Shown here: piece after piece, positions 1 through 64,000 of the stretch
Position numbering within the stretch: the first letter of the stretch is position 1
How the letters are laid out: every line of letters begins with the position of its first letter
Source of the DNA: Podarcis melisellensis
Taxonomy: Eukaryota
Length of the DNA stretch: 64,000 nt
Assembly (NCBI GenBank): GCA_964234715.1
Contig: OZ174276.1
Strand: one strand, 5' to 3'
Notes under the pieces: model-generated
Seen by the model: the letters and a program-made list of their open reading frames with translations, nothing else
Told to the model about the DNA's origin: nothing
Database searches by the model: none
Program-made: the position numbers and the translations under genes

Positions 1-648
1 TTCCCAATATTTTGGCCAATTGGCCTCCATATTGGGTCTTTTTCGGGCCTTAGCCTCCAAAGGTGACAGCCACCTCGGTGTTTTGTTTTCTAATAAGTCT
101 TTGTATCTTGTCCAGACATTAAATATTGCTTTTCTGACAATATGGTTCTTAAAGGCCTTGTTGATCTTAACCTTGTCGTACCATAAATATGCATGCCATC
201 CAAATGCATTGTTAAAACCTTCCAAATCCAGCACATCCGTGTCCTCCAGAAGTAGCCAGTCTTTTAGCCAGCAGAAAGCTGCGGCTTCATAGTACAACTT
301 TAAGTCTGGCAGGGCAAAGCCCCCTCTTTCTTTTGCGTCCGTTAATATCTTAAACTTAATTCTGGGCTTTTTGCCCTGCCAGACAAATTTGGAGATATCT
401 TTCTGCCACTTCCGGAAGCACTCCGTTTTATCTACAATCTGCAATGTCTGAAACAAAAATAACATTTTTGGCAATACATTCATCTTAATAGCAGCTATTC
501 GACCTAACAATGAAAGTTTCAATTTTGACCAGCTATCCAAGTCTCTCTTAATTTCAGACCAGCATTTTTCATAATTATCTTTAAACAGACTCAAATTCTT
601 TGCTGTTATGTTTACCCCTAGGTATTTAACTTTCTTAACCACAGTTAT
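1..648 (-). mobile_element. L1-clade LINE ORF2 fragment (end of RT and C-terminal region), 5'-truncated, running off the window edge
   Basis: Manual minus-strand translation is open for about 216 codons: VKKVKYLGVNIT...LSLLGRIAAIKMNVLPKMLFLFQ...FVWQGKKPRIK...KERGGFALPDLKLYYEAA. These are typical L1 ORF2 motifs. It is absent from the ORF track because there is no stop in the window. Confidence 0.92.
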
Positions 649-1191
649 GGAAAATGTATTATTATTTTTAATTAGATGTATTCTTTTCTAAGAGAGTATC
701 CTCACAAAGCATCTAACACAGAATAAAAGCTAAAGAGCCATCCATAAACAATACACAAATACCATTTCAAACTTTTCAAAAAAACTACAAATCAATAAAA
801 AGACTCAGCACATCAATCTGAAGGCAAACAATAATCAGCCGAGCATAATCATAAAACACGAGATAGAAGAACAGCCCAACGGTTCCATAGTCAAATTAAA
901 CTCAATCTATAAAAGCGGAATACAAAAGTCTTCAGAGCCAGTTTAAAAATGCAATAAAGCATTGGGGGGGGGGAGCTTCTAAGGGGCCTTAACAAGTTTT
1001 AAAACTTTTTATTACTACACAATACTTCTCATATACTTTGTGGGGGCTTACTCCCTAATTTGGGGAAAACATTTGTTTTGGAGGAAATAAAAACAATTTT
1101 CATAAAATTAGCCAGGTTTCTCAGAGGAAGGGGTGCACATCATCAAACACAGTGGTGCATCTTTGCTGTTGGTTCAATCTGAAGGCAAACC

Positions 1192-1332
1192 ACAGAATTG
1201 TAGAGTTGGAAAGAACACCAAGGGTCATCTAGTCTAACCCCCTGCAATGCAGGATTCCCAGCTAAAGCATCCATGACAGATGGCCATCCATCCTCTGCTT
1301 AAAAACCTCCAAGGAAGGAAAGTTCACACCCC
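1192..1332 (-). mobile_element. CR1 LINE 3' end fragment
   Basis: Reverse complement of the same CR1 3' UTR seen at 17820-17962 (GAATTGTAGAGTTGGAA...CATCTAGTCTAACCCCCTGCAATGCAGGA...GACAGATGGCCATCC). Confidence 0.85.
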
Positions 1333-2779
1333 CAATTTGGTGATCTAAATTGAAGTTTCAGGAACAGAACAGGTGGTGAAGTTGTTTCTGTGAGCCCTTC
1401 ACTGTGTTCTCAGTTTGCAACTCCCTCCACATAGTGGTTAGAGCAGTGACATGATGCAGGAGCACCACAATAAAGTGGGCTGGGTTGACATGACTGTTTT
1501 ACTCTTTGCCAAATTCCGACTAGATTCATTCATCCCACGTTCTCGAGTTGCCTCATCAGTCTGGCTAAGAGAATGATTTCTCTGTCTGTCTGTCTGTCTA
1601 TCTCACATGTGAACATGGACACTCACACTTTGTATTTTCAGATAGGACAAATCAATTAATGAGAAGTCAGGGCTTACTAACTGGAGTAGTGAACATTCTG
1701 GAGATTGTGCAGCTTCTCTTCCAAGTTTACATCCTCTGTTTAGGGATGCAAAATGAACCTAGCGCTGATATACTGCACACCGGTGGCTGCAGCAAGCCAG
1801 GCAGATTGGTTTCTATAGCTATGCGCTGTAAAAGGATGCAAGAGTTCCTTTCAACTCCCTGGCTTTAGCCCAAGCCAAAGGCTTCTTAACGCAGGCAAGC
1901 TGTTGTGTGACTGCTGAAATGGAAGATTATTTATTTAAAGCAGAGACTTTTTTCTTTCCCATCCCACCCCCTCAACCCCCAGCACTCAGAGAGCAATCAG
2001 TGCTAAAGGGAAAGATGGCAAAGCTCAGCGTCTCCAAATTGAAACTCAAGCCAAGGGTAGAGAAATGCCCTGCAGCTCATCCCAGTCTGTGAATGACAAT
2101 AAATAACTGGCTAAGGGGATGTTATTGAAAAGTGAGAGGAGGGAGCAGGGCAGGTCGACTCTCTTTCGAAGTTTTTACTCCCAACATTAGTCTGAAGAGA
2201 TTGCGAGGGGTGCAAAGGAACCACTTTCCTCTGGCTAAAACACCCCTGGCAGAAACTGAGTGAGCAAAAAAAAGTGGTCAACCAGGTTGGTCAGCCAAAT
2301 AAACACAGCTGTGAGTGAGCTTCATGCATCACTGGGAAATAATGGCATCTATTTTATGGGGGGGGGGGGAGGCTTGTCAGGTAATGTGACATTTTGGATG
2401 GCCTGATAAACATAGTGCTGTAATACGGATTAGGGAATTCACATGTCAGAGACTTTTGACACTCCTGAGAGTCTGCTCCTACTATCCATGCTTAAGTGCA
2501 GGTAGGTCCCATTGGAATGAACTGAGACTGCAAACCTGCCCACATCATAACCAAACATGCCCTACTTCTGAGCGAGCAGAATTGAGGTCATAAGAACGGG
2601 TTGCAGCCTAGGTATTATTATTATTTTTTTTTGGTGGGGTGTATTCTCAGGAGAACTTCCCTCATCGCGTTGTCATAATACCAAATATTGGGGGGGGGAG
2701 CGCCCATCGGTCTAAAGAAGTCATATTACTGTTAGGCAGGCGTCTGCAACCACGAAGCACTGGAAACTGGGATCAACTT

Positions 2780-4260
2780 AGCCCCAACAACGCAAATCGC
2801 CTCAGAAATAAGTCCCGGGTTTGGGGTCCCCTGGACTGCAGCTTCTGCGTTGTTGCGGATAGCGAGCCCCTTAAGGCGCTTCTCCCACGTCCGCGCCTTC
2901 CCCGCTTCTTTATCAACGAGGCGAAGGAGGAGAAGCGAGCATGTGCAGAGTGCCTTTTCCACAGGGCTCTGCCAAACAGCGAAGAGCGAGGGCGGTCGCC
3001 CTCTTTCGTATGATACATACATACACAATGTACTTCAATATAGTAAGACCTAAAAACCCAGCCTCTACAGCTTCTGCCCTTGGGAAGAAGAAGGGACACG
3101 AGGCACGTTCACCAGCAACGCGCCGCCGTCCACACACACACACACACACACACGCCGTTATTTTTAATTTTCGGCAAGGTGACGTCGCCTTGTGCCGAGG
3201 GGGGGGGCGCTGCTAAAAAGAAGGGAAAAAGGCGGCAGAACGTGCGAGAGGCGCGCGCGCCTGTGTGTGCATGAGAGAGATGTGAAGAAGAGCGTGTGTC
3301 TGTGCGCGCGCGCCCGTGTGTGGAGGAATCCGGCGCTGCGCGAGAGCCTCCCCTGCTTTTCCCGCGCGCCTCCCCCTCCTCCTCCCCTTCTTCTCTCCGC
3401 CCCTCGCCCTCTCCTCTCTTTCCCTCCTCGAACATCGCGGTGCCGGCGAGCGCGGCGCTGTTGTCGCAGCTCCAGAAGAGGCGGCGGGCGCTGCGGGAGG
3501 AGCCGCGCAGGATTACTTACCCAGGCTCGCGGCTGCTTCTCGTGGAAGTGCTGGTGGCGCAGGAGGAGGGGGGGGGGGAAGATAAAACCGGAACAGAGCG
3601 CGCCGACGACGACGGCAGGTGGGTTGCTGAACTAGGGCACGGAGGGGGGGGAGGGAGTTTCTGTCAGGGGGTCTAGAACAAAATGGGGGGGGGGGGTTGC
3701 AACGAACTTTTGCAAGGAAGCTAGTGGGGGTCTCCGCCCCGCCCAGCCTGCGTTGGTGGTGGGGTTCTTCTTCGGTCCTCGTCTGCCGAGAGAGTTGGGA
3801 ACGAGGGAGAGGTGTCACGTTTCCTAACCGCCTCAATTTGCTTTCTTTCAACTTTGGGAGCGAAGTTTATTTGGGGGGTGGGGGATGTCTTATGGTGGTA
3901 TCCATGCCTGCCGAGGCTGCTTTCAAGCTGGTGGGAAAACTGCGAGACGTTTCGGCGTTGTCCATTTATTTCTCGTGCTCTCTGAGCTGCTTCTTCCTGC
4001 TTAAGTGTTGAGACAGGGCGCTGCTATGTGATTTGCGAGGCGCCAGGCTCAAGTTTTTGTTTTTATTTCTTCCCCATCTCCTCGCCGCTCTCTGCTTGGT
4101 CCTTTTTTTTTATTGCCGGCATCATTTCCGAATGCACATTCGCCTTAAAAGCAAAACAAAAAGCCAGCTGTCACCTTTCCTCTTCTGCTGCCGTTCGCAG
4201 CAGCCTCCTTTTTTTTTTAGCTCTGCCAAAGAGAGGCGAAGTCGACGAAAACCTTGCATT
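2780..4260. promoter_or_regulatory. CpG island / promoter region of an unidentified gene
   Basis: Dense CpG and high GC against a CpG-depleted background. CRE-like TGACGTCG at 3180, (GC)n/(GT)n alternating tracts at 3250-3320, a pyrimidine tract at 3368-3428, a GC box CCGCCC near 3734, and G-runs. Confidence 0.9.
3290..3618 (+). other. Probable non-coding first exon of a plus-strand gene (start approximate)
   Basis: GC-rich UTR-like sequence ending in the donor CAG|GTGGGT (GT at 3619-3620). No convincing ATG-initiated ORF. Confidence 0.5.
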
Positions 4261-4426
4261 TTGTGGGGTGGAAAGAAGACTCCAGGGGTTGTTCTCTGAG
4301 GCGCTGTATATCTGAAAGCAGATCCTCTTGCCTCTCCCTTTTCTCCTTTGCTGTCACTTCGTTTGTAAGAACAAACTCATTATAAAAACATACACAAAAC
4401 AACTCCTGCGTTAGGTTGATGGGACG
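4221..4426 (+). other. Candidate alternative/second 5' UTR exon
   Basis: Poly-T acceptor TTTTTTTTAG ending at 4220 and donor ACG|GTAAGC (GT at 4427-4428). Confidence 0.3.
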
Positions 4427-4484
4427 GTAAGCAGAGAACAAACAAATAGGCACCTCTGAGAGTAAAGGACATAAACAAAAGTTC

Positions 4485-4488
<4 letters not shown>

Positions 4489-4537
<49 letters not shown>
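4489..4537. repeat. (TG)n microsatellite
   Basis: Direct reading. Confidence 0.98.
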
Positions 4538-4538
<1 letters not shown>

Positions 4539-4658
4539 GTGGCATCTTAAAGACTAATAGATTTGCAGTGCAAGCCCCTAATCAGTAGGAAGTGTTTATA
4601 AGGATTGCAGCCTTACTAGCTTCCATGGAGTTGGAGCCCACTTCATCAGATGCATAAA
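4538..4658 (-). mobile_element. Degraded Penelope-like element end with a decayed hammerhead motif, interrupted by a short insert
   Basis: GTGGCATCTTAAAGACTAA resembles GTAGCACCTTAAAGACCAA at 46988. The minus strand reads GCATCTGATGAAGTGGGCTCCAACTCCATGGAAGCTAG. Confidence 0.6.
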
Positions 4659-5849
4659 GTGTTATTTAGTTGTAAATAATAATGATATGCAAGCTTTACA
4701 GCTCTGTGCTTTCATTTCACAGAGCACATTCCTTCACTCTTGTGCTCAAAGGAGGAAGGGGGGGGCGGAGTTTCTAATGTGCCCCCAAACTAAAATGGGG
4801 GCAGGATATCAGCGAGGCAAAATCTCAAGATCAATTGCAGTAAAATAAACGAAGGCAGAATAATCCACACAAGCCTCACCTGGGGCTATATTGCTCTTGT
4901 ATAACAATATTGCACTTCAAGTGGGGGGGGGATCTGTTTTGGAAGTGTAGATATTATCAATGATTATTACAGAGGGCTGTCAATGACTCACACTATCTGC
5001 ATTACTCATGGGATTTTATTGTTAAATCACCTGTAAAACAATCACATTCCCCGTGTCTTTAATTTGTGTTTAAATGTTATCTTGCTGTACTAAATGCAGA
5101 ATGCATTCCCTAAAAATCATTTTTTAAAAGAACAACCCCTGACATTTGGAGCTAGGGGAAAAATACTGCTCCATTCTCCTGTGGATCTCTTTAGCAGCAT
5201 GAGCAATGGAAGATGCTAATGCTGCTCTGTTCGAACCGATCTATAATGTTAGCTTTACTGACTGAATGTCTTTTTTTGCTCTCACTTTTGTGAGCACTAG
5301 GGGTCAGATGCTTTCTGCTGATGATTAAAAACGAGCTTTCATTGAGCATTGCTTTATTTGTAAACTGAAGTGTTTGTTTTATATAATCCAATTAGAAGGG
5401 TGACAAAACTACAGTCTCCCTCTAACAACCCCCAGTCAAAAAGATTCCTTGAGAGTAAACTTGCTTTGCTTCATATTTCCAGTTTTAAACAATAAATTAA
5501 ATCAGGAATCCTCTTGAGACAAAAAAAGATAGTTATTTCATGCTTCATAGTTTGCTCTTGGTAAGGGATTGCAGATGGTCACCATTAAAATATCAATTAA
5601 TCTTACTGGATCATTTAGATTGGCAGGTCATCCTGCCATTCTAGGGCTGTTCTCTGTAACATGTTCCTTAATGCTTGGTACTCCTAATTTTGAATGTATT
5701 TGCCGGTCCATTTCTCAGTGTTAGATACTGTGACTTACTGATTTATCACTCTTGGATCTTTTGTGGCTGCATTTGATAGGGTGGTTCTGACCCACTTATG
5801 CATTCCTGGATTGAGCAAGAACCGGCTTTTATGTCGTTTAGGTTGCAGT

Positions 5850-5937
5850 TTGCAGCCTTATACCAATTTACCTTGGAGTAAATCCCATTGAACTAAAGAA
5901 ACATGATTCTAAGTAGACTTGCACAGGATTGCACTGT
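5850..5937. repeat. Short quasi-palindromic interspersed repeat (MITE-like). Related copies at about 2485-2600, 10820-10920, 13765-13820, 17965-18050, 35090-35205 and 51182-51260
   Basis: Recurrent GCAATCC...AGTAAATCCCATTGAA...AGTAGAC...GGATTGCA pattern. Confidence 0.6.
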
Positions 5938-5999
5938 TGTTCTTCTTACCAGTTGACTTGACCACAGACATATATTACACCTTGCTTTTTTCCAAAATC

Positions 6000-6176
6000 A
6001 CAGAGTGCATACTTCTCAAGAAGAAAGTCCCAAGTTCAGTCCCTGGGGACTGCATTGGAAATTATACTGTATAATATGGCTTGGAAAATCCCCAGTCTTG
6101 GAGAGCCACTGCCAGTTGAGAGTAGACAGTACTGGGCTGCATGAACCAATGATCTGATTTTGTAGGTGGCAGCTTC
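6000..6176 (+). mobile_element. Old tRNA(Ala-like)-derived SINE
   Basis: Body CTTGGAGAGCCACTGCCAGT...AGACAGTACTGGGCT...ACCAATG is shared with the copies at 11680-11820, 36298-36460, 43300-43452 and 45833-45990. Confidence 0.7.
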
Positions 6177-7334
6177 TTGTATACACAGATGGTCAGAAAG
6201 ACCATTGGCTACCCCCCCCCCCATTCAACTAGGCTTGTAGTTTAATCCCTTTCAACAGCATGTGATAATGCTGCCAAATGCAGCACAAGCTGCGTTACCC
6301 AATTTTGACGGTTGTGGCTGAAGTTTTATGGGCACTTTGGAAACTTGTTATAAAAGAAATTTGATTTCTGACTGAGATGCTTGCATGCAGAGTTTCAGAT
6401 GAGAGTGACTTTTTTAACGGACAAAGCCATAAACAAGAAATAAGGATTTATAACAGAGGTTCTCTCTGACGTTTATGGCACTGCAAATAACATTTCTGAG
6501 ATGCATGCAGACAGGTGTGGAAATGTATTCATTATAAACGCATCTTGGTTTCAGAGGCACATGAAACATGATTTAAAAAGAGTGTTTGACAGAATTATTT
6601 AATAGAAGCTTGTAACATTAGCTGCAGAAATCCTGATCAGTTCTGAATCTTTAAAAAGTTCGACTTCCTGATAGTATTGATCATTTTTGTCTTGAGGGCA
6701 ACTGATGTGCATGCTTTGACATTTCAGAATTTTGAGATTCCAGATATGCTGGAATCTAGGCATTATATCTTCATTATATTTTCACCGACTATTAAGCCTT
6801 TATATGACACAAACTGTATATATCCTATGGTCATACATAACTAGGGAAAGAAATCCCTATGGAATATAAATACAATAACTTTACAGCCCCCCACCAAGCA
6901 TTATTAGAAATTTAGCTATATGATTGTTTTCCTAATGTAGGGTTCTGAACAGAATACCCGATAGTCATGGGCATAACTTCAATGTTGGGCAATGTTGGAC
7001 CTGTGTGGAAAAGTTCCAGTAGGTTTGTACTGTGTGTCAGATCTGAAACTAAGAGTAACTTATTTAAAGATTGATATCTGCCTTTCAGTTTAATTTTTGA
7101 AAGTTTACTAACAAAGAAACAACTATCATTCTCTTGTCAGGACAAGGTCTAAGTGTAATAAAAATTTGTTTGGGAAAGACAGTAGTGTTAAATTTTGTAT
7201 TGTGTTAATTAGGCATGTATGAAAAGAAAACTACGCATCATGCAAATACTTGTAGATATGTACACATTTCCATGTTCCTGTCTTGCCTGGGAATCTTGTG
7301 TGCATATATATGGACTTGTCCTATCTTTGTAGCC

Positions 7335-7470
7335 TAGGGATAGGCAACATGGTGTCCTACAGAGATGTTTTGGACTTCATTTCCCATAATCCTTGACCAT
7401 TGGCCATACTGTCTGGGTATCATGGGAGTTGTAGTATAATGACATCTGAGGGCACCATGTTGACTACCTA
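7335..7470. mobile_element. Old hAT-type MITE
   Basis: Imperfect TIRs (GGCAACATGGTG...CACCATGTTGAC) and the internal CATTTCCCAT/ATGGGAGTTGTAG palindrome shared with the copies at 19311 and 22775. Confidence 0.7.
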
Positions 7471-7948
7471 TCATTTTTTTGCTGTTTTGAAGTGAGTTGT
7501 TCAAAACCCAGCATGCTTTGAGAGAAAGCATGTAGAGTGTGCTTGGCATGCTTGTTTCGGTTGTGAAGGAAGAAGAAGGTTTGTAGAGCTGGACCAAAAG
7601 ACCTGATCTACAGGGTCTGTAATTTTCTTGTCTGCTAATGTTTAAAAGGGGCACTGAAAACTCTCTATAGCGTCACCTTTGTATATGTCTGGTTGATTAG
7701 ATGAAGACCATTTGATGTTGCACACACTCTATAATTTCTTTTGGATTATGGGGAATTATCAGAAGTTGATAGTAGATTCGGGAGTTGTGGCACTTCCCAT
7801 GGAATTTGGAGGACAAATTACTACATTTAGTGTAATATCCTTATATTTGTAAAGCCACTGTAGGCCTGCTCAGAAGTTTCCAAAACCTAGAAGAACAAAT
7901 TAGACAATCCAGAAACCCCCTGTGTTTTTAAATTTAATCCAGTAAATT

Positions 7949-8288
7949 TAGGGTTGCCATATTTCAAAAAGTATAAACCAGGACACCCTGAAAGTTCTTG
8001 AGCTTTTTTTAGGAAGATCCCAAAATTGTTGAACTTTTTTAAAAAGAAAATTGTTGTACAAAAATGCCCAAAACCCTGCGATTTTTTCATTGATTTGCCT
8101 AAGATCCAGGACAAAGTGCCACATTTTGGAAATGTACCCGGGATGTTATTTCTAGCTTTGAAATCCCAGTAATCATATTGTATAATTTGGCTTGGAAAAT
8201 CCCCAGTCTTGGAGAACCACTGCCAGTTGAGAGTAGACAGCACTGGGCTGTATGAACCAATGATCTGATTTTGTAGGTGGCAGCTCTA
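7949..8288. mobile_element. hAT-like non-autonomous element containing a captured 107-bp local segment
   Basis: Left TIR TAGGGTTGCC (7949) and imperfect right TIR GGCAGCTCTA (8279-8288), with GTAAAT on both flanks. Confidence 0.55.
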
Positions 8289-9054
8289 GTAAATCAAATT
8301 ATTCCTGAATCAGAATGAACAGGAGTCCGTGATCTCTAACAGAAGGACTCAGTTTATGACTGAAAAAGAAGCCTGACTTGGAGATCCTTGGCTTTATAAT
8401 GAAATGGCAGTTGTTGATAGCTTTTCAAGTTTGGTAGTTTAGACAACTTGTAAATGGAAATCGGGGCTAATTTTTAAAAAGAGTTAATGCATGTTTCAAA
8501 AGCAACATGATTTAGCATCACTATCACCTTATGGTTAATCGGAGTAAAATGAGACTTGAGTCAACCCTTCCCAATGATAACACTTGATGGCACTCTCAGC
8601 AAGAATATCACTTTATCTAACCAATTACACAGGGCAGTCATCATGTTTGTCATGGCAGCTTTTGAGCCATGCACTGAATACGTAGGTAGTTATTGAAAGG
8701 ATTTCTTGGTAGGAGATACTTGCTTGACCACTTCTATCTATTGCCTTTATCTATTCTATTTCTGTCATTTTTGAAATGCCAACAAAATAATAATAATTTT
8801 AAAAGAAATACCATGCATGATGCATTAAAACCCCCCAATATGATTTATATGTCTATTTATCACTGTATTTTCTTTTATACATTTATATACCACTCTTCAA
8901 CCAAAAGCTTCACAGAGCAGTTTATAAGGGAATAGAGTAACAATAGCATTGGTGTAAGCTTTCACGCAAACACAAAATCAGTAAAACCAGAAATTAATAC
9001 TGCAGATTACAATACCCAACATTTTAAAAGGCTGAGGGGTAATAGACTATATTT

Positions 9055-9235
9055 GCAGATTCTCTGTTAAAACTGGATCTAAAGTTGGTCTGAAATGGAT
9101 CTAAGTAATGCACCATCTAGAAACTTTTGAAGTTGTGTGGCCTCCACTCATTCAAGCAGTTTGCCTAAGAAGGGTATATCTGCCGCTGGTTGATAGTTGT
9201 TGAAATTCACGGGATCCAGGGAATCTTCTTGGATG
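9055..9235 (-). mobile_element. L2 LINE RT N-terminal fragment
   Basis: Minus strand translates SLDPVNFNNYQPAADIPFLGKLLE*V...DPFQTNFR, a decayed NYRPVSNLPFLGKVLE...DPFQSGFR motif. Confidence 0.75.
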
Positions 9236-11679
9236 CAGACTCACAGTAATCACAGTAATCTCTTGGAAGATATATCTTCTAATACAGTGATCGAAGATCA
9301 GGTGGTAGAATCAGAAAATTTGTCCTATGTAATTAAAAACAACATTAAAAAACTAAATTTATTCCTTGTTTCTTTAGTTCTCTGGTATTTCCAAGCATCC
9401 TATTTACTCCCCTGCACTTTCTAGACCTATAGGACATAGCTCGGGAAGTATTACATGTTATCTGGTAGTTCTGAAATATGTTCATTAAAAACAACAAGAA
9501 AACCTTAAAATAGAGGTTCCATCTAGAATAAATTCTGGTTGCACTGGTGTATAAAGCTAGCATATAAGAATCAATAAAGAAAGTAACTGAGTAATTGATT
9601 TGCATATTTTGAAATGATTCTTTTCTACTGCTTTGTTACTTTTTTGCTACTTTGCATTGTGCCTTGCCTGCAAAGGAAGTCTCATGAGAGACTGTTAGCT
9701 CCCCCTTCCATGCCTAGTGCTGTGAAATAATTTGCAAATGGATTTATAGAACAGGAATTTGTAAAACCCTTTTCCCAGCCTTAGGTCAGATTTTCCCTTT
9801 TGTTTTGTGGTTACAGAATGAATGGAAAAGGGAGGTTTTAATGATAGGAAGAAAGCAAACTGAGCAGAATTCAATTGTTCACTGTTTTCCTATTTCCAAA
9901 GAGCATTGTGACTCCTGATTACTACATCGTGGGTTGAAGTTGGTCAGAGCAACAGTCTAATACGGATTCTGTAAGAACAGGGAAATGGCTTCAATTTGCA
10001 GGCATTTCATTATCAGTTTTCTTGGTAGAGATGTTTGGGTGACTAATGTAATCTCCCTCTCATTTTGTATCCAAATAGGAGAGGCCCAGAACTACTCAGT
10101 ACACTAGTATGCATTTGCTGGTTGCAGGCACTTTTTGTTGTTGCCTGTTCTGCAATTCATGACCTAGACTGGATCTTTCCATATTACTAGATGTATTTTG
10201 CTGTTTAAGAGTGCCTATTCAAAAAGTTGGGTTGGGAACAGCAATGGGGCATCTGTTTTACCTTATGAATTGCCATACATCTGTGATGGACATTCCCTCA
10301 ATGTACCACGGGGAAATTTGTGCGAATGTCACCTGACTAAGCCCTGGCTACACAGTTCACACTATGGTGATTCTTTGAATGAGATACCAGCACCTTTAAA
10401 TATTCTCTTCCCTCTTTGGCTGACAATGAAGTTGCTCCAAGAAATGAACAGAATAACAAAATGCTCAAACCATTTATTTATTTATTTTTTAAAAAAATGT
10501 TCTTCATTTAAGTTTTTGAAACTTTGTATGCATGGGTGAATTTGAGGAACACTGAAATTAGGCTTTTTGAAAAAGGGAATGGCTTATTTCTCCCTCCTTT
10601 GCATTAATTTGTTTTTTACTTAATTATAATTTTGCTACCAAATACAACAAGTTCAGAGATGGTTTTTTAAATTTCTGCAACCAAAGAAGAAGCATTTAGC
10701 CATCATATATTTTCTCTACTTTATTGTGAACATTGTACTCTTGCTAGCGTTGGGGAGGTTTGAGACATTGACTTTTAGCTTGGACCTGCAAACAGATCAG
10801 CAGTTAAGTGCATGATTGCATCCAACTATTTCCTACTCACAGTAGACCCAATAAAATTTTTGGATCTTAGTTAGTCATAGTCATTTATTTCAATGGGCCT
10901 TCTCTGAATAGGACTAACATACAGTACAACATTCCAGTAGTAAATTCCGGTTCTCAGCTCACCTTCCTATTGCAGACTGAGTAAGACAATTTCCTATAAA
11001 TATTTATATGAAAATTAAAGAGAGAATAACATCTCTCTCACACACATATCCACACTGTCCACAAATGTTTTCTGTATATTTTTTTCCATTCATCTGCCAT
11101 GCTTACGGGTTTGTTTTGTACAGATTTCACAGTAGTGTACAAAAAGTTCAAAACAACAATATTAAGCAAATATATCACATTAAAATTAAAAGCATCAGTC
11201 AAAATTGTAAGAATTGAAACCATCAAGGACAAAATTAGCAGATACACAATGTGATGCTTTTTGAAAAATAAAAGTTTTAAGTTGCCTTCTTAAAGACAAT
11301 AAGGAGGAGGATTTATGTCTGTGTTGGGGAACCTGTGGTTTTCCAGATGTTTATTTATTATTAAATTTATATTGTACCCTTCCTCCTAAAAGGAGTCCAA
11401 GGTGGCAAACAACAAGTGATGAAATAATAAGAGCACTTTAAATGTTTTCCGATGCTATTTGACTCCAACTCCCATCAGCCTCAGCCAACATGCTAATTCG
11501 TTAGGGATGATGTGTGTTGGAGCCCAACAACATCTGAAGCACCACAGGTTCCTCATTGTTGTTTTATGTGCTTCTCTTATAAGAAGATTCCAGAGCATGG
11601 AGTTGCCACTGGGGAGGCCCTGTATTTTATTGAAGATTATTGCTCCCTTGTTCACACATGCAGAAGAATGGAAAATTGA

Positions 11680-11822
11680 AACATACGAAACTGCCTTGTA
11701 TTGAGTCAGACCTTTGTCCCATCCAGCTCAGTATTGTTGAGACTGGCTGGCAGTGACTCTTCAGGTTTTACCAGCCCTACCAGGAGATGCCAAAGACTGA
11801 ACCTGGGACCTTCTGCTTGCAA
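11680..11822 (-). mobile_element. tRNA-derived SINE (same family as 36298-36460)
   Basis: CTGCCTTGTATTGAGTCAGACC...CCATCCAGCTCAGTATTG...GGAGATGCC...GAACCTGGGACCTTCTGC. Confidence 0.75.
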
Positions 11823-11983
11823 GAATACCTCCCAGATAAAACACCCCCCCATCCCCAAGTGGGAATGAAGTGGAAAAGTTTTGATGTCATAGAGTGAACT
11901 GTGTCATTTTGGGTGGTGAGTGGGGGAAATTGACACTTTCAAATTATTTCATATGTTAAAAATGCTCCATATATATATATATA

Positions 11984-12151
11984 CCGTATTTTTCGCTCTA
12001 TAACACGCACCAGACCATAAGACGCACGTAGTTTTTAGAGGAGGAAAATCTGTAGGCATGCCACCCGTAGGTATTCCCTCCATAACACGCACAGACATTT
12101 CCCCTTACTTTCTAGGAGGAAAAAAGTGAGTGTTATGGTGCAAAAAATATG

Positions 12152-12152
<1 letters not shown>
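11984..12152. mobile_element. Tc1/mariner-superfamily MITE (CCGTA-type TIR)
   Basis: TA|CCGTATTTTTCGC...GCAAAAAATATGG|TG; same family as 51589-51949. Confidence 0.85.
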
Positions 12153-12196
<44 letters not shown>

Positions 12197-12224
12197 TGCG
12201 CGCGCACACACACATACACACACA
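12153..12224. repeat. Compound (TG)n(TA)n(CA)n microsatellite
   Basis: Direct reading. Confidence 0.95.
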
Positions 12225-12429
12225 CAATGGACACTCGGGTTGCGAGGGTGATCCATGCGGGATGCACGCTCGCAACCCGCAGCGGCGTGTCTGCACACGC
12301 ACGGGTTGCGATCTGGCACTTCTGCGCATGCGCAACCGCCGAAACCCGTTCTGGTACTTCCGGGTTTCGGCGGCTGCGTAACCCGAAAAAACGCAACCTG
12401 AAAAAACACTGTAACCCAAGGTATGACTA
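12225..12429. mobile_element. Tigger/pogo-like MITE
   Basis: Imperfect TIRs CAATGGACACTCGGGTTGCG / GTAACCCAAGGTATGACTA; CpG-rich with internal palindromes. Confidence 0.75.
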
Positions 12430-13860
12430 TATATTAAGGTTGGCTTACCTTCCTTAAAAAAAGCAGATGAGAGTTTTCCTACTTCTGGGGAGAGGAATAC
12501 CTGTAGTGAGCTTGAGGTATGCTTGAACCTTCTGAGCACTCCAGGTTTCCTGGTAGGGGCAGGTGAGGGTGTCCATAGACATGCTCCGATTAGATAGCTA
12601 TTCTGGTCACTACCAGCAGGAGCAGAAGGTTCCAGTGGACCTCAGGCCAACTTATTTAGATGCCCAGAGGGATTATGAGGCATACCTAAAGCTTTTGGTC
12701 CTGCCAGACTTCCTGCTGGGGTAGCCAGAGTACTCATGGGAACAATCCTATGCATTCTGTCCTGCCCCAGGCATGGTTTGCCAGTTTTTGTGCACCTCAC
12801 ATTTATCGTGGGCAGCCACACAGGGTTTCTGCCTAAGTTAAAAGTAAGGAAACCCCCTGCCATGTAATTTAAGTAAAGTAAACCAATCCTTTTTCCTCCA
12901 CCAAAGGCATGCATATTTTTTCTACATTTTGTTACTTTGTTGTGGAATGTTTATTTCTCCCTTACACAGATGACACAACAAAACAACTGAGCTATAAGTA
13001 ACAGACAGGCTCTTTGGAAAACTGAAGCTGTAGTGTGGGATGTTTCCAATAATTTTCTTGTCCATCCCCACAAATAATAATTCTACTTTTTCTATTATAT
13101 ACTTTGATTCTTAAAAAACAACCCTGAAATGCAGATTATGACTTTAGATTGCTAGCTGCAAATATTCTGTGCAGACATGTATTACAATGAACTCTTTCTT
13201 GGTAATTTAATATGAATTGACTGAATCCATTCTCCCCCGTTTTTACATAATTGTATTAGCTATTTATGGTTATTGGGTCAGTTTTCCTGAATGTGATTAA
13301 TATAAAATAAATAAGCAGACAGAGTAACATAACACTATTAACAATGGTTATACTTTATGCATTCATGAAAGTATAATCTCTATATGACTAAGCTCTTCTG
13401 CACTTCGGAATATATTAATTTTAATACATTTTATGTTCTTCAGCTTCTCATCGCAGTGTGCTACACAAGGACATTTTCTTCTTTTGCATTTGTACTTCAT
13501 AAATTTGTCACCCCTTCTCATGGTATCTAAAATCTTTCTTGCAACCAAGTCCAAAGCCAAGATGGAAGAGTTAGTTTCACCATTTTTGTCAACGTACTTC
13601 AAATGCTGATGGAGGTGCAGTAAGATAGTCAGAGCACTATGTGATTGTAAACTGCCCTTCTGTGGTAGCTAATTTTTAACATTAAGTGGATTTGCATATC
13701 TTATGTATTTTGAGGAATATTTAGATACACACCTCAGCTAATATCCAGGCAGGCTAATCTGTGTAACTGCAATCTCGTGCACACTTACCTGTGTATTAAG
13801 TCTCATTGAACTCAGTGTCACTCCTGTGCAAATGGGGCTATCAGATTCCTGCAGTACAAT

Positions 13861-14291
13861 CAGATTGGAGAATTAGGTCCAAAACTAACAAAATGAATTT
13901 CAGTAGGGTCAAATGTAAAGTTGCACATTTAGGCAAGAAGAACCAGCTGCACAAATATTAGATGGAGGACACCTGGCATGGCAGTAGTACATGGGAAAAC
14001 GATCTAGAGGTCTTAGTAGACCACAAGCTTAACATGAATCAACAGTGTGATGCAGAAGCAAAAAAAGTTAATGCTTGCATCAGCAGAAGCATAGTGTCCA
14101 GATCAAGAGAAGTAACAGTACTACTCTACTCAGCTTTAATCAGACCATTTTATGGAGTACCTATGTCCAGTTCTGGGCACCACAATTGAAGAAGGATATT
14201 GACAAGCTGGAACATGTGCAGAGGAGGGCAACAAAGATGATCAAAGGTCTGGAAACCAAGCCTTATGATGAACAGTTGAGGGAACTGGGTA
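13861..14291 (+). mobile_element. CR1 LINE, 5' part of a 5'-truncated copy interrupted by Bov-B
   Basis: Decayed ORF2 motifs [55 protein letters not shown]. Confidence 0.93.
14198..14291 (+). repeat. 94-bp target-site duplication, left copy (right copy at 17518-17611)
   Basis: ATTGACAAGCTGG...GGAACTGGGTA is identical on both sides of the Bov-B. Confidence 0.95.
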
Positions 14292-14418
14292 CCCCTTCAT
14301 GGATCACTGCCTTGTTGTGGCGAAGGGGCTTGAAGAACTCAGAGAAGCTATGAACTATGCCGAGCAGGGCACCCAAGATGAACAGGTCATAGTGGAGAGT
14401 TTGACCAAACGTGATCCA
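14292..14418 (+). ncRNA. Candidate HDV-like self-cleaving ribozyme / structured 5' leader of Bov-B
   Basis: Helices in HDV order: P1 14292-98/14322-28, P2 14300-07/14411-18, P3 14309-11/14319-21, P4 14335-40/14397-402 plus 14348-53/14387-92. Confidence 0.5.
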
Positions 14419-17400
14419 CCTGGAGGAGGAACCGGCAAGCCACTCCAGTATCCCTGCCAAGAAAACTCCATGGACAAAGACAACAGGCATATAAAAGATA
14501 TGACGCTGGAAGATGAGCCCCTCAGGTCAGAAGGCGTCCAACATGCTACTGGGGAAGAGCGGAGGGCAAGTACAAGTAGATCCAGAGCTGATGAAGCGGC
14601 TAGGCCAAAGCCGAAAGGACGCTCAGTTGCGGATATGCCTGGAAGCGAAAGGAAAGTCCAATGCTGTAAAGAAAAATATTGCATAGGAACCTGGAATGTA
14701 AGAACCATGAACCTGGGTAAGTTGGAGGTGGTCAAAAATGAGATGGCAAGAATAAATATTGACATCCTGGGCATCAGTGAACTAAAATGGACGGGAATGG
14801 GTGAATTCAGTTCGGATGACCATCATATCTACTACTGTGGGCAAGAAACCCGTAAAAGAAATGGAGTGGCCCTCATAGTCAACAAAAGAGTGGCGAAAGC
14901 TGTACTGGGATGCAATCTCAAAAATGATAGAATGATCTCGATACGAATCCAAGGCAGACCTTTTAACATCACAGTAATCCAAGTTTATGCACCAACTACT
15001 TGTGCTGAAGAAACTGAAATTGACCAATTCTATGAAGACTTACAAGACCTTATAGAAGTGACACCAAAGAAGGATGTTCTTCTCATTATAGGGGATTGGA
15101 ATGCTAAAGTAGGGAGTCAAGAGATAAAAGGAACAACTGGCAAGTTTGGCCTTGGAGATCAAAATGAAGCAGGGCAAAGGCTAATAGAGTTCTGTCAAGA
15201 GAACAAGCTGGTCATCACAAACACGCTTTTCCAACAACACAAGAGATGACTCTACACATGGACATCATCAGATGGGCAGCATCGAAATCAGATTGATTAT
15301 ATACTCTGCAGCCAAAGATGGAGAAGCTCTATACAGTCAGCAAAAACAAGACCTGGAGCTGACTGTGGCTCAGATCATCAACTTCTTATAGCAAAATTCA
15401 AGCTTAAACTGAAGAAAGTAGGAAAACCACTGGGCCGGTAAGATACAATCTAAGTCAAATCCCTTATGAATACACAGTGGAAGTGAGGAACAGGTTTAAG
15501 GATTTAGATTTGGTGGACAGAATGCCTGAAGAACTATGGATGGAGGCTCGTAACATTATACAGGAGGCAGCAACGAAAACCATCCCAATGAAAAGGAAAT
15601 GCAAGAAAGCAAAGTGGCTGTCCAATGAGGCCTTACAAATAGCGGGGGAGAGAAGGCAAGCAAAATGCGAGGGAGATGGTGAAAGATACAGGAAATTGAA
15701 TGCAGATTTCCAAAGAATAGCAAGGAGAGACAAGAAGACCTTCTTAAACGAGCAATGCAAAGAAATAGAGGAAAGCAATAGAATGGGAAGAACCAGAGAT
15801 CTGTTCAAGAAAATTGGAGATATGAAAGGAACATTTCGTACAAAGATTTCCATAATAAAGGACAAAAGTGGAAAGGACCTAACAGAAGCAGAAGACATCA
15901 AGAAGAGGTGGCAAGAATACACAGAGGAATTATACCAGGAAGAAATGGATGTCTCATATACCCCAGGTAGTGTGGTTGCTGACCTCGAGCCAGACATCCT
16001 GGAAAGTGAAGTCAAATGGGCCTTAGAAAGCACTGCAAATAACAAGGCCAGTGGAAGTGATGGTATTCCAGCTGAACTATTTAAAATTTTAAAAGATGAT
16101 GCTGTTAAGGTGCTACACTCAATATGCCAGCAAGTTTGGAAAACTCAGCAGTGGCCAGAAGATTGGAGAAGATCAGTCTACATCCCAATCCCAAAGAAGG
16201 GCAGTGCCAAAGAATGCTCCAACTACCGCACAATTGCACTCATTTCACACGCTAGCAAGGTTATGCTTAAAATTCTACAAGGAAGGCTCAAGCAGTATGT
16301 GGACCGAGAACTCCCAGAAGTGCAAGCTGGATTTAGAAGAGGCAGAGGAACCAGAGACCAAATTGCAAACATGCGCTGGATTATGGAGAAAGCTAGAGAG
16401 TTCCAGAAAGACATCTACTTCTGCTTCATTGACTATGCAAAAGCCTTTGACTGTGTCGACCACGGCAAACTATGGCAAGTTCTTAAAGAAATGGGAGTGC
16501 CAGATCACCTCATCTGTCTCCTGAGAAATCTCTATGTGGGACAAGAAGCTACAGTTAGAACTGGATATGGAACAACTGATTGGTTCAAAATTGGGAAAGG
16601 AGTACGACAAGGCTGTATTTTGTCTCCCTGCTTATTTAACTTATATGCAGAATTCATCATGCGAAAGGCTGGGCTGGATGAATCCCTAGCTGGAATTAAG
16701 ATTGCCGGAAGAAATATCAACAACCTCAGATATGCAGATGACACAACCTTGATGGCAGAAAGTGAGGAGGAATTAAAGAACCTTTTAATGAGGGTGAAAG
16801 AGGAGAGCGCAAAATATGGTCTGAAGCTCAACATCAAAAAAACGAAGATCATGGCCACTGGTCCCATCACCACCTGGCAAATAGAAGGGGAAGAAATGGA
16901 GATAGTGAGAGATTTTACTTTCTTGGGCTCAATGATCACTGCAGATGGTGACAGCAGCCACGAAATTAAAAGACGCCTGCTTCTTGGGAGAAGGGCAATG
17001 ACAGGCCAAGACAGCATCTTGAGAAGTAGAGACATCACCTTACCAACAAAGGTTCGTATAGTTAAAGCTATGGTTTTCCCAGTAGTGATGTATGGAAGTG
17101 AGAGCTGGACCATAAAGAAGGCTGATCGCCGAAGAATTGATGCTTTTGAATTATGGTGCTGGAGGAGACTCTTGAGAGTCCCATGGACTGCAAGAAGATC
17201 AAACCTCTCCATACTGAAGGAAATCAACCCTGAGTGCTCACTGGAAGGACAGATTGTGAAGCTGAGGCTCCAGTACTTTGGCCACCTCATGAGAAGAGAA
17301 GACTCCCTGGAGAAGACCCTGATGTTGGGAAAGATGGAGGGCACAAGGAGAAGGGGACGGCATAGGACGAGATGGTTGGATAGTGTTTTCGAGGTTACCA

Positions 17401-17501
17401 GCATGAGTTTGACCAAACTGCGGGAGGCAGTGTAGGACAGAGGTGCCTGGCGTTCTCTGGTCCATGGGGTCACGAAGAGTCGGACACGACTAAACGACTA
17501 A
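14299..17501 (+). pseudogene. Bov-B EN-RT ORF with three lesions
   Basis: TGA at 15247-15249 (probable CGA>TGA). A 1-bp deletion in the A-run at about 15423-15426 shifts frame 1 to frame 3. TAG at 17433-17435, where the other two copies read GAA. The natural stop is TAA at 17499-17501. Confidence 0.9.
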
Positions 17502-17517
17502 ACAACAACAACAACAA

Positions 17518-17962
17518 ATTGACAAGCTGGAACATGTGCAGAGGAGGGCAACAAAGATGATCAAAGGTCTGGAAACCAAGCCTTATGATGAACAGTTGAG
17601 GGAACTGGGTATGTTTAGCCTGGATAAGAAAAGACTGAGAAGATATAAGATAGTCATCTTTAAATATCTGAAGAGCTGTCATCTGGAAAATGGAGCAAAC
17701 TTGTTTTCTCCTACTGCAGAGGAGAGGACCCAAACCAGTGGTCTTAAGTTACATGAAAGGAAATTCTGACTAAACATCAGGAATAACCTTTCATCAGTGG
17801 AACAGAGTCCCTCAGAAGGTGGTGGACTTACCTTCATTGGAGGTTTTTAAGCGAGGTTGGATGGCCATCTGTCACAGATGCTTTAGTTGAGATTCCTGCA
17901 TTGCAGGGGTTTGGTCTAGAGGACCCTCAGTGTCCCTTCCAACTCTAAAATTCTATGATTCT
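17518..17962 (+). mobile_element. CR1 LINE 3' part (continuation of 13861-14291)
   Basis: LRELGMFSLDKKRLRR...LKLHERKF, followed by the CR1 3' UTR and an ATTCTATGATTCT terminus. Confidence 0.95.
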
Positions 17963-19310
17963 GTAATCTTAGACAAGTCTATTCAGAAGTACATCCCATT
18001 GAGTTCAATGAGGCTTCCTTAGTTAAATGACTAAAGGACCCCAGCCTTAGTGTCATATACCGCCTTTAGCTACTTTTAAATAAGTTATTAAGCATTAGAG
18101 GATTCATGGATTTCAAGTCCCCTTATTTAAGGTCAATGTGTGTCTTTGTAAGAGTAGTTCCTGAAATTTATGTTGATAAGTTCTTAACTGTGCAGCACGT
18201 TTTTGTTTTTGCTTCTGCAGCTCTTCTGGAATTGCATTGACATGCTAGTAATTTTGAAATCTTGTTTCAGTCCAACAGAGCTTGACATTCAAAAGATGTT
18301 TTATGGCTACATATATTTATCTCTTCTATGATATTAAAGTATAATCAATTGCTGGTTTTTATAGTTGTAGATTTCTCCTGCAATAAATCAGTGAAGACAA
18401 TCAAGAAGCTTTACAGACTTTGATTTAGTAAAGTGCTAGCAGTGTAATACTACTTTACGCTGGGGATGAAAGAAATCATTGGTGGCATTACTGGTGTAAC
18501 CCAGCCTAGAGCAAGCAATTATGATAAACTTTGCTTAGCTTACATGATGGAGGTTTCCATTATCCTTTGGCAGAAAATTCCATGGTGCCCAGTGTTACAG
18601 GAATTGAGTTGTACTTCATTCAGTAACGCATGTAAGTCAGAATAGTTGGCATGCAAATACTGTACTAAGTTACTGCATTTTAACCTTTTTATTTCGTTTT
18701 GAACATTTTGTCTTTTTTAATGGGACTAGAATGGTGGTTTACTCGTTCTTTTTGATCTAATACATTTCTATTGCATTAAGCTCAGTGTGTGGGGGCTGTT
18801 TTGGAAGGTTTCTGTATTGAATTCAACATTAAGAGGTTGCATTGCTATGTTTGCACAGGATGGCTTGGTTCACGCTAAACACTACGGCAAACCATGATGT
18901 TGTGTGAATGAGCAAATGCATGAGCTTCGAGAAGAGATTCTAGCTTACTCCTACCCAGTCATTTTGCCTCTGTGCTGAGCCACGGTGGCACAGTGCAGTA
19001 GCGGAATGAATGATGAGGAGCATAGCAGCTGTGGGTTACTGATTTGTTTTACAACTCAACATTAAGAAAACAAATGCTTTAGTGATGTGGAGTTTGCATT
19101 TACCTAGCAGTGCTTCCCTATTCCAGTCAGCCTTTCAGTTTAATACAGCTGCAGGAAATTGTAGTAAGGGTAGATGTTTAAATTCTGCGCTTGTCACTAT
19201 TCAGAGTTGTAAAGGCATTTAGCATTTTCTTCCTATTTTCATTAAGACTCTTAAAGCACCTTGCACTCTACAGTTCACGAATCATTATCATGCTTAACCT
19301 TAGGTTATTG

Positions 19311-19446
19311 CAGGCATAGACAAACTCAGCCCTCTAGATGTTTTTGGACTACAACTCCAATCACCCCTAGCTATCAGGACCAGTGGTCAGGGATGATGGG
19401 AGTTGTAGTCCCAAAACACCTGGCGGGCCGAGTTTGCCTATGCCTG
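19311..19446. mobile_element. hAT MITE with 8-bp TSD
   Basis: TIRs CAGGCATAGACAAACTC / GAGTTTGCCTATGCCTG; TSD GGTTATTG at 19303-19310 and 19447-19454. Confidence 0.95.
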
Positions 19447-20162
19447 GGTTATTGCATACAACTGACTTCCTAGGGTTCCCACAATAGATAGTTAGACTGT
19501 TACTGTTTACACCTGTCGAAACATGAAACAGAAATGAACTGTGAGTCCCTGTCCATGACTTTAAATTTGCTCATACAATATAGTACATGTATGTTTTAAT
19601 ATATCAGTTTCAGGGTCTGTATGTACAGGATGAGTTCAATTATACTCATAGTGAATATCCTAAACCTAAAAAATAGCAGGAGGTCAGAATAACTCATTCC
19701 AAAATCTATTCTGGTGAGAGGAATGGTGTACATCCTTTCTTCCAGTTCCAGGTAATCCCATCTGTAGAGCATAGACACTAGTGTAAAGGCTGCCAGCAGA
19801 AACAGTGCTGATTGAATGCCCTTCTCTTGAAATTGCTTTTTGCAGAAGTGGAGGTGAAATGACTCATCAGTGGTCTCCTCCTCTTGCTAGTACCTCTGCA
19901 TGGCTTGTAGTTGAGGCTTGTTTGAGCCCCCAGTCAAGGACCAAGATGAGTATAGAGATGTGAAAATTACAATACTTTCATTACCCTTCTCTTCTGTATG
20001 CATACAACTTTTCCTGGGCCCCTCTGTACTTGCATTCTTTCTGAAATGCCTGTCCTAACATTCTAGCCTCAGACAGCCTTTTAAAATCTGTTGTATTTGT
20101 AAGCAAACCAGTGGAGGCTGTCTTGAGTCTGTAAGTTGTTAACCCAGTTTATTGGTAATATA

Positions 20163-20386
20163 CAGTAATACCTCTGTTTGCAAACCATCCTCCTTGTGAA
20201 CGCTTCAAGTTATGAGCTCTGCTAACCGGCAAGTAGCTGCTCCCAGTAGCGAACTTTCCCCTGGGATGTGAGCGGAAATCGCATGCCAGAGGCCCCATTT
20301 GTGAAAGCACACCTCAGGATAAGAACAGTTTCCAGTTACGAACGGACCTCTGGAATGTATTAAGTTTGTAACCAGAGGTTCCACTG
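20163..20386. mobile_element. Tigger/pogo-like MITE
   Basis: TA|CAGTAATACCTCTG...CCAGAGGTTCCACTG|TA; related to 61485-61726. Confidence 0.88.
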
Positions 20387-21524
20387 TAAACAGATTCACA
20401 GTGACTGAAATCTAACAACTGCTCTGTGGAACAGTGGATGTGAAAGTAGGTTGCAGCTTACAGAAGTTACTAAACGTGAGATAGGTTGAACTCTTGGAGT
20501 CATGACTTTTCTGTAGACCTTAGGGAACTGTAGTTAAAAGATAAAGAATCTTCTCTGGTCCCCCCTCCCCCCGGCATATAAATTAGTTATGGCATGTGGT
20601 CTGTGCTGTCAGAAATGCATACTGAAGTATATTTAAGAAAGGTTTGGAAGAATGAATGTGATGTTTACACCACCATTAAAAGATAACTGGGGAAGTATCT
20701 ACTATATATGGAGTTTTTGAAGAATTGGTTCTGCCTTGGGCAGTGGGAGGTATATGCCTCTAGCTCTTTAGGAAATGTACTAATGTTTTTGAATATATGA
20801 CTTCAGAGATTATTACTTTTAAAAAAAATGTATCTGGCTTGAACTTAATTTTCTTCCCATCTGTTCTAATTTTTGCCTCTATTGACTAAATAGGCTAAGA
20901 ACATAGCATTGTGCAGATACATGAATTTGAGCCAACACATATTTGAGTTGAAGGAGCTGTGTTTTCCAACTATTCTCTGCATTCTGCTGGATAAAATTGG
21001 CATGTAATTTAATTCTGCATCAGCCGTTGAAAAAGTTCTTAAATTACAGCCCACATTGTGTTCAGGAAATAAATCTTGTATATATTTATTGTACCATTCG
21101 CCGAGTGCTTTATTCGTAATGCTAAATGGCTATGCAGAGGTATGTGGGAATAAATCTCATTGGGGCTGATTGGAAAGTATGGGATTGCAGGGTGATACGG
21201 AACTTTGAGACAGGTACTCGGTAAATAGGGGCAGTGTCAGTAACTGGCAGCTTGGGGCAGCCATCACTCTTGTAGGTTTCAAAGCTGATGCCTATCCTGG
21301 GTTGTCTTCTGTCATCCAAGGCAGCAGTCTCACCCTGCAAAAGGGCTGGACCCATGTCTCTTTCTGTGTGCTATTTTCTTTAGTTGATCCCTAACAGTTG
21401 TGCCTCCCTCTTGTGGAAAGCCCTCCCCTGCGGCATCTGCCTGGTGCCATCGTTAACATCTCCCAGTCAACTGACTGGTTTTGATAAATGTTCTGCTGCT
21501 GAAATTTTGCTGGGTCATTGTAAT

Positions 21525-21896
21525 TCTGGCGTTCGTACAGAGCCCCCAGTCGTTTCACGGACTGTTGACCTGCACACCACTACTTTATTCTCAGTCAGGT
21601 AGAGTTAACAATGAAGATTAAAGTTTACTTCAAACACAAGCAAGTTTTAAAATATATTCGAAACGCTGTCACTCTATTCCCTCTCAGTCTTGTCCCTGCC
21701 TCTTAACTCACTCTGACTCCTCTATCTCTCCTCCCCCCCCCCCGTCCAAAATAACCAACCGAACTAACTGTCAAAACCTCTGGGCTGAGCCTCAAAATCA
21801 GGTAGGCTCCGCCTCCGGGCTTTCTTATTGGTCAACCTATTAACCCTTTCTCTCCCGCAATATAAACATATTCCCAAAGAATGGGCAAACGCCACA
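21525..21896 (-). mobile_element. Solo LTR (372 bp)
   Basis: Minus-strand termini TGTGGCGTT...AACGCCAGA (short terminal inverted repeat). 5-bp TSD GTAAT at 21520-21524 and 21897-21901. CCAAT and GC boxes, and AATAAA at 21584-21589 on the minus strand. Confidence 0.85.
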
Positions 21897-22574
21897 GTAA
21901 TGACTTTATTATAAGACATACTTTTTGTTTTTGTGCTCTTCATATCCTTAGACTTTTTTTGTAGTGAACAAGCAATAAGTCGAATGAATGATAGCTTATC
22001 ATGCTAATTATTTATACAATGATAAGAGGACTAAAACTAACAAGTGATAATTTTACATCTTGGTGAATATGTTTGTTTTTCCACCCTTTAATTGTTTAAA
22101 AACTGCCTGTTAGGTAAAAATACTTTCTCTCCCGCAATACAAACATATTCCCAAAGAATGGGCAAACGCCACAGTAATGACTTTATTATAAGACATCCTT
22201 TTTGTACTAAGATACAGTACTAAGGAATAAAATGTCATTTTTTTGGCTTTGGCAAATTATTGATATTGGGTTATCAAGTTATTATAAATGTGTTCTGGAA
22301 TCTGAGCATTTCTCCCTATTTTATATTAACGTCTCATTAAGTGGGCGTGACTGGGCAAAAAGTTACTATGGACAAATTGTACTGCATGAATGAATGATTG
22401 AATGGGAAATGTTGAAATGGTATAAATAATTGATACCAACCCTTAAAGAGATTCAGAGTGTTACTGTAAAATGAAATATGCAAGAAGTCAGCAGATGTTT
22501 GAATATAATGAGGTTAGGCATGAGTTAATACGTTTTTTTTTTTTCATCTGCAGACCATACATTTTAGATAAGAG

Positions 22575-22745
22575 GATAGAGTGCTGGACTTAGCTAAAAA
22601 TCACGCTCTGCAATGAATCTTGCTAGATGACCTTGTGTTAGTTATAGTCTTTGAGCAATAGCTACTTCACTAGGATTTTTGTGAGAACTGGAATACAATG
22701 TATGCCACCCTGAGTTCCCTGGGAGGAAGATAGAGGGTGCAAATG
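22575..22745 (+). mobile_element. Degraded CORE-SINE (Squam3/MIR-like)
   Basis: GATAGAGTGCTGGACTTAG...GATGACCTTG...TACTTCACTAGGATTTTTGTGAG...GCCACCCTGAGTTCC. Confidence 0.55.
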
Positions 22746-22774
22746 AAACATTTAGCCTCAAAGTCTGACTATGC

Positions 22775-22900
22775 CAGGCATCCCCAAACTCGGCCCTCCA
22801 GATGTTTTGGGACTACAACTCCCACCACCCCTAGCTAACAGGACCAGTGGTCAGGAATGGTGGAAATTGTCCAAAAACATCTGGAGTTGGGGGATGCCTG
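22775..22900. mobile_element. hAT MITE with 8-bp TSD
   Basis: TIRs CAGGCATCCCC / GGGGATGCCTG; TSD GACTATGC at 22767-22774 and 22901-22908. Confidence 0.95.
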
Positions 22901-24439
22901 GACTATGCTATCATTCTGCAAGTAAAATGTTCATCAGAAAGCAGGCAGTGATTGTGATGCATTAATTTGTTTATCGGTGCATATTCAAGGATCCACAATT
23001 TTATTTTCCAAGGCTTCCTTCCAGCTCTGGATATGCAGGGGGAGAGATGATGCTCGCATTTTTGGAAGTATATTTTAAGGTTTGGGACAAAATCCTTGAA
23101 AAGAGAACATAGCTGGCAACCACAAATCTTTAGCTGGTCATTAATGAATTAGGGAAGATTTGTTTACAACATATATGGTTTTCCTGAGAAAGTTGCTCCT
23201 GGCTAGTTTGGCTGCTTGTGATGTTCTCTGACAAGTTCCAGCCTTATTTTTGTGTATTCTGAATTGGGAATGTGGTTTCAGCCATTGTCCCCCACAGTCA
23301 ATTAGTCGCAAATATTTCAAGGTCATCTTCCCCTATTCTATGTTGTGTAATCTATCTTGTCATCATAGTTGTCATCAATTCTTTTCGTTTCTTCATTTTC
23401 ATTTCATCCATTCCCATTTCCATATCGCTTTATATTTAAGCAAACATCTCAAAGTGGTTTAAAACACATTAAAGCATCAAATAAAACAATCCAAAATAAA
23501 AGAAGGTTCAGATTACTCGAAGAAAATCAGATATATTATATATTCATTCAAAACAACATAATTAACAGGAAACTGAAATAGTTGCTTAAATATTTCAAAA
23601 CTAAACATTACAAAGGAGGGCAACTACAGAGTGCACATTTAACACATCAAAGTTAACAAAGAAAAATCTTGAGCATTTCAAAAGAAAACATTACTAAAAG
23701 AAGTCACATATAAAATGCACAATTAAAACAGAAAAATTAGCACAAGAATAAAATATCATAAGCATATCTGTTGCTGTTGTTGCCAATCCTGCCAATGGTG
23801 ATTCATGGTGGGTTGTGGCTGTGGAAGCTCAGGCTTGATGACTTAGGTCTGCACTAAGAGACATCCAAGATGGCCTCTGGCCTCTACAGCAGTCTCAGCT
23901 TTTGTAACTGGAGTCAGTCAGGACCCCACCCTCCTAGGCCAGGTAGACAAAGGCCTGCAAAGGCAGGGAAAATGTCTTCCAGGACCCCCAACCAAGATGG
24001 TGTCTTCTTAGCTTCTTTCGCCACATTTGTCTAACAGAGTATGGCTGTTTAATATATGTCATTCTCTTCTCCCTGAATGTGATTATATGGTGGTAAAGGG
24101 TTAAAAGGAACTGCAACTGTTGCTCCTCCTATCTCAGTCAGTGGAATTTATGTTTTGTATGTTTCAGCCCTTTACCAGTTCAGTACTGTGTAAAGTTGCC
24201 TCAATGCTAGACCTGTTTATTCCCTTGTTTAATGAAGCAGCTGTTCTGATGTTCTCTTGGTGTCACTGCTCTGGTGCACGGTTAACAGGATGGTGTGCAA
24301 CCATGTGAGTACATACAATATGACATTGAAGAAGCCCCAAGTAGCAAACACAAAAATAATAAAACAATGTTTTAAAAGCATTGTCAGGACAGCAAAAATA
24401 GAACAAAACAAAACCTCTCATCCAGTGATCTCAAGGTTA

Positions 24440-24660
24440 CCAGGAACTGTGTCCTTCAACTATCAGGTTTTTAATAAACTCTTCCTGAAAGTTGTTAACT
24501 AGGGAGACAGGCACACCTCACCAGGGAGGGCATTCTACAAACAGGGAAATGCCACTGAAAAGGCCCTGTCACTGGTCAACAGCAACCAGACAACCTCCAG
24601 TGGTGGCAGCGCCAACAAGCCCTCACCTGATGATCGCAGGGCCTGAGATGGTTTACTGGG
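24440..24660 (-). mobile_element. Degraded L2 3' fragment
   Basis: GGGAGGGCATTCTACAAACAGGG...GCCACTGAAAAGGCCCTG is the reverse complement of the L2 RAFSVAAP.LWN.LP region. Confidence 0.7.
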
Positions 24661-25661
24661 CAGTTTATTTTCCAAATAAGATTGTGGTTTAGTTTCTATT
24701 CAAGGCATTGGACTTTTGCGAAACGTTCAAGAACTTGGACCGCAGTTCTGCTTGTTTAGTTTTTTCAAGGGCCAGATCCTTTCATTCATGTCTCTCATCA
24801 ATCCTCTCACAACTGAGCTGCTGAGCTCAGGAAGTCATAAAAGACTCTCTCAAAGACGAGTTGAGTGTTTGAAGCACCTAAATTATTATCTGCTCTGATT
24901 AAAACCCAAGCAGGAAAAGAATTGCCAGCTTCCCTGGTAGACAAATGCTTCACATGGCCAAGTCTTCGTCAGCCAGGGATTGTGTGAGACACTTTGGCAG
25001 ACAGAACTAGCATTGCTTTGGCTGTCAAAGCTCCTACTGTGTTACATTGAACGGGGTTGATTTCATGATATGCATAAACCAAGTCTAAGGGTGGGGAATG
25101 GCGGGTGTGGGTGAAGGCCTTCTCCATACACAGGGATCATCCACACCCTTCCATTGCATTTGGCCTCCACAATGTCATCTCCCTGCTCTGTAGAAACTAA
25201 TTGAGCCATTCACGTCTGTGGGGGAAGGAAAAGGCTCCTAAAACTTGACTTTTTTGGGGTTCGGGGCTGTACTGTGGTGGGAAGGACTTGGGTAATTTCT
25301 GAATGAATTCAAGAGGAGCTTCGGGAAGTTTGCCCAGCTCTAGTACTAATGGTGAAGTTTTTGATCACAATGCTCATGAATTCCTGGAGACTTGTGGCTG
25401 CATTGCTAGATTGCTAGGAATGAATGTTGAAGAAATGGCTCTTTGAAGATAACAAGGGTGGTGGTGAATTAAGTGACAAATCTCTTAAAGGCATCACCAG
25501 CACTAATACATGTGTTCCTCTTAATGTGGCTTTGTCTACAATCCTAGACTCATGTATCTAGAAGTAAGTCCTATTTAGGGTCATCATGTCCCATTTTGCT
25601 GCTTGAGGCAGAACAGGAAGTGCCACCTTGACAAATATGAAAGATCAGGAAAGAGAAAGAC

Positions 25662-25990
25662 CACCCCCATCGTTCAGCTCGGACACTGAGGTCCAGCGCC
25701 AAGGGCCTTCTGGCGGTTCCCTCATTGTAAGAAGTGAGATTACAGGGAACCAGGCAGAGGGCCTTCTTGGTAGTGGCGCCTGCCCTGTGGAACGCCCTCC
25801 CATCAGATATCAAGGCAATAAGCAACTATCTTAGTTTTAAAAGACATCTGAAGGCAGCCCTGTTTAGGGAAGTTTTTAATGTTTAATGCTGTATTGTGTT
25901 TTTAATATTTGGTTGGGAGCTGCCCAGAGTGGCTGGGGAAACCCAGCCAGATGGGCGGGGTATAAATAATAAATTATTATTATTTATTAT
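25662..25990 (+). mobile_element. L2 LINE 3' end
   Basis: TRQRAFLVVAPALWNALP...FKRHLKAALFREVF, then GCCCAGAGTGGCTGGGGAAACCCAGCCAGATGGGCGGGGTATAAAT and a (TTA)n tail. Confidence 0.92.
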
Positions 25991-28900
25991 TGATGAGGAG
26001 ATGAGACGAGAGATTATTGGGTCTCAAATCAGACCTAATATAAATGAGATTACCTGGCAAAAGCAATCTCAGACCTCTCATTGAGTTTGTATACATACTT
26101 AAGGTATGTTTATAATTATATTTTGGGAATGTTTCATGTTCTTATGTTGCTGCATTGTGTCACATTTCTGGATGTCCCATGGTCATATTATATAGTAGTT
26201 GTGTTCTATGTTGCAAATCATGAGATTTCCAAGTTTCCTTTCCTTGACTGAGTGGAGGGTAGAGGCCTACCATTTGCAATAAAAGCTTGATAAAGTAGTT
26301 GAATGCATGCTGAATGGCAAGGGGTCAAGCAGGGCTCCATTTTATCTGTTGCTCTGTCACCTCTGTAGGCTTGGATGTTCAAGGCTTTTATTTACAAGAA
26401 TATAGACACTTCTTTTTCCACTTGTGCATTTTCAACATTCGTTTGTTTTCTTTGTTAGCAACAGATCATCAAGTGTGTTTAAGTCAACTGAAATAAATGG
26501 GTTGGATCCAGAGATATACTGTATCAGTGGAAGAACCTTGAAGTCATGGTGTGCTGTGGGCAAACGCACATCTTGAGATATCACAAAACACTTTTGAAAA
26601 TGTCTGTGGAATAGCAGACCTTAGGCTTCAGAGCGGGATTGAAAGGAAGTAAAGTCAAAGGAGGTTGGTTGAAAAAAAAACTGGTTAAAATGCTTAAAAT
26701 GAATAAAATAAAGTATATGATTGCAAAATATGAGCCGCTAGGAGAGGCACATAGTTGGAGTTTGGTTGTCTTTCTCATGCTAGGACTTTGCCCTAAGTAG
26801 GGAAAATCTTTTCCATTCAGAGGGCAGCTCTGGCTCCAATTTACTAGTTTTAATCTTGGTTAGCTCTGTGCTGAATTATGTTTTAGAATTTTATTTTTTA
26901 GTAGTTTTGAAGGTGTGGATGAGCCCTGTGGCTGGTTTTTTTTGGGGTAGGATCGCATACTGGCAAATTCAGGTTTCACGATTACAGCTGATGTCGTGTT
27001 TTTGTGCAACAAACCAGCTTCCACTAAAAATTTGGGAATTTCTGTGATAAGGAAAGTATCAGGGAAAAAGCACTGGGATTCAAATTGTGCTGTAAAGGCC
27101 AATTTTTACAGCTCAGGTCATTTCAAAAGTAACCATGCATAGGATTGCACTGCATGAATGCCAGTGCCTTCTTGCTCTCTTCCACATGTTGAAGTTGTAA
27201 AAGGAGAAGGAACATAGACATTGAAAAGTAAAAGTTGTACTGATGCAGCATGAGATGTTTGTTTCATTCCTTGTGCTTGTATTAGCAGATCCATTATAAA
27301 TGCCTTATAAGAAGGTTAACGTATGGATGCATTTAAGTCTAAAGCTATTATACTTCTTGATTTTTTTAAAAAAAATTATCAGCAGCCAATACTTTACAGT
27401 CTCTGCTCTTAGATTCCCACACAGTTAACCAGCAATGTGAGAACCTTTGCTTTGTTAATACTTCTACAATTAAAAGATAAATCCATATTGGTGACTAAAT
27501 GAAAGAATGGTCTGAAAATTGATGTCCTGGTGAAAAGAGAGGCTCCTGGTGCTTTATTTTTTAAACCCATGAATAAGGAGGAGTTACTTTTCGTAAAGAA
27601 GATAGGCTACTTTGAATGAGCATGTTTGTTTGTACCTTCTGTTGGTTGTTCTGATAACATGTTTATGATGGCTTGTGATTCCTTCTCTTACACCCAAGTT
27701 CACTGAAAACCCTCTACTTCCCATGAAGTTAGGATTTGACAGAGTCCTCAGATGCATTTGGCTGGGCTGAAATGAGTTTCGTTTTCCTTCCCCTCAAATA
27801 TTTCCCTGTTCTGTGGATCCATGTTGTAATCTGTGTGTTTCATATTACATTGGAAGCAGCAAATCAGACCACTGGCTCATCTAGCCCATTACTGTCTACA
27901 CTGAATGGCTGTGTTTTCAGGAGGTTGAAACTTATGCATACAAAACATGCACTCTGCCACTGAGCCACCACATGAAAGCATTTTTCTACCATGATTTTTG
28001 GGGTTTAGGGGTCATTCCAGTCTCTGCAGCTTTTCTGCAAAGGCAGGTATTCTCTGGTCTGATTCTGCAATTTATACCGCTTAGCACCCTCATGTTACAA
28101 AAAGATAAGCACATTATTTCCCGCCTTGATGGTGATAATGGTGTTTTTCATGCACAAAGCAGGACCACTTGTTTGAGATTTCACCTGGTCAGGACATTTC
28201 CCAGCATGTATTTTAGGATTCAGTCAGCTGGCAGAGCTAACCTGAGAATTACTGCCCCACCCCTAGCAGCAAATTTTAGGTTGGTTATTAGTAATGTGAG
28301 ATTGCTGCTTGCCAAGGGCAACTGCTATATGTGTGTGGTCATCTGTCAACTGTGCTTACTGGTGATTTATCATCTCTGGCTTTTCCATATCAAGATTTGA
28401 TGCAATAACACTATGCTGAATAACACATCATTGTTGTCTTAATGTGTCCTTTGTTTCCTTGTCGTGCAGAAATGTTGCGATTTTGTCGCACCACATGGCT
28501 AACTTTGTGAAGATGAGCCTTATATTGTGCAGCATTTCCTGTGGTTTTATAAATCATCAGAGCCTTTTTGTCTTAGCTGCACCATTTTAAAAAGAAATGT
28601 GTAGCTAAAATCTCTAATTTCCCCCAGGCCATCAGCTGCCACTTAATACTTTTGAGTTAGCCAACAGCTACATTAAGAAGACACAAAATGAGCTTTTCGC
28701 ATAATAGCCAGCTCTTGCATAACAAAAATGAAAAATCTGTGATCTTGTCAAACATGTCTTTGTCTGGCAGTACATAGAGCAGTACATGTCCTGTCTCTCT
28801 GTCCAACCCGCTATTTAGTGTTTTGTTTTATGAGGTTTAAACAGTAAATCAGGGGAGTGAAAATTCCTTAGGTGGCTGGCGTCGTGACAGGATAAACTTT

Positions 28901-30464
28901 TAATTGTAGGTACAAGTAATCTAATGTTAGTAGCCACAAAAGACTAGTGGGCTATTGACCAGGAGCAAAATCAAGGGCTTATCCACACTTCATTTCCCCC
29001 ACTGTTTTCCCCTAGGGAAAGCAACTCTTTAGTGCTCAATTGGAGCAAACAGCAATTCAGTTTTTCTCTGGATTGACGTTTGTGCCAATTTAGTACCAAA
29101 GAGCGGGTTTTCCCTGGGAAAGGAGTGGGGCAAGGGGAAAACCACTTAGACCCTTGCTTTCTAGACATGGGACAAGCAGAAGAGCAGACAAGCCCAGAGT
29201 TGAGCTTTGAAATATTATGATTGGGTTCTTCTATAGTCTCAAAAAGTGTTTACAGGCACAATTTAGAAGCCCATGTTTTGATTAACATTACCCCTTTGTT
29301 GCCTTACCCCAGTTATAGTGCTTCCTCTGTTGAGTTTTAAGGGGGGGGGGAGAGCATAAACCCTATTCCTTAGCAACCTCTGCCCCAGTTCAGATGTAGT
29401 ATAGATAAACCTTGACTTGTCATCTTCCCATACATTCCTCGTCCTTTCCCCGGCACCTCTTCCTTACAAGATCCTGGTTTGTAAGCAGCAGTTAAACCGT
29501 AATATCACAGACAGTATGGGTGTTAAGGGAAACTATGATTCCCCCCTCCCACAAAGTCAGATGATATGTGAGGAGGGAGTATGAGGGTATAAGGCTTGTT
29601 CTAGATCTGATTGTATTTATTGATTGTTGTCTGAAAGGGGCTTTTAGCCTAATGTAATTTATAATGTCAAGAAATAGATTGTAGAATCTTCAGACTTAGT
29701 CTAATAAGGTGAAGATTGCTTATATGTTGTAGGTTTCCATGTTTTCAATTATAGCTCTTGGTTTCTTGCAAGCAAAAACAACATTTACCCTTGCATTGAT
29801 TTAAAAGTTATCACAAAATTAATTTCAGCTACATTTTCAGAAATGCTACCCATCCAGTATTCTCAGCAGATGAGTTCATGTTTAGGGGTTGGCATAGCTC
29901 AACAGATTTTTTGGCCTTGGCAAAGTGTTACCTTGGTAGACTAAACTATGAGGGTTGCTAGTTTTCTCAAATATTGCTAATTTAAAGATAAAATTTGGTC
30001 TCAATTTTAAGCAATTACATTAAAAAGTTACTTTTCATTATTTAACTCAATCAGCCTGAAATTAATAAAATCTTTACAACCACAAAATGTGCTGATTAGG
30101 GCAAGCCAAAAGCCAGAGACTGCAAAATTAAAACAAGAAGTGCATAGTAAAGTACAATAAAGTTTCTGATATTTCACTTTAGATTTGGGTCATTCCACAT
30201 AGCTCTCATATTTAATATTCCATGTAATCTTATGTAATTACATTGAGTGGAAAAGTGTGTAATTCTCCACCCCACCCCTCGGGGCCGGGGAAGGATTTAA
30301 TCTTTTTACATTATACCATAGATTTGATTCTACGGATTTTATCCACACACTCTGGTTTTTGGCAAGTAACTCATGGACAGGCAAAGAATATCGATGTGCA
30401 TCTTTCCCTTCCCTCTCCTTTTGGTAATAATAGAAGTTAGAAGCCATTGCAAATAAATCTTCAC

Positions 30465-30749
30465 AAGAAGAAGAAGAAGAAGAAGAAGAAGAAGAAGAAG
30501 AAGAAGAAGAAGAGTTTGGATTTGATATCCTGCTTTATCACTACCCTAAGGAGTCTCAAAGCGGCTAACAATCTTCTTTTCTCTTCCTCCCCCACAACAA
30601 ACACTCTGTGAGGTGAGTGGGGCTGAGAGACTTCAGAGAAGTGTGACTAGCCCAAGGTCACCCAGCAGCTGCATGTGGAGGAGCGGGGATGCGAACCCTG
30701 TTCACCAGATTACAAGTCCACCGCTCTTAACCACTACACAACACTGGCT
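30465..30749 (-). mobile_element. tRNA-derived CORE-SINE (Squam3-like) with an expanded (TTC)n tail
   Basis: The minus strand starts AGCCAGTGTTGTGTAGTGGTTAAGAGC (A box)...GGGTTCGCATCCC (B box), contains CORE GGGTGACCTTGGGCTAGTCAC, and ends in (GAA)n at 30465-30512. Confidence 0.9.
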
Positions 30750-31055
30750 TCTTGTGCACATCTTGTGTTTGTGCTGCTGAGGAACGGGTACCGTTTGTAA
30801 TACAATGAAGAACTAAAGCAGTATTCTGTTGCAGAAACCAAATATATATATACAATTCTTTTTTCCCTTTTTCCTTTTATAAAGTAGCTGCAAATACAGT
30901 GTACAGTAGTGATGGAGACTTCCAGTTGGTAATGTGTGTGCTGATGACGGCCTCGCCGGCTAAGATTAACACTTTGTGGCTTCAGTCATTGTCTAATTCA
31001 CAAACACAAACACACCTGTTGTTATTTTGTGTCTCTTTTTGCCTTTTATATAGAC

Positions 31056-31163
31056 CAGTGTTAGGGAAGATCGGCTCCCGTGAACACAGCCAGTGGTCAG
31101 GGTCAGGGATAATGAAAGTATCATTCTAGTAATATCTGGATAGCCACAGGTTCCCTATCACTG
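31056..31163. mobile_element. Degraded hAT MITE
   Basis: CAGTGTTAGGGAAG...GTTCCCTATCACTG termini; internal similarity to 19311. Confidence 0.65.
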
Positions 31164-34099
31164 TTGGGACTTTGGAAGATGCCACCTAAGGATGGTAGAA
31201 GGATTGGCTACCCATGATATAGACAATTGGAAGCTTATCATGAAAAAGAGAGAAGACACACAGCCCAAGTTGTGATTTGGCATCGAAGCAACCACATTTT
31301 CCTTATGCTTTACTGATGTGGTCTTATGTTTCTATAGATGTTTAAGCGTTTTATAATGTTTGCACAATATGGGCTGTTGTATATGTTTTTAAAAGCAATC
31401 TGGCAGTTCTCTTTAATGCTTAAAATATTTTTTAAGTTTTCAAAAAATGCTGGCAAAAATGCTCTTGCTTAAAAAAATGCAGAGAGAAAACTATATTGAC
31501 ACCGTGTAGGGAGTGGCCCTTGACTATATGTTTAAAATACAAAAATGGTAAAAATAAATCTCCTTTCTACTTGATTGGCCGAACATGAATCATGCTTTAT
31601 AGTATGAACAAAAACGACACATTCCTACCCCATGGAGTTTCTGTTTAATTTTTTGGCATTGTGGGATGAAAAGAAGTTGACCGAGTTGAGAGGCAAGAGC
31701 TCAAATTAATGTTCTGGTGAAGGAACAACCCTTGCACATTTTTTTGAATTTTGAATAAACTCACCTTTGATTTTCATACTGTGAAGTTAAAAATGGAATA
31801 GTCCTTTGAATAGTGCCTCACTTGCAATTCAGGCTTGTATGATTTATTTATTTTTTGTATGTGTGTTTAGTACAATGAGATTTGTTATTTACGGATAGAG
31901 AAGACCAAATTCTTTTTGGGAAATCACATTGAGAAAATACAGAATATTATTATCCATATATTATGGATAATATAGTTTCTTTTAAAATCACGAAGAAGAA
32001 TGAGCTCTTGACAAATTGCTTAAGCTAACCCCGTGAAGCCAGGTTGGTGTATAAAAAAGAATCACTGTTCCAAATACCAAATACTCTTTTTCAATGAAAA
32101 GAATCACTCAGTGGGGAAGTAGGTTTGCAAAAGTGTAGAGGGAAGGGCAATGAATGAACTTCTATAGAATGAATATCAGTAGGATTCTTCATGCGGTATG
32201 AGCAAGATGTTTTAAGAAAACGAGAATCCCAGTGGGTTAGATATTATTTTATTATCATTTATTAAATTTATATACTGCCCTACATCTGAGGATCACAGGG
32301 CGGTTTACTGATAGCCTAAATAAGGAGTATGGTATTCAGTAACTGAAGTCCGGGAATAATATCACCCAAGATATGTAATATCAAGTATTGGGATTGCCCT
32401 ATGTGGTCTCTGGATTTGGGGGAATCCTCTATATGCAATGGGGTCACTTGATCTTCACCAGAGGACAGTCTGTTCCCTCGCCGTCCTGACATTATCAAGT
32501 TATCACATGTTATTTTATTAATTTGAAAAACTGAAATAATGTGGGAAAGTGTGATATAGAAACTATTGCTCACATTATCTAGCTGAATGATCACTACTCT
32601 TACTTGGCAAATAAGGACATTCAGAGGAAATATATATGTACTGTATTTGAAAATGATCAATGTGCCGTTATTAGCCTTTCCAGAAGCACAGCCAATATTC
32701 TGTTTTGTTCAAGAGCGGGCCTACCGATCTAATTTTGTTTGTATCATATAGATGCCTGGGGCAGTTTATAATGGCACCGAAGTATTCTAAATAATATCTA
32801 TTGGGAGGAACAAATGTATTGGTAATAGTTAAGTGATAGAGTCATAGGACTGGAAAGTAGTCCCTGATTTAGTAGTTAGAATACCAAGTTAGAATAAATG
32901 AGTCTTAATCTTTCTGAAATGATAACCAAACCTTATTAAAAAAATCCCCCCCAAACAAGTACAATTTTTTTTAAAAGGGCTATATTCTATTACTATTTCT
33001 TTTCTTCCTTTTTCTTTACTGTTCAGCTTAATTGAGGTTCCCTGTGTACTGCAGAGTTTCCTGCTGGGATAGGATCAGCCACAGGCAGCTCAGCAACTTC
33101 TACCTGCGAAGGCTGCTTTCTAGTAAGCAATACTGTTGCACAGATGAAGTGCAAAGATCTAATGAGACCTCCAAGGAGCCAAAGTGCCTGGCATTCTCTT
33201 CCTTTCTTTGTCCTTTCTCTGTTTCTTCTGGCACAAACATTGTTTTGCCTAGCATGCAATTAGCATTGGCCCTTCATCATATACTGCATGCAGTATTTCT
33301 CAAAACCAGCCTGTTTTTTGTAAGTGACTGGTGATATTTCTGTATTTAATTTAGCAGAATACAACACTTGCATATTAGCACTGTTTACAGATAAGCATTT
33401 ACTGTAACACATTTATCTTATTTATCTTATTATATTTGCCTCCAGGGTTCAAAGGTTGGTGCAGTTTTAGGGCTAGGCCAAAAGATGGGGTGCTTTTCAC
33501 AACAATTTTCACAAGTGAGGAAAAGCACTCCCCCCCACTTTTTAAGGAATCCACAGGATTTTGCAGCAAGTTGTATGAAGGTGCAGAGAGCAATTGATGA
33601 TCTAATTAGCTGGTTCATCCAGCAGAAAGCATTGCCTTCATTATCATTGACTTCTTTCCCCTCATTGATGTTGTATACACAATTAGATTTGTATACACAA
33701 ATCTAATTGGTTAATTGTGATGTTATCATTTCACAAGTGATCCCCGATTCTCTGGAATTACTCTAGGAAAGAGAATTACGCCATAAGCAGATATAAATGT
33801 TGCCGTAACCACCAAACAGAGAGCCAAAGTGGCAGCGAATAGCAGCCAGATAGGATTGATATAGAATTAATTTACAACTATTAATTTACAAGGCATTGTC
33901 AACTTTTCTCATAATGGGTTTACGCAAAGAAAACATTGCTGTTCTAGTTAAAGTGAACTTGGACAACAAGAGAACACTTTTATAAGGTCCATTTCCCAGA
34001 AGATCTGTTAATTGTATGATACCATCACAGATTATGTGCTTTAAAAGCACAGAAAAGCAGTACTACTTTTCAATATGTATTTCCATTTACTTTGCAGAT

Positions 34100-34420
34100 T
34101 TGGTCGTGTTAATGACCCCCTTGTTGCTTCTTCCACCTTCTGGGAAATGAAATTGTTAGCGAGGCAATGGAGGAATTTGTTGGACCTTGCAATCTTGGCA
34201 GAGTTTGAGTTCCAGCCGATATGGGGGTAGCTGAAGCCTCCCAGGACTGCTATATCTCTCTCTGAATGTTTGGTAATCTGCTCTAGGAAAAACATAATCA
34301 AAATCTTCTGTCTTTCTTGGAGGTCTATAGCAGACACCCACAACAAAGTCACTGCTGTTTCCTTCTTCTGTAGTTTTTACCCATATATTCTTAATCTGCC
34401 TTCCATGCTCCAGGTCATGA
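34100..34420 (-). mobile_element. CR1 ORF2 endonuclease fragment
   Basis: IWVK...DFVVGVCYRPP and IAVLGGFSYPHIGW...SNKFLHCLANNFISQKVEEATRG, across frameshifts. Confidence 0.88.
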
Positions 34421-36297
34421 ATCTCTTTTATAGGAGGGAATTGCAAAAGATAAGTAGAAGATGGAATTTCAGCCGGTGTATCTTGCATGACAAACTTCAA
34501 ACTTTTTGGCTCTGGTAGGTGTTTGGCCTGCTGTTCAGATAGTGTTTGGCTAGATTTGGATCTTTTTGCTTGGTCTTCTCTTTCTGTTAGTTTCTGTTCT
34601 AGTTCCTACTTGTTGATTCTTGTAAGTTTACTGTTTGTATAAACTAAAGAACACTATTGGTTCTTTTTTGTTGTTTGTATATAAACAAAATATAAACAAA
34701 ATAGGTCAACTTCAGTGCCTCTTTTGAGGTGGGAGACACACATTTTTAATAAATACATAAAAGCTTATTTGCAGTCTAAAATTGGTATGCCAAATCTCAT
34801 ATGGTGGCAATTATGGAAAAGTATTTCTTAATTAAAATACTTGTACGCCTTACCATCTTAAACAAGATCCTCCATATTTAACAAGATCCTCCAAGACAGT
34901 TAACACTACAGGACTGAACCCAAGGAACACACAGTACTTATTTGCCTAATAAAGTTGCTTGCAACTAGTTCCTCCATAGACCCAAAATGTGTATAAAGGC
35001 ACAGTCCTCAAACCACAGGCCTTATTTGCAAATCTTGCTGTTTTGTTTCTGAGCATTCATGGAATACTATCATGATAACTCACAACTTTGGGTGGTATTC
35101 AGCTGTGTTTTACTTAGAGTATACCCTTGAAATAAATGGGACTTAGCCATGATCATTAATGTCAATTCACCTACTTTGAGTAAAATTTGATTGAATCCCA
35201 CCCTGTACTTTTTTAAAAAAATGAAAGCCACAGATATCTAAAAATCTAATAATCATTTTGCAGTTCAACAATAATATGCAGTGGAGGGCTATGAGTGTAA
35301 TGAAACAACTTGGTATTTATGGTAAAGGAGAGTGAAGCAACATAAACTTTACATCCTTTTTGCACTGCAGTTAATTTTGTTCTAAAATACTAAACGACAA
35401 CAACCAAAAAGTAAAAAAGTATCACTGGGGTGACTGGAAAATGTAACATTTAAATTTCTGCTGTATATGGAATGATAGGCATATTATGGTTTTATAAAAT
35501 CTTGGGCAAAAGCAAGCATATTAACGTTCAAGGAAGTCACCAGTAATTTTGAGGAAGAGTTCATTTAGTGGCTAAAATGAAAGGGAAATAAAAATGAAAT
35601 GATGCTGCATATGTCTTGGAAATATATGTGTAAATGGGAGAGCTGGTGGATCGTTTTAGCATGTAATCATAAAACAAGTCATGAACGTCTCTATAAACAG
35701 AGAATAGTATAGATGATTAAAATCAAGCCGTTATGTGAGTACAAATTAATTTAGCAGAAACAGTTATTTAAACAGTAAAAGAGTCTCAAGTAGCTGGGAT
35801 TCTCAAGATAAGAAAAGGCATTTTTGTGATTAGCAGGATGGTGCAGAAATACCTGTTGTTGTGAGTGAAATGAAACAATTTACCAAGATAGTGTAATTGG
35901 TAATTACATGAGCACGATTTCACTGGTAATTGTGGATTTTGACTTTCAGCGTGGAATCAGTAATTTGGGTTTCATAATCCAGACTTAATTATGACAATAA
36001 CCTTTTAGAGATGAAGACAAAGCAAGTCTGTCAGAGGCTTCACAGTGAAGATAATTCCATTTCAGATTGCACCTCTAATTAAGACAAAGGCTTGAAAATG
36101 TGTCCCTGTAGTGCTTCCAACTCAGCTGTAGGGTTTTCCCTATGCTTCAGGCAAATTGTTGTTGTTTTTAATAATATCTAGTCTGTTGTATTTTTAGACT
36201 TCCTTTAAAAATAAAAAAGCAAGGGAGAAGTACCTGTGATTTTAGCAAGAGCCACCCAAAATTCTGCATACTTGGCTTCTCTTTGAAGCAGGAGGAA

Positions 36298-36460
36298 TTG
36301 TAGCTCAGTAGGAGTGCATGCAAAAAGTCCCAGGTTGAACAGGTAGCATCTCTTAGTAGAACTTTGGGAGACTCCTGCCTGAAACCCTTGGAGAGCCGCT
36401 GCCATGCAGCGGTATCAAGCTACATGGACCAATCACCTGACTTGTTATAGGGCAGCTTCC
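36298..36460 (+). mobile_element. tRNA(Ala-like)-derived SINE
   Basis: TGTAGCTCAGTAGGAG...TGCATGCAAAAAGTCCCAGGTT head followed by the shared SINE body. Confidence 0.8.
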
Positions 36461-36903
36461 TTTGCTCCTTAAGAAGTTTGTTGTCACAAGAGAACAAGCA
36501 GTGGAAATTGGGGGCTTATGGGTCCAGATCTGTGGACTCAGCCTTGCAAACAAGCCCACAAAACTTTAAAACGTTAACAGCACATTCTGCCCACAAATAC
36601 ATTGATTAGAAATTGGTGACAATTATTACCATACCCTTCCAAACTAGTGGACATTTGCAGGACTTGTGTGCTTTGTATTTTTATATTATTGCCTTCGTTC
36701 ATCTCAGAGAAATTTGGCATATTGTGAGTTATCATTGGCCTTTTGAGACCTGGCCCCATCTGTGAAATGTGAACTTTCATATATATATTTTTTACTGTGT
36801 CCATTTTTAATCTTTTGGGGGGGGTATGCAAAGAAGGTCATTGACTCTTGTATTTTTGATATTTCTGGTGAAGGTGCAGTTTAAGAACATAGTAGAAGAC
36901 CTG

Positions 36904-37262
36904 GTAAAGGTAAAGGTAAAGGGACCCCTGACCATTAGGTCCAATCATGGCCAACTCTGGGGTTGCGGCGCTCAGCTCGCTTTATTGGCTGAGGGAGCTG
37001 GCGTACAACTTCCGGGTCACGTGGCCAGCATGACTAAGCTGCTTCTGGCGAACCAGAGCAGCGCACAGAAACGCCATTTACCTTGCCGCCAGAGCGGTAC
37101 CTATTTATCTACTTGCACTTAGATGTGCTTTCAAACTGCTAGGTTGGCAGGAGCAGGGACCGAGCAACGGGAACTCACCCTGTCGTGGGGATTCGAACCG
37201 CCGACTTTCTGATCTGCAAGTCCTAGGCTCTGTCGTTTAACCCACAGTGCCATCCGTGTCCC
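36904..37262 (-). mobile_element. Sauria SINE, full length
   Basis: Minus-strand tRNA-like head GGGACACGGATGGCACTGTGGG...GGTTCGAATCCC and (ACCTTT)n tail. 10-bp TSD AGAAGACCTG at 36894-36903 and 37263-37272. It is inserted into an older CR1-like 3' end. Confidence 0.95.
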
Positions 37263-38308
37263 AGAAGACCTGTTAGGTTAGACCAAATGCCTGTCCTGTA
37301 AAGCATCATAGTTCCCATGATGGCCAGCCTGATGCCTATAGGATTCTCACAGGAAGGACATGGATATAATAGCCTTCTTCAGCCGTGTTATCCACGAATT
37401 TGTCTACCCCCCTTATAAAACCATCGCCTCATCTTGTAAAGACTCACATTATGAACTGTATGAATAAGTACTTCCTCTTGTCTATCTAGAGTCTTCTACC
37501 ACTTGGCTTCATTGTTTCTCACATTAAAAGAGGCAGAATAAATTCTCTCTTTCTCTATTTTCTCCACATCACACATACATTCTTTTATATCCTTCACTGA
37601 TGGGTTGCTCCAATCCTTTGTTAATGCTGGTGGTTGTTTTCTGAACATCCCCCCCCCCTCCGTTCAATAGGACTTCTGAGTAGACATGGTTAGGGATTGC
37701 ACTTTAAATGTGTATACTTTTTTCCCTTGTTAACTTTAAAATGGGCTGCATCATCCATTGTGTTAAAAGCTCCTGGCTCCTTTAAAATAGTTATTTAAAC
37801 AATGGCCATGTCTAAAATATATATGTCAGAGTGCAGATGTCATCTAGCTATTGAAAATACCAATTTCAAAAGAAATTGCAATGCTGTCTGTTCAAACAGG
37901 CATTAGGAGAGAAGGAAGATGGATTAGGAAAGAGGATGGGAGCACAAGAGAGATTTATCCAAGCATATTGAACTCTGGGTCTCTATGGGCAAAAGTACCC
38001 AGAAGTAACATGTAAACCTCAGTTCTGCCACTACTACTATTTGTAAAAAGAAAGAAAAAAAATGAAAGAAAAAAAGACAGATAATGTTCTCCCTCAAGGA
38101 CAGTGCCAGAATAATAGCTGGACAATAATGTTATAGGATAAATCCCATGGAGGATTGAAGAGGTTTTGTCTTGACAGTTCTGTAATAACATGTCTGGACA
38201 AAACAGAAACCTTCAGCAGTGAAGAGTTCCTGTGGATTCCAGGCTGCATCAATAAGACTAAACAAATTTACAGGGTGGTGGTGGTTTTGGCCTGGGGCGC
38301 TTCCATAG

Positions 38309-38448
38309 CATAGATTAATGGAGTTGTAGAATTGGAAGGGAACATGTGGATCATCTAGTCCACCCCTGCAATTCAGGAATATTTTGCCCAACTTAGAGCT
38401 CACCCACACCCCTGAGATTAAGAGTCTCATGCTCTACCAACTGAGCTA
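38309..38448 (-). mobile_element. tRNA-Lys(CTT)-headed SINE/chimera with CR1 3' tail
   Basis: Minus strand TAGCTCAGTTGGTAGAGCATGAGACTCTTAATCTCAGGG followed by TTGCAGGGGTGGACTAGATG...CCCTTCCAATTCTAC. Confidence 0.85.
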
Positions 38449-39257
38449 CATGTTTAAATGCACTTGCTTTTATTTTTAGAGTGACACTTGAATTAGCCTG
38501 TCCCGTACCAACAGCATGATAGGGTGGTGGTCCAGTTTGGGGCGTTCTTGGTGAAAACAGATGATTTAGTCCAGACTCTTTACAAACTAGGTTTGGGCTT
38601 GGGTTTGGCAATAAAACAGCCTTGGTTGCCCTCATGAATGACATATGTCTGGACAAAGACGGAGAAGTGTGTCTCTGCAGTTTTGATACCATTGACCATG
38701 GTATCCTACTGGGCTATCTCTGTGGATTGCGGGGACAGAGGATGAATTTGTTTTGAATGGATTTCTACACAGAATCTGGCAGTTTTGAATCAGTCAAGCT
38801 TTCCCTGCATCAGGCCATCTGTTGCACTGAGTGCCTCCTTATGTCCGAACCACTCATGCGTCGTGTTTCTATGTGTGCATCGTAATTCCTTATATGCAAT
38901 CAATATGCAAGATGATGCGCAAAAATAAGTATCTACGTATGCATCTATTTCTGTGTTGCTTATTTAAGAGTGTATATGCATATTATATTACATGTATAAT
39001 ATGTTAGAATTGTTTGTATTTTTAGTGGAACCAATAAAAAAAAACCTCACTTCTTGTCAAGATCAAGAGATCAAGATAGGGGAGGTTTGCATTGTGATTT
39101 GCAGAAAGATCTGTTTCCAGAAGGCATAAAGATATTGTGGGTTTGCAGAGTTGGTTAAAGAACATACCAGTGATGGGTTCTGCTCAATTCCATTCTACCC
39201 ATACGATGGCATCCATCTAGGTTCTGTTTTAACTCCTTTGCTTTCTAACATCTCTTT

Positions 39258-39540
39258 CAGGCTAAGGAACCTTTTTCAGCCACATGCTCTTCTGGGTGAT
39301 CTTCCAAGGACCACATGCCAGTGGTGGGTGGGGCCAGAAGCAAAAGTGGGTGGAACAATGAATGCATACTTTAGCTTTGTAGACTATACACACTCACATA
39401 CCCTACTCTGTCCTCCATCCAGAAAGAGGCGAAATCAGAGTTCAAGGACATACCTCAACCAGGCTATCATACTTGAGGTTAGGTTCGTGACATGGGGAGA
39501 GTTCTGGTTGCCAGCAGGGTTTGAGGTTCCTCTCTGCTGA
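39258..39540. mobile_element. hAT-like non-autonomous element nested in L2
   Basis: CAGGCTAAGGAACCT...AGGTTCCTCTCTGCTG imperfect TIRs. Confidence 0.6.
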
Positions 39541-40251
39541 TCTCGGTGAAGCTTTTGAGTGAGTTCACTTGAGGGTTTGTAGAACGGGTACCATCAGTAT
39601 GCTGATGACACTGAACTCTATTCTCTTCATTATTCGAGTCAAGTGAGGCTATGTGAGTGCTGAATCAGTGGACTGCTTGAAGATTGATAAATGGATGGGA
39701 TGGAGGCAGTATTGGTAGATAGTTTTCATGTCCAGGAAACTGTCTTTCAGCCTGTTCTAGACAGTGTTGCACCAGACAGATCAGGTATGAAATGTGGTGT
39801 TACTGATTTTGGCCCAGGTGCCTTAGCTCCTCGGGACACCTTTTGGCTTATTTTCCAGCTTCTGCCATTCCTACTTAGGTATAGCAATGGCATGGAAATA
39901 CATTCTCTGGTAGCCTTTGGGTGGGAATACTTTGGGTGGGAATACTGTAATGAGTCAAATATGGGGCTCTTAAAGACATTGTTGGTTTTGTTCTGTATTT
40001 CAAGCTTTTGTTTTTTTTCTCAGTTTCTTTCCCCCCTACTCTTAAATCTACTTTTCCTAAGTTCAGTTTTCCATAATTCCAAATCACTTTCCATTTTGTT
40101 TGTTTTGTTATATAAGTCCTAATGAACCTACAAGTTTACCCTTGAGTTTGCCTTACCCTAAATGTGCCCACTCAACTGGCCAATGAACTTAAGAAGCACA
40201 GTCTTGAAGCACAGAGCAGAAGCCAACTGAACTATTTACTATTACAACTCA

Positions 40252-40727
40252 TTGTTGTTCTTTAGTCGTTTAGTCATGTCCGACTCTTCATGACTCCTTG
40301 TAACCAGAGCACGCCCGGCACTCCTGTCTTCCACTGCCTCCCGCAGTGGGCTTTTCCAGGGAGTCTTCTCTTCTCATGAGGTGGGCAGAGTATTGGAGTC
40401 TCAGCTTCAGGATCTGTCCTTCCAGTGAGCACTCAGGGCTGATTTCCTTAAGGCTAGATAGGTTTGATCTTCTTGCAGTCCATGAGTCTCCTCCAGCACC
40501 ATAATTCAAAAGCATCAATTCTTTATGGTCCAGCTCTCACTTCCATACATCACTACTGGGAAAACCATGGCTTTAACTATATGGACCTTTGTTGGCAAGG
40601 TGATGTCTCTGCTTTTTAAGATGCTTTCTAGGATTGTTGTCATTTTTCTCCCAAGAAGCAGGCGTCTTTTAATTTTGTGACTGCTGTCATCACCTGCAGT
40701 GATCATGGAGCCCAAGAAAGTAAAATC
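40252..40727 (-). mobile_element. 5'-truncated Bov-B 3' fragment with internal deletions
   Basis: Homologous to 16911-17517 (GSMITA...SRDITLPTKV...MYGSESWTIK); (CAA)n tail at 40252. Confidence 0.95.
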
Positions 40728-43299
40728 ATTTAACTGCTTAGAACAGCAGAATTGGCAGTTCTACAGATGCCACATTATACCCGTTCCACTTTTGTAAGAA
40801 CTCAGTCATTTAGTGTGGCAGCACCTGCACTTTAGAACTCTCTGCCTGTTGAGATCAAGCAGATGCCTTCACTGTACTCCTATCCGTCACCTGCTAAAAA
40901 CATTCCTGTTTAGACAAGCCTACCCAGATGCTTAGAAAGTTGAGATTCTGTTTTAGTAGCATAACTTTTGCATGTTTTCCTGTATGGTTGTAATTTTTTC
41001 TTGATTTTACTGTTTTATCTTTTGTAAACTGCTTTGAGGGGGGGGATTTGCAATCAAGGGGTGTATAAATTTTATTAAATAAATGAATGAATGAAAACTC
41101 AGCATTTAAATGTAAACTTATAGGCCATCTATGCATATTTGCCATCAGCTGTAGTTTTAGAGTGTTGGCTGACGAAGTGAGTTGCCTCAGAATGAAGTGA
41201 GACGCAGAAAGAAAAATCCATACTTCTGTTGTTTTAGAGTTTGGGTACAATTCTAAAGATCAATTTTAATGTCTATGTCCAACCTAATGGGTAATCCTGA
41301 TTGTGTGTCAATAATTTTGTTATTTCACCGTATGTATTAATGACTTTTGTAAGCTGCTATCAGCTAGCATTCAAGACATTAATATTAGAAATAAATATAT
41401 AAAACAATTTCAGTTTTTTGGGTGAGACTGTGGATGACAGTGCATTTCAAAAAATCTGAAGGAGTTCTGATATTGGTTAAAGATTGCAACCCATGTAAAT
41501 TTTAGGAAATGTCCTAGTATATATTGTGTAATTCCCGTACAATTTGATGTTGAGATAAATGCTTGGGGAGAATCCCAAGACATTTATTTTCTGCATTTTA
41601 AAAGCTGGTAATCTGCTTTATAGAATATATGAAATATATTTCACTCGGAAAAGTTCAGAGACCTCAAACAGTATCATTGAATAGTCTGAGGCAAACACCT
41701 ATATTTTCACGAGCTGAATAATCATGCCAGAATATAATTGGAAACATAATTTTTCATTACTTTTGTAATATAATCTCTTCGTGCACTTGTGACCTCTGTG
41801 TCATGGTGATAATACTCCTGTTTCTTCAACGAGTAATTGAATAATGATGAAATTTTTGTTCCCCTCTAAGGTATTATAGTGCAGACTCAGTTATACAAAT
41901 GGAACAGGAATACAAGCTTTGCCTTTTTTAAAAAAAAAACTCCTGCAAAAGTACTGTACCTGACTGAGTTTAAATGGCAAGATTATTAATACTCCAACTC
42001 AAATTCACATTATGGCTCTTTTTCTAAGATAAGATGCAAGAATTCTGCAACAGGGGAGTGCTGCCTTAAAGCCTTACTAAATCTCCACATGCACCCCTTT
42101 TAAACCCCGACATTTAAGTACAATTAACACTAACAATGCTCTCTGCATTTTCCCTGGATGTGGCTTTCCCCTTTGTTTAATGACTTTCACTGAAAAGTTT
42201 ATATGACTGTTGAGATTTCCAGTGCACGAAAGCATCAGTTTGTAGTGGATTAAAAGATGTGAAAGGCAGTAAGAACTGCTGGGACTTAACAGTCCACAAA
42301 TTTATTTCTCTTCAGCCCACAGACATCCAATACATACATACTTACATACATATTTAAAATCTCATATTGTTATTTTTTGTAGTGCAACGAAAGTCATGGA
42401 AGTGTCAAATATATTAGGCACATTAGCCAGTTCTTACAGAACACTGCAATTTGGCTAACACAACTGGTTTTTAACATAGTTGTTTCTTTGAATAAACCTA
42501 ATCATTTAAACTAGCCTCGGGCATGAAATATAAAGGAAATGGCATATTTCCACCCCTGTACTGTAGCCAGGCATTAAGGTTCATGGAGAGTTGTTGGGCT
42601 AACATGGCAACATTAGTTTTGGGGTTGTTTTTTTTAAAGAAAACCTGTTTTGATCTCCAAATGAAGATAATTCTTATAATGCTGAGCTGCATAAGTACCC
42701 GGAGGAAGACCTGTTTCCTGGCTGCCTTTCATATGATCTTTATTGTATATCTATGATTGTGTCACCAGGCAGAATTTAGTAATACCATTGATTGTTCATG
42801 CTGGTGGAGAAATAGGAAAGGTGCTTTCATCTGTTAGGGGCTGGATGGAGCGAGCGAAGGTGAGGTACATTTCAAAATGTCTGAGGAGAGGAAAGAAGAA
42901 GCAAAGCAAGCAAATGAAAACCCACAAATACATATGAACACTGAGGAAATCTACCATATGCCTATGGGTGAAAGAGCTGTGGCTATTATCTGTGAAGGAG
43001 CTGTAGTTGTAAAGCATGTGATTTCTCTGTGGAGCTCGGTCTAAGGTTTAAGAAAGCTTGAGTAGGTCTGTTGATGGGATTAATGTGTGCACTTTAAAAT
43101 TCTGGTATTTGACTGACTGAACCATTGCTGTGCTTGAGAGTATTGCTTTACGGCAATTATTCATTTATTTATTTTTCTAAATTTGAGAATGAATTTGCAT
43201 ACACATGTAGATTATTTTCCTTTTGTAGTCAGAGATGCTATCCAGGTCACTGGAATTCCAGTGCAGATATAGTAATTAACAGAATATTATGTTAGGATC

Positions 43300-43452
43300 A
43301 TAGAAAATAACCTTATTCTAAGTTAGAGCCATTGATCCATCTATCTCAGTTATTGCTACATTGACTGGCAGAGGCTTCCCAGTCTTTCAGGCAGGTGGCC
43401 TTCCCAGACCAAGATGGAGATTCCAGGGATTGAACCTGATACCTTCTGCATG
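43300..43452 (-). mobile_element. tRNA-derived SINE (family of 36298)
   Basis: CCATCTATCTCAGT...TGACTGGCAGAGGCT...GGAGATTCCAGGGATTGAACCTG...CTTCTGCATGCA. Confidence 0.75.
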
Positions 43453-45555
43453 CACCTTTGGGTCTTGTTTGAACTCCTTCTGGGTCCAGTTGGAACTGCC
43501 TGGAATAACCTCTATGTCTACCATTTCCCCATTTCCCACATTTAAGATGAGACTCCTCTCATTGGCAAGATAAAGTAGATTTTGGAACACACCAACTCTA
43601 CTTATTGAAACCAGAGCAAGAACAGCACTCCCAAAGAAATAAGATTACTTGATTGCTAGCTGGCACAGTGTGTAATTTTCTAATTCTAAGTATAGTTTTT
43701 TTACCGAGCCTGAATTGAAGAGTGAATAATTTTTTATGGCCATGAGGGAGCATCAATCTTCCTTCCATTAAAAAGTTCATGTGACAGGTAATATGCTTTT
43801 CATGTGGTGAATCCTATAATTAAATTATTTGTGTATTCATGTTGTTTTAACAGATTAAAGGTTCTGTGTGGAAGACTTAAGTGTACTGTTCATTTGAGGC
43901 TGGACAAGAACTTCTAACTTTTGGCAGCTGAAGATGTTGTTACTATGGAAACAGATGTTCCTGCTTTCCTTTGTTGGCTGCCTTGGAGGTGAGGATATAT
44001 GTTTATCTATAATTTCTAAATTAGAGCTGCAACTGAATCATTCCTTTCAAAATAAAATGTTGCAACAGCAAAGCTAAACTTTTCAGTCCATTAAAAATAA
44101 GTGCATTATAAATTTGGAACATTAATGGAGTATAAAAACAACTTCATTTTCCTGTGTTGGTTATTACATGCAGCTTGCAGACACAGACATTCAAAAGAAG
44201 GAGGGCCATTCCCTAAAAGTCACAAAGAAAAATATGTGGTGGTGATAAACCTAGATGCGTGCATTAAAATGAACACCGATATGCTGAATAAATAAGAATG
44301 TATATTTAAAATATGACATCCAATGCAAAGCAGACAAATCAGCATAAATACCCAAGTGGTACAGCAGCAACAAAATTGTTTGAAAGTTTGGCAAAGGCTT
44401 TCACCATTACAAAATGATTTCTGCACAGCTCAGTGGTGGCTCGATCTATCCATTTTGAGAATTCTTAACCATGAGCAAAACCGGAGTATCCTTCACTGAT
44501 GGTATGATGTTTCTAAAAAGCTTATGGAATAAAGAGCTGGGTGGAATTTAGTGCACTCAGGGTGCAGGGTCTAGAAGCAATAATCCACTCAAGGAGCAAC
44601 TTTATTTTCGTTTTGGAGCAGTAAGAGTAGTGTGGCATAGAGCAGGGATTCTGTCATTGAGCAGCACTCCAGTTGGCTGATGTTCCAGTCCTGCCCAGTT
44701 GCCAGGTCCACTAGCACAGGCCAATCTGATGAGCCCCATAGGCAACCTGGGGTGCTGTGGCCCAGCAGCAACCCTATCCAGCTGAGCTTTTGTGCAGACA
44801 TCACCTTGCCAAGATCCAAGAAGGAGACCCACCCAAAGGGAAGCAGGGTGCACCCCCACCTGCTCACCCCTATCATATTACATACATATACATTCTCAAG
44901 TTTCCTAATTTAATCAGCACATAAACCAGTACATACAGCAGTGCATATCACTGTGTAAAAAAGTTGTGTTATCTATAGTATAAAACTATTCAGCAGAAAT
45001 ACAGTGCCACATGGAGTTTGACTCTATCACATGTATTAACCATATCTTTGCATATAATTTTGCATATTGTTTGCTTTTTTGTGGGTGGGGGGAGAGAAAT
45101 CAACTAAGAAAAAGGCTAAGATATAAGCCAGTGCTCAATGGAAGAAGTGGACTGAAGTAAGCAAAGATTGATCAGGTTGAAACCACCAAATATCATGTAT
45201 AAATACAATTAAAACAGACTCCTTCTCTGTTGCTAGTAAGGAACCACTGAATTTCATTGAGAAAGCTGTCTCCAGATGATTTATTTAACGTTGCATGAGG
45301 TCTTCAAGAAATAACAAAGGTATAAAAACGAAACCATACAGAGCTGTTGCAAACACTGCCTTGTGCACTAAACTACTGTGCATCGTACAGTGAAGGGAGA
45401 TGAAATACACCTTCTCAGACATCGCAAGCTGAACTCAAGTTATGAAAGGCCACATATATACACTTCATTCATATGAGGACAACAATCCTGCGATCACTAA
45501 AAATAGATGGAGATGATGTACCGTGCTTATAAAAAGCAGTTCAATTCCAACAGTT

Positions 45556-45704
45556 CATATAATCATAGAATTGTAGAGTTGGAAGAGACTCCAAGACCCA
45601 TCTAGTCCAACCCCCTGCAATGTCCACAACAACCCCTGGTTTGGCTCGAACCACCACCCTTCTGGTTAACAGCAAGATGCACCAAGCCATTATGTCACTG
45701 GGGG
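45556..45704 (-). mobile_element. tRNA-Asn(GTT)-headed SINE/chimera with CR1 3' tail
   Basis: Minus strand GCTGTTAACCAGAAGGGTGGTGGTTCGAGCC matches the tRNA-Asn anticodon and T arms, followed by CATTGCAGGGGGTTGGACTAGATG...CTTCCAACTCTACAATTCTATGATT. Confidence 0.82.
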
Positions 45705-45832
45705 CTCTGAGCTCTGTTTGAACTCATGCTGCAGTGCCTTAGTGTCCACATCCATCAAGTTATGGGACTTAAGCTTTTCAATAGCAAACACTTTGTCAAC
45801 ATGAAGTTGGTGATATCTAAATACGAGGAGGA

Positions 45833-45990
45833 CAGTAGAGCACATGTTTTGCTTGTGAAGGGTTCCAGGTTCGGTCCTTGACATCTCCAGGTAGAACTGG
45901 GAAAGACAGCTGCCTAAAACCCTGGAGAGTCACTGCCAGTTGGTGTGAACAGTACTGAGCTAGGTGAACCAATGGTCTGATTTGGGATGG
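45833..45990 (+). mobile_element. tRNA-derived SINE (family of 36298)
   Basis: GTAGAGCACATG...CCAGGTTCGGTCC...CATCTCCAGGTAG...CCCTGGAGAGTCACTGCCAGT. Confidence 0.8.
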
Positions 45991-47021
45991 CATATTCCAT
46001 CCCTATGGGTGGTTCTCCAACATTGTGTGAGCAGACTTTTCACTCACCTTTCACCCCCAGTTTGATAGAGAGTTGCTCGCAACACTTGCACCCTTACTGA
46101 TGCCATTCAGGTTCCCTGCTGTGTCTGACTTTACGGCATTGTTATACTTGCCTTTTGTCTGTGGCTTCATTCACTGAATGAGCAAAATGAAGGGAAGGGC
46201 TGTAGTTGTTGCAAGTAGTTACACCTGGGAGCTTCAGCAAGCCTAAGTACTTCTCTGTAGCGACAAGGGCAAAATGAGACCTTACTCATACACTTCCACA
46301 CATTGTTTAGCCACCAATTTGCTCTTTCTGTTTGTTCTAATTGTTCTCATAACAGTTCTTGCCCCTAAAGGATTTTGAAGGCTATGAGTGAGATTATAAA
46401 CATCTTGAAAGTGCAAAGGGTAAAAGAAAAGACAACGTTTCTCAATTTTCAATAAGTGGGAAAGTCCCTTGAGATGTAGGAAGGAGGGAACTGCTTGTAA
46501 AGCTGCGAGAAAGATCCTTATACAGCTCTTAGCTTTTATATCAGAAATACATTCTAGCTGTACTGGAAGTTTGACTGTATGGTGCATTTCATGGTGTCTG
46601 TTTCATCATGTTTGAATGTAAGCTTTTTGTGCAGGGTTTTTTAAAATGACAGGTCTAAGCTATTGGTTCTGCTTCTGAACATGTATTGCACATATTTTCT
46701 GGCTAATGTTTTCCCCATTTCGAATGAGAATAGTTTCAAGGAGAAAAAAAGATACGTGTTCTATTCTAAAACATTAAAAGGCTGCTGCAAACAGAAAATC
46801 ATTAATGGGATCTGGGCCAAAATTTTAGAAATTATAAAATGCGAAACTGCAGCTGAGTGAGAGTACTAAGATTGCACACATAATGGCTTGACTGTTAAGA
46901 ATAATCTGTGTTGAAGAGTGTACCTACTTGTTACAGATAGGTAGCCGTGTTGGTCTGCCATAGTCAAAACAAAAAAAATTCCTTCCAGTAGCACCTTAAA
47001 GACCAACTAAGTTAGTTCTTG

Positions 47022-47059
47022 GTATGAGCTTTCGTGTGCATGCACACTTCTTCAGATAC
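47022..47059 (-). ncRNA. Minimal type I hammerhead ribozyme (mirror copy)
   Basis: Exact reverse complement of 47075-47112. Confidence 0.85.
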
Positions 47060-47074
47060 ACTCAGATACACTGT

Positions 47075-47112
47075 GTATCTGAAGAAGTGTGCATGCACAC
47101 GAAAGCTCATAC
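47075..47112 (+). ncRNA. Minimal type I hammerhead ribozyme
   Basis: Stem I GTAT/ATAC, core CTGAAGA (47079-85), stem II GTGTG-CATG-CACAC, GAAA (47101-04), palindromic AGCT and a UC cleavage site. Confidence 0.85.
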
Positions 47113-50100
47113 CAAGAACTAACTTAGTTGGTCTTTAAGGTGCTACTGGAAGGATTTTTGTTTTGTTTTGTACCTACTTGGTTTAAGGTGTGGAGCAAGG
47201 CATTAGAAAGAAACTCTGAAAACTTGAATTCCGCCTCTGAAAACTTAAAACTTGGTTTAACTGTCTTGCTTGTTGTCATGCACCTGCGTTGTAGGAACAG
47301 TCTTTCAGATGGTGAAGGTAGCAAATACTGTGTCTCTCCCCACCCCCAAAGCAGGAGGGTTCAATCCTGCTAGGTGCAGGAGTTTGATTTGACCACCCAT
47401 TTCAAATAGGACTCCTGCAGGATTATACCATCTGAACACCAGTGATTTTTAATCTAATTGTATAGTTAATCTCATAATCTATTTGCATATTTCCTCAAAT
47501 TCATTCTGCCTTCAAATTGTGTGTGTATGTATATGTATGTATATGTATGTGCATATGTATGTGTATGTGCTAGTTTGCTTCACAATCTAGTTGGCATTCT
47601 TGTATAAAGGTATTATATTAATTATTGATATTGACATGAATTAAAACAGAATTATAAGATTTTTCTATTGAAAGTAAGCACTATAATTCATTGTAAGGAG
47701 GAATAGTCAACTTTCCTACACACTATGCAGTCTAAGTAGATTTTTAAAGAAAGGTTGAGATTGAAACACGCATTCATATGTTTAGGCCACATTTTATTAT
47801 TGGATATTAATCTTGTTTTTCATTAGGCACTGTTCCTTATGTAAATACAAGTAGTATATTTTCATGTCTCTCCAGTAATAAATCACATTTTTGTTTAGCA
47901 ACAATGCTCAAGTTATTTATAGTACAATGAATGAATTTCTGTAACTGAGAGAAAAGTTCTGTTTTGTCCAAGACAATTCTTCTGGGTATGAACATATAAA
48001 GTAATATGAATTAATTGCCCTTTGACCATCCTATTGATATCACTTGTATATTTGTCAAAGAAGAATAAATGGACATATTTTTGCACCTTTCAAAGAATGC
48101 TTCTCAGTAAAGCACATAATAGATCATGAGTAGATAATCAAGGGATTAATAGTTTTAAAAAATCAGTTAAGATAGAAGGTAAGGGCATTATATTGTATAT
48201 GCAGCTCTGGACTGCTAATGCTTTCATATACCAGGCAATTGATAGATACTTTCTCTTGGTTTTAAAATCTTGATCGTTCTCCTAGGGAGTGTAAGAAGTT
48301 TTCTGCAGCTCCCAATATTTGCTTTTCCCTTCCCTGCCCATTTTGTGGATTTGACGTAAGAGGGAAATTGGAGAGAAATAATACACGTGTGATAGTGACA
48401 CATCATCTGTCTTACCCAGCTTCCCTGCCAAATCCTCAAGATACCTGGGAGTGTTTGAAGAGCAACTATGGCTCATAGTGGAGGCAGTTTCTAATACGCA
48501 AACTCATGTACGTGTGCACATTTTATGTAAGGAATGATTCAGAACCCTGATTTTATGTTGCAGGACAGTTGAACCCTGCTTTCATCATTTCTGTGGACCT
48601 TTCTAGGATATTAATGGATATTAAATTATACCTCTTGTTATAATTGCCCCACACTGTGCCATGAGAAACCTGCAATTAAGAGGATGTGCTGCTCCAGTTT
48701 CCAATAGGACTTTTCACTATATTATTTTAAACTACCTCATTCATTTAAGGTGCTGCTTTAAGTTTGCTGCTTTCTAAATAAACATTGCGAAAGTGCCTAA
48801 TCTCAAGGCCTCTTTTGGTGAGCTGCATTTGCTTACAGAAGACGATTCTTTCTAATACTGAACCTAGGCTGGATCAAAGAAGTGTTTCAGTTACACACGT
48901 TGCAAACTTTGTATGAGAAATCGGGTTGGCAAAAACAGAACTCCCCTGCACCATCTGGTGTCACAGTGTTATAATGCATATATAATATATATAAAGTGTT
49001 TTTTTCTTTGCCAATGTAGCTGAGTCCTTATAGACATGGACCAAATACTAGACTAGTTTTCCTCAAGTCTGGTTTTCCCATTGTACTTAGCCGTTGTAAC
49101 ATTGCTGTATGAATCCTTTGGTGTGATTCATTATTTGCTATTTACCATAAATCATTTCTATCCTATATTTCTATATTTAAAAGTAGGAAAGGCAGAAAAC
49201 TATGCTACAGTCTCAGATTGAATTAAGGTGTGAATACAGCCACCTGATCTGGTTCTTGGGAGTCAGTGCACACTACCATAATGGGGGAGCAGGGAGCACA
49301 CACACATACTCAGGCAACGTGGCAAGAGATGTGCTTCCCAGCTGCTCCAAGAATGAGTAAATGTAAAGGCAGTCTGCTTGTAGAAAATTGGTTAAGGATA
49401 AAAAAAATGATGATAACTTGTCCAGTCTACACACCTACCTGGGAGAGATAGATCAGGTGAATTCAAACACACAAAAAACAGAGCCCCCTAATTCCTCTAC
49501 AGCCCTAATGTGGACCATTGCTTTCCAGAGCAGTCTCACATCAACTTGCTTCAGAATGGCACGACCAGTATTGGGCTCGTTATTATCCAAGGAGAACTTT
49601 ATGAATTCAGAGTTTGCTTGGTTTTTTTTGGGGGGGGGGTAAAAACTGTTTTCCAGTGTTTTTAGTACTGGGGTGAAACCGACGAGTTCTGCTCTTGGCT
49701 CTCCAAACACATACATAATTTTATTTGTAGACTGCCTTTCCTTAGTTAAAGCCATGCTCAAGACGGCTAACAACATGTAAAAAATTGCTAAATTACAAAC
49801 AAAACGAAATTAGTAAGAAACAATGAATAAAATTTTAAAAGTATGCAAAGTTACCACACAACTCATAAGGAGATCTAAAATAAAGATACAAAATATTAAT
49901 CTAAAGAACAATTACACCCCTAAACAGCCCAAATGTCTGTTTAGCAGCCTCCACTTTTGTAGCTGGAGTCAGTCATGGCCTCAGCCACCCAGGCCAGGTA
50001 AGAAAAAGCCTGCAAAGCAGGGTCACAGCTAAGGTGGTCTCTGCCCATCCTATTCTGCCGAGTTGTTTGCTGGCATGATCTAGGGAAGGACTCTTGAGGA

Positions 50101-51588
50101 AGTTTTTGTCCATCTATTGTAGGGCTTTATGCCTCCAAATAAAATATGCAATAAATTGTGCCTTTTTGAGGTCATATTTAAAGAAGCTTATTTGAGGTCT
50201 TGTTTTTGTTGTCATGGGATAATTACAATTCTCAGGATTAAGAATAAGCCGCAAAGGCAATTTATTCTAGCTGTATTATATTGGGATTCTGAATTCACTG
50301 GGATAGAAATAGCTTTGCAGAATTGTTGTTCTTCTAATATGCCAACTCAACTTTAGAGATGATGGTATAATGAATCAAAATGTGTAAGAATGGCTTAGTG
50401 GCAATTACATAATGTAATAGCAGATCTTATGTAATTCACCATTAACAGAAAGACATACATGTTTGGGAGTTTAAGAGCAAAATGTATAACTTGTGAGGAA
50501 GAGAGCAGCTGGGGGATCTTCAGCAGTAGGATTAGATCACTAGCTTGAAATTCACAAATGTACTGTGAGCTAAAATGTTCTGTTTTCTTAACTCACCTGC
50601 TTCAAAGTTACATTAAACAGTTAAATGTTTAAGTAACTTGCACAGTAAAAGTAGAATATATTTCCAATGTTCTGGTCCCTTCAGGACTCAAGTTCATTTC
50701 CCTGCCCTTTTGGGAATCAAGCTTCCCCTTCAGAGATGCATCACAAATTAGACTATATAAATTGCTACTGGAGTCTATAATGAAAATGTTTTATGAGGTC
50801 TTCATAAATAAGGTTTTATTATCTATTGAGAGCAGTGAAGTCCCTTCCAGTATTCATATAACACTGTACTAGTCATAGCTGGTAATACAAGCCTATTAAT
50901 CAGATTAGCCTTGGTATGAAATGCATAATTTACAGTGACTAATATAATGCCAAGAAAATGAGCCACAAGCATTTGAGGTACAAGAGATTTAATTTGAATA
51001 ATATTGTCTCTTGCAGATGGTAATTTTAATTAATACTTTTTACAAATTATGCATTGATAAAAACATTTTAGGTTATTAATTCATTGTCAGTTTCAATAAT
51101 AAAATATGGCTTGTAGAAAACTTTGTGAGTAGTGGTGGTGGAAATGAGGCAGATAAAATCAAAACTCCTAAAACAAATGAAGACTGCAATCCTGTTACAC
51201 ATTTATCAGGGACTAAGCCCCATTGGACTTTATTTTAAGTAAACATGCAAACAATTGTTTGTCAGATTGTGCTCCAAAAGTAGCATGAAGGATTAAACAA
51301 CTAACATTTTCAGCTTCAGTTTTACCCAGACAGGTGATGACCATTTTAGGCACATCTAACTGACCCGCAATCACCGATGCTCAGGTCTTTTTGGACCTGG
51401 AGGAAGGAAGAATCAGAAAGTGTAGTGGGGCAGGGCGTGCTTATGCGTGCTCCACCAATGGGGGGGGGGGGCGGAAACGGAACCCCTGTGCAAAATGGTC
51501 ACCACCTGTACTGAAGAACAGTTCCAATACTATTTTCTGTATGCTTACATGATGTTAGGCCAGTATGTGTTTTAGAGTATTCAGATTA

Positions 51589-51949
51589 CCGTATTTTTCG
51601 TCCTATAGGACGCACCGGCCCATAGGACGCACCTAGGTTTTTTTGGGGGGGGGGGAATAAAGAAAAAAATATATTCCCCCCCGCCAGCCGTGGGAACTCC
51701 CGCAGGGCTCCCTAGGCTGCGGATATCTGCCCGAAGCGCGGGGCGCTCTGCTTCAGCACGCCCCGCGCTCCGGCAAGCAGGCTGCTACGGATAGCTTCCT
51801 GAAGCCTGGAGAGAGAGGGGTCAGTGCGCACCGAGCCCTCTCGCTCTCCAAGCTTCAGAGAAAGCCTGCATTTGCCCCATAGGACGCAGACACATTTCCC
51901 CTTCATTTTTGGAGGGGGAAAAGTGTGTCCTATAGGGCGAAAAATACGG
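51589..51949. mobile_element. Tc1/mariner-superfamily MITE (CCGTA-type TIR)
   Basis: TA|CCGTATTTTTCGTCCTATAGGAC...GTCCTATAGGGCGAAAAATACGG|TA; CpG-rich, so probably young. Confidence 0.95.
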
Positions 51950-52997
51950 TACATGTTTGCTATGCAAAATTTTTGAAATAAACTATCATTTGCTATCTAA
52001 TCCAGATCTGATTGCAGTAGATAATCTAGGATAGTCAAAATTTGGAATGTACAAAATTGGCTACTTTCTAATAGCAGCTAGACTGACCACTAGACACCTT
52101 TGGAAATGGATAAAGTCACGGTGGAAATCTGGCATGACAAAGTCTGGATTTTAGCTATGTCAGAAGAGCTAATGCAAAGCATGTGTTTGCACAAAGGGAG
52201 ATTCTTCTTCTTCATCATCATCATTGTTATTAAATATAAAATATATTTGAGTCTATCAAATATATAAATGAGAGAACATACGCCCCAAGTACACCAACAA
52301 CATATGGAAGTTTATGGAACTCTTTAAGCACAAAAAGCCTTGATGTCAAATATCATTGACAAGTAACTTGGGGGGCTTCGTGCCTGTGGACAGACAGAAT
52401 AATCAGGCTGAACAGCAACCTTTGTTTTATATCTTATGTAGTTTGTTTACTTTTATTACTTTCTGGGGATTTCTCTCACATGTTCTCTCACATGTTGTTT
52501 ATGATTTGTAGCCTTGTCTTTTACAAGATTAAATAAAAATTAATTCAAACAAACAATTGATCATGAATCACTGGCATGTATTCCTTAACAGTGAGCAAAA
52601 CTGCTGTGCCTCTAGGTTAGCCCAGCTCAGAAAGAAATAGTCCCCCCTTGGTCTGTTGCTTTGCACACATGTGCCAGCTAGCCTAAATTGCTTAATTTGT
52701 GAAGGACCAATCTAATCAAAATTAATCACAATCTAATCAAAATTAATCAACGATCCATTGACTTCATGAGAAATCCTCAAAGCCCATTGAAATCAAATGA
52801 TAGATGCAAATATTGCTCCTCATTTCAGCAGCATTTCCTCCTCACCTTACTTCAAGGTTGGGTGAAAGGGAGTGGGTAGAAACAGCCACAGTTGTTTATC
52901 TCACAGTGAAGAAGTGCATCCAGTGAGCCACAGCTGAGTCTCAGCAGAAGGGGAGCAAAAGAAAAATATTACCGCAGACTGGCAAAGATTCTTAATA

Positions 52998-53247
52998 CAG
53001 TCATACCTCAGAAGTCGAGCGCCTTGCAACTCGAACGTTTTGGCTCCCGAACGCCACAAACCCGGAAGTTAGTGTTCCAGTTTGCAAACGTTCTTTGGAA
53101 CCTGGACGTCCAATGCGGATTCCGTGGCTTCCAATTGGCTGCAGGAGCTTCCTGCAACCAATCAGAAGCCACGCCTTCTTTTCCAATTTTTTTGGAAGTT
53201 GAACGGACTTCTGGAACGGATTATGTTCGACTTCCAAGGTACGACTG
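52998..53247. mobile_element. Tigger/pogo-like MITE
   Basis: TA|CAGTCATACCTCAGAAGTCGA...TCGACTTCCAAGGTACGACTG|TA. Confidence 0.93.
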
Positions 53248-55212
53248 TACATAGTGCTACGGAATATATTATTTTTTAAAACAACAACAGTTTTCTCAGA
53301 ATGGTGGGTTGTCGTGTGATGAGATGGTGTGCTTTAAAATGGATACATAAGCATCCCATAGCCAATAAACTGAAATAATAAGCAATGCTTTTCCAAGTTC
53401 TGTCTGACCTTTTGTGATGTGATCAGCTCAATTCTGGGGAAATGGAGATGTTGCTGATCTTCGCTTATAAACATCGACCTCCTGTATGTTCCAACAGATG
53501 GACTTATTTGAAATTAGCTTTGCTGATGGTTTTTTTCTGTCTTGAATTGCTTTCGGTTTGTCATTTAGATCTTAATAGGAAGGATAAAGGAGATCTCTTG
53601 ACTTGAGAATTTGGATGAGTTTTTGACGCTTGCTTATTTTGTTTTAAATGCAACCTTGAATACTGACTTCGTGGTAAAGGTGAGAAAGCACAGCCACTTC
53701 AGTCTGCAAGGCTGCAACACTCAGAAGTGGATAATGGGTTCTACAGCACCAGTAAATCAAATGTTTCACTGACTTTCACTGGTTCACCTGATTGTGTGTC
53801 ACTGCTAATGTGAAGCTTCGGCTCGAACGAAAGGTAAAACTATATAGAATTAATAGGGTTCATGGGCACCACCCACTGCTTTACAGCAGTTGTTTGGGTT
53901 AGTATAAAATGTGTGGTTCTAATAGTTAACATGTCTTACACTCTTTGTGATCATATTTTTGCTGGGGGTTTTTTTTGGACCACCTGTGTATGGGGTGGGC
54001 TGATCATAAATTCCATGGAAAAGAGAGAAATGTGCGTGTACACACAGCAGCCACACATAACACCTGTGTGCTCATTTCCCCTGCTCCTTGCCAGAAATTG
54101 GGTGTGGGGGAAAAGTTTAGCAAATTTAGTTGGGAGGGGCGCAGCGATACCAATGTAGAGTGCAGCCAGAAAAGTTTGCCTTCCTTCCTTCCCTACCTGC
54201 AGGCTCTAGGAAGATACCCCCCCCCCAAAAAAAAAGAACTAGAACAATTAGGCTTGAAAAAAGCCTTCTACTGGAGCTTATAAAAGGCCTCTTTAAAACC
54301 TAATTGTAGTAGAGAAGGGGCGATTTTATTGTAATAAATGGGAGGGGTAGGGAAGTTAACTCTTTTCAGTTATGACCTCCCACACCACCTCTCTGTTATT
54401 GCAATTAGGGTTTTTTCTCCCCCTTCAAAGAACACTTATTTAAAGCCAAATTGTAGGGTGGGGGTAGATCTTGTAGATTGTAGCTGGTGGGTGAAGATTA
54501 CCAGAAGCTCTTTTCTTCTCAGCACTCTCTGCAGGAAGATCTCTGCATTCCCCCCCCCCCCCAGAAAGAAAGTATTGGGAAAAAATGTGATTAGGGCCAA
54601 CTTGCATTTTTAAACAATTGTGTAGTTTCAGCCTCAGATAGCTGTTACTACAACATGAACGTAAGAAACATAGAGCATATTAAGTGAAATGAGTAATTGA
54701 GATTGAGCTAGGGAATGGTTCTACACTATATATATCAATAATTACTGTACTAGTAATGTATTTCATCCTCTATTTTTTATTAGATACAACGAGGAATAGC
54801 TAGTGAATATTATTTAGCTCTTTCATTGAGTCTAATCATCCCCCTCCAAAAAAATTACACATTTCCTGAAGTGATGACATCAATTATGTCCTGGGTGAAT
54901 GAGTTCTGGAGGTTAATTTCTTGCGTTTTTAAAACAACACGATTTGTAGTACTTCTTTAATCTGTTGTTTCCCCATTTTGCTACAGCCCTTTGGGGATTT
55001 GTTTGTTAGATTTCTTTGAACAAAACATGTGTAAAAGGATCAACCATAAAGTCAATTGCATATTGAAAAGGGGAGCAGATTGCTCACCCTTGCAGCTGGC
55101 TGTGTCCCCGAGAAAAGCATTGGCTATTCTATACATTTGGCATATACAGAAGATTTACCCTTGCTTACCCAATTCTGGCTGCTGGTGTTGGTTGGTGTGA
55201 CCTGTCTTATTA

Positions 55213-55391
55213 CTGTATTTACTCGAATCTAATGCTCACTGTTTTTCGCCAAATTACGTTGTGAAAATTAAGGTGCGCATTAGATACGATGGCACATTTA
55301 TACTCGCCAGCAAATACTTTTTTGCTTTCAAGGTTCTGAAAACTGAGGTGCACATTAGATTCAGTGGTGCATTAGATTCAAGTAAATACAG
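55213..55391. mobile_element. Tc1/mariner-superfamily MITE
   Basis: TA|CTGTATTTACTCGAATCTAATGC...GCATTAGATTCAAGTAAATACAG|TA. Confidence 0.93.
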
Positions 55392-56056
55392 TAATTATTA
55401 CATGGCTTTATTTTTCTTGTACACCACTGTGGAATCCTAAGATACAAATCACGGTGTTTTGTTTTGTTTAAAAAACAAATTAAAAACTGATGGCTTTGTG
55501 CCAGTTAGCAGAAATGGACATTATAAGTTTTGCAAAACATAGTTGAAATTCATTGTATTGAATAGCCAATCATTTTGTAATGATAAAGACATAATAGGAA
55601 CCCAGGGGCTCATCATGTGGGGTTCCGAGATCAATCCCTAAGGAATCTTGCATTTCATAACTGTGTATAATGCTTCTTTTGGACAGTGCAGTGTATCTCT
55701 TTTTTTAAGAGTGTGTGAGAATGGCCTTGCTGGATCATGCCAGAGGGGCATCTAAGTCCAGCATGCTCTTCTCATGGTTGCCAGCAAGGTGTCTATATGG
55801 GAAGTCCACAAGAAGGTCCAGAGTACAGCAGCACTCTCCTCACTTGAGATTCCCAGGAAATGGCATTTAGAGGCATAGTCAGTAGAGGTGGAGAGGTGCT
55901 GCAAAGTGTTGCTCACCTGCCTTCCAAGTGCCAGAGTGTTACTGCCAGTTCCTGGGTGGGGTTGTGGTGGTGGTACTGAGGCATAGGGAGCTTACCTCCA
56001 TGTGAGCAGCCATCATGGCTCCACGCATTTGTTTATAAATAACAGACCTTATGCAT

Positions 56057-56057
<1 letters not shown>

Positions 56058-56100
<43 letters not shown>
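56058..56100. repeat. (AG)n microsatellite
   Basis: Direct reading. Confidence 0.98.
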
Positions 56101-56103
<3 letters not shown>

Positions 56104-56340
56104 GGTTTTTTCTGTGGTATATAAAACATTTACATGGTTGTGTAAGGGACGAGCCGCATTGATTGCTTTTGGCATCAGTTCAAGTAAGAGTTGGTTGAGA
56201 TTTTTTAATGGCTATGGAAAAGTCATTGAGGCTGAAGAGAAGATGAGAAGTTTTAGGGTCAGCGCAGGGCAGACTGGGTTCCTTATGCCAGAATTGTACG
56301 TATTCTCCCTTTTAATCTTTGCCATGTTCTATAGTCTGGC

Positions 56341-57741
56341 ATGCCTGTTGCCTTTGTCCATGGAGTTTTCTTGGCAGGGATACTGGAGTGGCTTGCTGGT
56401 TCCTGCTCCAGGTGGATCACGTTTGGTCAAAACTCTCCACTATGACCTGTCCATCTTGGGTGGCTCTGCACAGCATAGCTCATAGCTTCTTTGAGTTATT
56501 CAAGCCCCTTCGCCACATCAAGGCAATGATCCATGAAGGATCCATGAAGTGATCCATGTGGACTGAGAACTCCCAGAAGTGCAAGCTGGATTTTAAAGGG
56601 GCAGAGGAACCAGAGACCAAATTGCAAACATGCACAGGATTATGGAGAAAGCTAGAGAGTTCCAGAAAAACATCTACTTCTGCTTCATTGATGCAAAAAC
56701 CTTTGACTATGTCGAACACAGCAAGCTATGGCATGTTCTTAAAGAAATGGGAGTGCCTGATCACCTCATCTGTCTCCTGAGAAATGTGTATGTGGGACAA
56801 GAAGATACAGTTAGAACTGGATATGGAATAACTGATTGGTTCAAAATTGGGAAAGGAGTATGACAAGGCTGTATATTGTCACCCTGCTTATTTAACTTAT
56901 AAGCGAAAGGCTGGACTGGATGAATCCCAAGCTGGAATTAAGATCACCGGAAGAAATATCAACAACCTCAGATATGCAGATTACACAACCTTGATGGCAG
57001 AAAGTGAGGAGGAATTAAAGAACCTTTTAATGAGGGTGAAAGAGGAGAGCGCAAAATATGGTCTGAAGTTCAACATCAAAAAAACGAAGATCATGGCCAC
57101 TGGTCCCATCAGCTCCTGGCAAATCTAAGGGGAAGAAATGGAGGTGGTGAAAGATTTTACTTTCTTGGGCTCCATGATCACTGCAGGTGGTTACAGTAGT
57201 CACAAAATTAAAAGACGCCTGCTTCTTGGGAGAAAAGTGACAACAAACCTAGAAAGCATCTTAAAAAGCAGAGACATCACCTTGCCAACAAAGGTCCGTA
57301 TAGTTAAAGCCATGGTTTTCCCAGTAGTGATGTATGGAAGTGAGAGCTGGACCATAAAGAAGGCTCGTCGCCAAAGAATTAATGCTTTTGAATTATGGTG
57401 CTGGAGGAAACTCTTGAGAGTCCCATTGACTGCAAGAAGATCAAACCTATCCATTCTGAAGGAAATCAGCCCTGAGTGCTCACTGGAAGGACAGATCCTG
57501 AAGCTAAGTCTCCAATACTTTGGCGACCTCATGAGAAGAGAAGACTCCCTGGAAAAGACCCTGATGTTGGGAAAGATTGAGGGCACAAAGAGAAGGGGAT
57601 GACAGAGGACAAGATGGTTGGACAGTGTTCTTGAAGCTACCAACATGAGTTTGACCAAACTGCAGGAGGCAGTGGAAGACGGGAGTGTCTGGCGTGCTCT
57701 GGTCCATGGGGTCACGTAGAGTCGGACACGACTAAACAAAA
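56341..57741 (+). mobile_element. Bov-B insertion with an inverted 5' segment (56341-56539, minus strand) joined to the 3' 1.2 kb (56556-57741, plus strand)
   Basis: The segments match 14294-14490 (reverse) and 16297-17495 (forward). 13-bp TSD ATAGTCTGGCATG at 56331-56343 and 57742-57754. Confidence 0.95.
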
Positions 57742-59319
57742 ATAGTCTGGCATGGCAGAGAAAGGTAGAAGCTTGAATGTCAGCAGAAAAATAAACTTCT
57801 TCAGAATATTCAGGAGTTTAATGCGTCTCTGGGCTGAAGCAACCCTTCATTGTATGAGGAGCCATTTAACACTCACAAAATTCCCAAGACCTCTGTACAG
57901 AGCTCTCCACTCTGGACAAGATTTCCGGTGAAAGCCAGAAACAATCAATGAGTAAGAAATGGAAGAAGGCAGCAATAAAGGGAATCATGGTGCTATCTTC
58001 CAGAAGGAATGACAATTTCTGCTGGATGTGAGGGAAAGATACACATTTAAAAGTTCATCATTGTATGTGCATTTAACTCTAGAAGGAAAACTGTGTCAGC
58101 ACAGCAAAATCTGTTCAATCAGTCTTTATGGTGTGCACCAAACAAAGAGAAATCTGTTGCATGACAACTCCACAGTACCATCTATTTCTTCATCTGCAGG
58201 TAAATTATTGGTGATGACTGAAAACTAATCAGCTGCCTTTTCATTTCATCAATAGGCCAAACCCTTGAATAGAGAGCAAGGTGCTGCTGACAGCCACTGT
58301 TTTTCCCACTGTGTAGCCTTGAATCACTGCAGCGCAGCCACTATGGTGATGAAAATTACAGGGGAAGAAATATCTGCTTGTGTTCCATTTCTAAAGGAAA
58401 GTGAAGGAGACGAAATGACATTTGTGAAAAGACACAAGCAGTACATGCCGTGTGCCTGGCTTGCCTGGCTTGATAGTACTATTGACATTGCCATTATAGC
58501 TAACAAGATACACACCAGAACTATAGAAATGTATGATTTGACAGAGTAGCTGTGAAGCAGCAAGCGCTGTCTTTCTGCCAGAGTCTCCTAATGGGATACT
58601 TGTTCCTAAAAATCAAGCAGTCTACCTGATTGCAGCCTGGCTGCTAGAAAAGCCCCAAGGTGCTTGTGGGTGGCCTGACTTTGAAGATAATTATTTAAGC
58701 AGAAAATGTGGATATGCAGTATTGTATTCTGAGGCTCTGCAGAAGCTTTACAACTGCAAAATGAAAAGATGCTTTGGAGAAAGGAGGGCTTTATATACAC
58801 CCAGGAACTTTTCCTAGTATGGTCTATTGATTTTATGATGAAAAAGAATTGCATCCATTTCCTTCCTGCAATAGAATTTGGAAGTAACCTGTTCATCATC
58901 TTGAAGGAATACATATTACAGATAGCACTTGCCCAGTTTGCAACTGGAAGTTTGGAATGCATCAATTTAATAGGTTTCCTAATTATGTCAGAGACCTTCA
59001 GGGCTTTAACTAGTCATATATGTATATGAAGCACAGTAGAATTATAAAAGCAGTAATTAATGATTAATAGTTGAACGCTATCTGATTTTTTTTTGTAACC
59101 ATCAATTGCACTGAATTATGAATAGATTAAATTTAGCTCTGAATTTTCTGGTCTGTCTTGGTTTCCTCCTGAAAACTCAGGTGGTGAACTTACTAGGATC
59201 TGGTAATGTTTCCAGGAAGTCACTCGACTTATTTCTGCTGCATTTACTCAGAACAGCCTGGGCCTAACATAGGCCATGTCTTGAGTTGATGTCAGTTGAT
59301 GTTGTCATCAACCTGTACC

Positions 59320-59811
59320 TTCTGGGCACCACAGTTCAAGAAGGACACTGACAAACTGGAACGTGTCCAGAGGAGGGCAACCAAAATGGTCAAAGGCCTG
59401 GAAACGATGCCTTATGAGGAACGGCTAAGGGAGCTGGGCATGTTTAACCTGGAGAAGAGGAGGTTAAGGGGTGATATGATAGCCATGTTCAAATATATAA
59501 AAGGATGTCACATAGAGGAGGGAGAAAGGTTGTTTTCTGCTGCTCCAGAGAAGCGGACACGGAGCAATGGATCCAAACTACAAGAAAGAAGATTCCACCT
59601 AAACATTAGGAAGAACTTCCTGACAGTAAGAGCTGTTTGACAGTGGAATTTGCTGCCAAGGAGTGTGGTGGAGTCTCCTTCTTTGAAGGTCTTTAAGCAG
59701 AGTCTTGACAACCATATGTCAGGAGTGCTCGGATGGTGTTTCCTGCTTGGCAGGGGGTTGGACTCGATGGCCCTTGTGGTCTCTTCCAACTCTATGATTC
59801 TATGATTCTAT
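59320..59811 (+). mobile_element. 5'-truncated CR1 LINE (young)
   Basis: [28 protein letters not shown]...[19 protein letters not shown]...RTRSNGSKL; tail of (ATTCTATG) repeats. Confidence 0.96.
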
Positions 59812-59913
59812 ATATTAGTTTATGTACATAGATGGCAAGGCAATTGCCCCATAGTGCTGTGTTTTGCCAGTTCCAGAATATAAACTGGTCAAGAATACAT
59901 TTAATAATAATAA

Positions 59914-60413
59914 TAGTGTCATACCTTGGTTCTCAAACTTAATCCGTTCTGGAAGTCCATTCCAAAACCAAAGCGTTCCAAAACCAAGGTGCGCTTTCCC
60001 ATATAAAGTAATGCAAAATGGATTAATCTGTTCCAGACTTTTAAAAACAACCCCCAAAACAGCAATTTAACATGAATTTTACTATCTATCGAGACTATTG
60101 ATCCATAAAATGAAAGTGATCAACAATGTACTACAGTCACACAATCAATCAATCAGTAGCTGAACTCGGTTCCACACAATCACAAAAACAAAACAAAAAA
60201 GCCACAAAAAGGCAAAATTAATTGCAAAAACAGACAGACCTCAGCGTAACACTCAAAACAGAACTGTGGCACTCAAATCAGAAGCATAACACTCCAAATG
60301 GAGCATGTTCGGCTTCCAAAAAAAAAAGTTCGCAAACACTTGCTTCTGGGTTTGCAGTGTTTGGGTTCCAAGTTGTTTGAGTACCAAGGCGTTTGAGAAC
60401 CAAGGTACCACTG
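59914..60413. mobile_element. Tigger/pogo-like MITE inserted in the (TAA)n tail of an L2 3' end (60414-60470, minus strand)
   Basis: TACCTTGGTTCTCAAAC / GTTTGAGAACCAAGGTACCACTG|TA; TAA repeats on both sides; the L2 tail matches 25920-25980. Confidence 0.9.
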
Positions 60414-61484
60414 TAATAATAAATTTATTATTTATATCCCACTCATCTGGCTGGGTTTCCCCAGCCGCTCTGTGGCTATGGTCAAGAAAGAATTTGCCTA
60501 GCTTAAAATGGTGTACCAGCTGTACCCATTCCTAAATAAATAAATAAGTCCACATGCTTCTCACATCCTGATTGACTTATTACGACGGGCTGCATATGAA
60601 GCTACCTTTGAAGTGTCTTTGGAAATTTGAGTTGGTCCAGAATGCAGAAGCAAGGATATTATTGAGTGTGGTTCCAGGATACCTTAGGGGCTGCATCCTC
60701 ACATAGCAGCCAGCCTGCCTGCCGCCTATGATCTGGTAGAGAGGTCCTTATGCATGTCCTGTCTGTGACACAACTGTATTTGTCACATAGAATTGGACCC
60801 TTCCATTGAGGTTTTCCATCAATTGGTGAAAAGGTCCCTGTTTTTATTTGTTGAACTGTATACAGGGCATTTTTATCTGCTAAGGCTGGAGTTTTTAAAC
60901 TTTCCCCTGAGACTGGTTTATGTTGCTTTGTTATGGATTGTGGTTTTTTCCTTGCTTTAAGGTCCTTCCAATTAATGGGACTACATTAGATGGAGGGGAT
61001 GTGCATTTTTTAAAAAATAAAATAAAATCACGAATAATTCTATCAAATTCATAAATTCCCTCACAGTACCCTCCTTTACAAATATAATGCAGCTAAGGTA
61101 TCCTCTTTTCCCTCACTCTGGGATGCCATTTGGCTCACCCCACTTTTCCCCCTCATCCCCCTTTCCCCTATCCCTTGTTGTAATCTTTAGAAGTCAAGTG
61201 CAACTCAACGCTTCTTAATTCAATAATAGCTAATGATGTTTTCCCATGGCAGCTTCTACTTAAAGGGTCAAGAGGCAGACCCATAATTTATATAATTACA
61301 CTGGCTGTTGAGACGTTGCTTCATTCCACAGTGCTGTTTGTTTGTTTGTTTGTTTGTTTAAAAAAGAGGCATTGCTACTTACAACATGATCAAAGTGCTG
61401 TGGGTGCCGGCACAAAAGGATTGAATTTGGCAATAATAAATACATAAGTTAGTAAGAGATTGTGGTACTCTGTACTAGTGAGTA

Positions 61485-61726
61485 CAGTAGTACCTTGGGT
61501 TACAGATGCTTCAGGCTACAGATGCTTCAGGTTACAGACTCCGCTAACCCAGAAATAGTACCTCGGGTTAAGAACTTTGCTTCAGCATGAGAACAGAAAT
61601 CGCGCAGCAGCGGCGCGGTGGCAGCGGGAGGCCCCATTAGCTAAAGTGGTGCTTCAGGTTAAGAACAGTTTCAGGTTAAGAACGGACCTCCAGAACGAAT
61701 TAAGTACTTAACCCGAGGTACCACTG
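61485..61726. mobile_element. Tigger/pogo-like MITE
   Basis: TA|CAGTAGTACCTTGGGTTA...TAACCCGAGGTACCACTG|TA. Confidence 0.94.
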
Positions 61727-62438
61727 TACCATCACAAAAAAGCACTGGCAGTATGCATTCTTGGACCATGATCTCCATCCTGGGCTGTGTAACTGAAAAT
61801 CTCATTTGGAGATATTATTTAATTATTTCATGAAAAATGTGTACCACTTTATTGCAAAAACGAAAACCTCCAACCAACTTCAAACTGGTTTCCGATCACA
61901 ATTAGGCAACATTGATTTCTCCCATTTAAGGTTTCCAGTTAGGAAAGTTAGGAAATTCTCCCATGATCTGATGAATACCAGGAACCTTTCAGTGTTAAGG
62001 ATTTGGAAAAGTCTGACATATGTGGTAATTCTGTGCCAACTATAGTTAAACCTGATTATTAGGTTCTATTTTCATTTGTTAAAATTTCTCAGTTCTAAAA
62101 ATAATTTCTTCAGGATGTGGGCCCTAACTAATGATAGTCTTACGTTCCGTAGTTTTAGTGAAAGCTAACGTTTCCTGGGTTTTTACATTCAGGTCAGGAG
62201 AGAGGTTCGCCAGGTAATAATCACAGGTGCATTGCTGTTATTTATTTTTGTCATGGTCACATATGTGAGAATCTGGCTTAAAGCATTTTTATCATCCTAG
62301 GGAAGTGCTGTGACACCAACAAATGAAACAATGCATTTTATTCCCTAATCCCAGCAGCCGAAAGCCTGCAGCTATTGGCACCATAGTGTCATTAATTCAG
62401 CTGTGACTCAGAGAATAGTCTCATTTGAAATATTTGAA

Positions 62439-62440
<2 letters not shown>

Positions 62441-62500
<60 letters not shown>

Positions 62501-62517
62501 TGTGTGTGTCTGTGTGT
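62441..62517. repeat. Compound (TC)n(TG)n microsatellite
   Basis: Direct reading. Confidence 0.98.
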
Positions 62518-64000
62518 CACATTCTACTTCTAAAAATAAAACTTGTGTCAACAAGGATCTGGTAGGATGAATTTGTAGCCATGTATCCATCCATCCCCTG
62601 GAAGCATAAGGGATTAATTTGTTCTACATGCCCGGCTTCCTTATTGCTTCTATTAATTATTTATATAACAGTTAAGGTGTGCACATATGCTTCACAAACT
62701 GCACAGTACCATTCCCTGGCTAGTTGGACTTGGAATTACTTTTAAGATATAGGGCACAGCTGAGTGCGAAAATTCAGGAGGGAAAAATGGAGGTAGTAGA
62801 ATAAGGAATAACTCCGCAGGCTAATAAGTGCCTAGTAAGGGGGGGAGAGACATGTGTTGCTTGAGATGTCTTCTGGAATCCCTGACAAATGTCTTAGCTA
62901 GGTAAGAAAAATAGTAGCAATATTGTTTAATAGGTAGGTGGAAATTCTCCGGTCTCTACAGCACAGCTGTGCCACTAAACTCCACCAATTTTTTGTCATT
63001 ATGGCTCTCTTTCAGCATTAAGTGTCCAGTAGCTAGCCAGTTCTGCATACACTTAACCAGAGCTGTAACTGGCGAGGGTATCATATAGATGGGTAAGCTA
63101 TAGGGACGCTAATCCAACCTTCTTTGGGTAATAACTCAAGTATCTTATGATTGGAGTTGTTTAGAGGACACTGAGATATATAGCCAATTTCCCCCTCATG
63201 GTCATATTAAGCACACGTGTTTCGTTATGAGTAGATCAGCTGAGACACTGAACTTGCAGTTGCTTCCTGTGGTCCATGCCCAGCTATAAATACCAGCACA
63301 GGCTGTGGGCTGCAGCAACACATTGGCATTGTCCACTTCCTCTGGTTGGGCTGTCTTTGGGCACATATTGTGGTGAGACCTGGACAACCAACCACCCCTG
63401 TGTTGTGGGTGGGTACAATTGGTAAGCCACAACACCCAATTGGTAGGTCCCTCGAAGCTGGGTACGATCTGGCCAATGGGACGTAGTTCAAACAGTTCAA
63501 GGGACCTATTTATGCCCATGCACGTGACCCAGAGCTTCCTCTTTCAGTGTGTGCATTCAGAATTAAAAAAAAACCTCAGGTCCGCTACATGAGTACGTTC
63601 TTTAATAAGCATATCTACATGGTACAGTATTTTCAGTGCAACACTAATAAAATCAATATAAACTTTAAAATTAATGTTATTATTTCCTGAAAATAAAACA
63701 CAAATAATCAGTAATGACAAGTTACATAACATCAAGCACCTTGTATCATTGAATGGCATTGCAAAAACCAGTTACTGGCACTAAATAAAAATACAGAAAT
63801 GTCAGTTGTTTAAATCAAGGCCACCTCACATGCTGTTATACCTCACATAATTGTATCGGCCTAGGTACTTTAAATGTATAAAGCATTAAAACTACTTTCT
63901 GTATAAAAAAAATCACACTGTATGGCCAAGGGTATAGAATTGCTAAGAATAAGGTCACACCAAAATAGAAAAAAGGCTATTACATATAGTTGAAATACAT

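What the first reader, a model, noticed from the sequence alone, without database searches (positions are those of the whole stretch)
14292..14418. The 5' end of Bov-B can fold into an HDV-ribozyme-like nested pseudoknot
Seen: from the first base of the element, the helices appear in the HDV order. P1 CCCCTTC (14292-98), P2 TGGATCAC (14300-07), P3 GCC, a 7-nt loop, GGC, then P1' GAAGGGG (14322-28). A long P4 follows (GAACTC/GAGTTT enclosing CTATGA/TCATAG), then the linker GACCAAAC and P2' GTGATCCA (14411-18). The second copy (56341-56539, inverted) keeps the helices, with a C-G pair changed to a U.G wobble in P2, and it ends within 2 nt of the same 5' boundary. Known: HDV-like ribozymes process the 5' ends of R2, L1Tc and some invertebrate RTE elements. 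Inference: Bov-B may cut itself out of host read-through transcripts. That would remove the need for a host-specific promoter and could help explain its wide horizontal transfer. Caveats: L3 (UUGUUGU) and P1.1 are non-canonical and no G1 is visible. I am not aware that this has been shown for Bov-B, but I could not search the literature.
Basis: partly seen in the sequence, partly recalled or inferred. Interest (0 to 1): 0.82.

Follow-up and report, generated by a model that had tools for sequence, protein, structure and literature searches.

The report
HDV-like ribozyme fold in Bov-B
The first 127 bases of this lizard Bov-B jumping gene fold like the self-cutting HDV-type ribozymes already known in related RTE elements, and the fold is kept in Bov-B copies from frog, rotifers and orthopteran insects but lost in ruminants; actual cutting is still untested.

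Summary

Comparison with Bov-B 5' ends from Varanus, a frog, three rotifer copies, three orthopteran copies and metagenome contigs shows a conserved non-coding RNA domain:
- P2, P3 and P4 carry compensatory changes.
- The P1.1 pair is G-C in the short type and C-G in orthopterans.
- The unpaired invariant bases sit in L3, after P1' and in J4/2, where an HDV-like active site would be.
- The family majority L3 is UUGCCGU. It keeps the conserved U...CG that this copy lost.
- Lizard, frog and rotifer copies start at P1 base 1.

Against:
- The cleavage-site pair is C-G, not G.U.
- No Rfam family reaches threshold; there is only a weak drz-agam-2-2 match in Anabrus.
- RNA-seq shows no pile of 5' ends.
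- Orthopteran copies keep a 59-nt leader.
- Ruminant Bov-B has lost P3', P1' and P1.1.

Verdict: probably a new member of the known RTE HDV-like ribozymes. Self-cleavage is untested. Two first-stage notes flag similar folds elsewhere in this genome.

The parts
14292..17517 (+). Full-length Bov-B/RTE LINE (3226 bp). The 3' end is a (CAA)n repeat. The ORF encodes APE and RT domains. It is broken by an in-frame stop at 15247-49 and a frameshift near 15440.
14198..14291 (.). 5' copy of the 94-bp target-site duplication, inside a CR1-like LINE
   Evidence: 100% identical to 17518-17611
17518..17611 (.). 3' copy of the target-site duplication
14292..14298 (+). P1 5' strand (CCCCUUC). The predicted cleavage site is 5' of C14292.
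   Evidence: 7/7 complementary to 14322-28. 91% of cells are paired in 10 sequences. Rotifer (3 copies), frog and lizard copies start here.
14300..14307 (+). P2 5' strand (UGGAUCAC)
   Evidence: Pairs with 14411-18. Four of the 8 pairs carry compensatory changes.
14309..14311 (+). P3 5' strand (GCC)
   Evidence: GCC/GGC in lizards, ACC/GGU in frog, rotifer and orthopterans
14312..14318 (+). L3 loop. It reads UUGUUGU in this copy. The family majority is UUGCCGU (14315 and 14316 T>C).
   Evidence: 82-100% C at 14315, 87-90% C at 14316; frog and rotifers read UUGCCGU or UUGUCGU
14319..14321 (+). P3 3' strand (GGC)
14322..14328 (+). P1 3' strand (GAAGGGG), directly after P3'
   Evidence: unpaired in the nested consensus fold
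14329..14330 (+). P1.1 3' side (CU). C14329 pairs with G14314. U14330 faces U14313.
   Evidence: G-C in 9 of 10 short-type sequences. It is C-G plus A-U in orthopterans.
14336..14400 (+). P4 domain (several stacked helices)
   Evidence: RNAalifold consensus with compensatory pairs
14401..14410 (+). J4/2 (UUGACCAAAC). C14405 is the nearly invariant candidate catalytic C. It is followed by N-A-A-A.
   Evidence: G112 A113 C114 A116 A117 of the element are invariant or nearly invariant although unpaired
14411..14418 (+). P2 3' strand (GUGAUCCA)
14420..14448 (+). Conserved hairpin downstream of the domain (CUGGAG, 17-nt loop, CUCCAG)
   Evidence: Orthopterans read CAGUGG/CCACUG, which is compensatory
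14470..14472 (+). Conserved ATG in CCATGG, the likely true ORF start
   Evidence: All other lineages have stops in every frame upstream of it
56341..56541 (-). Second copy of the Bov-B 5' end (first ~200 nt, inverted). It is joined to the 3' part at 56556-57737 (+) through 16 nt of partial 5'-end repeats.

Best explanation
The first ~127 nt of Bov-B (14292-14418) are a non-coding 5' UTR domain. It folds into the nested double pseudoknot of the HDV-like self-cleaving ribozymes, of the type already described at the 5' ends of other RTE-clade LINEs. When a Bov-B copy is transcribed as part of a longer host transcript, P1 (element nt 1-7) pairs with the 7 nt directly after P3/L3. The conserved C in J4/2 (C14405) and the L3 U...CG core then form the active site. 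The RNA cuts itself just 5' of nt 1, so the retrotransposition template starts exactly at the first base of the element. Shown here: the fold, its conservation and covariation, and the coincidence of copy 5' ends with P1 nt 1 in lizard, frog and rotifer. Inferred: catalysis and its role in 5' processing. This particular copy is probably impaired, because the conserved L3 C is a U at CpG site 14316 and the ORF is broken.
For: (1) The 5' end is exact because of the 94-bp TSD.
(2) RNAalifold on 10 sequences independently returns P2, P3 and P4, and 10 pairs carry compensatory changes.
(3) With P1 and P1.1 added, 88% of cells pair, against 38-49% when the partners are slid. 14 pairs have double changes, against 1-7 when slid. 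0 of 500 shuffles reach the observed values.
(4) P2 is UGGAUCAC/GUGAUCCA in lizard, UGGAUUGC/GCAGUCCA in frog and CGGAUCGU/ACGAUCCG in rotifer. P3 is GCC/GGC or ACC/GGU.
(5) Orthopteran Bov-B has the same order of elements with entirely different P1 (GGGGGU/GCCCCU, with a G.U at the site), P2 and P4 sequences. Its P1.1 is C-G plus A-U where the short type has G-C.
(6) The unpaired yet invariant bases are L3 (U..YCGU), CUUG after P1', and GAC.AAA in J4/2. These match the fixed positions of the published HDV descriptor, U19 C23 G24 and CRRA (PMC6326823).
(7) A P1.1 made of one G-C and one U-U is also the state in the active CPEB3 ribozyme (PMC4836649).
(8) Three rotifer copies with unrelated flanks, the frog copy and this lizard copy all begin at P1 nt 1.
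(9) The domain is not coding: every lineage except this copy has stops in all frames, and the 45-aa 'N-terminus' has no protein relatives.
(10) The only ribozyme family that Rfam returns is drz-agam-2-2, the Anopheles RTE ribozyme. It matches the Anabrus 5' domain, and its alignment assigns L3, P3', P1' and P1.1 as I had done by hand.
(11) HDV-like ribozymes at RTE 5' ends are established (PMC3774820, PMC5786205, PMC6765202).
Against: - The cleavage-site pair in the short type is C1-G, not the G1-Y that the descriptor fixes.
- P1.1 has only one pair, and its orientation is flipped.
- There are 10 nt between P4 and P2', against 4 in CPEB3.
- No Rfam model reaches its gathering score. The lizard, Varanus, rotifer, frog and Schistocerca sequences give no ribozyme hit at E<=10. 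The Anabrus hits score 18 and 15 bits against a threshold of 38.
- P1 shows only one-sided C/U variation within the short type, so within that type it rests on conservation rather than covariation.
- The orthopteran P1 6-mer has a chance of about 0.12 and overlaps the base of a J1/2 hairpin.
- All 3 orthopteran copies, one of them TSD-defined, keep a 59-nt leader upstream of the predicted site. Their template RNA was therefore not cut there.
- In two lizard RNA-seq runs, coverage of the Bov-B part lies on both strands. No pile of read starts appears at 14292, and 36 and 51 reads cross into unrelated upstream sequence.
- Ruminant-type Bov-B lacks P3', P1' and P1.1.
Confidence: 0.6

Rival explanations
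1. A conserved structured 5' UTR domain that has the HDV-like architecture but does not cleave, or no longer cleaves. It would serve cap-independent translation, 5' end protection or binding of the element's own protein. The uniform 5' end would come from an internal promoter that starts transcription at nt 1.
For: The cleavage-site pair is C-G and the J4/2 is long. RNA-seq shows no sign of cutting. Orthopteran copies keep a 59-nt leader, so the fold is maintained there without defining the 5' end. A further conserved hairpin and a Kozak ATG follow directly. HDV-like ribozymes of retrotransposons are reported to have translation-initiation roles as well (PMC6765202).
Against: The invariant unpaired bases are the ones that form the HDV active site. 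A 3-bp P3 with a 7-nt U...CGU loop, followed at once by a strand complementary to nt 1-7, is hard to explain without the ribozyme fold. Precedent in the RTE clade favours cleavage.
Confidence: 0.27
2. The conservation reflects a protein-coding N-terminal extension of the Bov-B ORF (ATG at 14299), and the helices are incidental.
For: In this copy an ORF runs from 14299 through the whole domain.
Against: Frog and rotifer have no ATG there. Every other lineage has stops in all three frames across the domain. Lizard and ruminant read part of it in different frames. A search with residues 1-45 found only one protein, a Podarcis gene model. Substitutions are compensatory in helices.
Confidence: 0.02
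3. A chance arrangement of complementary segments in one element, with no function.
For: A relaxed descriptor hits shuffled 128-kb sequence 0.5 times on average. The MFE z-score of this copy is only -1.5.
Against: The hit lies at the one base fixed by the TSD, which is about 4e-6 by chance. The fold is kept with covariation across lizards, frog, rotifers and orthopterans.
Confidence: 0.03

Closest known systems
[quoted passage not shown]
   Same: Both belong to the RTE LINE clade and sit at the 5' end of the element. Both have the double-pseudoknot order and a 3-bp P3 with a 7-nt L3 ending CGU. P1' lies directly after P3'. The J4/2 of the model (C-u-A-A-A-U) is identical to the rotifer, Candoia and Anolis Bov-B J4/2 (CUAAAU). 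The orthopteran Bov-B also has a long J1/2 hairpin like the model.
   Different: Sequence similarity is too low for the Rfam model: 15-18 bits in Anabrus only, against a gathering score of 38, and nothing for the other lineages. The short type has C1-G instead of G1.U, and G-C plus U.U instead of two C-G pairs in P1.1. Activity is untested.
CPEB3 ribozyme (mammalian HDV-like ribozyme)
   Same: P1 has 7 bp and P3 has 3 bp. P1.1 is made of one G-C pair plus a U-U (PMC4836649). L3 has 7 nt; it is UUCACGU in CPEB3 from my memory, against UUGCCGU or UACACGU here. The U20.G25-type positions are kept.
   Different: CPEB3 has a G1.U36 pair and a 4-nt J4/2. It is a single-copy intronic element, not a retrotransposon part. 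The P1.1 G-C is in the opposite orientation in short-type Bov-B.
R2 retrotransposon HDV-like ribozymes
   Same: The proposed role is the same: release of the element RNA from a co-transcript. P1 has 6-7 bp directly after L3/P3. J1/2 varies from 23 to more than 700 nt. 5' junctions are variable when the cut is at the element end (PMC3774820).
   Different: R2 is site-specific in rDNA and often cuts inside 28S sequence upstream of the element. Bov-B inserts genome-wide and, in the short type, would cut at its own first base.
L1Tc Pr77/L1TcRz of Trypanosoma cruzi
   Same: It is an HDV-like ribozyme in the first 77 nt of a dispersed APE-type LINE and cleaves at +1 (PMC3185411, PMC3383444).
   Different: There the same 77 nt are also an internal promoter. 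No promoter activity is known or tested for the Bov-B domain.

Membership tests
HDV-like self-cleaving ribozymes | Nested double pseudoknot in the order P1, J1/2, P2, P3, L3, P3', P1', P1.1, P4, J4/2, P2' | tested here: met
   Coordinates verified. The nested part is predicted independently by RNAalifold. The whole structure is 88% paired against 38-49% when slid. The same order is found in orthopteran Bov-B.
HDV-like self-cleaving ribozymes | P1 of about 6-7 bp whose 3' strand lies immediately downstream of P3/L3 (PMC3774820) | tested here: met
   CCCCUUC/GAAGGGG, with no spacer after GGC. 91% of cells are paired in 10 sequences. The fixed-position chance is 8e-4. Variation is one-sided only.
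HDV-like self-cleaving ribozymes | G1-Y pair (usually a G.U wobble) at the cleavage site (PMC6326823) | tested here: not met
   The short type (lizard, frog, rotifer) has C1-G. Orthopteran Bov-B does have G1.U.
HDV-like self-cleaving ribozymes | P1.1: two pairs between L3 positions 2-3 and the two bases after P1' (C-G pairs in the descriptor) | tested here: inconclusive
   The short type has G14314-C14329 (9 of 10 sequences) plus U.U (10 of 10). Orthopterans have C-G plus A-U. One G-C plus one U-U also occurs in the active CPEB3 ribozyme (PMC4836649).
HDV-like self-cleaving ribozymes | Conserved U19, C23, G24 in L3 (U.G reverse wobble) | tested here: met
   The family majority is UUGCCGU. Frog and rotifers read UUGCCGU or UUGUCGU, and orthopterans read UACACGU or UACGCGU. 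This window's copy has the conserved C mutated to U at a CpG (UUGUUGU), so this copy itself fails the feature.
HDV-like self-cleaving ribozymes | Catalytic C in J4/2 within a C-R-R-A motif | tested here: inconclusive
   C14405 is conserved in 9 of 10 short-type sequences and in 2 of 3 orthopteran copies. It is followed by N-A-A-A. However, 10 nt lie between P4 and P2', and two bases lie between the motif and P2'. The Rfam drz-agam-2-2 consensus has the same C-u-A-A-A-U.
HDV-like self-cleaving ribozymes | Mg2+-dependent self-cleavage that gives a 5'-OH product | not testable with these tools
   The only indirect test was RNA-seq. There was no pile of read starts at 14292, and reads cross the boundary. 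This is a weak test because most genomic copies are decayed and intronic.
Rfam HDV-like families (RF00094, RF00622, RF01787, RF01788 and others) | Covariance-model score at or above the gathering threshold | tested here: not met
   No hit at E<=10 for the lizard, Varanus, L029, L023, Candoia, rotifers, frog or Schistocerca. drz-agam-2-2 scores 18 and 15 bits on two Anabrus copies against a gathering score of 38.
Bov-B / RTE clade LINE | An element of about 3.2 kb with APE and RT domains in an ORF, a short simple-repeat 3' end and a TSD | tested here: met
   3226 bp, (CAA)n tail and a 94-bp TSD. The ORF pieces match proteins up to 98% identical in Podarcis and about 65-80% in Varanus and ruminants, carrying Exo_endo_phos and RVT_1 Pfam domains.

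The most novel reading that the evidence does not exclude
Bov-B, the best-known horizontally transferred LINE of animals, carries at its very 5' end an active HDV-like ribozyme with an unusual core (a C-G cleavage-site pair and a flipped single-pair P1.1). The ribozyme would make the short-type element independent of host promoters on arrival in a new genome. Lineages that later settled (ruminants, orthopterans) then added 5' leaders or promoters and in ruminants deleted the ribozyme core.
Probability: 0.35. Interest if true: 0.75.

Novelty: new member of a known kind. Interest (0 to 1): 0.62.

Why it matters
HDV-like ribozymes are known at the 5' ends of R2, R4, L1Tc, Baggins and some invertebrate RTE elements. 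I found no paper that links Bov-B to one: searches for 'Bov-B' or 'BovB' with 'ribozyme' gave nothing on topic. The key 2011 paper could not be read, so prior mention cannot be excluded.

Bov-B is the textbook case of LINE transfer between distant animals. A self-processing 5' end would explain how a 3.2-kb element with almost no 5' UTR can be expressed from any read-through transcript in a new host.

The comparative series found here makes this testable. It runs from intact core at nt 1 (rotifer, frog, squamates), to core behind a 59-nt leader (orthopterans), to core deleted with a long new 5' UTR (ruminants). It also offers natural variants of the HDV active site (C-G at the cleavage site, inverted P1.1 pair) for ribozyme enzymology.

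Tried and rejected
- Rfam scans at E<=10 gave no ribozyme hit on the window region, on Varanus, L029, L023, L021 and Candoia, on Schistocerca or on a rotifer. The only hit was the weak drz-agam-2-2 match in Anabrus.
- A protein search with ORF residues 1-45 found one Podarcis gene model, so this is not a conserved peptide.
- The search for related loci in viral contigs gave one unrelated 28% APE match.
- In bacterial genome contigs it gave five Bov-B contaminant contigs, either 5'-truncated or ruminant-type.
- The Anolis loci L047 and L054 were 5'-truncated.
- The Schistocerca serialis gene model was too long to fetch.
- The Candoia copy is old and its P1' has decayed.
- RNA-seq gave no 5'-end pile at 14292. 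This does not support cleavage, but it is a weak test.
- I looked for a P1 at the true 5' end of the orthopteran element (GGGCCCA...) and found no suitable partner directly after P3'.
- Ruminski 2011 (PMC3308841) and Webb 2009 (PMC3159031) are not held.
- The coding explanation and the chance explanation were both rejected.

Full report
**What is in the window**

The window comes from a lacertid lizard; the best protein matches are 98% identical to Podarcis muralis.

- A self-BLAST shows that 14198-14291 and 17518-17611 are 100% identical over 94 bp.
- Between them lies a 3226-bp Bov-B/RTE element (14292-17517). It ends in (CAA)n and is inserted into a CR1-like LINE.
- The 5' junction is unambiguous: ...gggta|CCCCTTCATGG, against the empty-site reading ...gggta|tgttt.
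- The ORF has an in-frame stop at 15247-49 and a frameshift near 15440, so this copy is not autonomous.
- A second partial copy (56341-56541, minus strand, 93% identical) holds the first ~200 nt inverted against a 3' fragment (56556-57737).
- Sixteen nt of partial repeats of the 5' end lie between the two pieces.

**The observation**

- A relaxed HDV-order descriptor asks for a 7-bp P1, an 8-bp P2, a 3-bp P3, a 6-8-nt L3, and P1' directly after P3'. It finds only this site on both strands of the window.
- Twenty dinucleotide shuffles give 0.5 hits per 128 kb. A hit at the one base fixed by the TSD is therefore of the order of 4e-6.
- Rfam gives no hit here even at E<=10, and the MFE z-score is only -1.5. 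This copy alone would not be convincing.

**Comparative data**

I collected Bov-B 5' ends through protein matches and fetched their DNA:

| Source | Locus |
|---|---|
| Varanus | L039 |
| Candoia | L040 |
| Frog, Pelobates | L050 |
| Rotaria socialis | L048, L052 |
| Rotaria magnacalcarata | L055 |
| Schistocerca | L049 |
| Anabrus | L051, L053 |
| Metagenome contigs, mammalian-type Bov-B | L001-L038 |

Reads and contigs of public lizard runs were laid on 14142-14591.

**The short type (squamates, frog, rotifers, metagenome copies L029 and L023)**

RNAalifold on the 10-sequence alignment A1 independently returns P2, P3 (with its 7-nt loop) and a multi-helix P4. Ten pairs carry compensatory changes. 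When P1 and P1.1 are added as pseudoknots:

- 88.4% of cells pair, against 38-49% when the partners are slid.
- 14 pairs have double changes, against 1-7 when slid.
- 0 of 500 shuffles reach the observed values.

Examples:

| Helix | Lizard | Frog | Rotifer |
|---|---|---|---|
| P2 | UGGAUCAC/GUGAUCCA | UGGAUUGC/GCAGUCCA | CGGAUCGU/ACGAUCCG |
| P3 | GCC/GGC | ACC/GGU | ACC/GGU |

- P1 (C[C/U]CCUUC with GAAGGGG) is 91% paired but varies on one side only. The two 'double changes' listed for it are mis-registered rows (frog, Candoia).
- The unpaired bases that never vary are L3 U..YCGU, CUUG after P1', and GAC.AAA in J4/2.
- Those positions correspond to the fixed positions of a published HDV descriptor: U19, C23, G24 and C-R-R-A (PMC6326823).
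At 14315 and 14316 most genomic copies and nearly all RNA reads have C, which gives UUGCCGU. Frog and two rotifer copies read the same.
- 14316 is a CpG site, so its C-to-U change may have followed insertion.
- P1.1 is G14314-C14329 plus a U.U. One G-C plus one U-U is also the P1.1 of the active CPEB3 ribozyme (PMC4836649).

**Where copies start**

Three rotifer copies with unrelated flanks all start at |CUCCUUC. The frog copy starts at |CCCCUUC, and this lizard copy starts at |CCCCUUC as fixed by its TSD. Varanus reads (gg)CUCCUUC.

Copy 2, L029 and L023 read AUCC... at the boundary. That fits the variable junctions reported for ribozyme-processed R2 elements that cut at their own end (PMC3774820).

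**The domain is not coding**

Every lineage except this copy has stop codons in all three frames across the domain. Frog and rotifer lack the ATG at the position of 14299. Residues 1-45 of the ORF found only one protein, a Podarcis gene model.

A conserved ATG in CCATGG (14470) is the likely ORF start. Between it and P2' lies another conserved hairpin (14420-14448) with compensatory changes in orthopterans.

**Orthopteran type**

Schistocerca and two Anabrus copies share the same order of elements with different helix sequences.

- P1 is GGGGGU with GCCCCU, a G.U at the predicted site.
- A J1/2 of about 58 nt holds a hairpin.
- P2 is CUCCAACU/AGUUGGAG, and P3 is ACC/GGU.
- L3 is UACACGU or UACGCGU.
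- P1.1 is C-G plus A-U, the inverse of the short type's G-C.
- P4 has two compensatory pairs between the two genera.
- The J4/2 contains a C.

Rfam's drz-agam-2-2, the Anopheles RTE ribozyme, matches the Anabrus domain weakly. It scores 18 and 15 bits against a gathering score of 38. The best hit has E = 1.3 in 37.5 kb and 0.011 in 301 nt. Its alignment assigns L3, P3', P1' and P1.1 as I had done by hand. Schistocerca gives no hit.

Two points count against the proposed function here:

- All three copies, one with a 10-bp TSD, begin 59 nt upstream of the predicted cleavage site. Their template RNA was not cut there.
- The P1 6-mer has a chance of about 0.12 and overlaps the base of the J1/2 hairpin.

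**Ruminant type**

The mammalian contigs read ...GGACCAC A GCC UUGUC|UAACUC.... They keep P2, which covaries (U-A to C-G), and P4. They lack about 20 nt that hold the end of L3, P3', P1' and P1.1. They also extend 340-700 nt further upstream, and two subfamilies share only about 62 nt of that extension. The most successful Bov-B expansion therefore has no HDV core.

**RNA evidence**

In two RNA-seq runs of the lizard, the Bov-B part is covered on both strands at similar depth. No position shows a pile of read starts. Thirty-six and 51 reads run across 14292 into unrelated sequence. This does not support cleavage. It is a weak test, because most copies are decayed and intronic.

**Comparison with what is known**

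[quoted passage not shown] Full-text searches for Bov-B or BovB with 'ribozyme' returned nothing on this topic. Ruminski 2011 and Webb 2009 could not be read. Two first-stage notes of this scan flag similar folds elsewhere in this genome; they are not independent evidence.

**Verdict**

The fold is real, conserved and of the HDV-like kind, and I file it as a probable new member of the RTE ribozyme group. Membership is not complete for the short type:

- The G1-Y pair is not met.
- P1.1 and J4/2 are atypical.
- No covariance model reaches threshold.
- Catalysis is untested.

My odds:

| Reading | Probability |
|---|---|
| Self-cleaving in at least the short-type lineages | about 0.6 |
| HDV-like fold kept for another 5' UTR role | about 0.27 |
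| Coding constraint or chance | about 0.05 |

The remainder, about 0.08, is left unassigned to readings I have not named.

Noticed in passing
14198-14291 and 17518-17611; 15247-15249; near 15440: The target-site duplication is unusually long (94 bp) and perfectly identical, which implies a very recent insertion. Yet the ORF already has an in-frame stop and a frameshift. The copy was probably mobilised in trans from a defective source.
   Followed up: partly
56341-57737: Copy 2 is a rearranged insertion. The first ~200 nt of Bov-B are inverted and abut a 3' fragment (equivalent to 16297-17495 of copy 1). Sixteen nt of partial repeats of the element's 5' end (GGATCACTTCATGGAT) lie at the joint. 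This looks like template switching at the RNA 5' end or twin priming.
   Followed up: partly
14420-14448 and 14470-14472: A second conserved 5' UTR hairpin (CUGGAG, 17-nt loop, CUCCAG; CAGUGG/CCACUG in orthopterans) is followed by a conserved ATG in a CCATGG context. The loop sequence AAGG.AA.GGCAA.CCA is conserved from rotifers to ruminants.
   Followed up: partly
L001-L038 (for example L004:1454, L020:770): Ruminant-type Bov-B has a clean deletion of about 20 nt that removes the end of L3, P3', P1' and P1.1. It has acquired 340-700 nt of extra 5' UTR. Two subfamilies share only about 62 nt of that UTR.
   Followed up: partly
L049:1717-1775, L051:1622-1680, L053:2122-2180: Orthopteran Bov-B carries a 59-nt 5' leader made of two hairpins (CCCAGG/CCUGGG and GAGUCUC/GAGACUC) upstream of the HDV-like domain. 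Its role is unknown; it could be a promoter or a decoy for P1.
   Followed up: no
L042-L046: Short Bov-B contigs sit in assemblies labelled Adlercreutzia, Sinisalibacter, Paraclostridium, Phaeospirillum and Novosphingobium. This is almost certainly animal DNA contamination. L042 and L043 are about 82% identical to the lizard element.
   Followed up: no
14217-14291: RNA-seq depth on the CR1-like flank is 10-20 times higher than on Bov-B and strongly one-stranded. Fixed differences (for example A>C at 14233) and common loose ends at 14223 and 14291 show that the reads come from a related, highly expressed CR1 fragment elsewhere in the genome.
   Followed up: no
L029, L023 (metagenome contigs): Lizard-like short-type Bov-B 5' ends with the P3'/P1' core occur in the same metagenome samples as ruminant-type copies. 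L029 is inserted in L1-like sequence. They may be an older Bov-B subfamily in a mammalian host.
   Followed up: no

What the first reader, a model, noticed from the sequence alone, without database searches (positions are those of the whole stretch)
56331..57754. Twin-priming-type 5' inversion in an RTE/Bov-B element that reaches the extreme 5' end
Seen, inside one 13-bp TSD: element nt ~3-200 inverted, 16 nt of filler, then element nt ~2005 to the end in forward orientation, with about 1.8 kb missing. The last 3 nt of the left TSD (ATG) overlap the start of the inverted segment. The junction contains GATCCATG three times (56528, 56539, 56551). Known: this geometry defines twin priming in mammalian L1 and is much less documented for RTE-clade LINEs. 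Inference: the second target strand primed internally on a full-length Bov-B RNA and ran off its 5' end, and the two cDNAs were joined by templated end-joining. This independently maps the RNA 5' end to the P1 helix described above.
Basis: partly seen in the sequence, partly recalled or inferred. Interest (0 to 1): 0.72.

Follow-up and report, generated by a model that had tools for sequence, protein, structure and literature searches.

The report
Bov-B insertion with flipped front end
One dead copy of a lizard jumping gene (Bov-B) went in with its first 200 bases flipped and 1.8 kb missing, the scar expected when both cut DNA ends prime copying of the RNA ("twin priming"); this is well known for mammalian L1, and I found no report of it for this family.

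Summary
A perfect 13-bp target-site duplication (56331-56343 and 57742-57754) encloses three pieces. The first is Bov-B nt 3-199 in reverse orientation (56341-56539). The second is 16 nt (56540-55). The third is Bov-B nt 2006 to the 3' tail, forward (56556-57741). About 1.8 kb is missing.

The target carries the published Bov-B endonuclease signature (TTT about 11 nt upstream, T|A at the nick). ATG microhomology sits at both internal joints. Both segments belong to the same subfamily. Short-read contigs of three to four related lizard species carry the same flank-to-element joints, so the insertion is real, old and shared. No empty site could be obtained.

Best reading (about 0.78) is a twin-priming-type insertion whose second cDNA reached the canonical RNA 5' end.

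- The 16-nt "filler" is not a random end-joining patch. The same 5' extension heads an ordinary, un-inverted full-length copy of another subfamily in published Podarcis muralis data. It therefore comes from reverse-transcriptase stutter at the RNA end, or from a 5'-extended RNA.
- The 1.8-kb gap is far larger than typical L1 twin-priming gaps.

The scan has flagged similar inversions elsewhere in this genome. This is a new member of a known kind, of modest interest.

The parts
56318..56330 (+). Target-site signature upstream of the first-strand nick: TTT at 56318-56320 (-13 to -11) and T at 56330 just before the A that starts the TSD
   Evidence: Sequence. It matches the 'Tn-TA' signature published for squamate Bov-B: TSD starts with A, is preceded by T, and has TTT about one helical turn upstream (PMC13295347).
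56331..56343 (.). Left copy of the 13-bp target-site duplication ATAGTCTGGCATG
   Evidence: Identical to 57742-57754. Contigs of organisms A, D and F run from the unique left flank through it into the inverted segment (records 1, 16, 9).
56341..56343 (.). ATG microhomology shared by the 3' end of the left TSD (the proposed second primer) and the inverted element at nt 197-199
   Evidence: Alignment A1. The canonical continuation ...CTTTTAT|ATGCC is seen in 44 other copies (loose ends).
56341..56539 (-). Inverted 5' segment: Bov-B nt 3-199 including most of the 5' ribozyme-like fold region; 'B-type' subfamily
   Evidence: blastn 93.0% to 14490..14294, alignment A1. B-type diagnostic strings are shared with published P. 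muralis copies chr4:24323580 and chr2:c67518780.
56540..56555 (-). 16-nt 5' extension ('filler'): re-copies of element nt 13-4 (ATCCATGAAG) and nt 15-10 (TGATCC) on the + strand
   Evidence: The same extension sits at the 5' end of un-inverted copy PodMur_1.0 chr1:1315843-1319466. It occurs once in about 104 records.
56556..56558 (.). ATG shared by the third GATCCATG repeat and the start of the forward segment (inversion-junction microhomology)
   Evidence: Alignment A2. Canonical copies diverge exactly before 56556 (loose ends in X20).
56556..57741 (+). Forward 3' segment: Bov-B nt 2006 to the 3' end with a short tail (…GACACGACTAAACAAAA); reading frame broken (5 or more stops in every frame, 15-nt deletion after 56901)
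   Evidence: blastn 90.7% to 16297-17495, (stops; loose end at 56901). B-type at 56868-56905 and 57620-57690 by comparison.
57742..57754 (.). Right copy of the 13-bp target-site duplication
   Evidence: Contigs of organisms A, D, E and F run from the element 3' end (22-47 nt) through it into the unique right flank (records 8, 22, 30, 14).
14292..17517 (+). Comparator only: full-length 'A-type' Bov-B copy used as coordinate reference (starts CCCCTTCATGG, ends (CAA)n, 94-bp TSD)
   Evidence: ORF pieces are 94-97% identical to P. muralis Bov-B proteins with PF03372, PF14529 and PF00078.

Best explanation
This is a single Bov-B (RTE-clade LINE) retrotransposition event of the twin-priming type. 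The Bov-B endonuclease nicked the bottom strand at T|A. That 3' end primed reverse transcription at the RNA 3' tail, and the first cDNA stopped at nt 2006. The top strand was cut 13 nt downstream. Its freed 3' end (…GGCATG) annealed through ATG to the same, or a sister, Bov-B RNA at nt 197-199 and primed a second cDNA. That second cDNA ran to the canonical 5' end (nt 3) and then re-copied the terminal 12-mer about one and a half more times. The two cDNA 3' ends annealed through ATG/CAT and were filled in. The result has the 5' 200 nt inverted, 1.8 kb of RNA sequence uncopied and a 13-bp TSD. What is shown: the geometry, the TSD, the endonuclease signature, both microhomologies, the shared subfamily of the two segments, and the presence of both outer joints in several species. 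What is inferred: the order of events, that one RNA served both primers, and that the 16-nt extension was made by the reverse transcriptase.
For: The geometry and the perfect 13-bp TSD are confirmed. The TSD length and the TTT…T|A target signature fit published squamate Bov-B insertions (PMC13295347), and the RTE-clade TSD peak is 10-12 bp (PMC4245944). A 5'-only fragment lacking a 3' tail cannot insert alone by target-primed reverse transcription, so the inverted piece must belong to the same event as the 3' piece.

The 5' junction has a 3-nt microhomology, as in 95% of 5'-inverted L1 copies, about 70% of which have 2-5 bp (PMC2912911). The inversion junction also has a 3-nt microhomology.

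The inverted piece ends at nt 3 of the canonical start. That start directly follows the TSD in the five published P. muralis copies read. Across about 104 records, 61 contain the exact CCCCTTCATGGATCA and 94 contain CCTTCATGGATCA.

Both pieces are B-type and equally diverged from the A-type reference (6.1% against 8.0%, Fisher p=0.47). Independent short-read contigs of organisms A, D and F link the left flank to the inverted sequence. Contigs of A, D, E and F link the 3' end to the right flank. The Yamaguchi model says 5' inversion needs an overhang of at least about 10 nt (PMC4245944), and 13 nt here satisfies it.
Against: No empty orthologous site was obtained. Every organism laid carries the insertion, so an un-inverted ancestor at this site is not formally excluded.

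The internal gap (about 1806 nt) is two orders of magnitude larger than typical L1 twin-priming deletions (median 14.5 bp; bioRxiv 10.1101/2024.08.27.596794).

No independent contig listed bridges the internal junction 56540-56556. That junction rests on the assembly alone.

The left-junction contigs enter the element by only 21-30 nt, under the tool's 31-letter bridging rule. This is a limit of k=31 unitigs that end in a repeat.
Confidence: 0.78

Rival explanations
1. Twin priming in trans. The geometry is the same, but the top-strand primer copied the 5' end of a second Bov-B RNA molecule rather than the RNA being copied from its 3' tail.
For: The 1.8-kb gap between the two cDNAs is far beyond typical L1 same-template gaps. 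Bov-B RNA would be abundant in a cell where the element is active.
Against: Both segments are of the same B-type subfamily and of similar divergence. That is what one template predicts, although it does not exclude two RNAs from one subfamily.
Confidence: 0.1
2. Post-insertion rearrangement. A normal full-length Bov-B inserted first, and later breakage or replication template-switching inverted nt 1-199 and deleted nt 200-2005.
For: No empty or ancestral-state site could be examined. Templated short insertions also occur in repair-based rearrangements.
Against: It needs three breakpoints, one falling within 3 nt of the element's 5' terminus and of the TSD boundary. That is roughly 6 in 3200 for a random break. 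It does not explain why the 16-nt extension equals the 5' extension of an ordinary insertion elsewhere. The structure is already fixed in at least three species with identical outer joints.
Confidence: 0.07
3. Retrotransposition of an already rearranged source element, or an assembly artefact.
For: The internal junction was not independently bridged in the contigs listed.
Against: A rearranged source would leave sister copies sharing the junction. At 56556 and 56341 the other copies seen all continue canonically. Outer joints with opposite element orientations are present in short-read contigs of several organisms, which an assembly error in one genome cannot produce.
Confidence: 0.05

Closest known systems
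Twin-priming 5' inversions of mammalian LINE-1 (Ostertag and Kazazian 2001; statistics in Kojima 2010, PMC2912911)
   Same: One element-typical TSD encloses an inverted 5' piece and a forward 3' piece with the 3' tail. The inverted piece lies upstream of the forward piece in element coordinates. There is a 2-5 nt microhomology between the TSD end and the inverted piece, and a microhomology at the inversion junction.
   Different: The element belongs to a different LINE clade: RTE/Bov-B, with a single ORF, no poly(A), and a microsatellite-like tail. The junction gap is about 1.8 kb against a median of 14.5 bp in L1. The inverted cDNA reaches the RNA 5' end, whereas L1 inversions are usually also 5'-truncated. 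A templated 16-nt terminal re-copy is present, whereas extra nucleotides are rare in inverted L1 (3.9% at the 5' junction).
Ordinary full-length squamate Bov-B insertions (PMC13295347)
   Same: The TSD is about 12-13 nt, starts with A after T, and has TTT about 11 nt upstream. The 5' terminus is CCCCTTCATGG and the 3' end is …GACACGACTAAAC. One published copy (PodMur_1.0 chr1:1315843-1319466) carries the same 5' terminal re-copy.
   Different: Here the 5' 200 nt are inverted and attached to the opposite side of the target, and 56% of the element is missing.
Template switching or jumping of non-LTR reverse transcriptases at the RNA 5' end (for example U6 chimeras of RTE-like elements in Anolis, PMC4476161)
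   Same: Extra sequence is added after the RT reaches the 5' end of its template. RTE-type RTs are documented to do this.
   Different: Here the added sequence is a re-copy of the element's own terminal 12-mer from an internal position, not another RNA copied from its 3' end.

Membership tests
Twin-priming-type 5'-inverted LINE insertion | A single TSD of element-typical length encloses the whole composite | tested here: met
   Perfect 13-bp repeat at 56331-43 and 57742-54. The RTE peak is 10-12 bp, and squamate Bov-B TSDs are about 12 nt.
Twin-priming-type 5'-inverted LINE insertion | The forward 3' piece ends in the element's 3' tail at the right TSD, at an endonuclease-type target | tested here: met
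   …GACACGACTAAACAAAA|ATAG…. The TTT…T|A signature is present.
Twin-priming-type 5'-inverted LINE insertion | The inverted piece abuts the left TSD with its internal end and comes from RNA sequence 5' of the forward piece | tested here: met
   nt 199 lies next to the TSD and nt 3 at the junction. The forward piece starts at nt 2006.
Twin-priming-type 5'-inverted LINE insertion | Microhomology between the 3' end of the left TSD and the internal priming site | tested here: met
   ATG, 3 nt. A chance overlap of 3 nt or more has probability about 1/64.
Twin-priming-type 5'-inverted LINE insertion | Small deletion or duplication, with microhomology, at the inversion junction | tested here: inconclusive
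   The ATG microhomology is present, but the deletion is about 1806 nt against an L1 median of 14.5 bp.
Twin-priming-type 5'-inverted LINE insertion | Both pieces derive from one template (same subfamily and age) | tested here: met
   Both are B-type by diagnostic strings. Mismatch to the reference is 6.1% against 8.0%, p=0.47. Same subfamily does not prove the same molecule.
Twin-priming-type 5'-inverted LINE insertion | The pre-insertion (empty) site has one copy of the TSD and there is no un-inverted intermediate | not testable with these tools
   All four organisms laid (A, D, E, F) carry the insertion.
RTE-clade Bov-B LINE | Homology to the Bov-B EN-RT ORF and to the Bov-B 3' end | tested here: met
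   90.7-93% DNA identity to the window's full-length copy. That copy's ORF is 94-97% identical to P. muralis proteins with PF03372, PF14529 and PF00078, and 75-79% identical to bovine Bov-B RT.
   No Rfam hit at E<=10 on 14100-14700 or 56200-57900. Only the P1 pairing CCCCTTC/GAAGGGG was seen by eye. Cleavage was not tested. This is not needed for the inversion reading.

The most novel reading that the evidence does not exclude
The Bov-B reverse transcriptase, on reaching the 5' end of its RNA, re-copies the terminal 12-mer (nt 4-15) in a reproducible two-step stutter. The same 16-17-nt product appears on a cDNA primed from the top strand (this inversion) and on an ordinary bottom-strand-primed full-length copy of another subfamily in P. 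muralis. If so, it is a signature of true run-off at the RNA terminus. Together with the 13-nt overhang, this would make RTE-clade elements a second natural system for twin priming, as the overhang-length model predicts.
Probability: 0.3. Interest if true: 0.55.

Novelty: new member of a known kind. Interest (0 to 1): 0.4.

Why it matters
Twin priming has been documented almost only for L1. In cell-culture assays 5' inversions appeared only with human L1, plus one Nimb-2_DR insert, and were proposed to need a target overhang of at least about 10 nt (PMC4245944). A clean Bov-B case with a 13-nt TSD fits that prediction and extends the mechanism to the RTE clade.

The inverted cDNA ends at the same terminus as ordinary full-length copies. 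It also carries the same terminal re-copy as one of them. This suggests that the terminus and the stutter are properties of the RNA and reverse transcriptase, not of the 5' joining step. The practical value is modest. It is one old, dead copy, and the scan has flagged several similar candidates in this genome, so a genome-wide census would be the real result.

Tried and rejected
- **Rfam scans:** I scanned the inverted 5' end and the reference 5' end for HDV-like ribozymes and found no hits.
- **Empty site:** One run search and one read-laying run covered four organisms, and all carry the filled site.
- **Family 5' terminus from loose ends:** I tried to map it from contig loose ends at 56539/56540, but those rows were not among the ones shown.
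- **Podarcis Bov-B DNA through proteins:** The best hits are UniRef-only, with no contigs on record, so no loci were fetched. The published supplement of PMC13295347 served instead.
- **Numerical comparison with published copies:** That step was left out. Subfamily assignment rests on short diagnostic strings read by eye.
- **Ostertag and Kazazian 2001:** The paper is not held.
- **Snap-back (hairpin) priming:** Rejected, because the inverted piece is not the complement of sequence adjacent to the junction.
- **Two independent insertions:** Rejected, because a tail-less 5' fragment cannot insert by target-primed reverse transcription and there is only one TSD.

Full report
**Observation**

The region was read and compared with the whole window by blastn.
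- 56341-56539 is the reverse complement of 14294-14490, that is nt 3-199 of the full-length Bov-B copy at 14292-17517 (93.0% identity).
- 56556-57737 is colinear with 16297-17495, nt 2006 to the 3' end (90.7%).
- The 13-mer ATAGTCTGGCATG stands at 56331-56343 and 57742-57754, and the repeat does not extend on either side. The chance of this within +/-10 nt of both ends is about 7e-6.
- Sixteen bases (56540-56555) lie between the two pieces, and GATCCATG starts at 56528, 56539 and 56551.

**Identity of the element**

The reference copy's ORF pieces are 94-97% identical to Podarcis muralis proteins carrying endonuclease and reverse-transcriptase domains. They are 75-79% identical to bovine Bov-B RT.

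A 2026 paper on squamate Bov-B insertion signatures (PMC13295347) reports three things:
- TSDs start with A preceded by T.
- TTT lies about one helical turn upstream.
- The full-length element begins with a C stretch about 12 nt after the TSD start.

The site here reads …cTTTgccatgttcT|ATAGTCTGGCATG, with TTT at -13 to -11. This is a typical Bov-B endonuclease target, with a TSD of typical length.

**The family's 5' end**

The paper's supplement lists P. muralis full-length copies with their TSDs. In the five copies I read:
- two start CCCCTTCATGGATCA directly after the TSD;
- one starts CCTCTTCATGG directly after it;
- one has a few extra bases before CCTTCATGG;
- one carries the extension described under "The filler".

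In about 104 held records, the exact CCCCTTCATGGATCA occurs 61 times and CCTTCATGGATCA occurs 94 times. The window's own copy starts the same way after its TSD. The inverted segment here ends …CCTTCATGGATCA (sense), which is nt 3 of that terminus. So "reaches the extreme 5' end" is justified to within 2 nt.

**The joints**

At the left joint, the TSD's last three bases (ATG) are also element nt 199-197 in reverse. In one run, 44 other copies continue with …CTTTTAT before ATGCC, so the overlap is exactly 3 nt. At the inner joint, other copies read …GGCTTAAGCAGT before ATGTGG. The forward piece therefore starts at 56556, and its ATG is shared with the third GATCCATG repeat.

In human and chimpanzee L1, 95% of 5'-inverted copies show microhomology at the 5' junction, mostly 2-5 bp, and their TSDs are full-sized (PMC2912911). 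This locus behaves the same way.

**One template?**

The window's reference copy is of one subfamily ("A-type"; for example …GAAGAACTCAGAGAAGCTATGAACTATGCCGAGCAGGGCAC…). The inverted piece has the alternative "B-type" states (GAATAAC, ATGAGCTATGC, GTGCAG, GCCACCC, GATGGACAGG). These are shared with published copies chr4:24323580 and chr2:c67518780.

The forward piece is also B-type where those copies differ from A-type:
- TATATTGTC…AACTTAT at 56868-56905;
- TTCTTGAAGCTACCAACATGAG and GGAAGAC.GGAGTG at 57620-57690.

Mismatch rates to the A-type reference are 6.1% for the inverted piece and 8.0% for the forward piece (Fisher p=0.47). Both pieces therefore fit one subfamily and one age. This comparison was made by eye on short diagnostic strings.

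**Presence in other genomes**

The run search found holders from at least six coded organisms. I laid the contigs of four.
- Left joint: contigs of A (0 mismatches), D and F run from the unique left flank through the TSD and 21-30 nt into the inverted sequence.
- Right joint: contigs of A, D, E and F run from 22-47 nt of the element's 3' end through the TSD into the unique right flank.
- Flank divergence is about 1-3.5%.

The left-side overlaps are below the tool's 31-letter bridging rule. That is the maximum a k=31 unitig can carry into a repeat, so I treat them as supportive rather than formal bridges. No empty site appeared, and no listed contig bridged the inner junction. The insertion is therefore real and predates the split of these species. 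The decisive empty-site test remains undone.

**The filler**

In the sense of the inverted piece, the junction reads CAT-GGATCA-CTTCATGGAT-CCTTCATGGATCA….

The published copy PodMur_1.0 chr1:1315843-1319466 is ordinary, un-inverted and full-length, with TSD ATAGAGCTGCTTCA. It reads TGGATCA-CTTCATGGAT-CCCTTCATGGATCA… directly after its TSD. This is the same two-step re-copy of nt 4-15, differing by one C. Its first unit is completed by 5 nt of target microhomology. That copy is A-type and ours is B-type, so a single source lineage is unlikely. It is the only such case in about 104 records.

The extension is therefore not an arbitrary end-joining patch. Either the Bov-B RT stutters reproducibly at the RNA 5' end, or rare RNAs carry a tandemly extended 5' end. 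RTE-type RTs are known to switch templates at the RNA 5' end in Anolis (U6 chimeras; PMC4476161). I favour RT stutter, but I cannot separate the two.

**Mechanism and its weak point**

The best explanation is twin priming, with these steps:
1. The bottom-strand nick primes at the 3' tail.
2. The top-strand 3' end (…CATG) primes at nt 197-199.
3. The second cDNA runs off the 5' end.
4. The two cDNA ends anneal by ATG/CAT.

The atypical feature is the 1806-nt gap. In 1,703 L1 inversions from tumours, internal deletions had a median of 14.5 bp (bioRxiv 10.1101/2024.08.27.596794). The gap could mean an early stall of the first cDNA, or priming on a second RNA molecule.

A post-insertion inversion plus deletion would need three breaks, one coinciding with the element terminus, and it would not explain the shared extension. 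I give it about 0.07.

**Literature**

In 8.4 million full texts, 11 papers hold both "twin priming" and "RTE". Of those, I opened five, and none reports an RTE or Bov-B inversion. The 2026 Bov-B signature paper does not mention inversions. In retrotransposition assays, 5' inversions arose only with human L1 in human cells, plus one Nimb-2_DR insert. The authors proposed that short overhangs cannot prime (PMC4245944). The RTE clade, with 10-13-nt TSDs, meets their requirement, and this locus fits that prediction.

**Earlier notes of this scan**

The scan lists other candidate twin-priming inversions of Bov-B, RTE and Sauria SINE copies elsewhere in this genome. I did not check them. They suggest the phenomenon is recurrent here, and this is not the first sighting by the scan.

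**Verdict**

The twin-priming reading is the best supported at about 0.78, with the corrections on the filler and the gap size. It is a new member of a known kind, with interest 0.4.

Noticed in passing
window 14198-14291 and 17518-17611: The full-length Bov-B copy used as reference is flanked by a perfect 94-bp direct repeat. The repeat lies inside a CR1/L2-like LINE 3' region and is far longer than the usual ~12-bp Bov-B TSD. An earlier scan note (s1-505140) also flagged it.
   Followed up: partly
published P. muralis copy PodMur_1.0 chr1:1315843-1319466 (PMC13295347 FigS6) and window 56540-56555: The same 16-17-nt re-copy of element nt 4-15 occurs at the 5' end of two independent Bov-B insertions of different subfamilies, one inverted and one ordinary. 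This suggests reproducible stutter of the reverse transcriptase at the RNA 5' end, or a rare 5'-extended RNA.
   Followed up: partly
window 57725-57741: The 3' tail of this copy is shortened. Canonical copies read GACACGACTAAACGACTAAACAACAAC…, whereas this one reads GACACGACTAAACAAAA. One GACTAAAC unit and the (CAA)n run are missing, as if reverse transcription started at the upstream unit.
   Followed up: no
window 56901: There is a 15-nt deletion relative to other copies, which continue with TGCAGAATTCATCAT before GCGAAAGG. Every frame of the forward piece has 5 or more stops, so the copy is dead.
   Followed up: no
window 14299-14500: In the A-type reference copy an ATG at element nt 8 opens a frame that runs through the ribozyme-like 5' region into the annotated ORF start (MDKDNRHIK…). 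In B-type copies the same frame is closed by TAA (GAATAAC). The two subfamilies therefore differ in whether the 5' fold region is coding.
   Followed up: no
window 40268-40730: A further 5'-truncated Bov-B 3' fragment lies on the minus strand (86-88% identical to this copy).
   Followed up: no
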